A stretch of DNA of 57,431 nucleotides, counting the filler, from Ionaspis alba (Eukaryota), in assembly GCA_964255285.1 (NCBI GenBank). It is 6 parts of 6 records of this genome, joined end to end, with 100 filler letters (N's around TTAATTAATTAA, not from the genome) between each part and the next. Parts side by side here need not be neighbours in the genome. Positions count along the whole stretch, not along the records: positions 28,803 to 38,280 come from CAXUUL010000670.1; 5 more parts are not named here. The stretch is one strand, 5' to 3'. Shown here piece by piece: positions 1 through 57,431 of this stretch. Every line of letters starts with the position of its first letter. The stretch's first letter is position 1. The notes below the pieces were generated by a model that did no database searches, was not told the DNA's origin, and was given only the letters and a program-made list of their open reading frames with translations. A program made the translations under genes and the position numbers.

Positions 1-201
1 CGAGAAGTTGCCAAAAATAATCTAACGCTAAAAGGCGTATGGCGTGATTTCGCAGACGCCCAGATGGGTAGTGCTGGCAAAGCACACCATCAAGCTGCGA
101 AGGAGACGGCCAAGCTGTACACGGAATGGAAGGTGGAACGGTTGAGATTGGTAATTGGTGAAGGTGTGCAGCATTGGGACATATTAGCCTGGGATGAATA
201 G
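1..201 (+). CDS. Possible 3' end of a gene cut by the contig edge (hypothetical)
   Basis: Frame 1 is open from base 1 to TAG at 199-201 (REVAKNNLTLKGVWRDFADAQMG...QHWDILAWDE). No recognisable motif. Confidence 0.25.
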   Translation, partial: REVAKNNLTLKGVWRDFADAQMGSAGKAHHQAAKETAKLYTEWKVERLRLVIGEGVQHWDILAWDE

Positions 202-385
202 ACTGTGGGGACATCCATCGGGAACATATCCTACATCTCAATTGCAAATCTGTGGACGGGGCGGCCTCCTGATGCTCAACACTTTGACTTCCCAGGATTT
301 TTGGGGTGCTAAAGTCGAGTGTGTATGTTACTTCATACAGAGAATTATTAAGATTATATGATTGAATAGCAAACTTCCAGGGTCA

Positions 386-485
386 GACAATGTGGCCGAG
401 TGGTTAAGGCGAAAGACTCGAAAATTTTACTATTTACGGTCATCTTTTCTCTTCGGAGGCACAGGTTCGAATCCTGTCGTTGTCG
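386..485 (+). tRNA. tRNA-Ser(CGA), intron-containing
   Basis: Acceptor stem GACAATG/CGTTGTC with discriminator G; D arm TGGCCGAGTGGTTAAGGC; anticodon stem AAAGA/TCTTT with CT-CGA-A (CGA at 419-421); 19-nt intron at about 423-441; long variable arm; T loop GGTTCGAATCC. Confidence 0.95.
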
Positions 486-877
486 CACTATTTTGTTCTT
501 TTGCTTCTTGTTACCATCGTGTGCGACTTGGAGAACGGAGTGGGTTTTTGCACGGCGCGTGAAGACCTGTACGGAAACGACGCCTCAATTCGTAGCTGAG
601 ACTGATGAAAAGCGAAGGATGACCGGGATTATTTGGCGAATCATTCTTTGGTTATCGGCCAATGACGACGAGACCCTGCATTTGGTTTAGATACTAGGGC
701 TGGAATTTTCAGAAGTAGATTTGAGCAGCCACAAATTCTAATCTAGAACTTGCATTCAATACTCTCAATTCTCTCAATACTCTCGAGTAGACGACATTGA
801 ACTACTATACTTCAAACACCTTTTCGTGAAGTAATACCTCCTCTCAATTTCCTCATACCATTCTCGAAAACGCAATC

Positions 878-2539
878 ATGAGTGGAGCACCGGCAACCAA
901 ACACAAGGTTGCTGATATTGTACGTTGTACCCACTAGCCCGTAAGAAGACCTTCAATGTTTCTGTCTAATTTGAGTTCTCTAGTCACTGGCAGCATTTGG
1001 GCGCCGTGAGATTGAGCTCGCCGAGAATGAAATGCCAGGTCTCATGGCCACGAGGTCTAAATATGCCGAAGACCAACCGCTGAAGGGTGCTCGGATTGCG
1101 GGGTGTTTACACATGAGTACGGATTATCTGCTGGGAGAGGATGGGCCGTACTGAGTCTGCTTTACAGCCATCCAGACTGCTGTCTTGATTGAGACTCTCA
1201 CTGCTCTCGGCGCCGAAGTGACTGTACGTGGTCCCGTGTTTTCCAGCATCTGTATACTAACAATCCCCAGTGGTCGAGTTGCAACATCTTCTCCACCCAA
1301 GACCACGCAGCAGCAGCTATTGCAGCAGCTGGTACTCCAGTGTACGTTTTTGTGGACCACAATCAATGCATCACTGACGAGAATTAGCTTTGCCTGGAAG
1401 GGTGAGACCGAGGAAGAATACAACTGGTGCTTGGAGCAACAGCTTGTGGCCTTCAAAGATGGCAAGCACCTCAATCTGATCCTCGACGACGGTGGAGACC
1501 TTACAGCGCTCGTTCACAACAAATACCCTGAGATGCTCAAGGACTGCTATGGTGTTTCCGAGGAGACTACAACTGGTGTTCACCATCTGTATCGGATGTT
1601 GAAGGGGAAAGGTCTACTCGTACCCGCTGTCAATGTTAACGACTCTGTCACCAAGTCGAAGTTTGATAACCTCTATGGATGTCGTGAGTCCCTTATCGAC
1701 GGTATCAAACGTGCTACAGACGTCATGATTGCGGGTAAGGTCGCTGTCGTGGCTGGTTTTGGAGACGTTGGCAAGGGTTGCGCGCAAGCTCTTCACAGCA
1801 TGGGCGCAAGAGTCATTGTCACTGAGATTGATCCTATCAATGCTCTACAGGCTGCCGTTTCGGGATACCAAGTTACTACCATGGAGGAGGCCGCTTCGGA
1901 AGGACAAATCTTCGTCACCACTACCGGCTGCCGAGACATTCTTACTGGAGAGCACTTCGAGAAGATGAAGAATGATGCCATTGTCTGCAGTATGTACTTC
2001 TGTCCTACTAATCTACACATATACTTACTCTTGCAGACATTGGCCATTTCGACATCGAGATCGACGTCGCCTGGGTCAAGAAGAACGCCAAGAGCAGCCA
2101 GAACATCAAGCCCCAGGTAGACCGCTATCTTATGCCTAACGGTCGTCACATCATTATCCTTGCAGAAGGCCGTCTTGTCAATCTTGGATGTGCTACCGGC
2201 CACTCCTCGTTCGTCATGTCATGCTCTTTTACCAACCAAGTCCTCGCACAGATCATGTTGTACAAGGCCGAGGACGAGGCATTTGGAAAGAAATACATTG
2301 AATTCGGAAAAACTGGCAAGAAGGACGTTGGTGTCTATGTTCTACCAAAGATCCTCGATGAGCAGGTTGCCCTGTTGCATCTCGATCACGTCAACGCCAA
2401 GTTGTCGAAACTCACACCAGTACAGGCTGAGTACCTTGGCTTGACCGTCGAGGGACCATATAAGAGTGATATGTAAGCTTCTGCACGATCTACTAGATCT
2501 ACTCGATCACTAACAATCATACCTAGCTACCGATACTAG
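878..2539 (+). CDS. SAH1: Adenosylhomocysteinase (SAH hydrolase), about 7 exons
   Basis: Spliced product starts [14 protein letters not shown] and contains [60 protein letters not shown] and [15 protein letters not shown], ending YRY*. Introns are canonical GT-AG. Confidence 0.98.
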
Positions 2540-3223
2540 ATTCCTTGCAGTTTTCGGCGTCCATCAAGCACCCATACATTCAACACGAGTTACGATGAGA
2601 TGAATACCCAAAAGTACTTGTCCTTCAACGGCATATCCGGAGATAACGGCCATCTCAACAGATGAAGCCGTTCAGGGGGGTTTCCTGGTCGCAAGCGTCG
2701 GCGTTTTTGCATCCCATGGGCCCCTTCAACTGTGGCCTGGGATCATCACTAGATAGATTAGAGCGACTGCAATGAAGTCTGATAGATGAATCCTAGTACG
2801 TCGCTACCGCGCCTCGAAGATTGCCTGTCAACAAAACTTCGCTGAATCTCAGTAAATCCGACATGATGAATCATGCTAGCTTCGGCTTGTCGCTGCATTT
2901 TTCGTCCGGTGACATGGATGTAGCTCCGTTGTATCGATCAACCCAAGACAGGAACAGGCTGCAACAAAAGTGGTCGTCATATGGACTTTGCAGAAGATTA
3001 TCTCCGCAATCTCTCGCTGCTCTGTGCTCGGCAAATTACTAACTCCGAAAACACGGATAATCGCTTGAATATAAATTTAGAACATATCATCACATCTACC
3101 ATCCACTATAAATCATAATACAGGAGAACGACACCGCAATCCACCAGAAGTAACTCCAAGCACCTAGTACGACTTTAATCAAGACTACTCAAAGACCTTT
3201 TTATAATCTTCACAGCATACACA

Positions 3224-4295
3224 ATGCCTACTGTTCTTGGAAAGGAAGTGGGGGAGACAGGCTTCGGCCTCATGGGTAAGTAATTCGTTCGCATCCTGCT
3301 AGTATTTCTATTTGTCCCCGATCCCATCTCCAAGTCATACTGAATGTTCCATTCCAGGTTTCACATGGCGTCCAAATGGCATTTCCCAGGCCGATGCCAT
3401 CAAAACAATGCGCACTGCCCTTTCGCTCGGCGCCAATTTCTGGAACGGCGGCGAATTCTACGGACCTCCAGAAGCCAACTCCCTCCAGCTCCTCAACGCC
3501 TACTTCACCCAATATCCCGACGACGCCGACAAAGTCCTCATCAACATCAAAGGCGGACTCTCGAAAGATAGGCGTCCCACTGGCAGCGAGGAAGGCGTAC
3601 GCGCGAGCGTGGACAATTGCCTAAAGCTGCTAGGCGGCAAGAAGAAACTCGACATGTTCGAGTGTGCGCGTGTAGACCCGAACACGCCGATCGAAACGAC
3701 GATGAAGGCGCTTGCGGCTTGTGTTAAGGAAGGCAAGATTGGCGGCATTGCCTTGAGCGAAGTCAGAGCCGAAACCATTAGACGTGCACACAAAGTGCAT
3801 CCCGTTTGCGCAGTCGAGGTCGAGTTGAGCTTGTGGCAGACCGAGGTGCTGACGAATGGAGTTGCGACTGCCTGCGCGGAGCTGGGGATCCCGATCGTGG
3901 CATATTCGCCACTGGGTAAGGGAATCCTGACGGGGCAGATCAAGAGTTTGGATGATCTCCCGGAGGACGATTTCCGCCGGCAGGTTCCCAGATTTTCCAA
4001 AGAGAACTTCCCGAAGAATCTGGAGCTGGTGACCGAATTGGAGAAGTTGGCTGAGGCGAAAGGTTGCAAGCCGTCGCAGCTGGCGTTGGCCTGGGTAAGG
4101 CAATTGAGCGAGCAGAAGGGTATGCCTACGATTATTCCGATTCCTGGCACGACGACTGAGGCGAGGGTCACGGAGAACATGGGTGTTGTTAGGCTGGATG
4201 AGAAGGATATGGAGAAGATTGATAAGATTTTGCAGTCGTTCGAGCCGGTTGGGAGTAGGTACCCGGAATATCTCATGGGATTTTGCGATGGCTAG
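3224..4295 (+). CDS. Aldo-keto reductase (pyridoxal reductase-like), 2 exons
   Basis: MPTVLGKEVGETGFGLMG then intron then FTW; NFWNGGEFYG, ARVDPNTPIE, GKIGGIALSE, VEVELSLW, AYSPLGKG, QLALAW, PIPGTT. Confidence 0.92.
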
Positions 4296-4681
4296 GAGGT
4301 AGATATGTAGGGGATCAAAGCTACAATTGCGAAGGCAATTCGAGCCATTGAAGCTAGTTATCGAGAGGGCCAGCCATATGCGCTATATTTGATTCAGCCA
4401 TTGCCATGCCATTTGGCACACGTGAAACAAAAATGCTGGTAGATTGGATTCAGATCAAGTGTAGATTGAGATGTCGACTTTCGGCTTCAGCAATAGTGAA
4501 ACCGTCCGAATTGCAGAACTCATATGTTCATCCTTTGGGCGGTTTATGAACGAAGTTGAGAGCGTAGTACATACCGACATAACGATGTCAACATCCATAT
4601 TATATGCTGTACACACGATATCCCTGCTTTGCGATGCCCACTGGAAATCCATAACATTTTGGGGGCGCCTCATCTCAACCA

Positions 4682-5026
4682 TCATCCTCCAAGTAGCTTA
4701 TCCATCTTGTCCCAGTCACTCTTCTTGATCTTGGACTGTCCTTTGCCGCTTGCCTCCCTCATGGTAAACACTGCCTTAGCCACAGCTTGAACATCAGAGG
4801 CTGATCCTTTCCCATGAGAAATCTTGGGAGCCGGAAATGACGGCAATTGACGCGTATTCAACTCTTCAGTGAGTGGTCTCGATGGCCTAGCCTGCGAAAT
4901 CGTGTCGTCGCTGTTGGTTCTCTTAGCCATGGCCTCGTCGCGAAGTTTTATGTACGATTCCTTGGCTTCATAGTAGGCCTTTCTCTCGACTTCAAAATCA
5001 ACGGAGGACGGTGTGCTGGCCGACAT
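4682..5026 (-). CDS. Hypothetical small protein (about 114 aa), head-to-head with the zinc-finger gene
   Basis: ORF from ATG 5026 (MSASTPSSVDFEVERKAYYEAKESYIKLRDEAMAKR...DWDKMDKLLGG). Protein-like composition but no family recognised. Confidence 0.45.
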   Translation of the reverse strand: MSASTPSSVDFEVERKAYYEAKESYIKLRDEAMAKRTNSDDTISQARPSRPLTEELNTRQLPSFPAPKISHGKGSASDVQAVAKAVFTMREASGKGQSKIKKSDWDKMDKLLGG

Positions 5027-5424
5027 TATCACAGTCTTTTCAGATTCAGGGCTCCTGGTATTGATAGGAGGATCGAGGAAGAAACTCGACAGGGTTGTTC
5101 GCGGAAAAGCGCGGGTCAGCCTCAAACTATTGGTGCGTGCAGTCGTCTTTACCGTTTAAGTACGAACGTAGACCTTAATTCAAAGCTGTTGGTCAAGACT
5201 CATAAGCTGCCATCCAACGACATCGCGATACCTCGAGAACCGTCATAATCGGGACAAATCGTGCAAGGGGAAGATTCGGTAAGTAAGCCTTCTGTTGGAT
5301 ACCAAACGGGATTAATTAGAGGGGCTTCAAGACGATATTCGAGCAGCTACACGAGCCCTATATAGCACGACAATAGTGGCGTATTCTATAGCTGATTGAC
5401 GGCCGCCTCAACACCTAGTTCAAG

Positions 5425-6583
5425 ATGGCCGACTCACCCGACTCGCCACTGTCTTCTCACGCTTCGAGCGAGTTCACAGAGGATGTGAAACTTGAAGATC
5501 GAGAAACAAGTTTCGATGCCCTTCCAGACCACGTTGAATCTCATTTGATGCCTCCAGCGAAAAGACAAAAGCTAGGAGCATCTTCTTATCAGTCGACACC
5601 ACTTTCTCAACCTGAGCTCCAACAAGAAGACTGGGAATGCTCCTCTGACACCTCGGGTGATGTGCCAAGTTCACCAGCACTTGGACAAGCATACACACAA
5701 GACGATGACCACTCGGAACAAGTCACGGTTTGTAAGTGGCGGAACTGTCCAGTAGGTGATCTGTATAATATGGATGCCCTGGTGCAGCACATACACGACG
5801 ATCATATTGGTGCACGGCAGAAGAGATATGCTTGTGAATGGGAGAATTGTCCTCGTATAGACGCAAATCATGCCAGCGGCTATGCTTTGAGAGCGCATAT
5901 GAGGAGTCACACACGAGAGAAGCCTTTCTACTGTGCTTTGCCAGGTAAGCCATCAAGCAAAGCCATCGCGTTTTAACCGCTAACATAATGTAGAGTGTGA
6001 CCGCGCCTTCACCCGATCGGATGCTCTCGCCAAACATATGCGGACAGTCCACGAGACCGAAGCTCTACGACCGTCTGATCCGATCCCCCGAAGTCATTCT
6101 CAAGCTCAAGTAAAGCCACAGCGATTAAAGCTCATCGTCCATGCCAAACCGCCTGGGAACGAAATATCCAATGGAGATGTGACCGAGGTCGATGATGATG
6201 CTACGATATACACGAACACAGAAGCTGATCCAGAAATACAAAAAGGACCAGTGTTCGAATACCCGTCAGACCTGAACCTTTCCGAGGAAGAGAAGGCAAT
6301 GCGGCCCAGTCAGCTTTTCAGACTACTTCGACGGCAGGTGCATTGGTCAGAAGAAGAGAACCAAGAGCTAAAACTAGAAGTCGAGGCGCTTGAGGCCAAA
6401 CGAAAGGAAGAATGGCAGGAAAAGGAGTTGGTATTGACGAATGTGGTCGAGGGCGAGTTGGCTACTGCTTTTGGAATCAAGCAGGATTATGAACAGGTCA
6501 TCAGGCTGAAGGATGAGCTGCTGCCTCAGAAAATGCTCCCTCTGGATGGTCCCGCTCCTTGGTATCGATATCCTCCAGAGTAG
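5425..6583 (+). CDS. iec1: C2H2 zinc-finger protein, INO80 subunit Iec1-like, 2 exons
   Basis: CKWRNC...LVQHIHDDH, CEWENC...LRAHMRSHTREKPFYCALP, intron, ECDRAFTRSDALAKHMRTVHETEALRPSDP; C-terminal coiled coil LRRQVHWSEEE. Confidence 0.75.
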
Positions 6584-6976
6584 AGCAAAAACAGATCCGA
6601 TGCTTCGTCGCAATAGCAATCAGCCGTGGTTCTTAGGGATAATCCTCAGTCTATAGGATAGATAATCCATCTCTTGCAAGCAATCAATTTCTGTTTCCAT
6701 GAGTTCGCACTTGACAACATGCAGTCTCACTTGGAGACCTCTAGTAAAAGCTCATGGAATAGCACTTGATGGATGGCATGACTGATAATGGCTTAGGTGT
6801 TCGACATTTAAGACAGTGAGAAGGTCTATACGCCCGTTCTATCACCATACATCTGAAGCGAATCGAGCTATTACTGTGGCAAGGGTCTCTGGGATCAATC
6901 ACTGAGCATGTAACCTGCATCATTCATCAAAATATCTCGCGACTCCACAACTTTTTCCATTCTTCTAAAAGAGCGA

Positions 6977-7480
6977 CTAATGACACCACTTGATCAATCC
7001 CTGAGGAAACAATTGATGACCAACAACTCGTCTGATTTGTGATGACCGGGAGGTATGGACTCCCTGGAAGTGGACGCTTCTTCGTATGGGTGTGGTTTTT
7101 TTGTCATGAAATTTTCCATCACCTTTAGGACATTTGCGCTTCCCGCACCTGTCCCCCGGTACTGGTTCACAATATCCGTCAGGCCCACAAAAGCATGGCT
7201 TCATGTTGCAGAAGATATTACGGGCTCGACGTTCCAAAAGCGCGCCAGTGAAGGTATCACGCGCGTAGATGTCGGCGGTATCGAAGGCGTCGGCTCCGGC
7301 ATAGGCACTGGGAAAGGCATCGCGTGTATAAATGTCGATGCCTTCGTGGATCTCGGGGTATGCTTCGGCATAGACGTTACGTGCGTAGAGATCGCGCTCG
7401 TATTATTGTGGACCGTGGTTGGCTATTGCGAAGAATGCTCCGGCAAGGAAAGCCAGGATAACTGTTTCGGAGAAGTGCAT
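6977..7480 (-). pseudogene. Secreted pre-pro Cys-rich peptide gene with one in-frame stop; same architecture as 8728-9168
   Basis: Manual translation from ATG 7480: MHFSETVILAFLAGAFFAIANHGPQ*YERDLYARNVYAEAYPEIHEGIDIYTRDAFPSAYAGADAFDTADIYARDTFTGALLERR-ARNIFCNMKPCFCGPDGYCEPVPGDRCGKRKCPK... TAA at 7403-7405. TATAAA on the minus strand at 7647-7652. Confidence 0.75.
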
Positions 7481-8727
7481 TCTAGATGAGGAATGCCGGG
7501 GTTTGGATTTGGTATTGATGAACGTCCTCAGTCTAGCTCTTGGGAGGGTATGAGGCTTTTGTTGACTGGAAAGATAGTATGCTTGCGTTCTGAAAGTTTT
7601 TGTGTTCTTGTGATTGCTGCTGCTAGAATGAGAGCGAGAAGCTACCTTTATAAAAGTTCCTGGAGCACAGTTTCTCCAGAGTCTGCTTCTCTAGTCTGTC
7701 TCATCTGGTATGGTTTCAAGAGATGGAATAGTCGGTGATTTCTCCCCGATCAACAACGTCTATCATATCTAGCCTCAATCTTCAAACAGCTACAACTACT
7801 CTGTATACCTTGGCTTTGGAGGTCCAAAATTCGGACACCGTCTACCGCCGATGCCTCTCGTCCAATGCCTCTGGGACAAATTGGTTGGGTCAAGCAACGA
7901 AGGATTTGAAGGATTGTTTGCGCTTCGTTGATAAATCTCACTCGCTTCTTCAAACGATCGCAGCAACACAGATGTGGCGTGTCGCATGAAGACGGGGGTG
8001 TTTTTCTTCAGCTGCGTACTTTTCTCAGAAATAACATCCCAAGGCAGCAAAGTGTGCTATCAATCATTTGCAATAGCACAACAACGATCCTGCATTCACA
8101 AGCGGAAGTCGATCGACGTGAAGGCGATCTGACAGAGCCGACGAGATCAGAAATAAGGAAAGGGGGTCAGCAAAAGCTCTGCTGAGGCTCCGCTAATGCT
8201 TTCCAGCTCTCTGCAAACTTGCTTCTGGAGCGCTGAACGAAGTTGCGTGCTAGAAATGCTGAGCCGGAACATATCTTTCACCTTACTCCTTCGAGACGAC
8301 CTTTGTTGGACGACAAGTTCCAATCACAGACTGTGTGGTATGAACGCAATAACATGGTCTGTTAACGGGCGTCGGCATTTCCTCTATCGGCCTGTCGTCT
8401 GGATATTCCTTTTTGGGCGCAATTTAGCCAAGGGAGTCGGAAAATGAAGGTCCGACCTTGCCGACATTTTGTGCAGTTATGTTCACACCTGAGCTGTGCC
8501 CCTGCTAAGTTTGGCAGAACTTCAAACTGCAACTTGGCTTGACGAGCGGTTGTGATCGAATATTTGCAACCTGGCGAAACCTAGCAATGGTAGAAGTTCA
8601 AGGCGGCCTTCGCTGACCGACAGAAGTCACGTCTCACTGCGAAGAAGTTTAGGAACAAAGCAGATAATTTTAGCTGCATCTACGCTAAATTCATAATCCC
8701 AAAACGTTACCGGAGACTCCTTCAGCA

Positions 8728-9168
8728 TCAGGTGCTCTTACAATGGCATTGCTTCTCACATCCATGAATTGCACGGTTACAGAAGACCTTCCCATGCCTA
8801 TTGCAGTTGCAATGATCACTACACACATCCCCCAAGACCGGGTGGGGAATGCAGGTGATGACATATCGCATGGGCGAGGACTCTCTGCTGTTACCATCAG
8901 AGCTTGGCGAGGAACCGGTTGAGGATGCGGCAGAAGGGCCACGGGCTGGTGCGGCGTTCGCATCCGGGTAAGCCTCAGCTTCCGCTTCCGAATAGGCTTC
9001 GCGGGCGTAGAAGTCAGCCTCGGCGTAGGCTTCAGGGTATGCATCGGCCTCCGCAAAGGCATCTCGGGCATAAACCTCGTGCTGTTGAGGGTGTTGTCGG
9101 CCTGGGTGGGCGGCGACAAGGGTCGTGGCTGAGAATAGAGCGGGTATGAGGGCTTGGGAGAACTGCAT
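8728..9168 (-). CDS. Secreted pre-pro-protein: signal peptide, dipeptide-repeat pro-region, 8-Cys C-terminal peptide
   Basis: Signal MQFSQALIPALFSATTLVAA; YAR-DA-FA-EA-DA-YP-EA-YA-EA...YAR-EA-YS-EA-EA-EA-YP-DA-NA-AP; Ser-rich linker; core YVITCIPHPVLGDVCSDHCNCNRHGKVFCNRAIHGCEKQCHCKST. TATAAA on the minus strand at 9349-9354. Confidence 0.88.
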   Translation of the reverse strand: MQFSQALIPALFSATTLVAAHPGRQHPQQHEVYARDAFAEADAYPEAYAEADFYAREAYSEAEAEAYPDANAAPARGPSAASSTGSSPSSDGNSRESSPMRYVITCIPHPVLGDVCSDHCNCNRHGKVFCNRAIHGCEKQCHCKST

Positions 9169-9378
9169 CTTGATTGTGATGGAGGGAAGGATTTGAAGGA
9201 TGAGGGTTGGAAGTCTTGGGAAGGTTTGAAAGATAAATGGGAAGGATGAATATACTTTAGGGAAAGGATTTGAGCACTGCTCTATGTTTTGAAGATGGTT
9301 GAAAGTGTTGCTGCTTGTCTGATCCCTGTTGAAGGAAATTGATGGGTCTTTATAGAATTGTGATGCTTGCCACAGAGA

Positions 9379-9531
9379 ATATTAAGTCTTGCCGTAGTCG
9401 TACAAACATGCAGTTAAGTGAAGATAACATGTTCATAGTGAAGATTCTTGGCCGATATTAAGTCTTGCCATAGTATTACAAACATGCAGTTAAGTGAAGA
9501 TAACATGTTCATAGTGAAGATTCTTGGCCGA
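9379..9531. repeat. 76-bp tandem repeat, at least 2 copies, running into the contig end
   Basis: Copies 9379-9454 and 9455-9530 (ATATTAAGTCTTGCC...GAAGATTCTTGGCCG) differ at 3 positions. Confidence 0.95.
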
Positions 9532-9631
9532 NNNNNNNNNNNNNNNNNNNNNNNNNNNNNNNNNNNNNNNNNNNNTTAATTAATTAANNNNNNNNNNNNN
9601 NNNNNNNNNNNNNNNNNNNNNNNNNNNNNNN
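9532..9631. other. Artificial contig linker (44N-TTAATTAATTAA-44N)
   Basis: Six-frame stop spacer flanked by 44 N on each side. Confidence 0.97.
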
Positions 9632-10473
9632 CAACTGCAACAGTAAGAAGCTGCAACTTTCACAAGTACAACCAAAACCAATCACGTTCCGTAGATGACC
9701 GTTGGAACCTCTCACTCTCTGTGTGATATCCTCTATTCAAACTCTCCTTCGATAATGCTCCTAAATCTTGAACGACCGGAGGTATTCCTAGGATCATTAC
9801 ATCTCAATCCTTCGAGAAAGATTTCTCCAACCTATTTCCCGCATACTTCCGTTCTATGGGAAGTGCCAAGGATCATGTATTGTCCTTGACGGGTTTGGCT
9901 CCTAGCGAGGTGAAGTCTCAAGAACAGAGAGTTCACGGTAGCATGGCAGTCCTATATTCGAGCATTAGCATCACCGATCCTATTATAGACGTGTACCTTT
10001 CTTGTACATCGCCACATTCCGCAACGAGGTGCTGCCACTATTACCAGCTCATTCTTGCAGGAGTCTAACCGAGCGCTAAAAGGCAAATGCAGATTCGATC
10101 TGCAAGCCGATTGAGAATTAGGCCGGCTCCATTGAATCCCAACTTGTCAAGTGGCTAGACCGTCAATATCAGCACACCGCGTACCAACGAAAATTGTACA
10201 GCAACAAAGGATCATAAGACAATAGCTCCAGGTGATGTCACGATATAGCTCAAGAAAAGAACGAAAACAGTATATAGGTAATGATAGTCTTCGAATTTTC
10301 ATTAACGGCCTTCCACCCAACACTCTATGCTACCCAGAGTCCTAGCCACGCCGGTGGTGATGTTGTACAGCGCCAGGGGTCACAATTGTCCAACAACGCC
10401 AGAAGACATGCATCTAGGTATCATCGCTGTAGGACAGCTGCCGCCATTTCTCCTCTATATGAGCTGTCCAAGT

Positions 10474-12318
10474 CTAATCGTCGTCACTGTCTGATGAGGC
10501 GCCCTCGTTCTCTAGTCTAGAACGAAGTCAGCATTAAAGATATAGAGGACATCTAAGAATGACCAACCTTTTAAGCCGCTCCTCGTTCATCTCCCGATAT
10601 GTACTCCAGCTCAGCAGCAAGAACGCAGCGATGATCAGGATACCTCCACCAATGGCAGCGGCGGAGAGTGCTTGGCCACCTGGGAGAGCCCAGTCGACGA
10701 TGGCGACGAGAAAGATAGTTAGTCTGCGGCACCTTAGTATTGATGATGGAGAGCCATCAGAGGTCAAGACATACAAGGCCGCAACGGAAGAGAGGACGGG
10801 AGAGGTCAAGGATATTAGGACCAAGAAAGAGCCCGAGAATGCTGAAGGCACGTCAGTACTCCAAGCGGTGTGAATTTCTTTGACGGCTTCACTTACTAGC
10901 ATTCGCCAGAACAGAGATTAACAACATCCAAGCCGCCTTACCAGAAGGAAGCTCGAATGTCTCCAACCCAGTGACATGTAAGATCGGTATAGGAATCCAG
11001 AGCACGAACAGTGTAAAGCAACCAATCAAGCTCCCCATAGTCATAGCGAAGATCATGCCCCTGCCAGGACTGGTACCTTCTGGGGGGCACGCCAGCTTTT
11101 TGTATAAAACCTCGTAAAGACCGTATAAAACGCTTCCGATACCGATAATGATGTTGCCTAACGTTCTATTCCGCGCTTCACCACCATCTGGATCTCCCCC
11201 GCCGACTGAGCCGCCTGACTTTCCGCCGTGCTTGGTAGGTGCGGTATCACCGTAGGCTACAATGAGCACTCCGGCTATGGCCACCCCAACGGAAAAGATC
11301 TTGTCGAAGCGAAACTTGTCTCCGAGTAGAGGTATACTAAAGGCATAGGCGAAGAATGCGGAGCAGTTGTAGATGGCTGTAAGATCGCTCGCCGAAGTGA
11401 GATCAACTGCCACGTACCACGATCCTCCAGCGATGGTAAGAGCTGTTGTGACGATTGCGGTCTTTTTCAGGATGTAGGGAATAGGTGATTTATGGGACTC
11501 TCGGGTTTTCAGATGCAGGTCTTGAGATTCCACCATCTGTGCCGTTGTTCGGAGAATATAGGTATGTCGTCGCCAGAATGCTCTCCAGGGCATCTTGCGT
11601 TTTTGTATGCGGAGGATGAGGAGCTGGGCGGGCCATAGCAGTGACCAGGAACCGTGTGTGAAGTATCTACACCACAGTCAGATTCAACAAGTGTCCTTCT
11701 ATCATCACAAAGAGACACTGACAGCATAGAATACGCCTTCTTCCAACCCAGCACATGTTGAATGTAGATAGCCGTCTCCGTCTGTATGACGAAGCTGACA
11801 AGACTCAACAACAAGAAAAACCCAGCATAGGTGTATTTCCTCCTCGTGTGCGACATAGCATTCTCTTCATCTCCTGGAGTAATACTCCGAAACGTAGACC
11901 GGCGACCAGAAAGAGGAGGGCGAGCACCCTCGAGAGAAGAATCGTACGGATGAGCACTCTCTTCCTTGAAGAGTAGAGGCACCTGAGAGCGCCCATCCGT
12001 AGGTCTGTGCATGGGAGGTCTTTCCGCCATGTCGTCTATGCCTTCCTCGGATTCGTTATCGCTGTCAGAGAGGGAAGCCTCCCGTGGCTGAGCACTTGAT
12101 CCACCAAAACCAATCCTACCCGACGCCTGATGTTTCGCCCGCGAGCGACCGAGGTTTAGAGGTGAAGGCCGCCGTGGTGGTGGAGGGATCGCGGATTGGT
12201 TGGGAGAACGGTGGCCTGATGCTTCAGAAGGGGGCGTGTGGATGACGGACGTGGTGGTGCTGGTTGGCGAGCTGGCTTCAGGGACTTGGAGAGAAGCCGG
12301 GGTAGGCGCGGTGGTCAT
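10474..12318 (-). CDS. Drug/metabolite transporter (EamA/SLC35F-like), multi-exon
   Basis: Disordered N-terminus then about 10 hydrophobic segments (FFLLLSLVSFVIQTE, SWYVAVDLTSASDLTAIYNCSAFFAYAFS, LYGLYEVLYK, LISLTSPVLSSVAAL). Last exon LENEGASSDSDDD*. Confidence 0.85.
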
Positions 12319-13192
12319 GCATGCGTATCAGGAGATAAAGGGAGCGCAATCGCTGTAGGCAGGAGTAGAAGAGTTAGGGAGTGTGGGATTCGTAACATGC
12401 AGTTGTGGTTCGTTGAGATGGTGTCATTCCGATGTCTGCTCAACCGATGCGCCTGGTTGAGCGAGGGCTTATTCTGTCCAATCAGGGCTGTGCATTTTGG
12501 ACCTCGAAAGTCGACTACTCTATCTTAGTAGGCACCTACAAGCAAGCCTCTTACCAAAAGGAGCAGATGACCTGTGGATTTGGTCTCTCGGTGCTATTCG
12601 GAGGATCAGGTATGCTCGACAGTCTCATGATTGAAGAGTCCCGGATACCCATCCCACTTCTACACACTGATCTCGAAACTATCTTTAACATTAAGCATAA
12701 CGGATTGTATTATCACCGTTTCTCCATAAGAGAACCGAATTATATCATCGAGAAGATTTCATTCAATGCATCGTGTTGTTCATTATCAGCCAGACCGAAG
12801 TCCTCTCAGATTCTGTCAATTTTCTATGCACCGTTTGAAAGAGCCTGATCTATCGTATTTCACTCCTCTGAACTGAACGAGAATATCCACTGAGTGCATC
12901 AAAGCAATGAATTCCTTACTCTGTTACCGTACCTGACAGCGTCCTCCACGCTTCAAGCATCTATAGATCCGCTTCAGATAGACTTCCCGGCACTCACGCG
13001 GTCCTTCAGGAACCGATCAGGTGGTTTGGAGTGAATCTGACAATCAGGAAAGCTTGAAGGCAACCATCCCCTTACCCACTTCTATTCCACACCAGAATCT
13101 CGTAAGCTCGTTGCCCAGAACTCTGCGGGATTTCAAACTCACACTCATATAGCTCATCTGCAGATCTCCTTTGACTCCCTGGACGGCTCCGT

Positions 13193-13579
13193 TCAGGTCC
13201 ACTGGGTCGTATCCCTCCCAAACGCCCTATCCATCCGCCTTAGGCAGTTCGTATCTGCAGAAGTCCTTCCCAGGCATTCTCCAGTCCTTCCTGGCCCATT
13301 TCTCTCTCTCCACCACTCCGTCCCCCCGCTTGCCGCCTCTTCAACTACCACCCTATCCATCCACTCATTACCCTTGCTCTTCCAACTTCCACCATAGGCT
13401 CGTCTCAGCTCCAGCCGAGCAGCCTCAACATTTCCCCTCGCGCTACCCTCATCCTTCCTCTCAGCCACTCGGGCCACGTCCGCGCTTTCCCTCATTCCCT
13501 TTGGTAAAGGGAGAACGCGTGTGCGCTTCTGCGCTTCGAGCGTCGCAAGATGAATATCTTGATTGCCGATTTGACTCAT
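13193..13579 (-). CDS. Hypothetical protein or decayed gene
   Basis: ATG 13579 in an atcATG context with a TATA-like run about 150 bp upstream; 128 codons; no recognisable domain. Confidence 0.25.
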   Translation of the reverse strand: MSQIGNQDIHLATLEAQKRTRVLPLPKGMRESADVARVAERKDEGSARGNVEAARLELRRAYGGSWKSKGNEWMDRVVVEEAASGGTEWWRERNGPGRTGECLGRTSADTNCLRRMDRAFGRDTTQWT

Positions 13580-14053
13580 GATGATCGTGGTCAGTGGCAG
13601 TCTGGATTTGACGTGAAATTGCTTGACTAGTGTTTTCAAGATGTGAAGAGTATGGGACAATTTGATATATGTTAAAAAGATGTGGAGAGGATTAGGAATT
13701 GTTCATTCTACAAGAGATGTGCATCTGGGACTATATATATGTGGTAATTCTGGCAAGAGAGGGTAGTCGATATTGAAATTTCAATTCCGACTATAAAAAC
13801 AATGGATTAGGTTTATCCTTCCTTGCCAAGTGCACATCTTCCGTGGAACCACAGCTGAAGTGGTCTCAAAGAAGTATTGACAGATCCTGTTCTATGAGAG
13901 CGGAGAACAATTTCGGGATCCCTGTGCTCCAGAGTGCGGTTCATCAGAGTGTACACTCACGAGTTACTCGCTTCAACTGGGTTTCCAGTCGAATATGGGC
14001 ATAATCAATGCCGACGTCGTGACGGCATTGCCGTGGTCAATGTGCATACATTC

Positions 14054-14072
14054 ATATATATATATATATATA
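14054..14072. repeat. (AT)n microsatellite
   Basis: About 9 consecutive AT units. Confidence 0.9.
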
Positions 14073-14979
14073 AGCTAGTAGATTTTAATGACAACGGGAA
14101 GCTACGCCCACGCATGGGATCTGTCTTCATAGACATTTTCCTCGTGGTATAATTGTAGAAAGAGGACCCAAAATCTGGTAGAATTTCCCTTCAGAAGTTA
14201 TTACTCACAATAGTACCCTGTCTTCTCCGGAAGCCCGCGAGTATGCCTTGTCGAACACTTTCCGATTCCATGACTATGCACGTCTTCAGCCTCGACCGGA
14301 CTAATGGTGCTCGGGGCAGTGGACTATCAAGGCCCATGAACGGCCAAGTCGCATTTTTTGACGATTGAACGAGTTTCTTTAGAAACGATCGAGTCATTGA
14401 CCAGGCAAAACCGAAGCCCATGAAATTGATTTGAAGGGCAAGACGTCGTCTGATGAGCGAGAACATTGATATAGGTTGCTTATCAACTGCTTGTGCTTAA
14501 GCGAATGAAGTTGCCTGGCCAAGGCGCACTTCCGACCCCGGTGCAATTAGCAGGTTAAAAGTTCTACCTCTGCACTCTCCGCGCATCTTATGGAACAGCA
14601 GCTATCCAAGGATCCAGCCGGCAGATATCTACCCTCGGTAGCTGCGCCGCACAGGTACAGTGAACGTTGTGAGTGGGTTGATAATGTGATAGTTGCTGCG
14701 TTGTCGTAGGAGCTGTCATGCAGCTAGCCTTCAGCTGGAATTGAGATGCAGCCGCTGCCTAACTATGAGTCTGTATCGGCGATTTTGCACAGATCCTTCT
14801 GATTGCAGTTTCCCTGATTCCATTTGGGGGCCATTTCTCTATAAGAAGCACCTCGTCCTCTGATTTCCAAGAAGCAAAAGCACTTCTTGATCCACAACCA
14901 CATTTTTCCTACGTTGCTTTTTATATTCTAGTTCCCAAGAGACAGTCCGGACCCCAGAACATCTGATAGCGTTGTCAAA

Positions 14980-16446
14980 ATGGGATCCCTAGGTCTCCAC
15001 ACTAGTCGTGATGTATTCGCCGAGTTTGAGCAGCACTCGGCCGGCAATCGAGTATCCACAATTGTCGTGCTCAATGCGTCAATCCGGGCACACTATCCCG
15101 AGTACACGGTAACCGCCGTTTCCACCTACACCTGTGACCTGATTGGATTTGCAGGAGCAGGCCATGCCGTTGCGCGCCTCGAACCAAGCGAAGGTCTCTG
15201 TCCCGCTACCAGGGCGTACAATCGGCCTCAAGGGCGGTTTCAGGAGGGCGAAGGAACTTTTTCCAACGAATATTTTTTTGCCAAGTATAAATATACCTGG
15301 GAGGGACACAGCTTCATCGTTTATTGTTCCGAATGCGCGAGTGGAAATGATGGATCCCAATTATTCAGCTTCATAGTCTGCAAACCTGACGCCAATGCCT
15401 CGATCTATAGCAACCCTGCTATCGTAGACCGGCTGATGATAGCTATATCGGATTGGAGCTCCGATTCCCAGGACGCAATGTGGGTCTTTGATGATGGTTT
15501 CTGGCGGAAGGATAAAAATCTATACAAGTCGGTGAAGGAAGCAAGCTGGGATGACGTGATTCTAGATATCGACACGAAAGATAAGTTAATGAAAGACGTG
15601 CTCGGCTTTTTCGATTCGAAGGATGCGTACAGGCGGTTTGGAGTACCTTGGAAGGTGCGTGGATCTCGTGCAAACTAATTCCCTGAGATTGACAATGTGC
15701 AGAGAGGTATCATCTTGCATGGCTCGCCAGGCAACGGAAAGACACTCACGATCAAAGCCACCATGAATTCTTTGTTCAATCGTCCAGAACCCATTCCCTG
15801 CCTCTACGTCAAGTCGTTTAGCTCTTGTGGCTCACCTGAGCAATCCATCGCGGGCATTTTCAGCCAAGCACGAGAGCAAGCTCCCTGTTTCTTGGTTTTA
15901 GAGGACCTCGACAGCCTGGTTACGGATGGTATCAGGAGCTATTTCCTGAATGAAGTAGACGGTCTGCAGAGTAATGACGGAATCTTGATATTGGGCAGCA
16001 CAAACCATCGTAAGTCCCAACTCCGATACTTCAGATATTCACGAAGCTAACATCTCTGCCCAGTGGACAAGCTTGACCCGGCCATCGTGAAGCGACCCAG
16101 TCGATTCGACAGGAAGTATCTATTCCGCGATCCAGACGTGCACTCCAGGGTGCTATACGCCCAATACTGGAAGCAAAAGCTGGAGTCCATTGAAGAAGTT
16201 TCGATGTCCGAAGCAGACTGCGCCTCCATCGCCGCCATCACCGAAGGTTTCACATTCGCGTATATCAAAGAAGCTTTCATCGCTACGTTATTCCATCTCT
16301 TCAGTCATCAAGAAGAAGCTAAGGCCATGGTTGATCCGAATCATCCGTCACCTTTCTTCAAGGCCTTTGAAGTGCAGACGACCATGCTGAGGGAGCAGAT
16401 GAGTGAAGGAGAGAAGAAGCCGCTCCCGGTTCTGGTATCTTCATGA
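14980..16446 (+). CDS. Fungal AAA+ ATPase with a single AAA domain, 3 exons
   Basis: Walker A GSPGNGKT, Walker B FLVLEDLD, SRH region STNH..LDPAIVKRPSRFDRK; N-terminal WVFDDGFWRKDKNLY; introns after GVPWK and STNH. Confidence 0.9.
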
Positions 16447-16954
16447 AGTCACGATATCGAATGGCTATTGCTACCTGTCGCAACGATCTGTTGTATGCGA
16501 CTGATTATTTGAAGAGAGCGGAAGGGTAGATAGGTGCACATCTAGAGTTAACATATCGAGGCGTTCTTATATCAAAGCCACAATTATAGCATTGAGTGAT
16601 GAACGAATGAATGTCTTCAAAGCTACCTACGTCGGTGCTATTTGTCCGCCTCGAAGCTACTGACTCGTTCGCCATCACACAGACGCTGGCGTCATTCTCG
16701 TTGTATAAAAACCATGCTTGTCTCCAATTCAGGCTGTCCACATGTCAAGCACAAAGATTGAGGAAGCAGGAAAATATCTCGATGAAAAGAAAATTCCTGA
16801 TCGAAGTCTTCGTTCTTCGACTACAAAGACTATAACACACGCTGCATGTAGACTCTCCGTGGCACCCATGCGTTTTCCCACTCCAGACCAATGTTGCTTC
16901 AAACCAAGAACTCCCACGGTAATGGGGTTTCCAGTGCAAAACCACCGTCCCTAA

Positions 16955-18988
16955 CTACTCCATCGCCCTCCCTCGTCCCATTCGCTCGATATTACTCATG
17001 ATCCCACTTCTCAGTCCCTGTCCGACCACATTTCCACTCGTGGTCCTTGGCTTCATCATCCCAATCCTACTCTCTCCGAGCCCACCTAGACCTCTCCCGG
17101 GTCCGGTGGAGGCTTTCAGCATAGGCGGACGCGAGAGACTAGCTTTAAAGTTCTCGTTGGAAGGTGCTGGCAGAGGCTGTGCCATCGTGGCTGGTGGCAT
17201 AGAGGATTCAAGAAGCAGCATTTCTGAGACGGCAGTAACAAGCTCGCTGTTTTCCTTCCTCGAGGTCTCGAGGTCGGACCGGAGAAGGGCATTGTCATTT
17301 CGGACGGTTTCCATCTCCGTCGCGAGGACTGCCAGATCCGTCTCGAGCGATTCAAGTTTCTTGGCCTGAACGTCCTGTCGGGCTTTTTCCTCTTCACTTG
17401 CTTCGGGCTTGTGCGAGCTAGGAACAACGCCAGACATCGTGGCGTCACGACCAAGCTTCAACTCCTCGTTCTCCTTGGTCACGTCCTCAACTTTGGTCTG
17501 TAGTTCGCGGATGCGCTTTTCCCATCGAGCTTCGTAGCTCTTCTTCAGAGCAGAAACTTTAGTCTCGTGCTTAGCTTTATAAAGGGTATGAAGCTCCCGG
17601 GCGACTTTTTCAACTGCGACTTCGACGGCTTTGTTGGTAGTACCAGAGCCGGGAGTGCTGACATCTCGGGATGTCCCTGGGGCGGGAGTTACAGTGGCGG
17701 TACCAGCTTCAAGACCAGCTACTTTGCTTTCCGCCTCGGCCGCTCGAAGGTCGGCCTCTTCGCAGCGTTTTTCTAGATCCTTTGTCTTGGTCGCGAGATC
17801 CTGGCGTTCCCTTTCCCCTAGCAGGATCTCTGCTCTGATGTCATGAAGGACCTTTTGCATTTCCTTGTCGCGTCTCTCCCATTCAAGTTTCTCCGTTTGG
17901 AGCTGTTCTTTCGCGTTTTGATGCTCGAATGATTCATCGAGGACGTCGCCAACACGTCGCTCAGCGTTATCTTTAGCCTCTTTAAGACTGGTGATCTCAG
18001 CTTCTTTACCGCTGAGGGTAGCACGAAGGGAGGAGATTTGTGAAAGGTAGGAGGATTTAAGATTTTCGAGTTCGCGAGGAGTGATTGTTGGCACAGAGCG
18101 TGGTGTCGGAGCTGGAGGAAGGTCAAAGTCGAGAAGGTTTGTTAGGTGCCGTGCTTCCGAGGGTGATGCAGGCTGCAATCTTTCTCGCGTGGGTGAGCGT
18201 TGTCCATGGCTCGCAGCATAACCACTGACGTCCGGTTGTCTTTGAGATTTGGATGGTGAAGGGCGGGAAGCACGTGTTGGGGAGCGATTCGAAGGTTGAG
18301 AGTACGATGGCAGTTGACCGGTAAATTCAAGAAGAAGATTTGTGGTATCATCTGAGTCGGTCGGATGGGCGCGCCTAGGTGTAGGAGATGAGGGTATGTC
18401 GTCGTCGTGGTCACGTCTTCTGGCTGTGCCAGGGGTGGTAGGTCTGCTACGGTGAGGAGATCGATCTGAGTCGCGATATCTCGAGCTCTTGCTTGGACCG
18501 CTAGTCTCACTCCTTGTGGGAGATCGGTTGTTGCGTGGAAGCATGGGTATGACTGAAAAAGTGCTGTCGTCTGCTCCGATGTAATTCTTCGCACCTCCAG
18601 CCATTGACATTGTCTCATGACCGGCCTCAGAAAATACTTGAGTCTTGGTGCCATGCAACTCTTGGATCACTCTTGTAAGACCTTCGTTTTCTCTCAAAGC
18701 ATTTTCTGTAAGAGGTATGCATTCTGGACTAGGCTTCTTCGGCGAGGGTTGCTTGCTAGGATTTCTAGGTTTTCCGGGGGAACGGAGTGTCAAATCGACA
18801 TCTTCGACAAAGGGCGAGCTGGGAGGCAAGGTATCGTCCTCGTGAAAGGCATTCTCATGATTATGATCCATGGTGTAACTTCGAGATTCGATTGTGGTCA
18901 GACTCTTGTAATTGTTAGTACGCGCGATAGTTGCTGGAGAACGAACGTTTTGGCCCGAAGCGGATAGCGGTGACAAAGGGAGAGCCAT
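16955..18988 (-). CDS. Coiled-coil protein with a Slk19/fungal TACC-type domain (spindle/kinetochore-associated)
   Basis: Single long ORF with an S/P-rich N-half and coiled coils. The motif AVEKVARELHTLYKAKHETKVSALKKSYEARWEKRIREL matches my recollection of the Kinetocho_Slk19/Fungal_TACC Pfam consensus. Confidence 0.75.
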   Translation of the reverse strand: MALPLSPLSASGQNVRSPATIARTNNYKSLTTIESRSYTMDHNHENAFHEDDTLPPSSPFVEDVDLTLRSPGKPRNPSKQPSPKKPSPECIPLTENALRENEGLTRVIQELHGTKTQVFSEAGHETMSMAGGAKNYIGADDSTFSVIPMLPRNNRSPTRSETSGPSKSSRYRDSDRSPHRSRPTTPGTARRRDHDDDIPSSPTPRRAHPTDSDDTTNLLLEFTGQLPSYSQPSNRSPTRASRPSPSKSQRQPDVSGYAASHGQRSPTRERLQPASPSEARHLTNLLDFDLPPAPTPRSVPTITPRELENLKSSYLSQISSLRATLSGKEAEITSLKEAKDNAERRVGDVLDESFEHQNAKEQLQTEKLEWERRDKEMQKVLHDIRAEILLGERERQDLATKTKDLEKRCEEADLRAAEAESKVAGLEAGTATVTPAPGTSRDVSTPGSGTTNKAVEVAVEKVARELHTLYKAKHETKVSALKKSYEARWEKRIRELQTKVEDVTKENEELKLGRDATMSGVVPSSHKPEASEEEKARQDVQAKKLESLETDLAVLATEMETVRNDNALLRSDLETSRKENSELVTAVSEMLLLESSMPPATMAQPLPAPSNENFKASLSRPPMLKASTGPGRGLGGLGESRIGMMKPRTTSGNVVGQGLRSGIMSNIERMGRGRAME

Positions 18989-19119
18989 GCTCAATGTGAC
19001 AACGAAAAAGTGAAAACGCGCGAAGTCTCCTGGAAGAATCTAGTGCTAATTGCATAGACAGATACGAAAGAATGGACATAGTGCGGATCTCGCAAGCAGA
19101 AAGTAAACAGAGCTAATGG

Positions 19120-19219
19120 NNNNNNNNNNNNNNNNNNNNNNNNNNNNNNNNNNNNNNNNNNNNTTAATTAATTAANNNNNNNNNNNNNNNNNNNNNNNNN
19201 NNNNNNNNNNNNNNNNNNN
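19120..19219. other. Artificial contig linker
   Basis: 44N-TTAATTAATTAA-44N. Confidence 0.97.
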
Positions 19220-20771
19220 GTGGGCGGTTGTTGGAGGGATTCCCAGGTTTGGCGCTCGGTTTGTAGACTGTTTGCGTTAGCTGTGTGCTTTGAAGGGCTA
19301 GTTAGCGATGTAGAGGGAAAGCTTACCGGGCTATTTGTTGCTCGAGTTCTTCGATCTTGGCGGCGTTGGCAAGGTTCTTGGGGTTTGGCTTGGGAGTTTG
19401 AGGGGGTGGTGCTGTTTCTTCTTCCTGAGGTGGTTGTTAGCTGTGTGATAGGGGGATTGGCGCAGTCGGGAGATATTACTCGTGAGAACCAATCTGACAT
19501 TTCGGATTTCGCGGAGAAGTCTTTGAGCAGTTGTTGCTGGATTTCACGGGCTGAGGCTGTTAGCTTTGGTCTATGTGGAGTATGGGAATCCGGAGAGGGA
19601 ATTACCGGCAAGCTTTGCATGGCTGTCCTCCGAATCGAACGATGGCTTTTCTCCAAGAGCCCTCGTCCCGCACCATGTCAGGAGCTGCTTCATCCGCCGT
19701 GGTTCTAGCAGATCACTGGCGATGTGCTTGTAGAATTCTGAGCTTTCGACTTCGTCGTGAGGTAAAGCTTTACCACTGTTAGAGTCCCCTTCTCCACATT
19801 CTCATCGAGGTAGAATTTTACCGTTTGATTTCCCGCTATCTATCAAAGAGCTCGCCCTTCTTCCACGCATCCCGAGACTGCTCCTTCGACTGCCGTCTCC
19901 ACCTCCCTTCCGCATCTCTTTATTCCGCCGTATTATTGGTGTATCGGCAAATGGCAACGCGATCTTCGTGACATCCCTCGATCCGTCTATAGGTTCCACT
20001 TGGACTTGCGATGTTCCTCCCACAATATCCACTGTATCTTGCGGTTCCTGGTCTACTTGTGCAGTATCCGTTTCATTCTCTTTACTGACCGCAGGCTTCG
20101 GAGCAGGTTTTTCTTTCGGTCTCCGCTTCTTGACTTCCAAAGGCGGAGGTTCCACTATGGTCTTGTCTCCACTGTTCCGTGTACTCCTCCGCCGCTTTGG
20201 CTCAGGTACTGTAGTCTCCGCTGGCACAGCATCCACCAACTCGTAAGATTTCTTCCGCGACTTTCTCGAATGAGCTGCTCTCGGCGCGTCTTCACGCACT
20301 TCTTCCAATACGGGCTCTGGAAGCTTTGGAGGAGGCGCTGCTTTGGCCCGCTTTGATCGAGTTCGTGTGAAAGCAAATCCATCGTCCTCTTCATCGTAGT
20401 CTGTATCCCAAAATCAGCTCAATCTACACTTGCTTACTTCGTAGCACGCCTATTCCTCCGATTGTTCGAACCAACACAGATGCTGTTCTTGACGGGCAAG
20501 AAGCATTGTACGCACCATGTTTTCTTTTTGCCCTTCCACCGGACGCCGTGCTCCCAGTACCATTCGCGCCAGCTTTCCCTCCTCTTGAACTCGCACCATT
20601 CGTCTGACTTGCTTTCCCTTTCTCCGCTGCGTGTCCAACCCCGTTCACGTATGGCGCGTCCTCCTTGTCCGCTAACCTGTCGCTCGTTCTCCGTGTACTC
20701 CGCCGCAAGTCCACCATCGTATGCGAATTCGTGAGCAACTGCAACGGAGAGCGCGTCGCGTAGGCTGTCAT
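19220..20771 (-). CDS. mis13: Kinetochore Mis12-complex subunit Mis13/Dsn1, multi-exon, 3' end cut by the contig edge
   Basis: TKIALPFADTPIIRRNKEMRK...RRSSLGMRGRRASSL, then ALPHDEVESSEFYKHIASDLLEPRRMKQLLTWCG, AREIQQQLLKDF...SDWFSR and PNPKNLANAAKIEELEQQIAR. Confidence 0.85.
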
Positions 20772-21310
20772 TGATACTGCTGTAGGCGGTGATGGTTGCG
20801 GTCGCTGAGTCGAGTGATTTGGCGCGTGTCGCACACCTAATATCGTGTCGGTCGGATCTTGAATGAGTGACCGGGTAAGGATAATTGATCCTCCACTATG
20901 TAAAAGCTGGCGACGATTGAGTCCGAATCGTCAGTAAAGTTTAGAGGACGGTCATTGCTGCAGGCGAAGGGAGCCCTCGTCGTCTGGGGTTGAGGGGGAG
21001 GAGAGCATTCGGTCGGCAATGTTTTGGTCTTGGCACAGCTGGTCCATCACGCTAGCCATTTCGGTACAAGTTTGAAAAAGTGACGATACCTTCAAAAGTG
21101 TCGGGTAGGGAGCAGGAATCAAGATTGTTTACTTGCGAGCAAAACTTTGTGAAACCATAAAGTGAGTGTGTTTCTGCCATACTTTTATATGTCGATTACT
21201 CCTCGTTTATTTCGCTATTACTCTATCCACAATCATTGACGACCCAATGTACCAGAGCCTTCCAGGTCATCTCCATAAAGACTTCTATCTTCAGTTTCCG
21301 GCTAAGTGTC

Positions 21311-24300
21311 CTATGGCGCTGGGGCTAGGCTTCCTTCAATTCTACGCTTCGCTTCTTGTCGTTCCTCGTTGGTGACATTCTCTTCCTTCTTGCGCATGTC
21401 AGGTGTGAATTGTGATTGCTCGGGGTGATGACCAATGGACATGCCCACTCGGAGCTTCAACAATGTTAGCCAGGTTATCCCATCGGATGATACACGATCG
21501 GATGTTCTTACCAATGTCTCCAATGCGCCGTTAGAATTGTCTGTCAAATCCTCATCAAACCTCATAGCTGCTGGTTCGAAAAGTAACAGGATCGTGCTGC
21601 CTCCGAACTTGAAATAACCGAGTTCTTCGGCTCTACCAACTCGTTCGCCCGCCTTCCTAGTGATCACGGTGCTGCCAACCATCATAGCACCGACACAAAT
21701 AACCATCACTCGGCCATGAGCCACGGAATCAATGGGAACCACCACTCGTACATTCTCACCGTAGACATCCAGCGCCGAACGAATCGCCATTGGATTCACA
21801 GTGTAGTACTCGCCTTCGATTAGCTTTGGCGTGTCCATGATACCGTCGACCGGAATATGAAAGCGGTGGTAATCTTGGGGCGCTAGCCGGAAAATGCCCA
21901 GTGCGCCATTGACATATCGTTTCGCGTCCTCAGGATATGTGTTTCCGAGGAGTCGCTCCACTGAAAATTCGCGACCCTTGACCCAGATCCGGGTTGCCTC
22001 GTCCATCTGGTTGAACACCACTGATCGACAATCTGCGGGAGAAACAATGATCCTTGGATTATCCGGAGCAGAGCATGGCCTCGCGTTAGGTTTTAAAGCT
22101 CGATAAAAGAATTGATTGAAGTTCTTGAACTCCTCCATCGGCAAAAGCACCTCGGACATGTCGAGCTTATGGAAGTTGACAAACCCTGGAATTTCTCTGG
22201 CGGAAGCAGGGTCATCATACTTCTTGCCTTGCTTAATGCTGAGCGACCTTAGGAGCTTACGGACTTCAAGGAATTAGTACGCTATTTCATTTTCTTGGCT
22301 ATGGGGACTTACTTCTCTTTTTCTCCATTTCCCTACTCTTAAGACCTTTATAAAGCAAACGAATTCCGAGTCGGACGTAAACGCTCATCCTCTCCTCGTT
22401 GATCTGACCAGTGATCCTGTCTTGAACAAGTATATTTGCAGAATTTGCACCAAGCTTGTAACCACCATAGGAGATCTTAGTGATGACTTTGGAGTACCAT
22501 TTGCGCTGAGCCTGACTCGATGTAACGAAGCCTGCCATGACGATGTTGTTGACCTGCCTCCAATCCTGACTGGCACACGTTGCTATGTGCGTAATGATAT
22601 CGGCATCTGATCTCTTGTTCAGACGAGGCTGGTGGCACACAGGGCATTCCCTGATCTCGATGACGTGCTCCTCGCCTCTCTCGTCGACTAGATCATCCTG
22701 TGCAAGTAATTCTCCGTTCTCACCCGCGGCGCCTGTCGACTCTTGTGAAATAGTAGGGACAACAGACTGGTTTGGGTCGTGGTTGTTCGGTGTATTGGAA
22801 CCTTGTTGAGAGTCCGCGGAATTATCTCCCAGCCTAGGGGATCCATTGTTGTTGCTAGTAGGACTGTGATAGTGGTCCATCAAACCTCTGACACTTTCAC
22901 CCCAGGTTTTCTTTTGGGTTGTCCGTTGGAGTTGATCTTCTAAACAAATGACAGCCTGATCGAAGGACAAGTCAAGAGTGCCGGTAGCATCATGACCCTC
23001 ATTTTCTTTTGCGAATCTTTGGAAGAATCCATCAATAGTCGACTCTTTCAGAGTGGAACCCAGCGTATCCAGCATGGTCGTCAATTCAACTTTACTGATT
23101 CTCGCACTCTCATCCGCATCGTACTGTTTGAGCATCGCCCGCCAGAATTGCTGACGAAGAGCTTGATAGGGTAGATATTTGGCCTTTATGTAGAGTTGGG
23201 TTGGATGTTTGTCGTCCCATTTCTCCTTGTGCTTAAGGACCAACGGAATCGTGTATGATTTTAGCTCAGGATCATACGGATGGTGGCAATTGTCTTCCCC
23301 ATTGTCAGAACCGGTATGAGATTGCACAGGTGTAAGTGAATTCGAGTCGTTGGGGACGCTAGTAGGAGGCGTTGGCAAGTCCAATGCAGAAGAGCTAGCC
23401 ATGGACGTTTGTGAGGTGCGAGACGGAAGGCTCGGTCGTGCCATCTTGTTTAGACTGGTTGCTGACGAGGAGCGAGATATAGGTAACCGAAACCTGGACT
23501 TGCTCTGAGTCGGAACCAAGGTCGGAGGGTCTGGAGGATCTCGGAGAGGATACAACCCAGTCTCCGGGTCCGGTTCAGGTGCAGCGGAAGTGATGGTGGA
23601 AAGTGGAAAGTTTGCTGTTCCAATGAAGTCGTTGCCGGATAGCTTGTCCCTATCGACCACAGCAAAGTTCAAGGAATAGTTTTGCTCATGTCGAAGAACC
23701 TGAAACACAAGCTTCTCGTCGAAGACTGGGTTCAGATTATGGCGGATGACTCGAGTACGGTATGTTTTCCGGCCGAGTGAAGTAACGACGAATGGATCCA
23801 TATCGAATGACGTTCTTGTGACTGATCTTCCTCAGCTATTCGTTCTCCTTTTGAATGAGATGGAGAATACATACCGTTCCTCTCTGGCGGCAAGTCTGTG
23901 ATTCTACCGATCTCTATAAAAGCGATGCCGACAACATCACTTCCTCCTGTAAATTCATACGCCCTCGCTTTGGTCTTCCTCTTCAACCTTGCAAGCCGTA
24001 GCTTTTTCTTGCGTTTCTCAGCAACCTCTGGCTTGGTGGGATCATCCGTCTCGTCCGAGGTCTCTAGCTCGTTGTTATCGTCTTCCTCATCATCATCGTC
24101 ATCGACACCACGAGAATCGAGCTTGCCGAGTTCCTCGTGGTCGTCGACATCATCATCAGGGCTGCTCGCAACCAATGCCATGAACTTGCGGAGAATCTCC
24201 TCTGGCAAAGCTGATGGATTGGAAGGATCCGCAATAGCGTATTGCATTTGAATCTCTCCAGAGACCATAGACTCCTTCTTCTTGCCTCCCTTCCGCTTCG

Positions 24301-24889
24301 ACTTCAATGGATGCCATTGAGGCTTTCTCAACATCAGCATTGCGGATCATCTAATCTCGCAAGCGGCCTACCTCTTGTTCAATCTTTCCATTAGCAAAAA
24401 TGTCTTCGACAGCGACATCAAATTCTCCGAGATAGTCCTTGCCAAACCGGTCTTTATCCCAACAAGTTGCCTCCAGCAATAGACTTTGAGTGCCAATGAT
24501 AGGGAGTTCGAACGACACTTGCCATTCAGGGTCGAGGGTCTTGCTGATAGTGGGCGTCGACTGTCTGGCATCGCCGAGTGTCACAACCAGAAACTGTCCA
24601 CAGTCAGCGTTGTGAAAGACCTGGGTTCAGCTGGTCTAGGCTCACTGGGTCGCTGGTGCCGCTTTTGTCCTTTGCAGCAAGGTGTCGACCCTAGTCATGA
24701 ATGATTCAGTAACAGTGCGATTGGAGAAGAGGCCATTGGCCACGGTCATACCCTGATCACCGTTGTCTTTAGTACCAGGCCTTGGCCCACTCGCATGGGA
24801 CTTGAGCTTCGACTTCCTGGAGCACTTCCATTGTTGCCATTGTTGCTGTGGTAGCTCTTTAGGCGGTTGGGCAATGTGATCCGGACCAT
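21311..24889 (-). CDS. PSD2: Phosphatidylserine decarboxylase proenzyme 2 (two C2 domains, EF-hand-like region, PSD domain), multi-exon
   Basis: C2 motifs (AAKDKSGTSDP, WDKDRFGKDYLGEFD, MDPFVVTSLG, DRDKLSGNDF); FRLAPQDYHRFH; autocleavage motif FKFGGST. Confidence 0.96.
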
Positions 24890-25439
24890 GGTGGAAGCAG
24901 GGCTAGGAAGATGTACGGTCGGTTTTCCTTAGCGATATGTAGGTCTTGTGAAGGCAGTACGGGATGGAAGTACATTCAATGATGATTTAGTGGGGTCCTC
25001 AAAGTGGATGCAGGGAAAGCACTTGAGGCACCGAATCGTCCTTCTCAGCAACTTTCTCCTATGAAACTATCGTGTGGTAAGGATGCGATGAATGGAGGAC
25101 ACGGTAGCTACATCAATGATCTGATGAAGCTCGCTTCTATTTCAAAGCAAGATCGAAGGCATTAAATAGATGTGGAGGTTGAATGGTAAGAAGTTGGCAC
25201 GGAGTAATCTCAGTTGAATCTGCGCTGCACATGCAGCTGATCGGAGAGCTGAAGAGGGGGTCCAAGGGGGCTACCTAATTTAAGATGTGGGGGGCGTTTA
25301 GTTGCACAACAAGCTTCCGGAGCCTCCCATGGCGGCATTGGCGGGAACACCACTGAGCCATCACATTCATGCCAGGTGGAGCGTGATAGATGCACGAACA
25401 CCAACGCTTCCGAAGTTAATCTAGGCCAGGAAAGCAGAA

Positions 25440-26534
25440 ATGAACTCTTTGTACACCGAAGGAGGTATATGCTGCCCTGGTTTATCATGTCTGTTAACCC
25501 AGAAGTTCTGACTATGTTACAGAGTTGCTCAGCATCCATAACGCTTTCCATCAATGCCACTATCAAAAAGTAATCGACTTCGACACAGGTTCTCTCTCGG
25601 CTGAAAATGCTCTGCCAGCTCGCGTACTACAGCTTCGAGCACAAATTGCAAGCGGCCAAGCAGATGAAGTGCTTGCCGATATAGAAGGAGAGGACGATAT
25701 CCCCGACCTCGCGGCGGTCAAGGCACTTGCACAATACACTAGTGGCGATACGTTCGCAGCTCTCAAGCAAGTCGAAGACCTAGCAATTGGCTCGTCGGAC
25801 AATGTTACGGTACAAGTGGTGGGAGGTACGGTGTTGCAGGCGGCAGGAAAGAGCGAGGACGCCCTGGCACTCCTCACAAAACACTCGGGAAGCCTGGAAG
25901 CGTAAGACTTCCCTTGCCCTGGCGTCTTAATCCATACGATATCTATGGGACAAGCTGATCAGGTGTTGTACAGAGTTGCTCTGATTGTCCAAATACATCT
26001 GCAACAAAATCGGACAGATCTCGCGATGAAGGAGGTACAGGCTGCACGGAAATGGGCCCAGGATAGTCTGCTTGTCAACATTGCCGAATCCTGGGTAGGA
26101 CTAAGGCTGGTGAGCATGATGAATTCTAGACGTCGTCAGAGTCGCTAAGTGTCAACCCTAGGGCGGTGAGAAATATCAGCAAGCATTCTACGAATTCGAA
26201 GAAATGCCAGTCTGCCAGGCAGTCGCAGAACTTCATCTCGGCAGATTACCGGAAGCTGAAGCAGCCTTGCAGAAAGTTTTGCAGGAAGAGCCGAACAATG
26301 TCGAAGCGATCTCAAACTCGATTGTCCTGAACGTTCTTTCTGGAAAAGACGCCTCTGAATTGATCTCGTAGGTTTCATGCTGCCCACGCGAGGAAGAATT
26401 TCTAGGTGTAACTAACAGGCTCTAGATCGCTGGAATCGAAGGCACCCGAGCACGCTTTCTTGACGGACCTCAAGGAGAAAAGCTCTCTATTCGATCAAGC
26501 CGCTGCAAAGTATTCCGCCAAAGTGGCCTCATGA
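25440..26534 (+). CDS. SEC28: Coatomer epsilon subunit, multi-exon
   Basis: MNSLYTEGE then LLSIHNAFHQ; VALIVQIHLQQNRTDLA, WAQDSLLVNIAESWVGLR, GGEKYQQAFY, HAFLTDLKEKSSLFDQAAAKY. Confidence 0.9.
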
Positions 26535-27514
26535 GCACTGCTTGGCATACAGCCTCCTACACAGAGACGAACCCAGTCTGATTATGAATATGTTCTCATA
26601 TAGAACTACGATACCCAGAAGCAGCCATAGAGAATGAAGCGCAAATGAATCATAGAGCACAGCATATCAAAAGGATCGTGCTTCGAAACACGATGGAAAA
26701 GATGTTCAATTTTAATGTGCTGCCGAGGTGAGCTCATAGACACTTGAAGACAGATGCTGCGATGAGGGATTCATCTACCACTACTTGAAGCGCCGTCCCC
26801 AATTGCCGTATGCCCAGTTTCGTAGTCCTATCAAAGCGGAAGAAAGCTACATACATCTGGCGCTCTCCCGGCTGAGTTAAAGTCGCATGAGTTGGAAATT
26901 GCCCTTATTAGATGTAATGATTACTTTTTCCCCTCAACGTTGATGTTAAACAGGATTACGGGGATGTCATTATTAAATCACATCTGTCTAATTCTGCACA
27001 CTCATGCAAAGGCATACATACTCAAAGTACTACTAACCCCAATAGTTCACCACGAATCAAATAGCCGCAAGATACTCTCCTGGGAAAGATCGATACGATT
27101 TCTCATGTATGACATGCCAATGGTGTTCTAAGAGGCACAAGTCTCGCGGTATGAATTTCTACTTCTCGTAGCCGGCACAAGACTTGGCCTTAGTTTGAGT
27201 AAGGGCCGCGTGCCGCCGAAGCTGTCAGAGGTATCGGCCCATACTCAGTAATTTTGATGCTTCCTAATCTATCTTATGCCTTTTCTCAGTCCTTGATGAT
27301 TTCCTTCAACTGCCTGTAATTGACCTGGTTCCGGATCTATGACGGTGGCAATCGTCATAGATCCAACAACACCCAACGGAGCCCGTCTGGCTGAACACCG
27401 TTATGATACAAACTCCTCAACTTGTGATCGCATTAGCTTTGGTTTTGTTCCATATGGTATTGATCTATACGGCTTGGGTTTCCCCCTGCACCTTGGACTC
27501 CTTGATTGCTCAAC

Positions 27515-28567
27515 ATGAGTAACACCATGATTACGATTGTCACAGGCGCTGTAAGATAAAAATATGCATAATAGATTCACAAGCTGACGCCATTCTAGAA
27601 CCGCGGCATCGGCGAGGCGATATGCCAGAACCTTGCGAGCAGCATCCAACAACCCTTGATCCTCTACGCAGCCTCCCGAAAAGGCAGCAACCTCAACCTC
27701 AAGCCCGCATCCGCCTCCACAGAAATCAAGTATCCTAAGCTGGACGTGACAGATCAGGGCAGTATATCTGCCTTAGCCACACTGATCAAAAATGACCATG
27801 GTGGTCTCGATGTCCTGATCAATAATGCCGGCATCAACCTTGACGAGAATTATACGCCTCATAATGTTGCCACGACACTGGATACGAACTATCGGGGCAC
27901 CTTGCACGTGAGCAGTGGATTTTTAGCTTAATTATATGTTATCGAGAGCTGAGTCAATCAGATGTGCCAATCCTTCCTCCCTCTTATGCGCGCTAAAGGC
28001 CGCATCGTCAACATTTCCTCCGTAGCCAGCGATCTTGGCGCCTACAGTCCACGGCTGCAACAGAAATTCCGCGACCCGGAGCTTACGCTTTCAGAACTAG
28101 AAGCCTTGATGAAGGAGTACCAGGTCTGTCCTCCTCGTGGATCCAGCAGTGTTCCCTATGATCTCGACCAGATGGTCTTTGAGTCTAACACATAGCAGCA
28201 CTGCGCAGATACTGGCACTGAGTCTGCAAGTGGCTGGCCTCGCCTCTCTTACAAAGTAAGCAAATCAGCCATTAATTCTCTTACGACTATTCTAGCCCGG
28301 GAGAACTCGAGCGTTTTTATCAACGCTTGCTGTCCCGGGTGGGTGGCGAGCGACATGGGAAGACAAGTCGGGAGTCGGCCACCAAAGAGTCCTGGTATGT
28401 GTGGTCATGCACTTGGGCGGACCTGCGTGAACTCATATACTACTGTAGCTGAGGGTGCTACGATTCCGTTGAGGCTAGGTTTTGGAGATATTGGAGGTGT
28501 GTCGGGGAAGTATTTCGCGAATCCTTCCATCAGAAGTCGGGAGAACGGACAGGTAATGGAGAGATGA
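27515..28567 (+). CDS. Short-chain dehydrogenase/reductase (carbonyl reductase-like), multi-exon
   Basis: IVTGA then NRGIG across an intron; LDVLINNAG, TNYRGT, GRIVNISS, catalytic YKVSK, NACCPGWVASDMG. Confidence 0.9.
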
Positions 28568-28702
28568 AGGTAGGAATGAGGTGCTTGGACTGGCTCACCG
28601 GCACCTTATTTGGCTTGGTACAAATGGAGTTCGTATCAAAATTCAAATTATGTAATACTATCCCTAGACTCGATCCATATCATATGTCCCCAAGGAGGGA
28701 AC

Positions 28703-28802
28703 NNNNNNNNNNNNNNNNNNNNNNNNNNNNNNNNNNNNNNNNNNNNTTAATTAATTAANNNNNNNNNNNNNNNNNNNNNNNNNNNNNNNNNNNNNNNNNN
28801 NN
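28703..28802. other. Artificial contig linker
   Basis: 44N-TTAATTAATTAA-44N. Confidence 0.97.
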
Positions 28803-30397
28803 CCCAATATTCTCCCCCCAGAACCCGTTCGCCAAATTACCACCCGCTTTCTTCACCCTCTCCATCCAACCCCCCGCCATCAGCGCCGGCTGCGTCGGAT
28901 GTTCGAACCTCAGAAGATCCCCCTCCCTGCTCACCGTCACCCGAAACCAGGGATTATTCATCATGCCCATGACATTCCAATACATATCCCTGGGCTGAAC
29001 ACACATCGCCTCGTCCATCGCTCTGACCAGGAGATCTTTCGCGGTCGCTAGTTCCGAGACGGCGATATCCAGCGACCAGAAACACCAGCAGAAACACGAC
29101 TCCCGCCACCACATGTCCAGCTTGCCGCCGTACAGGTCCCGCTCTACTTCTCGGTACCGATCTTCTGCATAGTCGATATCTGCGAGCCGCCACGAGCGCC
29201 CTTTGTCAAGGGAGACTTCCACCCGGGTAACGCGTCGTCCGCCACCCGAATAGGCATAGCCCTTGGCTCTGTACTTCTCCGGCCCATTGACAAGACACAA
29301 CTGCTCCTCGTGCGCAGGATACGCAGCCGCAGAATTAGGACTCAAGTCGAAAATAGCGTATCGTTCATCAGTCCACCATTTCGGATTATTGGCCGACTCC
29401 TCGGGGCTGACCATCGTTGGGAGGACGCGGTTGTCGTAGAAGTGGTACCAGTTGTCGCTGGGGCCTTCGGTGACTATGAGTTTCTTCAGCCATTTGACGC
29501 TCCGGGCGCCTATCTGGCCAGGGATGAGGGCCCGGAGCGGTTTGCCATGGTCGGGTCGCAGGGTTTCACCATTCATTTTGTAGGAGAGCATGATAGCCCG
29601 ATTGGGGTCTAGGACCCAGTTGAGCTTGATGGATGTGCCGTAGCAGCCGTTGGGCTGTGGTTTGTCTGCTGTTAGCTAATGTTGATAGGGGAGATTATTT
29701 ATGTCTCGGCGGGTTTGACGTACAAGTTGGTCTGCTCCTTCCATACAGACGTATTTTGCGCCTCGCCTTGGCCGGGCTTTCTTGATTACGTCCATCATCA
29801 TGACGCCTGTGAATAAAGCGGTCGAAACGCCGGCGGATCCCCATGAGAAGCCTTTGCTCTTGCGAACTTGATTCTGTTCTTTTCGTCTGTTGCCGGCGCA
29901 TACAAGACTCACCGGGCAAGTAATCTGCTTGTATTCGGCTATCAATTGGCGAAGGGTGAGTTTGATAGGGTGTTCAACAAGTCTGTTCTTCCGTCAGCAT
30001 TATGGATGTACATGAGACTCTGAAGTCCATACCCTTCGACGCTGAATTCCCAATCAGGGATATCTGCGTCTTCGACCTGGGGAACGGCTCCATGATTTCT
30101 CACGTAGAAGAGTTCCGGACTGGTCAGGAAGCCTTCATTGAAGAGTGCTGTTAGTGGTGGCTCGACGTTGAATGGATGGACACCGGTCAATCGGATTAGT
30201 CGTGGATCTCTAGGTACGTGAAAGTCCGGAGTCTTCTTGTCGACTTCGAGAACGACGGTGGGTACGTTGCTTGGTGGGGGTAGCGGTATATCAAAGTCAT
30301 CGCAGCTGTCTTCGGTTTCCGGGGGCGTTGGAGGGAGCCGTGCTTGCTTCTCCAGAATGTCTATCGAGTGCTGATCTTGAACAGTGGGGTCCTCCAT
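28803..30397 (-). CDS. niaD: Assimilatory nitrate reductase, N-terminal part (Moco and dimerisation domains); heme and FAD domains lie beyond the contig edge
   Basis: RDPRLIRLTGVHPFNVEPPL, LFYVRNHGAVP, Moco Cys in LVCAGNRRKEQN, PDHGKPLR, GARSVKWL, GYAYSGGGRRVTRVEVSLD, WNVMGMMNNPWFRV. Confidence 0.96.
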
Positions 30398-30731
30398 CGA
30401 GTCATAAGAATACTAGTAAATGCAAGTGTATATATTGGGATGCGTGTGGTCAATGCATTACTCCGTGCGTTCATCTCAACAATTCAAAAATGGAAGCAAC
30501 GATGCAATAATGGTTCTTCAACATAACATTGGGAGAGCACAAAAAAAAGTAATCCTAGACTAGCAGCAGTGGCCATCCAGAAAAGAGAACAATTCGATAC
30601 CGCACAGACTGCATTCATCCGTCATGCCCCGTATAAGCAGCCATCTCGCCCGCCCGTCCATCCGCCGAGACTCACCGAGCAAGAAAACGCCAGCAACGAA
30701 GAAAGAACAGCACAGAGAGATCAGATCCCCA

Positions 30732-30993
30732 TCCGCGGAAGTGGCTGACGTTATGGAATGGCCGGTGGCATTCTCGAAGAGCGGGCTGTTTACTCAGCCC
30801 TTAGGCGATAGGTAAAAACGCTTTGGGCGTCTATCTGTGACCAATGAGAGCTCGACATGGGATGAGATAAGGACCGATGGAAAAGATGGAAGAGGATGAG
30901 ATGATCGTGCCGCTCCCCGCGATTTCGGCCTTTAATGCGCTGCATGCCAGATGGATGTGGAAGGATGAAGGAATCTGTGCGTGATCCGCGGAG
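30732..30993. promoter_or_regulatory. Nitrate-induction module: two TCCGCGGA (NIT4/NirA-type) sites flanking three HGATAR (AreA/NIT2) sites
   Basis: TCCGCGGA at 30732-30739 and 30985-30992 (the second also gives CTCCGCGG on the minus strand); CGATAG 30806-30811, CTATCT 30831-30836, AGATAA 30865-30870; 330-600 bp upstream of the niaD ATG. Confidence 0.75.
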
Positions 30994-31249
30994 TGACCTG
31001 CTGCTTTCGGGGGGGACACTCGATCCGCCTTTGGTTCGGGATTGAAGTCGAGCGGTGGGAACTGGGTGCGAGACTCGATGGGGTTCGAGGAGTCCAGACA
31101 ACTCTATAGCTTACACTGAATGTCAATATCAGAGAAGATGTCAGTCTTTACATCTCACAGACACGTGGAGTCAGTTATTGCATGGTGGTTGTAGTACCTG
31201 TCGTCGTTTGCACGAGTGTGAGAGGGCTGAAGTGCGAATGGCAAAATAT

Positions 31250-31972
31250 CTGGGAAGCAGCCAAGGAAGTCTCGGGCAGATCTCCCAATACTTTTGTCAT
31301 CCACTTAGCCGGGCCTCGTGTGCCTCGGTAAATCTAAGAGAAATGACAGTGCTCTGGACTAAAGAACCGCCCGAATTGCGAGTCTATCTCAGAGCTCTTT
31401 CATCAAATAGAATCGATCGCTTGGATATGACGATAACCTGTTTTACCAATTCCTCTACAGCATCTCGAAAGTATGTAGAGGCACAGACAGAGAATTACTC
31501 CTCCATTCGATGGGTGGTATCAAAGTCAAGCAGATCCATTGATGCAAGTCGTCTACTATCCCCGTCTCTGTATTCTCTCTCCTGAGATTTCTTTACAACC
31601 AGCCCAATTCTATCGATCATAGTGTCTTGGTGGTGGAGATAATCGATCGCGGCCTACACATTTCGTCTATCGCAACCTCATCTTGTGTGTCCAGCCGAAC
31701 CAGGACCTCCTCGCCAGGCCATCTAAGCTGTAGAGCCTAGTGTCAAATAGCCCGGTGTCCTCGTCTTCTCCAAACCTTTGGTTCACCAATCCTCTCTCGT
31801 ATCGTCGAATGGTCTCGAGACCATAGTCGTTCTCTTCGTCCTCACTCTCCTCATGACTAGACCTCTCCGCATCCTCACGAGCCTTCTTAGCAATTCTGAT
31901 GTATATGTCGTCCTTAGCCTCCTCTCGAGTTCCTAGCCCCTCAGTCTCCCGCGGCGCACTTGCTTTTGGCAC
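31250..31972 (-). pseudogene. Possible decayed ORF of unknown family
   Basis: Protein-like stretches in shifting frames (EEAKDDIYIRIAKKAREDAE..., RWPGEEVLVRLDTQDEVAIDE, MDLLDFDTTHRMEE*FSVCASTYFRDAVEELVKQVIVISKRSILFDERALR*) with stops at 31495-31497 and 31384-31386. Confidence 0.3.
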
Positions 31973-32909
31973 GATAGGAAATATTTCAATAGAGCGGAGT
32001 GTGCCAATCTGCGGCGGTCATACAAAGCGAGGCAAGACAAGTTCCATGATCGCGAAAAACTCAGGAGTAACAGCTTGACAGCTCAGAGCAGGTTCGGGAG
32101 AAGCAGCCTACGACGAGAAGGAAGATAAAAGACAAAGACAAGAGGTAGAAATGGGAACGGGTTTGTGCCGTGCACAATGCGGTGTGCGGGGTCAACTAGC
32201 ACTGGTTTTGTTCATCTCCAATTTTGTAGAGAAAATGGAGCAGTTTCGTGATAGACTTGGGGCTTAGCGAGGCGAGGTGTATCCTTCCGCGTGCGAGGCT
32301 CGATAATCTCACACGGCGTGAAAAGTGACATGTTTTGTGGGCATACATTGTAAAACGATGCCAAAAGAGAGTTTGATCGACATTTAGTACTAGATCAAGT
32401 ACTAAGGATGGACTTGAGGTGGTTGGCTATGTGGCAGTGAACGATCAAAACCTAGGGCTTGCGATGTTAAGCGAAGTAGCCGCAATTCGCTTAGATCTAG
32501 GGCTTCGATACAAATATCTCTGCAATCGTTTATTCTATATCGTGGGCTTGTACGCTTCGATCAGATCGAAAGAAACAAGTAAGAAACAATATACTCCGAT
32601 CTTTGTACTGCAAGAACCGGGACCTCACATGTTATGGACGAAAGGTTCGTCCCTTATCATGACTTGACTGATGTCAACATAAATTGAGACTGGATCCTGA
32701 GATCCGCAATCTACCTGTCCTTCTCGGGCGTCGACGAGACAACAGAATGCAGATCTTGGCCGACATGTTCGGCAGGCTGAGCTTTCTCACATGAGTCGCT
32801 GACAGCCATCGTTGCATGAATTCTGCGCTCCGGCTCAGAATTTGACTGCGATTCGAGGCTAAACAGCAATCGAGAGAGTTCGGACTCTGCTCCCAAGGTG
32901 ATGAGCTCT

Positions 32910-33968
32910 TCAAGTGCCATTTTCCATAAATCCAATGTAAATCCTTGCTGTCGCAATAAGCTGGTCTAGTAGCTGTTCGATCGACTTCTGCTCCATATCT
33001 GAAGAAATTTCGTCTCCGCTTCCCGTCGCTCTCGATGTGGTGGGAGCAAATATTTTGACCTTCCCTTCCTTGCCCAAGGTGAATGCTGCACATGCAACCT
33101 TAGAGATGAAGACGTCTTTGTACTCCATTTCCGGAGCAAGGTGAACTTGAAGTTACTGCACTAGAGAAGCCACGAATGGTCCATGATGTGCGATATCACC
33201 GTCCCGTTTTCGTTTCCCTCCCGCGAACACGGATCGCACGTGTTGATGATCATTACATATAGCTTGCCCTTGTGAACAAAGCCAGAGATGTCCTCCCTCA
33301 TCATCATGATATCCATGCTTCTTAAGCTAGGAGATATAGGTGCTCGAAAACCTAAGCTTAATTGGATGTCCTTGACGACCTCTTCTCTATGTCCTGGCAT
33401 ACTGCTAGTAATGTGACCGAGAGGTAACCTTCTAATGCATTTTCAACCAGGCCGTTTGATAGCTTCAGAGGTTCAATCCTAGTATCGAATGTAGTTTCCA
33501 GGAAGTAGTCGAAAAGGATTTGTCGAAGTGCGGTCGACATAACGTGTGAGAAGGAGTGGTAGGTAGGTCTGACCATTATTTACAGTATCCCTGGAGCTGG
33601 CATCACACAGTAGAGTAGTGCTATATGTGCTCTTCTCATACTCTGTCTCAATGCTAAGCCCTTCGAAATGCCCAAGCTTGTGTGCCTTTGATGTCAATGT
33701 ATCCCACCTCAGTACTCCTGTTGCCACCAAGCGAACGCCAGCGATAACTCTTCAAGACTCCAAGTTTGGTGGGCCCTTCGTCCTGCTCTCCGTGTTGTTG
33801 CGCACACCCTGTCGGATGTCTCCTTTCAATTTATCACTGCATCGACTGTGCATGAGTCTGCAGGCTTTTTGTCCTGAAGAGTGGTGACGCTGCGGGGTAG
33901 TGAAGCGGTGAAAGGCGGAAAAGCGTGTAGGTCGTGTTGTAGATTGGATCCTCCTGAAGTGGAGCCAT
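32910..33968 (-). pseudogene. fta1: CENP-L/Fta1 (inner kinetochore CCAN subunit) pseudogene
   Basis: Collinear CENP-L-like blocks across six frame changes: MAPLQEDPIYNTTYTLFRLSPLH / DKLKGDIRQGVR / KLGVLKSYRWRSLG / GLSIETEYEKSTYSTTLL...TYLPLLLTR / MSTALRQILFDYFLETTFDTRIEPLKLS...LEGYL / KDIQLSLGFRAPISPSLRSMDI..REDISGFVHKGK / GPFVASLVQ*LQVHLA...VFISKVACAAFTLGKEGKVKIFAP. Nonsense codon at 33153-33155. Confidence 0.8.
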
Positions 33969-34358
33969 TGCTAAGTAGACATTTCCGAGTTGTTATTTTG
34001 TTGACAAGGAACGTCATAGGTAAGCAAGAGGACGCGGTAGTCTACTGTACCTTGCAGACACGCTAGATGAGGGTTGGCCATGGGTCTGTGCTATCGATTG
34101 CAAGCACCCCTCGGCACTCCACAGTCTAAATCGGACTGCCATAACACCAGAGATAATCAAGTGTCTGAACATTTTCTGGTCTGACAACTACAGCTATTGC
34201 ACGTCCCAATCTACCTAGTTCTAGGAAGTCCCCATGCAGCACCCAGGTCATCCTGCGTCCTGCTATCGGTTTGCTCATATGAAAGGACCGTGATCAAAGC
34301 TATTTCCTGCCCGCGGCAGGTTGATTGAGAATACGCCATCGAACACGCTGCGTGAAGG

Positions 34359-37300
34359 ATGGACCGAAACAGGAAGCGTATGCTATACTTCACCTTCAAT
34401 TGATCCTTCGAGACCTCAGCTAAACGAGGGTAGGGGAATTGCGCGATCTGAATATTCGAGCTTGGGCAGGCGAAACCGGTACTGTGCTTATTGCATTAAT
34501 GACATAACACGTATGGATTACTCACGGACTATAGAAGCCTTTACGACCCAGGGATCTCTTGACTCCTCGCTGAAGAAGAACACAGCCTTCATCAAGCGCT
34601 TGCGAACTGGTATTGTCGCAACATCTGTTCCGACCTTCCTTCAGGAAACCCGCACGCTCTCACTTCACAAATATTTGTCTGAGGTGATCTCCGCAAGCTA
34701 CGAAGGGTTATGTAAACTCAAGACTTCAGGTGAAATTGCGGCCGGGGTGGAAGTGGTGAGCGCGCTTCACCAGCGATTTGGTCCAGCAGAGTATACCTGT
34801 TATCTTGGATGGCTTCTGGGACGGGGTCTTAGCACACCAGACAAGTCGCAGCTGAAAAGTCTGGCACAAGACGTAAAGGAAAAGGAGGAAAAAGAGAGAC
34901 TGGCAAGACAGCGCGTTCTTTTGAAGGTGGTCACAGAGTTATGGCTTGTGGGAATATTGAGGAGCTTGGAAGACGTATCGAGGCCGGAAGATGCTACGGT
35001 GAGGGGAAAGGAGAATGCTGGATCTAATAGTACCAAGCTGGCTGAGATGGTGAATAAGGTGAAGCCTGGAAAAAGTAATACGAGCCCAGACGCCGAAGCT
35101 TTCCCTCTGGAGGTTCTCAAAGATCTACTTGGGCACGACAAGGATCACCTCAACGTTCCTCTGGTTGTGTTGTTCGTCAAGACTTTTGGATGGGATATTC
35201 TTGGCATCAAACCGACAACAGAAGGTGGACGTCAGACAGTTCAGGCCGATGGTGCCACCAGCACGACAATCGAAGGCGACGCGCAGAGCTCGGCGGACGA
35301 AAGTGCTGAGGCTGGTAACGCGTCGAGCGACCAGCCCATCACGTCACCGGAGCTCCAGCAGCGTTTCAAGAACATTCTTGATCGATATCTGGAAGACGTC
35401 AAAGCTCATGTCATCAGAGACCAGATGGCAATCACAGCGCAAGGAAGACGGAATGCCGAAGTTTATGTTAAGTCGGGTGAAGTGTTCGAGGATCGTCAGG
35501 CCAATTATGACAAACAACTCAAGGCACAGGAGAAGCTGGTTACTAGCACTCAGTTTCTTTGCGAAGTGTTGGGATCTGAGATGCCCGATCTCAAGGAGAA
35601 GGACCCCACGGATGTCACGAGCTCTGCCACCATTGGATTGATCAAGACCGGAGAATATCTACGTGGCCAAGGTGATGGGGCAGGTATTTGGGAAGACGAA
35701 GAAGAACGTCGATTCTACGAGAACCTCGTAGACCTCAAAGATCGGGTCCCGGGCATCCTCTTGGAAGATGTCAAAAAGAAGAAAGCAGACGCTGACGAGC
35801 AGGTTGGAAAGAGGATTGACAGCACTAGTTCAGCGACTGGGGCAAAGGATGTTCAAGAGAAGAACTCCTCGGCAGAAGTCCCAGAGGACCAATCTACTGC
35901 CATTGCCAATAAGACGGTTGGTGCTCAAGTCGATTCTCTCTTGGCTCGACTTCCAGAACTCCAGAACAAGGAAACTATTGATCAGGCAGCAATAGACTTT
36001 TGTTTTGTCAACTCCAAAGCCTCACGAAATCGACTTCTCAAAGCTGTTCAAGAAGTGCCAAAAGGACGATCTGACTTGCTTCCCATCTATTCAAGACTTG
36101 TTGCTACCCTAGGACGATACCTACCCGACATTTCCAACGGACTAGTTTCACATCTGGATGAAGAATTTCGGAGTCTTCAGCGCCGCAAGCAGAAGGACTT
36201 CTTGGGCCAAGTTCGGACTGGGAACATTCGTTACCTAGCGGAGCTTACCAAATTTGGAGTCGTTCCGGAACATGTCATCTTCCATTGTCTCAAGGTCAGT
36301 ATGGACGATTTCTCCCGCATGAATATTGAAATCATCGGCAATCTGCTGGAGAACTGTGGGCGGTATCTACTTCGCAATCCGGACACTTCTCCTCGAATGA
36401 AGTCTTTCCTGGAAACCCTGCAGCGAAAGAAGGCTGCGCAGCATCTTGGTCAGCAGGAACGCATGATCATCGAGAATGCGATGTACTATGTCAATCCACC
36501 AGAACGTGCAGCAATCCTACAGAAAGAGAGGACTCCGGTTGATCTCTTCCTGCGGAAGCTGATTTACCTGGATATGAACAAACGTACGTACTCAAAAGTC
36601 TTGAAATCGATTCGCAAATTGCATTGGGAGGAGCCTGAGGTGAGTATCTTCACCAATTCAGTCAAACTACCTTTGGCTTATTATTCCAGGTTGTCCAAAT
36701 ACTGGAGAAGATCTTCTCGAAGCCTGGGAAAGTCAAATACAGCAGCGTTCATCTGCTTGCCATTCTCATGTCTGCTCTGTATCGATATCATCAGGACTTC
36801 GTTATCTCCATAATTGACACATTACTGGAACAAATCACTCTCGGTCTTGAGCAAAACGACTTCAAGTTCAACCAGAGACGCATTGCAGAGGTCAGATATC
36901 TTGGTGAGCTTTACAACTACAAGATGGTCGACTCGCCAGTCATATTCGATACGTTGTATCGCATTTTGACTTTTGGCCATGGTGAGTATGCCGTCTCAAA
37001 CCGAGATCAAAAGTTGCTAATATCATCACTTAGCGAACGGCACACCAACACCAGATAAAATCAATCCACTCGACATGCCTGACGATTTCTTCCGCATGCG
37101 TCTCGTCTGCAGCATACTCGACACGTGCGGTGTCTGCTTCGAGCGTGGTGCAGCAAGAAAGAAGCTGGACTTCTTCTTGACTTTCTTCCAGGCACGTTTC
37201 TATGTTCATGACTCTATGGCCCTGCTGACATTGGTCGTAGTACTACATACATACCAAGGAGCCATTACCTATGGACATCGATTTCATGATTCAAGACACC

Positions 37301-38280
37301 TTTGCTCTGACTCGACCCCAGTGGAAACTTGCTACTAATTTTGATGAAGCTGGACGTGCTTTTGCAGATGCAGTTGCACAAAATTACAAGACCCAAGAAC
37401 CTGAGAAGGCTCCCGAGCCTGAAGATGCTGATGACGGTAGTTCTTCTGACGGAGGAGATGAAGATGAGTTTCAAGTTCCAGAAATGGACGAGGTTCATTC
37501 TTCGAGCGAAGAAGCTGAGACAGAGGTTCCTACGACTTCTCTATCAGCTAGATACGCGGCTGATATATGCTCTAGAACTTACCTAACGGAGACAGCAAAC
37601 ATGATTCTGACTTTGAAGAGCATATCGTCGTTACACGCCAGGAAGAAGAACGTGATCCCGAAGCTGAAGCAGATTTCGACAGGGAGCTTGCGAAAATGAT
37701 GTCTGAAAGCATAGATTCCCGCAAGTTCGACCGCAAACCACTGTTCGATGTGCCATTGCCCATGCGACGAGCAAATCGTGATACCAGTCACGCAGGAGAC
37801 GACAGTCCAACTGAAGGAACAACGACGCCACCAGCAACCATGGCCTTTTCACTGATGACCAAGAAAGGGAATCGTCAACAGGTTTGATCCATCAAAGCCT
37901 AAGGACCACCACAACAACCTCTCCTTGCTAATCATTTCCCAGACACGCACAATCGACCTCCCCTCCGACTCGCACTTCGCTATAGCAATGAAAACGCAAA
38001 AAGAAGCCGAACGCGCCGAACAACAGCGCATCAAATCTTTAGTCCTGAATTACGATCTGCAAGACTCCGCAGATCACCACGACGGTACAGCCAAGACATC
38101 TTCTTACTTCTCCCGCTCGAACCCCAATCTCCCCTCGAGCTATTTCCTTCCCCCCAATCCCAACATCACAACAGCAGTCGCTCACAATCCTGTTTCTAAA
38201 GGTCTCGGTGGTGCGGGCGCGGGAGATAGGCACCATGGTGCTTCGTCTTCGTCGTCGTCGGCTGCGCACCATCATCATCA
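34359..38280 (+). CDS. UPF2: Nonsense-mediated mRNA decay factor Upf2 (MIF4G domains), multi-exon, 3' end at or cut by the contig edge
   Basis: Spliced start MDRNRKRELRDLNIRAWAGETEAF...SLDSSLKKNTAFIKRLR; GIWEDEEERRFYENL, NIRYLAELTKFGVVP, LENCGRYLLR, RYLGELYNYKMVDS, FSLMTKKGNRQQ. Confidence 0.95.
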
Positions 38281-38380
38281 NNNNNNNNNNNNNNNNNNNN
38301 NNNNNNNNNNNNNNNNNNNNNNNNTTAATTAATTAANNNNNNNNNNNNNNNNNNNNNNNNNNNNNNNNNNNNNNNNNNNN
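38281..38380. other. Artificial contig linker
   Basis: 44N-TTAATTAATTAA-44N. Confidence 0.97.
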
Positions 38381-40402
38381 CCATTGGACCCGCCACTTGC
38401 CAATCCCCCATCTATTACTGTCTGCTAATGCAGCCAACCACGCTCTGCATCCGGTCCTGCGTCTCTTCACATTAAAATAAACTCCCAACCGTTGTCTGCC
38501 ACCGAAGAATGTCTAAATGTCTGCCACTTGCGTCCATCATTTGTTGCCGTCGATCCAATCATCAAGTGCCAGGAAGCCAAGATAGCCCCAAGATAGTCCC
38601 AAGAAACGTGCAACACTGTAACTGCTGCTGCTGGCTGTGCTGTTCTCTTCGACGGATGTGCTTCGGCCGCTATCGTGGCCTGGTCCAAGAGGATGGAATG
38701 GAATGTGATGGTGATGGTGATGAGCCGTCAAACCTATCTGCTGCATTATTGGTGTCTCCACGCACGGCAAGACCACACTCGTGATACTGGATACTACTGA
38801 CTCCACGAATCCTCTTCTCCTCGATGGGTCATCAATCTGTCCGAAAGGAATCTGATAATCGGAAATCCTCTTCTATCATTGGATGGTGTGCATCATGCAA
38901 AGCTGACTGACTTTTCTCCTTCTCCTGCGGCTGGTGTTACTCTCCCCAAACACTTTGCGCCTCCTTGCTCTTCCCCCTCCCGCCCCAGTATGGCGGCGCT
39001 TCCACGATTCTCCAACGTCCAGAAAGTGCTCCCTCCATCTCTGCGCTACCGTACTAACTGGATGCTGCACTACCACTACTGCTCCCCTTGCAAAACCCGT
39101 CACATTGGTTTCCTCTCTTAGTGTTCCCTAAGCCTCGTGCTGGTGGTCCGAGCCGGGCAGCACTTCATGCATGCTTGATAGTGTACCTACCTCCTGCGCA
39201 TTTTCACTCTTTTGCAAAGTCGTCCAACTATATACGAAAAAAGCACCTGTACAAACAGCACATATCCCTCTGACCTGTCGAGTCGTTCTCCCAAGCATAG
39301 TGGCTTCCTGCTCATCATTTTCCAGCAACTGCTTAATGGACCTACAATAACAAATCCTGCCGGCGTTTGACGTCCTGCGATTCATTCACCGCATAAACTC
39401 CGTTCCGCCCCCTCCAAAACCCAGCGTCAACGCCCGACAGAAAAAATATATACAAAGTCGCATTCCGTAATATTGGAGGATCTACCATTCAGATCGTGGC
39501 GCATTAGATCTGACAGCATCATTCTCGAATCTCGGATTGGAAACGTCCCAGATCTTAAAAAGGGAAGCATCCGTTCCGAAAAAAAATATCATCGAGGGTT
39601 GTTGCATGAATGTCCGAGGGTCTCAGCTTTGTTTGAGGCAGGACTCGGTCTCACCCACGACGACACTTCATGGCATAAGGCATTGACCGACTTCTTCGAC
39701 ATCAACTCCTTCGACTATCGTTCCATCTCGATCTCTCACCGTCGCTTCCTCCTTCAAATCTTACTTCACGATATACATACGTCAAACCCTCAACGCAGCA
39801 TAAACCCCCCAGGGTTGTACCCTTCCCATCAACCACGACGAACCCTCGCGGCGATCCGAGCACTATACCAAACCGGCCTCTCCATCGCATTGACCGGCCA
39901 CAGCACCATCGCCCATCCTCTTTCATTTGTCATCTGATAAGACTTCGACTGCATTGACCAGTGAAGGTGGTCAGCCGAAACCAGCCATTGTCGAAGCTTG
40001 AATCATCCCATCTCCCGCTCTACCTTCTCACCACTCCTTGGCTGCATTCAAGACCGGCCTCACTTCCTCATCATTGTTCCTTTTTCCTCCTCCTCCCCTC
40101 AGGCGCTCCAACGAACATTGCTTTCGTCTGGTCCTCCCCTCAAGCAATCTTCAAACTAGAGCCACGTTATCACGTTCCTTTTTGTTCTTCGTTACGTTTC
40201 TTTCTTTTGGGACATCCTTCCAACAGTGTTGGGGCGTGTACACATTACATACATACAGACCGACATCTATACATAACAGGGCCGGATCCTACCGCTCACT
40301 CGCTCTCTCTCTTCCTCTCTCTTCCTTCGGACTCTTCATAGTCCAACCGGGATTTATACGTTCCTTAATCAGGCATATCTTTTTTTCGACAAGCGAATAG
40401 AT

Positions 40403-42196
40403 ATGGGTCAGCAATCCTTTTTTAGGAGGGAGTTCACGCCCATAAGGCTATTGTTTTATTTCCTTTTCCATGGCTTTCATATTGGTAGTTTTGCGGCAGG
40501 ATGGTAAGTCTGGACGCTCACTGGATCGACGAGATCAATTCATTCTTGCCAAGAATACTGACAGGTCAATCTAGGTACTTCCAAGAGACGAACATCAAGC
40601 TTGCCGGTCTCAATACTTTGACCTTCTCAGTCTGGTTGTCCAGAGGAGCAGGATTGAACTTGAGCTTCGATGCAACGCTCATCCTCCTTCCCATGTGCAG
40701 AACCCTCTTGCGATATATACGTCCAAAGATCAAGTTCATCCCACTCGATGAGTCTCAGTGGTTCCATCGACAAGTCGCCTACTCGATGCTCATCTGGACA
40801 ATCGTTCACGTCTCTGCTCACTACGTCAAGTAAGCAAGCTTCTGCATCTCTCCCAGCCGCCCCCAAGATCCCAAACATACTAACCACTCCAACCAGCTTC
40901 TTCAACGTTGAGAAAGCCCAACTTCGCCCAGTCACCGCCGTCGAGATCCACTACGCTCAAGCGGGTGGCATAACAGGCCATGTAATGCTCCTCTGCATGC
41001 TCCTCATGTACACAACCGCACACGCCCGAATCCGCCAACAATCCTTCGAAACCTTCTGGTACACGCACCACCTCTTCATCCCCTTCTTCCTCGCCCTCTA
41101 CACCCACGCCACCGGCTGCTTCGTCCGCGACTCCAAAATCCCCTACTCCCCCTTCGGTGGCGACATGTTCTGGACACACTGCATCGGATACCAAGGCTGG
41201 CGCTGGGAACTCTGGTCCGGAGGGATCTACCTCATGGAGCGAATCTACCGAGAAATCCGAGCCCGACGAAGCACCGAGATCCTCAAAGTCATCCGCCATC
41301 CCTACGACGCTGTGGAGATCCAATTCTCCAAACCAAGCATGAAATACAAAGCGGGGCAATGGCTCTTCATCAACATCCCCTCGGTCTCCACCCACCAATG
41401 GCACCCCTTCACCATCACCTCCTGCCCCTTCGACCCCTACATCAGCATCCACATGCGCCAAGTCGGGGACTGGACCCGGGCAACCGGTGACGCGCTCGGC
41501 GCCGGCCCCGCCCAGGCCAAAGAATACGACGCCCTGGATCCGCACGGGATGTACGAAATCGCGCTGCAGGCGGGCCAATCCATGCCGGCGATCCGCATCG
41601 ACGGGCCGTACGGCGCGCCGGCCGAAGACGTCTTCGACAACGAGATCGCCGTCCTCATCGGCACGGGCATCGGCGTCACGCCCTGGGCCAGCATCCTGAA
41701 GAACATCTGGCATCTGCGCGCGAGCCCGAATCCGCCGAAGCGCCTCCGCCGCGTGGAGTTCATCTGGGTCGCGAGGGATACGTCCAGTTTCGAGTGGTTC
41801 CAGACCCTGCTGTCGAGTCTCGAGGCGCAGTCGGCCGAAGCGGCCAATCGCGTCCATGGCCCCGAGTTTTTGCGCATCCATACCTATTTGACCCAGCGCA
41901 TGGATGAGGATACCCGGGCGAATATTTATTTGAATAGTGTGGGCGCTGCGGTGGATCCGCTGACCGAGTTGAAGAGTCGCACTAATTTCGGGAGACCGGA
42001 TTTTAGGAAGTTGTTTGGGGCTATGAGGGATGGGATTTTGGATGGCAGTTATATGGGCGGGTTGGAGGGCAGTGCGGCGACTAATGTGGGGGTTTATTTT
42101 TGTGGACCGAATACTGCTGCCCGGCAGATTAGGAAGGCGACGAAGGAGTGTAGTTCGAGGGATGTGAAGTTTGGGTTTTGGAAGGAGCATTTTTGA
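40403..42196 (+). CDS. noxA: NADPH oxidase A (Nox1, gp91phox homolog), 3 exons
   Basis: SVWLSRGAGL, WFHRQVAY..HVSAHY, FETFWYTHHLF, FAD motif QWHPFTITS, IDGPYGAP, GTGIGVTPWAS, GVYFCGP, C-terminal FWKEHF*; short N-terminus typical of NoxA. Confidence 0.96.
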
Positions 42197-42324
42197 GAGG
42201 GGAGGTGGAGAANNNNNNNNNNNNNNNNNNNNNNNNNNNNNNNNNNNNNNNNNNNNNNNNNNNNNNNNNNNNNNNNNNNNNNNNNNNNNNNNNNNNNNNN
42301 NNNNNNNNNNNNAAACATATCCCA

Positions 42325-43670
42325 TCATTTCCCCAGCTCCCCCAACATCAGATTCTTATCCGTCGACCCGGACAAAACTAACCACGCATCAGCTCCACAC
42401 CGTCAAAACCCAATCACAGAGGAAAATCAACTTACTAATCTGCTCCTCGCTCGGCGAAAACCTCACATCATTGACCGTGCCCTTATGCCCCGGCAACTTA
42501 TACAACAACCTCCCCGTCCGAACCTCCCAGACAACCACACTGCGATCACCACTCCCCGCCGCAATCCTCTTCCCCATCCCATCCCACGCAGCTCTAATCA
42601 AATTCCTCTCCACCCCCGCCGGCGCCCCATCGAACGTGCCCACCAATCTCTCCTGCGGCGCAAAAGGCCTCACATCCCACGTCCTGACACTCCCATCCTG
42701 GGAATTCGACAGCAAGCTCTGCGCATCCGGCGACACCTGCAACGACGTCACAGTATCCGTATGTCCGAGCATACTATACGCCACGGCCTTTTTGCGCACA
42801 TCCCAGACCTTGATATCGTTATCGATTCCGCCGGAGTAAATCTCATTCCCCGCCTCGGCGAGGGCGATCGCCGTGATGGGGAACTCGGTTTCGATAGAAT
42901 CGGCCGCGTGCTTGAGTCGCGGGTCCCAGATGCCAATACTGCCGTCATCGCTGCCGCTGACGAGGAGGTCGGATCCGCGCGCGCTGAGAGCGAGGCTATT
43001 GATGACTTCGGTGTGGCCGACGTGGCGGCGGATGCGGAGCCCGGTTTCGAGATCCCAGGATGCGAGGGTGGTGTCGGCGGAGGCGGAGAAGATGATGCGT
43101 GAGTCCCGCGACCAGTGCAGGTCGAGGATGGCGCCTTTGTGGCCGTTGAGGACGCCGTAGTTTTCGCAGGCGCCGTAGGTGCGCCAGAGCACTGTTGGGG
43201 GGAGAGTGTGTGTGAGCGGTGGTTTTGGAGAGGGGGTAATTGGAAGTGCTCGTACTTATTGATCGGTCCATTGAGCCGCTGGCTATTAGGTGTCCTGTGG
43301 GATCGAATCTCGTGGCGAAGACCTCTCCCGTGTGTCCTGAAACCTGTCAGCAAGCTTTTCTTTGACCTCTGGCGACTGCGTAAAGCATACCTGTGAGTTC
43401 CATGACTGGTGCCTGCAGCCCACTCGTTCGTGGCACCTAGTCCTCCCCCCTCTTCATCAGCCCGCTTCTCTTCCTTGACTTTCAGTCCAACGTTCCTAGC
43501 TATATGTAGCTCGGGAGGTAGAGACTTACAGCTTGGATAAGAGCACCATTGGCAGAGTTGCCATTTACAACACTAACGCCATTGCCCAGGTTGGCGTCGG
43601 ACTTCTGCCTCTTGACGACCATTTGGGTGGATCCAAAGGCATTGGAGGCGGGGCGCTTTTCGGCGGACAT
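42325..43670 (-). CDS. spf38: U5 snRNP 40-kDa WD40 protein (SNRNP40/Spf38), multi-exon
   Basis: MSAEKRPASNAFGSTQMVVKRQK, PRTSGLQAPVMELT, LWRTYGACENYGVLNGHKGAILDLHWS, WDVRPFAP, LLYKLPGHKGTVNDVRF, last exon LSGSTDKNLMLGELGK*. Confidence 0.92.
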
Positions 43671-44199
43671 GGTGGTAAGGGGGATAAGGAGAGGTGGAGA
43701 TTCTGGATGTAGGGAGAGAGGTTGTTGCTTGTGGTTTTCAAAATGGAGATCGAGAGAGAGAGACAGGGAGTGCGTAGTGTAGATTGTATATCAAAGAATT
43801 GGGCATATGAAGACCTCCGGAGCCTGCTGAATTTCTATGCGAAAGTCCCAAGAAGTCGGAAATATACCCCGGCCTCACCCCTCTTCGGGAATAAGGTGAG
43901 CGCCGCTTTAGGGTCGTGCTAAATAGGTGCCGGTCGCGCGACGCGAGCGATTTTTAGATATTCTCTGATAATCCAGGGGTGATCCGTAATGAATTCGGGA
44001 TAATTATACGTTATGATTGGAGCACGGACTAGAACCAGCCTCCCACCATCGAAAATCCTGACCTTAGTTACCGTATCTTAAATCCATTGTCAGACCGTCC
44101 ACGTCGCGCTCTTTTTCTAAAATATTTTTTCGCCGCTATATATTGCACCGCGCTTTTTCGTTTCGGTCTCGGGTTCTGCTACCGCTTCGTTAAGCTCTC

Positions 44200-44660
44200 G
44201 AAACAGATATTCTTTCACTGTTATATTAAAATAATGTTTTAAAATAAACAAAACGTGAATACAGCAGCGGCAGTATCACGATATTCGTCTATATGTATGC
44301 TAGTGTGGTGGATTGAGCAGGAATTCAGGACTCGGTTATTATGCATATATTCGGATTTCAGATAATAAACNNNNNNNNNNNNNNNNNNNNNNNNNNNNNN
44401 NNNNNNNNNNNNNNNNNNNNNNNNNNNNNNNNNNNNNNNNNNNNNNNNNNNNNNNNNNNNNNNNNNNNNNATAAACGGTTATTATCTAAGAATATATTCG
44501 TTAAACAACAAGCAAATAAATAATATTATTTTTATCGTCGTATCTCGTTCGATTTATCGTGACCTTTTAGTTTTATCCAAGTTAGATAGATATTATCTTG
44601 AATATTTATTATTCTATATCTATAGCGGTCGAGTTTTATAGCTATATACCAGGCGAACCT
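44200..44660. repeat. AT-rich, RIP-like degenerate repeat remnant spanning a 100-N scaffold gap
   Basis: By eye: abrupt AT enrichment, many TpA, few TpG/CpA, CpG retained. No ORF; assembly gap at 44371-44470. Confidence 0.45.
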
Positions 44661-44831
44661 TATCCCACCCCTCGACACTAGCAAAGGCTTGGACTCAGCA
44701 CCCTTTATTCAGTCTGTTTCCTACCCGTGCGCTGAACGCGCTTCAAGTGAACCTAGCCATAGATGAGAGACTCTGCGATGAATCTAGTTAAGCCAAGAAA
44801 TCTTTATCAAGAAGTCCTGGTTTTACAGTGC

Positions 44832-46745
44832 TCAAGACTGATTGGTTTGATTTGGAACATAATAACTCGTGAGACATATGATAAGGAATAACCCCAGTAG
44901 GAGGATACCGAAGAAACTTGAGGACGTCAGCTGACAATTCTCTGCCCCGAAACCGTGGATCTCACGTACTAATTTGATTTTCCTACTGCGATCATCGAAT
45001 TGATGTACAAGACGGAGGCGAATAGCGCGGCGACTTCGAATCCGTCAAAACTCAGCGACAGGGGCTTACCTATAATCCAACCCAAGATGACGACAAAGGG
45101 AATCACCAGAAGAGTGGTCTGCAAGCACTTCCCCACTGTCAAATTGACGCACAGGTCCATTTTATCCTTCACGGCAGACTTGATCACAGTGACATCGTTG
45201 CTTAGAAGAGGTAGCAGCACGATTCCTACAAACGTCTGGGTGAGGCCTGTGGCATCCATCATCCCGCTCAGGCTGTCTGTTGCGAATGAAGTATTGAAGG
45301 CCAAGAGCGTGGTGCAGACAAGAAGCACCACAATGACAGTGACCATTGGTAGACTGGGTTGTTCAGGCTCATCATCGTCAATGTCTGATAGCACGGGTTC
45401 TACAGGCGCCCCAGAAAGCCCTGCCATTCCACCCATTTGCGCCAAGCCTTTCATCGCTTCACCTTTCTTCGGAGCAAGATTTCGCTTCGATACTTTGCGA
45501 CTCGGCTCGTTGAACACGACGGCATGGGAGACGAGCTGGAAGTATAAAAAGATGCCGTACACAAAGAGTAGGATAATAGAGATTCCCCGCGAGATCTGTA
45601 GGATTGACACTTCGTTGACGGTAGTCAATAGCTTTGCGACTGTCGGAATGATCAAGCTTGTCATGGAAAGAAGAAGCATGGTTCCAAAGACCTGTCCCAG
45701 CGTCGTATTATAATATTGTTCCATTCTATTGATCCCACCGAAAAGAAAGGTGAGACCTAACATCAAGTGCATGTTGGAGAGAATTGTACCAATGAGTGAT
45801 GTCTGCAGTACCGCTAGTTGGCCGCTTTTGAGGAGCAATATCGAAGTGATGAGTTGGACGGCATTGCTAAATCAGTCAGAACTGAAGCATACCAAACTCT
45901 AGAAGGGAGCCACGGACCTGAATGTTGTGTTTATCAAAGCACCAATGATGTCCCCCGTCCTTAAAATCAATTCGTCCGCAGCATAGCTAAGGAGTACGGC
46001 AAGAGGTACAATGGCAATGAAATTGACAGCAAACACCGTCACGACGTTCTGGTTGGTATACCTGACAGCAAAACCGGCTAAGCAAAAATCAGCTACCTAT
46101 TTCGGCGTCTCGAATTCTCAAAGTCTGGCTACCAGGCACAAAAGCAAGAAGAATATTGAACCAGCTGCCGAAAAATATGACTCTAAGCTGAAACAATACC
46201 GTAAATTTCCGTCTCGGTTTCTTCTTACTCTTCTTGCTACTGTCATCTTCATGGTCATGATCGAATTCGTCAGACTTGAACGTGATTTTATCTTTATCGT
46301 GGAGTTTGTGATGGCGCTCCTTCGACTCCATAGTCATTTCCTCGGATGCCCCAATACCTGCATCGCCAAACTCCTCTTCAGTCTTACTTGTGTGATCCAA
46401 CAGTTCCGGCGCCGACGATACCCTGTGGATAGCGTCGGAGATTCTTTCAGTAGAAACAACAGGCATTGTGCTCGAGCGTCGAGCATTGTCCGGCTCAACA
46501 GAAGTCGAGGTACCCTGCTCCAAATCGCCATGACTGCCTACCTGAAAACCCTCTTCTGTATCCGGTCTTCCTTTTCGAGCATCATGCAATCGAGTCTTTG
46601 CAAAGGGGTTGAAGCGTGTCGAGTTGTCAGTGTACTCCGCTTGACGGTGCGCTGAGCTTCTGATTTTATCTTGCGCGGAGGAGAAAAAGCGTCAGCAGTG
46701 TGATTGCAAAGAAAGCTTTAGCCAGCAAAGCCGCGACTTACGCAT
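44832..46745 (-). CDS. Ca2+/H+ exchanger family (CaCA/CAX, Vcx1-like) with degenerate alpha repeats, multi-exon
   Basis: SWFNILLAFVP, NFIAIVPLA, GALINTTFSNAVQ, LQTSLIGTILSNMHL, ISRGISIILLFVY...FQLVSH, TFVGIVLLPLL, KDKMDL, GKCLQTTLLVIPFVVILGW. Confidence 0.88.
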
Positions 46746-47505
46746 TTGACCCACCACACCGTGGATCTTTGGAGGACTAAATTCTCAGGGACGAAGACCG
46801 GATAAAGCTACGCACTGCTGGGAACGGAGCGTTGGTAGAGGCCTATGAGCGGGTGACCAAAACGTGGAAGAAGAGCGCTAATGTAGCCACCCTCCGTAGT
46901 ATTTTTGGGAAGTATATTCAAATATACATGTGAGGCAAGCATATATACTATGATTCAATTCTAGGTATTTCATCGATCATCCTTTTTAATCGAGTCGTCT
47001 TCATCCCGGGGCGTTTTCTGTAGCCGTGTGTTCAGCTGGCTTACTAAGCGAGCCAAGGTTTAACAGCATCATTCCAGGGTTGGAGTAAAGGCCTAGTCCT
47101 ATCGTTGTTAATTTGCTCTTCCAGCCTCTGTACTACTGAGGTATAAAGTACAACATATCGATTAGGGCTACGTTGATATTCTTATTTTTGATATGTACAG
47201 GCCAGAGGCATTGACTGTGTAGAAAAGAACTCTTTAGATTAATAGGGTAGTAAATTATAGATTACCCTTTTCCTATATGAAATCCTGCTATGCAACCGGG
47301 ATATCTATGCAATGAGCGAAAGAATGAAACCACCTGGCCAGGTCGACGATATCAACACACGTTTCTTTCCCTCGACCCAAAAGCCCACTCCCAAACGCCC
47401 ATGTATCGACAAAGGAACGTTCAGCCACAGGCATGACACATCCCAGCATCCTACAATCCCATCATACAACGCAATCATCAAAACCCTCTCCCGAAACCCC
47501 ACCCC

Positions 47506-47858
47506 CTACCTCGACGGCGACGAAATATACATATCCACCTCCGGATTAATCCTCCCCATACCCCAACTCTCCACACTAGCCAACCTCTTAACACTCCACC
47601 CCATGCGAAAGCCCTCCCACTTCTTCTGCACCTTCTCATTCTCATTCTTATCGCCATAAACACTCGGGCTACACGCGCGACTGCCATTCATGCTATGATG
47701 ATCCATAACGTTAGCGGCGCCACTATCACTGGACGCCGGACTCCAACGACTGCTCTCAGCGCCGCTGGACGGGGAATCGGGATCCGAGAGGTCGTGATCG
47801 GAGAGACGGTGGTGGGGGGAGTTTTTGTTGACGAGGAGGTCGTGGAAGGGTTTGCGGG
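47506..47858 (-). CDS. 3' fragment of a hypothetical protein cut by the contig edge
   Basis: Frame open from the contig edge (RKPFHDLLVNKNSPHHRLSD...) to the stop at 47506; S-rich tail. Confidence 0.4.
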
Positions 47859-47958
47859 NNNNNNNNNNNNNNNNNNNNNNNNNNNNNNNNNNNNNNNNNN
47901 NNTTAATTAATTAANNNNNNNNNNNNNNNNNNNNNNNNNNNNNNNNNNNNNNNNNNNN
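47859..47958. other. Artificial contig linker
   Basis: 44N-TTAATTAATTAA-44N. Confidence 0.97.
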
Positions 47959-48081
47959 AGATCTCAATCGACGACTTGTCTGTCTGATCATTTACGTATC
48001 CCAAAAGACAGGAGATCCTGCAGTATGGTCTTTTGGCTGCGTCCTACCTGATCGAGGCTTTGCTGATTTATCTTGTTATAG

Positions 48082-49608
48082 ATGGAGACCCTCACGCTAC
48101 CTATTTTGCCAGTGTGCGGTGAAGAGGCTGTGGCATATTCTGATCCTGCGTCTTCCGTGAGCGACAGCTGCGGCGCCTCCATCGATCTGCCCAACGAAGT
48201 GCTCATGAATATCTTTCACTTCCTCGAGAAGAAAGACCTCAAAGTGGTTCGCCTGGTCTGCCGATCTTGGAGCGCCTTGACCATCCGAGATCTCTACAAC
48301 AGAGCTTTCGTTTCGAGACGGCAGAACGATATGGAGGTGCTGACGGCCATTTCAAACCACCCAACCATACGGCTGGCTATTCGTGAGCTTGTATATGATC
48401 ACGTGTACTTCAACCCCTCGCTCTCAAGAGATCAATATAATGAGAAAGTTATGCATCAGACAAATCAGGCGCTCAAACATGCTGGCCTCCTGAATGAGAA
48501 GGTATTCTCTAACACTGATCGGACCGTCAACCAATTCTTGAGGGTTGCCCAAGATGTATCGAGGCGCAAAAATAAGTACATTCGCGACCTCTTCTCCCTG
48601 GCGGATCAGGAGAATCGAATGTTACATCGAGGTTTTGTGGCTTACCACATCGCCGCCTCCGAGGTGACGAGCAGTAGTTCCCTAGATGAAATGAGTGCTC
48701 GGCTTTGCACCGCCTTGCCACGAATGCCAAATGTGGGAGGTGTCATATGCGACACTCTTGGGTGGCTCCGACATACATCTGATCAGCTCGATGTGTGCAG
48801 CTTGCGTCCTCGAGTGCTTTCGGGTCCACCTACAGCCCGAGTTTGGCATCCGCTCTACCTACACCCTGATCCTGGGCACTCCAACGCGTCCTCTGAGTTT
48901 ACTGCTATAGTTCGGGCTCTTTCTCTCGCGCAGAGCAACGTTAAGCGGTTCGACTTCTCTAAAATTCGCCACCCCTTTGTCGAACAGGCTCCTTCCCATA
49001 ATTCAACAATCATGTTGAAACACACGACCAGCGCATTCCAGTCAGTCAGTCAACTTCGCTTACATATGGAGTGCCACAACCCTCACTTCTGGGGCACTAT
49101 GCTCCCAGAAGTTCTCAGAACGGTGCCGTCCTTAACATACCTCGACATCGCAGTTGCTAGCTTTGGTACTGAGGAAGACCCAATTCCACTCCGAAATCTC
49201 CTTGAGCCGTCTTGCCTGGTCATGCCCCGTCTGCTCACGCTGAAACTAGCAAAAGTCGCGTGTGTCCGGAGCGAACTTGTCTCTTTCCTCCACGCCCAAA
49301 AGAAGCTCAGGAATCTCACACTCGAGGGCATAGAACTTACCGAGGGCAAATGGGCGGATCTCTTGGACGACTTTAGGCAACGCCTCGACCTCGGACGGTT
49401 CGAGGTGCTATACCCGCTAAGAGAAATTGGAGGTGTGGACCTGTATACGCCAGATACCTGTAGAGGATATAGGCTTGAGATCAAGATCGAGCAGTATGTG
49501 GTAAACGGGGGAGAGAATCCTCTGGCAAATTTTGAAGAGCTTGGCTCTGAGGAAGATAGTGACGTTAGCGACCAATTGGACGAACCGGAAGTCAGCATGG
49601 ATTTATAA
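48082..49608 (+). CDS. F-box domain protein with an LRR-like C-terminal region, single exon
   Basis: F-box DLPNEVLMNIFHFLEKKDLKVVRLVCRSWS; LxxLxL repeats (LTYLDI, LLTLKL, LRNLTL). Confidence 0.85.
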   Translation: METLTLPILPVCGEEAVAYSDPASSVSDSCGASIDLPNEVLMNIFHFLEKKDLKVVRLVCRSWSALTIRDLYNRAFVSRRQNDMEVLTAISNHPTIRLAIRELVYDHVYFNPSLSRDQYNEKVMHQTNQALKHAGLLNEKVFSNTDRTVNQFLRVAQDVSRRKNKYIRDLFSLADQENRMLHRGFVAYHIAASEVTSSSSLDEMSARLCTALPRMPNVGGVICDTLGWLRHTSDQLDVCSLRPRVLSGPPTARVWHPLYLHPDPGHSNASSEFTAIVRALSLAQSNVKRFDFSKIRHPFVEQAPSHNSTIMLKHTTSAFQSVSQLRLHMECHNPHFWGTMLPEVLRTVPSLTYLDIAVASFGTEEDPIPLRNLLEPSCLVMPRLLTLKLAKVACVRSELVSFLHAQKKLRNLTLEGIELTEGKWADLLDDFRQRLDLGRFEVLYPLREIGGVDLYTPDTCRGYRLEIKIEQYVVNGGENPLANFEELGSEEDSDVSDQLDEPEVSMDL

Positions 49609-50187
49609 TAGACAAAGGCTGGCGATGCCAATTTCTACTACATACCGAGTTTTCAGGTTTGTTATCGGAGATCTTCAATTATCTTGAGCTTGTTTGATCA
49701 GAGAAATTTCGGGTGAAGATGGACATCTTCCGAGCATTCCCCAAGTAATCGTTGTGCCTTGTAAAACACATGGGCAAAGGGTTGATCAAATATCTGATGT
49801 CAAGGACGGCAGTCTATTTTACATTATGTAGCCCTCTTGTAGGCACTGTCTACTTAGTCTCTGCAGTGGCAACAACGTTGCTCGCAAGACTCATGTTACG
49901 GGCATCCCTCATCCCTGGCATAGTTATGTTGCAGCATGAGTGTAGTTTGTAATACGCTTTCCTGTGCAATCGTTCTAGCCACTACCTGGACAATCACGTC
50001 GCGTTTCCCCAGCATCACAATGAACGTTAGCCTGGAGCCGATGTCTGTTCACGACTAGCAACTTTTTTGCATCGAACCTACGTGATTGGTAGAACCCAAG
50101 CCACCGAAGCCATCATCTACCGTACAAGAACGTAGTCAACAAGCAAGCCCTGCAATATCCCAGTGACCCAGTGTACCTATGTCCTCT

Positions 50188-52969
50188 TCAAACCTCCTTG
50201 ATAAACCCCACCTCAACGAGTTGGTCAGTGGGGATCTTCATACTAGCGATCTTACTGCGTGTATTGTCCTTTAGCCACAAGAAAGCACTGAGCGCCACCC
50301 GTCTCCAGATCTTCATCTCAGCTCCAATCCGCATCTGCTCCTTGCCGACAATGTACAAGATCTGCTTCTCGTACGCAGCATGTAAGCGAGCTAGTCTTGC
50401 CGCTGCTATCGAAGCCGCGGATTCGATTGTTGCTTCCGTAGTTGCCCTTTCCGAAGACGACTCAGAGGATGTGGCCTCGACCGCGATGCCCTTCTCAGAA
50501 GGAGTAGTAGCGACGTTTTCTGGCTGGGGTTGTGGTTTGGCGACCGTTTCGCGAATGATGAAATTGCGGATTTGGTCACAAATGAGCATGCCGAGGTCTT
50601 CACTGATCACTTCATCCGTGTAGCCGTGGCGAATGACCAGGCGATAGCAGTTAGGGATGGTCATGCGGGTGACAGTGTAGCGGTCTTCGACTGGAACGGA
50701 TGGCGTGGCGAGAGGCCGCAGATGGAAGAATACACTTACTTCCGGTGTAGCGACGAATTTCGAGAGGAAGTGGATGAAGACTGTTGGAGTCATGTCACCG
50801 GCTTTGTCAAAGAATATACCGAAGCCTTGAAATCGTAATTAGTGAAGTTTTATAAGATGTTAGTGGTACAGTACCTTTGATGTTGGTGAGCTCGCCCCCG
50901 CCGAACGTGGGCGTGAGATAGAGCCTTCCATCATCTTGTTTCTTGACTAGATGCGAAGGGTTGAACCGGTCGGACGCTTCAGCTTTCCACTGTTGTTCTT
51001 TACCAAAACGCCAGAGGATGAAAACGCTGGAAAGGACACAAGCGAGCACAAGTGTGAACCAGGCACCTTCCGGCACCTTGGTGAGCACTGAAGACAAGTA
51101 TGCACCGTCGAGTGATGCGAAGACCAGGAAACCGAACAGTACGAGGAAGACATTGAGGCGCCAGATAATCAAGGCCACAAGTGAAACCATGCATGTGGTA
51201 ATGAAGGTCACCAGAATCACACAGACTCCGTAGGCATTCCCGAGCCGTGTCGTCTATATTGCAGGTTAGAAACAAGAAATATGAACCAAGTAAGTAGACC
51301 TGATACTCACATTATTGTAGACGGCTGTAACAATGATAGTTCCTACCATCAAGAGCCAGTTGGCAAAAGGTATGTATATCTGTCCGTGGAAAGTCTTCGA
51401 AGTATGCACCAGCTTGATCTGGGGAAAATAGGAGAGCTTCATTATTTGTGAGAGTAACTAAGCTCATCAGCTCCCGTTACTTCAATCGGCTGGATACGGC
51501 ATACCTGAAAAGTAGCTGTTATCATGGCTTGTGAAGCTACAATGGCCGCCAGGATAGCGATTACTAGGCTAGGGTACAACATTCCTGGTGGAACGCAGTT
51601 GAAGAACGGGTTTGCGTAAGCCGTTGGATCAACGCTGATAAAGGCGGCTTGCCCGATATATGCAAGTAGGAGACAAGGATAGGCAAAACACATCCAGCTC
51701 AATTGGATTGCTTTGGCGCTGAAGGCCTATGGTAATTTAGTGACTCTTCGGATTCCTATCTGCAGGGCAGCTTACTCCTAGATCCGAGAAGAGGGCTTCT
51801 ACACCCGTAAACGCTATTTTTCCACATCAGTATGCGTGTGACCCGCTGGTAGTGTATTACCCACCTAGGAGAATGCCTCCCAGTGATCGCCAACCATCTT
51901 GTCCATTACGGACCAAATATGTTCCAGCGAAATAAGGCGAGAAGGCTTTCAACACCGAATGGTCAAACCGCACAAGATTATAGATCCCAAAGACAGCATT
52001 GAGCAACAGCCAAATGATAACAATCGGAGCAAAAGCTGTGGCAATCTTGGCAGTACCAAGCGGCTGTACGAGAAACAAGAGAATGATGATAGCGCATGAA
52101 ACACCGACGATAGTGCTAGTTGTGATATCGGGCTTGACAACATTAAGACCTTGGATAGCACCAAGAACGGATTGAGCTGGGGTCAATACTCCATCTGACA
52201 TGACAAGACTAACTCCTGTCACACCAACCACTTTCAGTAGACCGCGAATGAAGGCACTACTCTCTATACCAGAGCGGACCGTTCGTCCAGATCTCTTTAG
52301 GTCAGAGGACAGGTACCTCTCCATCTTGATCATAGATTCTTCCTTGGGATCGCGCTTGACGATATTGGCCTTGGCTCTGTCAGTATCTTGCCAAGAACTT
52401 ATGCGACGGTGACGACGGACATATCTGGACAGTAAAGAGTACAACGCGAAGGTACCTCCCTCCCCTTCGTCGTCCGCTTGTAGGACGATGAACACATACT
52501 TGATGCTAACCATCAAGGTGATTGTCCATATAATGAGGGACAGTGCCCCAAGCAGATCATCGTATGAAGGATTATCAGAGAATGTAGACGAGTAGACGTA
52601 GAGGGGACTGGTGCCGATGTCACCGTAGATGACTCCGGTGGACTGATATGCAAGCCTAATGGCATAAGTACCTAGCTGAAGTGTAGGAAAATATGCAGGT
52701 TACCAAAATAGAACCCATCCTTTGAACACCTGCGACCGCAGTCAGCAAAGGAGAGCTTGATATTGTTCGAAAGCCCTAAGACTCGCCTGCTTCTTCTTGA
52801 TATCGCCCTCCTGCTTCAAGGTGTGAGGACCTTCGGCGTTCTCGATATCGGCATCTTTCACACTGCCCTTCTCCGAGACATTTCGAATGGAGTAAACACC
52901 TCCACTGTTGCCATTGCCAACTGATCGGACCGGCTGTATCACGTCTGAAGCAAATTGAATTGTGGACAT
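50188..52969 (-). CDS. HAK1: High-affinity K+ transporter (KUP/HAK/KT family), multi-exon
   Basis: GVIYGDIGTSPLYVYSS, ADDEGEGGTFALYSL, DGVLTPAQSVLGAIQG, FTGVEALFSDLG, YPCLLLAYIGQAA, VASQAMIT, GQIYIP, RHGYTD. Confidence 0.95.
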
Positions 52970-53943
52970 GCCAGGCTTGGGGATCGTGCAACACTTGGTG
53001 TACTTGGTGTCATACAGGAGAGGAATTTGAAGCGATCAGGATAGGGACAGACCTCTTATGAAGAAAACAAAGTCGTGGGATTATGCATAGTGGTGCAGCT
53101 TCGAACGTCACAGCTCGGAGAGTATTTAGATAGCAAAGTACGTTCGTCTATCTAGCAGTTGCCCCGTGCGTGAATTCGAGGGATCCCAGTGGTTGGAACG
53201 AAATAGGCACGTGGGACACAGTTCACACAAGCTATGGCCAAAGTTTCTCGGAAGGTAGGAACAAAATCGCGCATTGCTGTGTGGAGAGAAAACAAATCCC
53301 TCATCTTTACATGTGAAGCGAGCTTAAATCTTGTGTCTCCTACCTAGTTGAGGCTATAAGGAATGTGTGTCATCAACATTGCAACCCGTCTCGAGAAAAG
53401 TTGGCAGAGTCTAATCGTTTCTCTAGAATATGATTGCAAGCTCATCTTACCGCTGTAGTTAGTTTCCAAGCTGTTGATATCTTTGAAAACACGCACGAAA
53501 ACATGCACAAGTCTTGCCATGATTCTTCGTTAGCTAGTACAGTGTAGTAGCGCGACAAGCGACATCAGTCATAAGAAAACGCCCAGAACAGCACTGGTGC
53601 AACGTTAGTTTGACCGTTGAGCATCACCGTTGCATTTCTTATCGCAGATAAACATGGAGAGAAGCTGTACAGACCACAAAGCCCGGTCATCCTGACCCCG
53701 GCAAGGTTGCCCTAAAACGGTTAGGATAAAGCCAAGCGAGCTGAGCAAATGATCACCACCGCCAAGGACGATCATCCCGCACGTGATGGACCTCTTTGAC
53801 AAGGTATAATAAGAGCTACTTCGTTGCCCCTCAAAGCCTCTGCTTCCATACAACTACCAACAACAAACAAAGACCTCGACATCCCATACTACTTCAAATA
53901 CCAATTTTCGAACTCTTCAAACCACACCTCACCTCTGTCAACC

Positions 53944-54115
53944 ATGGGTTCGTCAAACTCTACATGAAGAGGCTATCGTGGTACTAACTCTCTTATCAAA
54001 GGTCCCGGATGTACCTGTAGCTGCGGCAGCTCTTGCGCTTGTCCCGACGGAAACTGCACATGCAAATGTGAGAAGCCTCGCATGGATCCAATGGCCTTGC
54101 TGACGGGTAATAGAG
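53944..54115 (+). CDS. Small fungal metallothionein (23 aa, 7 Cys), 3 exons
   Basis: Exon 1 ATGG (53944-53947); intron GTTCGT..TACTAAC..AAG; exon 2 54002-54067; intron GTGAGA..GCTGAC..TAG; exon 3 AG completes the TAG stop. Product MGPGCTCSCGSSCACPDGNCTCK*. TATA-like TATAATAA about 140 bp upstream. Confidence 0.85.
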
Positions 54116-54570
54116 AAGGAATATCGACATGATCGTAGGAGCAGAGGCTGGATGATACGGGAGGCATGGGTCATATTGAACAGTGAAACTGGCGTTGAGC
54201 ACAACTTTGCAAACATGTACAAGCTTTGCACACTCATTTGATGCTACATATCTGCTCTTGTCGCTAGAATCAATGCAATATCCTGAACGACTCACACTTG
54301 TCGTGATATATCTGAAGTATGACAATTCAACAGTCCTGAGCTCGAGTTGCCACCTTCCACCGCAGCAAAAGCAATAACCAGCCCCACCTCTGGTAAACTT
54401 GCTTTTAGTGTAACTTGCTCAATATGTACAGCGAATGGGTGATTGCCAAGCACTTCCCGACAATGAAGGATTCCAGATTGACAGCCAATAACAGCGACAC
54501 GGGACTCTGCTGGATGCAACGCTTCTTACAGGGCCAAAGATTTTCCCAATGTCCGAACGATCCAGATAGA

Positions 54571-55069
54571 TCAGGCACCTTGTCTTTGTTTGTGCTTCGG
54601 ATTCTTCGAGCAGATGATGTAGACGTAGCCCTTTCGTCGAACACTCTATATAAAGGCCAAAGAGTCAGTAAACTTCGTTGGGTGGCCATCAATAACAGCG
54701 CCTAGTCTCATAAACTGCTAAAAAGCGAAGAGCACCAAACGGCTCTCAAGGGGTATCTGTTTCCTTCTCCATTGACCTCTGCTCTTGGTATTCACGTACC
54801 TTGCATCCATCACACAGCTTCTTCACACTACTCCGCACCTTCATTCCCCTCGCCTGTTCCTTAACCTGTATACTTGTGCTTAGCGTCGTCGGCCTCTTTC
54901 TCAAACTCGTCATTGCATATCGAATCCCTTGCCATACAAGCGCCGTTCGCCATATTGATGTAGAGTATTGACGTAGAATAGAAGCATCGCCCGTCCGCCG
55001 TAACGACCACAGTGACCGAGAGAGAACAGGTGAGGAGAGGCGTTTCAGTGCCGTCGTCATGGCGGTCAT
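54571..55069 (-). CDS. RTC6: Mitochondrial ribosomal protein bL36m, 2 exons
   Basis: Basic presequence then RGMKVRSSVKKLCDGCK, intron, SVRRKGYVYIICSKNPKHKQRQGA*. Confidence 0.92.
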
Positions 55070-55481
55070 CTGGCAAGACGCTTCAGGGTGGGACGGCGGA
55101 TAAGTGAAAGGGAAGCGCTGGAGTGGTAGATTGGTTCAAACACTCGACAGTCGTCAGATCGGCTGACGTGACACGGCCGCTTGAATTGGCAGAAGGGTAT
55201 CTGAAGGTGATCTAGGAGTGCTGTACTGGTCAAACTAGATATGGGATATGGAAAAGTGCCTAGCTTGAGCAGTGCTTGGCGTTACCAAAAGTCACGTCCG
55301 CCAAGCATTTCCCCAGGCAGAACAACTCCAGACCTTGACATTGATGCTCGTACCAATGGCATGAGCATTCCCAAAGAACTTCGTAATAAGCATCAGGATC
55401 ATAGGCATAAACATCATTCCGCCACCTATTTTCTCTAAGAACACCAAAACCACCAAGCCCAATCCTCCGCTCCCAAAACCC

Positions 55482-57404
55482 CTATCCCATACTCCCCCCA
55501 CTATTCCCGTGTCCCCCAACCAATCCAGCCATCTCCAGTAACGCATAATCCGCCTCCCTATCCCTCCCCAGCTTAACGCCCTTCCTAGCCTCCGCCTCCC
55601 TAGCCTCGAATTCCCACGCCGCTCTCTGTCTCTGAGCTTCCTCATCCCCACCACATCCCCAAACCTCCAAGCTCTCAATCTCGAATCGATCCTGCCAGTT
55701 CGAGTTCCTCGACTGACTAGGATAGAAAGAGCCACCTCCGGCACTATCGTGCGTAAAGACGCCATGCTCGAGGGAGTCGTCGAGAAGAAGGGAGACTGCG
55801 CCGAGTGTTGTGTGGGATGAGGAAGTGGTGGATTTGGTGAGACGGGCTGGCGGATTGCCGAAGTTGATGCCGTGCTTATTGAAGATTGCATATTCTCGGT
55901 TGACAGTGCTGGCACAGAAGACTTCGTGAATGGGCTCGAGCTGGAAGAGGAGGGTGTCGGCGTCACCGATCGCTTCTTTGTGGGTTTGGCGCCAGGGCAC
56001 GTTGAGGTAGGCACCGAAAACTACGCGGCCGGTTTTGCTATTGCCGGGAGAGCTGTCGGGGAAACGCTTGGGAGGCAACTTGTCGGCGAAGGCGCGCTCG
56101 CTGCCGCCTGAGGGGACGGCGGGCAGTCGAGTTCCCGATACCAGGAGGATGGACGGGGCGCGCCAGTTCAGGACTTTTTGCTCGATGGAGCCGATACTGA
56201 AGCCGGCATCTACACCGGAGTAGAGGAGGCGTATGCGGTGGAAGAGATTGCTGCCTTTGAGGAAGAAGGAGAGTTGACTGAGGACATTGAGGTCGAGGAT
56301 TTCGCCTGTCTGGGGAAGGAGGGGTTTGAGGGGAGTTGCCGGGACTTGAGGAAACGGAGTTACGGGAGAAGCATCGGTGGAAGAAGCGGCTCGCTTTCGA
56401 CGTGAGAGGTCGATATCCTTACTGAACAGGAAATGCTCGAATAGGGGGTTGAGGCCATCGAAGAGATAGGGTAGAGAGGCCGGGATTATGGTGTTGAATA
56501 TAGAGTAGGAAATGCCAGCATGTTCCTCAGGCATGAAAGACCATAGTATGCTATCCGCAACACGTCGTAGTCCTTCCAACCTAGATTGAGGGAGGCGCTC
56601 GGAAAACTGCGAAAGACTCTCAAGTGGATCGAGAGGTGCAACGACCAGAAGTAGCATCAGCAACCTTCGAAAGTTGTCGATAGGTATTTTGGCATGATGG
56701 ATCTTCGTATCTGCTCTCTGATCGTCCTTGAAGATCTCAATGGCATCTAACGAGTCTAGAGCAGCAAGGGCGAGTTCATCATCATCTTCATCCTCGTCGT
56801 CGTTGCCGGGTTCGTCGACGGAGAAGCCAGAGACATGGCTGCGTACATCTTCGACGGCTCTCTCCGAGCCACCAGGCTCCTCAGTCTTCTCAGACTCTGA
56901 AGCTTCGACCGGGGAATGGTCAGGAACAGAGCTGGCCCTCCTGTCAAAGATCGCCAGACTCCGAAAGAGAAGTCGATTTCTATCAGATTTCCCTCTCTTG
57001 AGAACCTTCCCATACCTCTCCGTCATTATGACCACGGTTTTCAGCATAGCCTCGATCGTTAGAATACTCGGCGCCAGACTCGGGAACGGAAAAGCTCCGA
57101 GATAGGTAGCCATTTGATATATGACTGGCCCAGCATCAAGGGCCACGGGGAGAATGAGGTAGTGGCCCAGAGTATCCTCTTTCCAGTAATGGATGCCATC
57201 TTCTTCGTCTGCTAAGGAAGAGAAAACGGACTTGAAATGTGTGATCTCGAGCGGGGTAAAGCACTTCTTTGCAAAGCGAAGGGTCAGCTCATGGCTGAGC
57301 TGTTCTTGAGGTTGTCAGCAAGGCGTTTCCTGCGGTGTCATCTTGGAAAAACAACCTGTTGACATCTTGCGAGCACTCTGCTCGGCGGAATGACCTTGGC
57401 CCAT
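55482..57404 (-). CDS. RTC5: TLDc-domain protein Rtc5, 2 exons
   Basis: MGQGHS start (myristoylation-type); FAKKCFTPLEITHFKSVF; TLDc region LLYSGVDAGFS...APSILLVSG...LFQLEPIHEVF...IESLEVWGCGG; WEFEAREAEARK; ALLEMAGLVG. Confidence 0.92.
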
Positions 57405-57431
57405 CTTCAATAGCAATCATGTGCCCACTCC

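Follow-up and report, generated by a model that had tools for sequence, protein, structure and literature searches.

A broken CENP-L gene beside UPF2 in the lichen-forming fungus Ionaspis alba

Does Ionaspis alba carry, next to its UPF2 gene, a working gene for the kinetochore protein CENP-L, a decayed duplicate of a gene that works elsewhere, or the remains of its own, sole CENP-L gene? CENP-L is the CCAN subunit that pairs with CENP-N/Mis15/Chl4. We analysed a window, the whole stretch of 57,431 nucleotides (filler included) taken from assembly GCA_964255285.1. Five linkers divide the window (9532-9631, 19120-19219, 28703-28802, 38281-38380, and 47859-47958), each consisting of 44 N, TTAATTAATTAA, and a further 44 N, where TTAATTAATTAA is a six-frame stop linker, and the pieces between linkers fall slowly in size (9488, 9483, 9478, and 9478 nt). 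The window thus strings together separate contigs from a single bin, and arguments from neighbourhood are invalid across linkers. Along the contig at 28803-38280, the order is the oxidoreductase gene, about 2.5 kb with no recognised domain, CENP-L (32910-33968), and UPF2. The features of this contig are:

28803..30412, minus strand: molybdopterin-oxidoreductase gene (Pfam Oxidored_molyb), at the contig end opposite UPF2, with which it forms the microsynteny anchor
32910..33968, minus strand: CENP-L/Fta1/Iml3 pseudogene, full length, with its ATG retained (33968-33966) and its natural stop at 32912-32910
33969..34358, no strand: 390-bp intergenic region separating the divergent CENP-L and UPF2 start codons
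34359..38280, plus strand: UPF2/Nmd2, exon 1 (MDRNRKR...) from the ATG at 34359, with MIF4G and Upf2 domains, truncated by the contig end (38280)

Identity and lesions of the CENP-L pseudogene

The results of a Pfam profile search establish the identity of the gene. From 33968 to 32910, the minus strand splits into eight stop-to-stop pieces, five of which match PF13092 (CENP-L); the matches are collinear, cover profile positions 1-33, 68-135, 135-174, 182-225, and 245-306 of 307, have E values of 9e-6 to 3e-11, and, with scores of 25.6, 27.5, 24.4, 28.0, and 43.6 bits, reach the curated family cut-off of 24.4 bits. The remaining three pieces gave no CENP-L match in Pfam. The pseudogene is thus like CENP-L/Fta1 (S. 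pombe)/Iml3 (S. cerevisiae) in being collinear with the family over profile positions 1-306 of 307, and the five matches confirm an identity that the original prediction had assigned from motifs. A phmmer search with the C-terminal piece returned 23 proteins, which, apart from the window's own 72-aa fragment, are 31-58% identical to it and mostly 287-398 aa long; the target was a set of 1.84 billion representatives in which each 50% cluster is reduced to a single protein, and a closer relative could thus be masked by the distant protein chosen for its cluster. (A word-based protein search with the same C-terminal piece gave no match, a limit of that tool, given the 23 proteins from phmmer.) The named relatives from phmmer are Pleopsidium flavum, Loxospora ochrophaea, and the Stictis urceolatum cluster; a further search added CENP-L homologues of Xylographa bjoerkii, Thelotrema, Diploschistes, and Geoglossomycetes. 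Within the family, the relatives Xylographa bjoerkii, Loxospora ochrophaea, the Stictis urceolatum cluster, and Pleopsidium flavum carry intact proteins of 326-364 aa, whereas the Ionaspis alba copy is broken.

The nature of the breaks was read from a frameshift-aware aligner written for this analysis, with five intact lichen-fungus CENP-L proteins and a profile of 16 homologues as references. The alignments cover residues ~10-340 of the five homologues (330-360 aa) and profile columns 10-336 of 348, and the pseudogene has ~40-48% identical residues in aligned blocks with intact CENP-L proteins of lichen fungi and Geoglossomycetes. The five pairwise alignments and the profile alignment give six frame changes and one in-frame TAA, with a frame path along the pseudogene of 2-0-2-0-1-0-2. 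The lesions, all on the minus strand, are:

33836..33845, minus strand: frame change 1, insertion of a single base after '...THAQ' and before 'RCSDKLKGD...', outside any homopolymer
33780..33804, minus strand: frame change 2, one base missing, in a variable region that leaves the exact position loose
33683..33707, minus strand: frame change 3, net +1/-2, position approximate
33541, minus strand: frame change 4, a clean single-base insertion within the conserved LPLLLTR|M(P/S)xxLR motif
33380..33422, minus strand: frame change 5, net -1/+2, at an approximate position in a variable linker
33198..33282, minus strand: frame change 6, net -1/+2, at an approximate position in a variable region that is polymorphic in length
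33153..33155, minus strand: in-frame TAA at column 267, a Tyr in all 16 intact homologues

The insertion at 33541 takes the same place in all five pairwise alignments and in the profile alignment. In one of the five pairwise alignments, that to homologue P0016, the variable C-terminal tail shows two further events and another stop, which we take to be alignment noise. Translation from the retained ATG would end after 44 codons and, with six frameshifting indels and a nonsense codon, the full-length protein therefore cannot be produced. We conclude that 32910-33968 is a pseudogene of the CENP-L family, with no working open frame. The frameshift-aware alignments thereby uphold the pseudogene status that had been claimed for this gene, together with the frame changes and the TAA on which the claim was built, the coordinates of which prove accurate to a few tens of bases.

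Presence of the lesions in the DNA, with UPF2 as control

A broken frame in a draft assembly could in principle be an assembly or sequencing artefact, or reflect unrecognised introns, in which case CENP-L would really be intact; the metagenome bin behind the window is indeed fragmented, and the window includes linkers and scaffold gaps. The results with an independent assembly argue strongly against this. A Logan contig from run X1 (7816 nt, depth 126.5) aligns to window positions 31600-37532 with zero differences and zero gaps, the assembly being independent although the sample may be the source of the window. The breaks, moreover, fall outside homopolymer runs, and the 1168 codons read in UPF2, on this contig, are free of lesions. 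With respect to introns, conserved residues abut 33541 on both sides, and an intron therefore cannot fit within this motif. At the seven CENP-L junctions, the candidate GT-AG introns either fall short in length (20-35 nt), are poorly supported by signals, or would remove conserved blocks; in the seven other window genes screened at junctions, introns are 45-72 nt long and their donor and branch signals are good. None of the CENP-L junctions offers a credible intron, which rules out introns as the cause of the breaks. Repeat-induced point mutation (RIP) was also considered as a cause and is ruled out by normal indices (TpA/ApT 0.73; (CpA+TpG)/(ApC+GpT) 1.27). We conclude that the CENP-L lesions are present in the DNA and are not assembly noise, and we regard an artefact or hidden introns as extremely improbable. 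Both the absence of explaining introns and the reality of the indels, as originally proposed, are borne out, the former by the junction screen and the latter by the identical X1 contig.

Run X1 also bears on variation within the sample. At 37533-37569, the main contig gives way to two variants of depth 46.4 and 77.3 (sum about the 126.5 of the main contig), which differ by three bases and one 1-nt deletion within UPF2 intron 4. The variants suggest that the sample holds two haplotypes or strains of the fungus, both of which would carry this broken CENP-L. The lesions appear to be fixed in the sampled population. In run X2, from the same study and with another organism label, there are fragments identical to window 31600-37100 at depth 1-4, which points to low-level presence of Ionaspis alba or to carry-over between libraries. 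Runs X2 and X3 (same study, other organisms) both contain diverged UPF2 pieces, and neither yielded a comparable CENP-L.

The adjacent UPF2 gene provides a control for the state of the sequence around the pseudogene. From 34513 onward, UPF2 has five GT/GC-AG introns of 49-61 nt and 1168 codons without a stop, as had been expected of a lesion-free neighbour, and 906 of the 1168 codons are identical to UPF2 of Xylographa trunciseda. Its start at 34359 likewise agrees with the 390-bp head-to-head spacing claimed for the two genes. There are seven lesions in 1059 nt of CENP-L vs. none in 3504 coding nt of UPF2; by our arithmetic, the probability that all seven would fall in CENP-L under an even spread is ~4e-5. 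We conclude that the damage is local to CENP-L, as measured against one control gene compared with its homologue. UPF2 is 79, 78, and 77% identical to the proteins of Xylographa trunciseda, X. vitiligo, and Lambiella insularis, respectively; from this similarity to Xylographa and Lambiella, the host is therefore a lichen-forming fungus near Ostropomycetidae.

The list of UPF2 relatives yielded a separate observation about public UPF2 models, which are often 1640-1950 aa long. Long models have an extra aspartic-protease domain in Teloschistales MAGs, Lecanora helva, and Psora, and models named as FHA-domain proteins occur in Xylona heveae and Aspergillus ibericus. The long models are probably fusions with the downstream neighbour made in automatic annotation.

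Age of the damage, copy number, and history of the locus

The sequence that remains in the pseudogene speaks to when the gene died. Of 50 columns conserved at 90% or more, the pseudogene retains 43, vs. 46-50 of 50-55 in intact homologues scored leave-one-out. In a maximum-likelihood tree of 40 rows, in which the pseudogene was read through with X at every break, it falls inside a clade with 99/96 support that also contains Xylographa, Loxospora, Stictis, Thelotrema, and Diploschistes, and its end branch is 1.08 long vs. 1.22, 1.04, and 0.99 in neighbours. Retained conserved residues, an ordinary branch, and a place in an Ostropomycetidae clade together show that the gene was inherited vertically, was maintained by selection through most of its history, and died recently. 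Six indels stand beside modest substitution damage, in our judgement a somewhat large proportion of indels for neutral decay and to that extent a point against the reading preferred below.

On balance, we lean towards the reading that this is a sole, recently dead CENP-L, that is, a unitary pseudogene. According to this reading, the gene would be the host's own CENP-L, vertically inherited within Ostropomycetidae lichen fungi and selected until recently; the working copy would be gone, and selection on CENP-L would have been relaxed. A possible cause of relaxed selection is that other linker routes carry mitosis; alternatively, meiosis may be rare or absent in the lineage. A rival reading is that a CENP-L copy was inserted between the oxidoreductase gene and UPF2 and then decayed, in which case a functional CENP-L would exist elsewhere and the kinetochore would be unchanged. 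Searches for a second copy bear on this alternative. Among X1 contigs (organism depth 126) there is no second CENP-L contig at least 80% alike, though UPF2 stretches of other organisms at 82% likeness surfaced in the same test; the filter drops some records and copies less than about 80% alike are missed, so the gap proves nothing, but a young duplicate should resemble its parent. An old duplicate should have a long branch and heavy decay, and neither is seen. In the phmmer results, which cover the same 1.84 billion representatives, only the window's 72-aa fragment is 100% identical, and the best full-length match is 46% identical. In favour of a duplicate, the bin is fragmented, with window contigs of ~9.5 kb.

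The history of the locus also bears on the duplicate. Metagenome contigs scanned with a UPF2 alignment gave 80 related loci, with UPF2 63-76% identical. A CENP-L profile searched over six frames, which in the window gives six collinear matches, found CENP-L at none of the 80 loci within up to 10 kb on each side, with upstream sequence of at least 1.5 kb present in 59 of the 80 and at least 5 kb in 47. Absence of CENP-L at these loci makes the position beside UPF2 specific to this lineage; judged by the same 80 loci, the pseudogene is not at an orthologue position in relatives. The original prediction had viewed the head-to-head arrangement with UPF2 as an ancestral locus, to be checked by fta1-UPF2 synteny in relatives, and this part of it is not supported.

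The oxidoreductase gene shows what the interval looks like elsewhere. In ten loci (L015, L016, L020, L027, L033, L042, L043, L053, L056, and L080), whose hosts are distant filamentous ascomycetes, the oxidoreductase gene and UPF2 are paired in the same orientation as here, with the oxidoreductase gene 1.5-3.4 kb upstream of UPF2. Open frames were listed for nine of the ten, L015 having given interval coordinates identical to those of L016, and in these nine the interval holds no long open frame; CENP-L is missing from the interval in all ten. In Ionaspis alba, the interval is 4.07 kb, about one gene longer than most. CENP-L thus interrupts a conserved oxidoreductase-UPF2 interval, as an inserted duplicate would, and this counts against the sole-copy reading. 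(At one further locus, L023, an oxidoreductase gene lies downstream of UPF2.) On the other side, the sequence around the pseudogene has no target-site or flanking direct repeats beyond short repeats at chance level, no poly(A) tail, and no transposon traces; the compared loci are distant, as their UPF2 identities indicate; and relocation that left no surviving parent would give the same arrangement. Gene order in these fungi is often reshuffled. Taking these points together, we consider a dead duplicate unlikely and prefer the reading of a sole, recently dead gene.

Kinetochore context

What the death of CENP-L could mean depends on how far fungi can do without it. In fission yeast, fta1 is essential; in budding yeast, CENP-T/Cnn1 is individually dispensable for mitosis. 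In flies, nematodes, and many basidiomycetes, the known losses of CCAN proteins are all ancient and complete. Reproduction in many lichen fungi is largely asexual. We know of no report of CENP-L loss in Ascomycota, and a literature search turned up no account of decaying kinetochore genes in lichen fungi.

One comparison is with the iml3 deletion in budding yeast. According to PMC7846277, Iml3/CENP-L is dispensable in mitosis and required for meiotic kinetochore assembly, and the deletion shows an ascomycete living without CENP-L in mitosis; the deletion is a laboratory construct, whereas the loss in Ionaspis alba would be natural and, in the sample, apparently fixed. A requirement for meiotic, rather than mitotic, kinetochore assembly suggests a link between loss of CENP-L and reduced sexual reproduction.

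A broader reading, raised in the original prediction, makes the death of CENP-L one step in a CCAN loss still under way, in which CENP-L and probably its partners would be decaying together and a CENP-C-based kinetochore would be left, as in Cryptococcus or Drosophila. The dead CENP-L of Ionaspis alba fits this reading, and there is precedent: most CCAN proteins have been lost together and recurrently in Basidiomycota (PMC7794384), and CENP-T-pathway components have been lost recurrently across eukaryotes (PMC9252888). As in those losses, an inner-kinetochore gene is broken here and outer-kinetochore genes would be kept, one of them, Dsn1/Mis13, being present in part. However, in those lineages the genes are absent and the loss is old and network-wide, whereas here there is a recognisable, recently dead gene in an ascomycete. 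Moreover, CENP-L is the one CCAN gene on which the evidence here bears, and mitosis in budding yeast tolerates CENP-L loss (PMC7846277), so the whole network need not go. We treat wider CCAN loss as a real possibility, though less likely than not.

The most far-reaching interpretation, which we put forward tentatively as less likely than not, is that an Ostropomycetidae lichen-forming ascomycete has been caught dismantling its inner kinetochore, in what would be the first CCAN erosion seen in Ascomycota, perhaps tied to loss or rarity of meiosis. From a CENP-L that broke recently in an ascomycete, one could learn which subunits are lost earliest and could date the event; it would also be a natural experiment on whether meiosis is the main process that needs the CCAN. 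If an intact CENP-L exists elsewhere in the genome, the locus would be merely a decayed duplicate, of little interest.

Part of an outer-kinetochore gene is present in the window, on another contig, where Mis13 had been predicted:

19574-20413, minus strand: 5' part of Dsn1/Mis13, matching PF08202 profile positions 2-41 and 43-93, cut at the contig end (19220)

The PF08202 matches bear out that prediction. The Dsn1/Mis13 fragment carries a basic RRSSLGMRGRRASS stretch, which we take to resemble the Aurora-B-regulated autoinhibitory motif. On the adjacent contig, at 16958-19039 (minus strand), lies a gene for a fungal TACC (Alp7-like) spindle protein, with one open frame of 694 codons.
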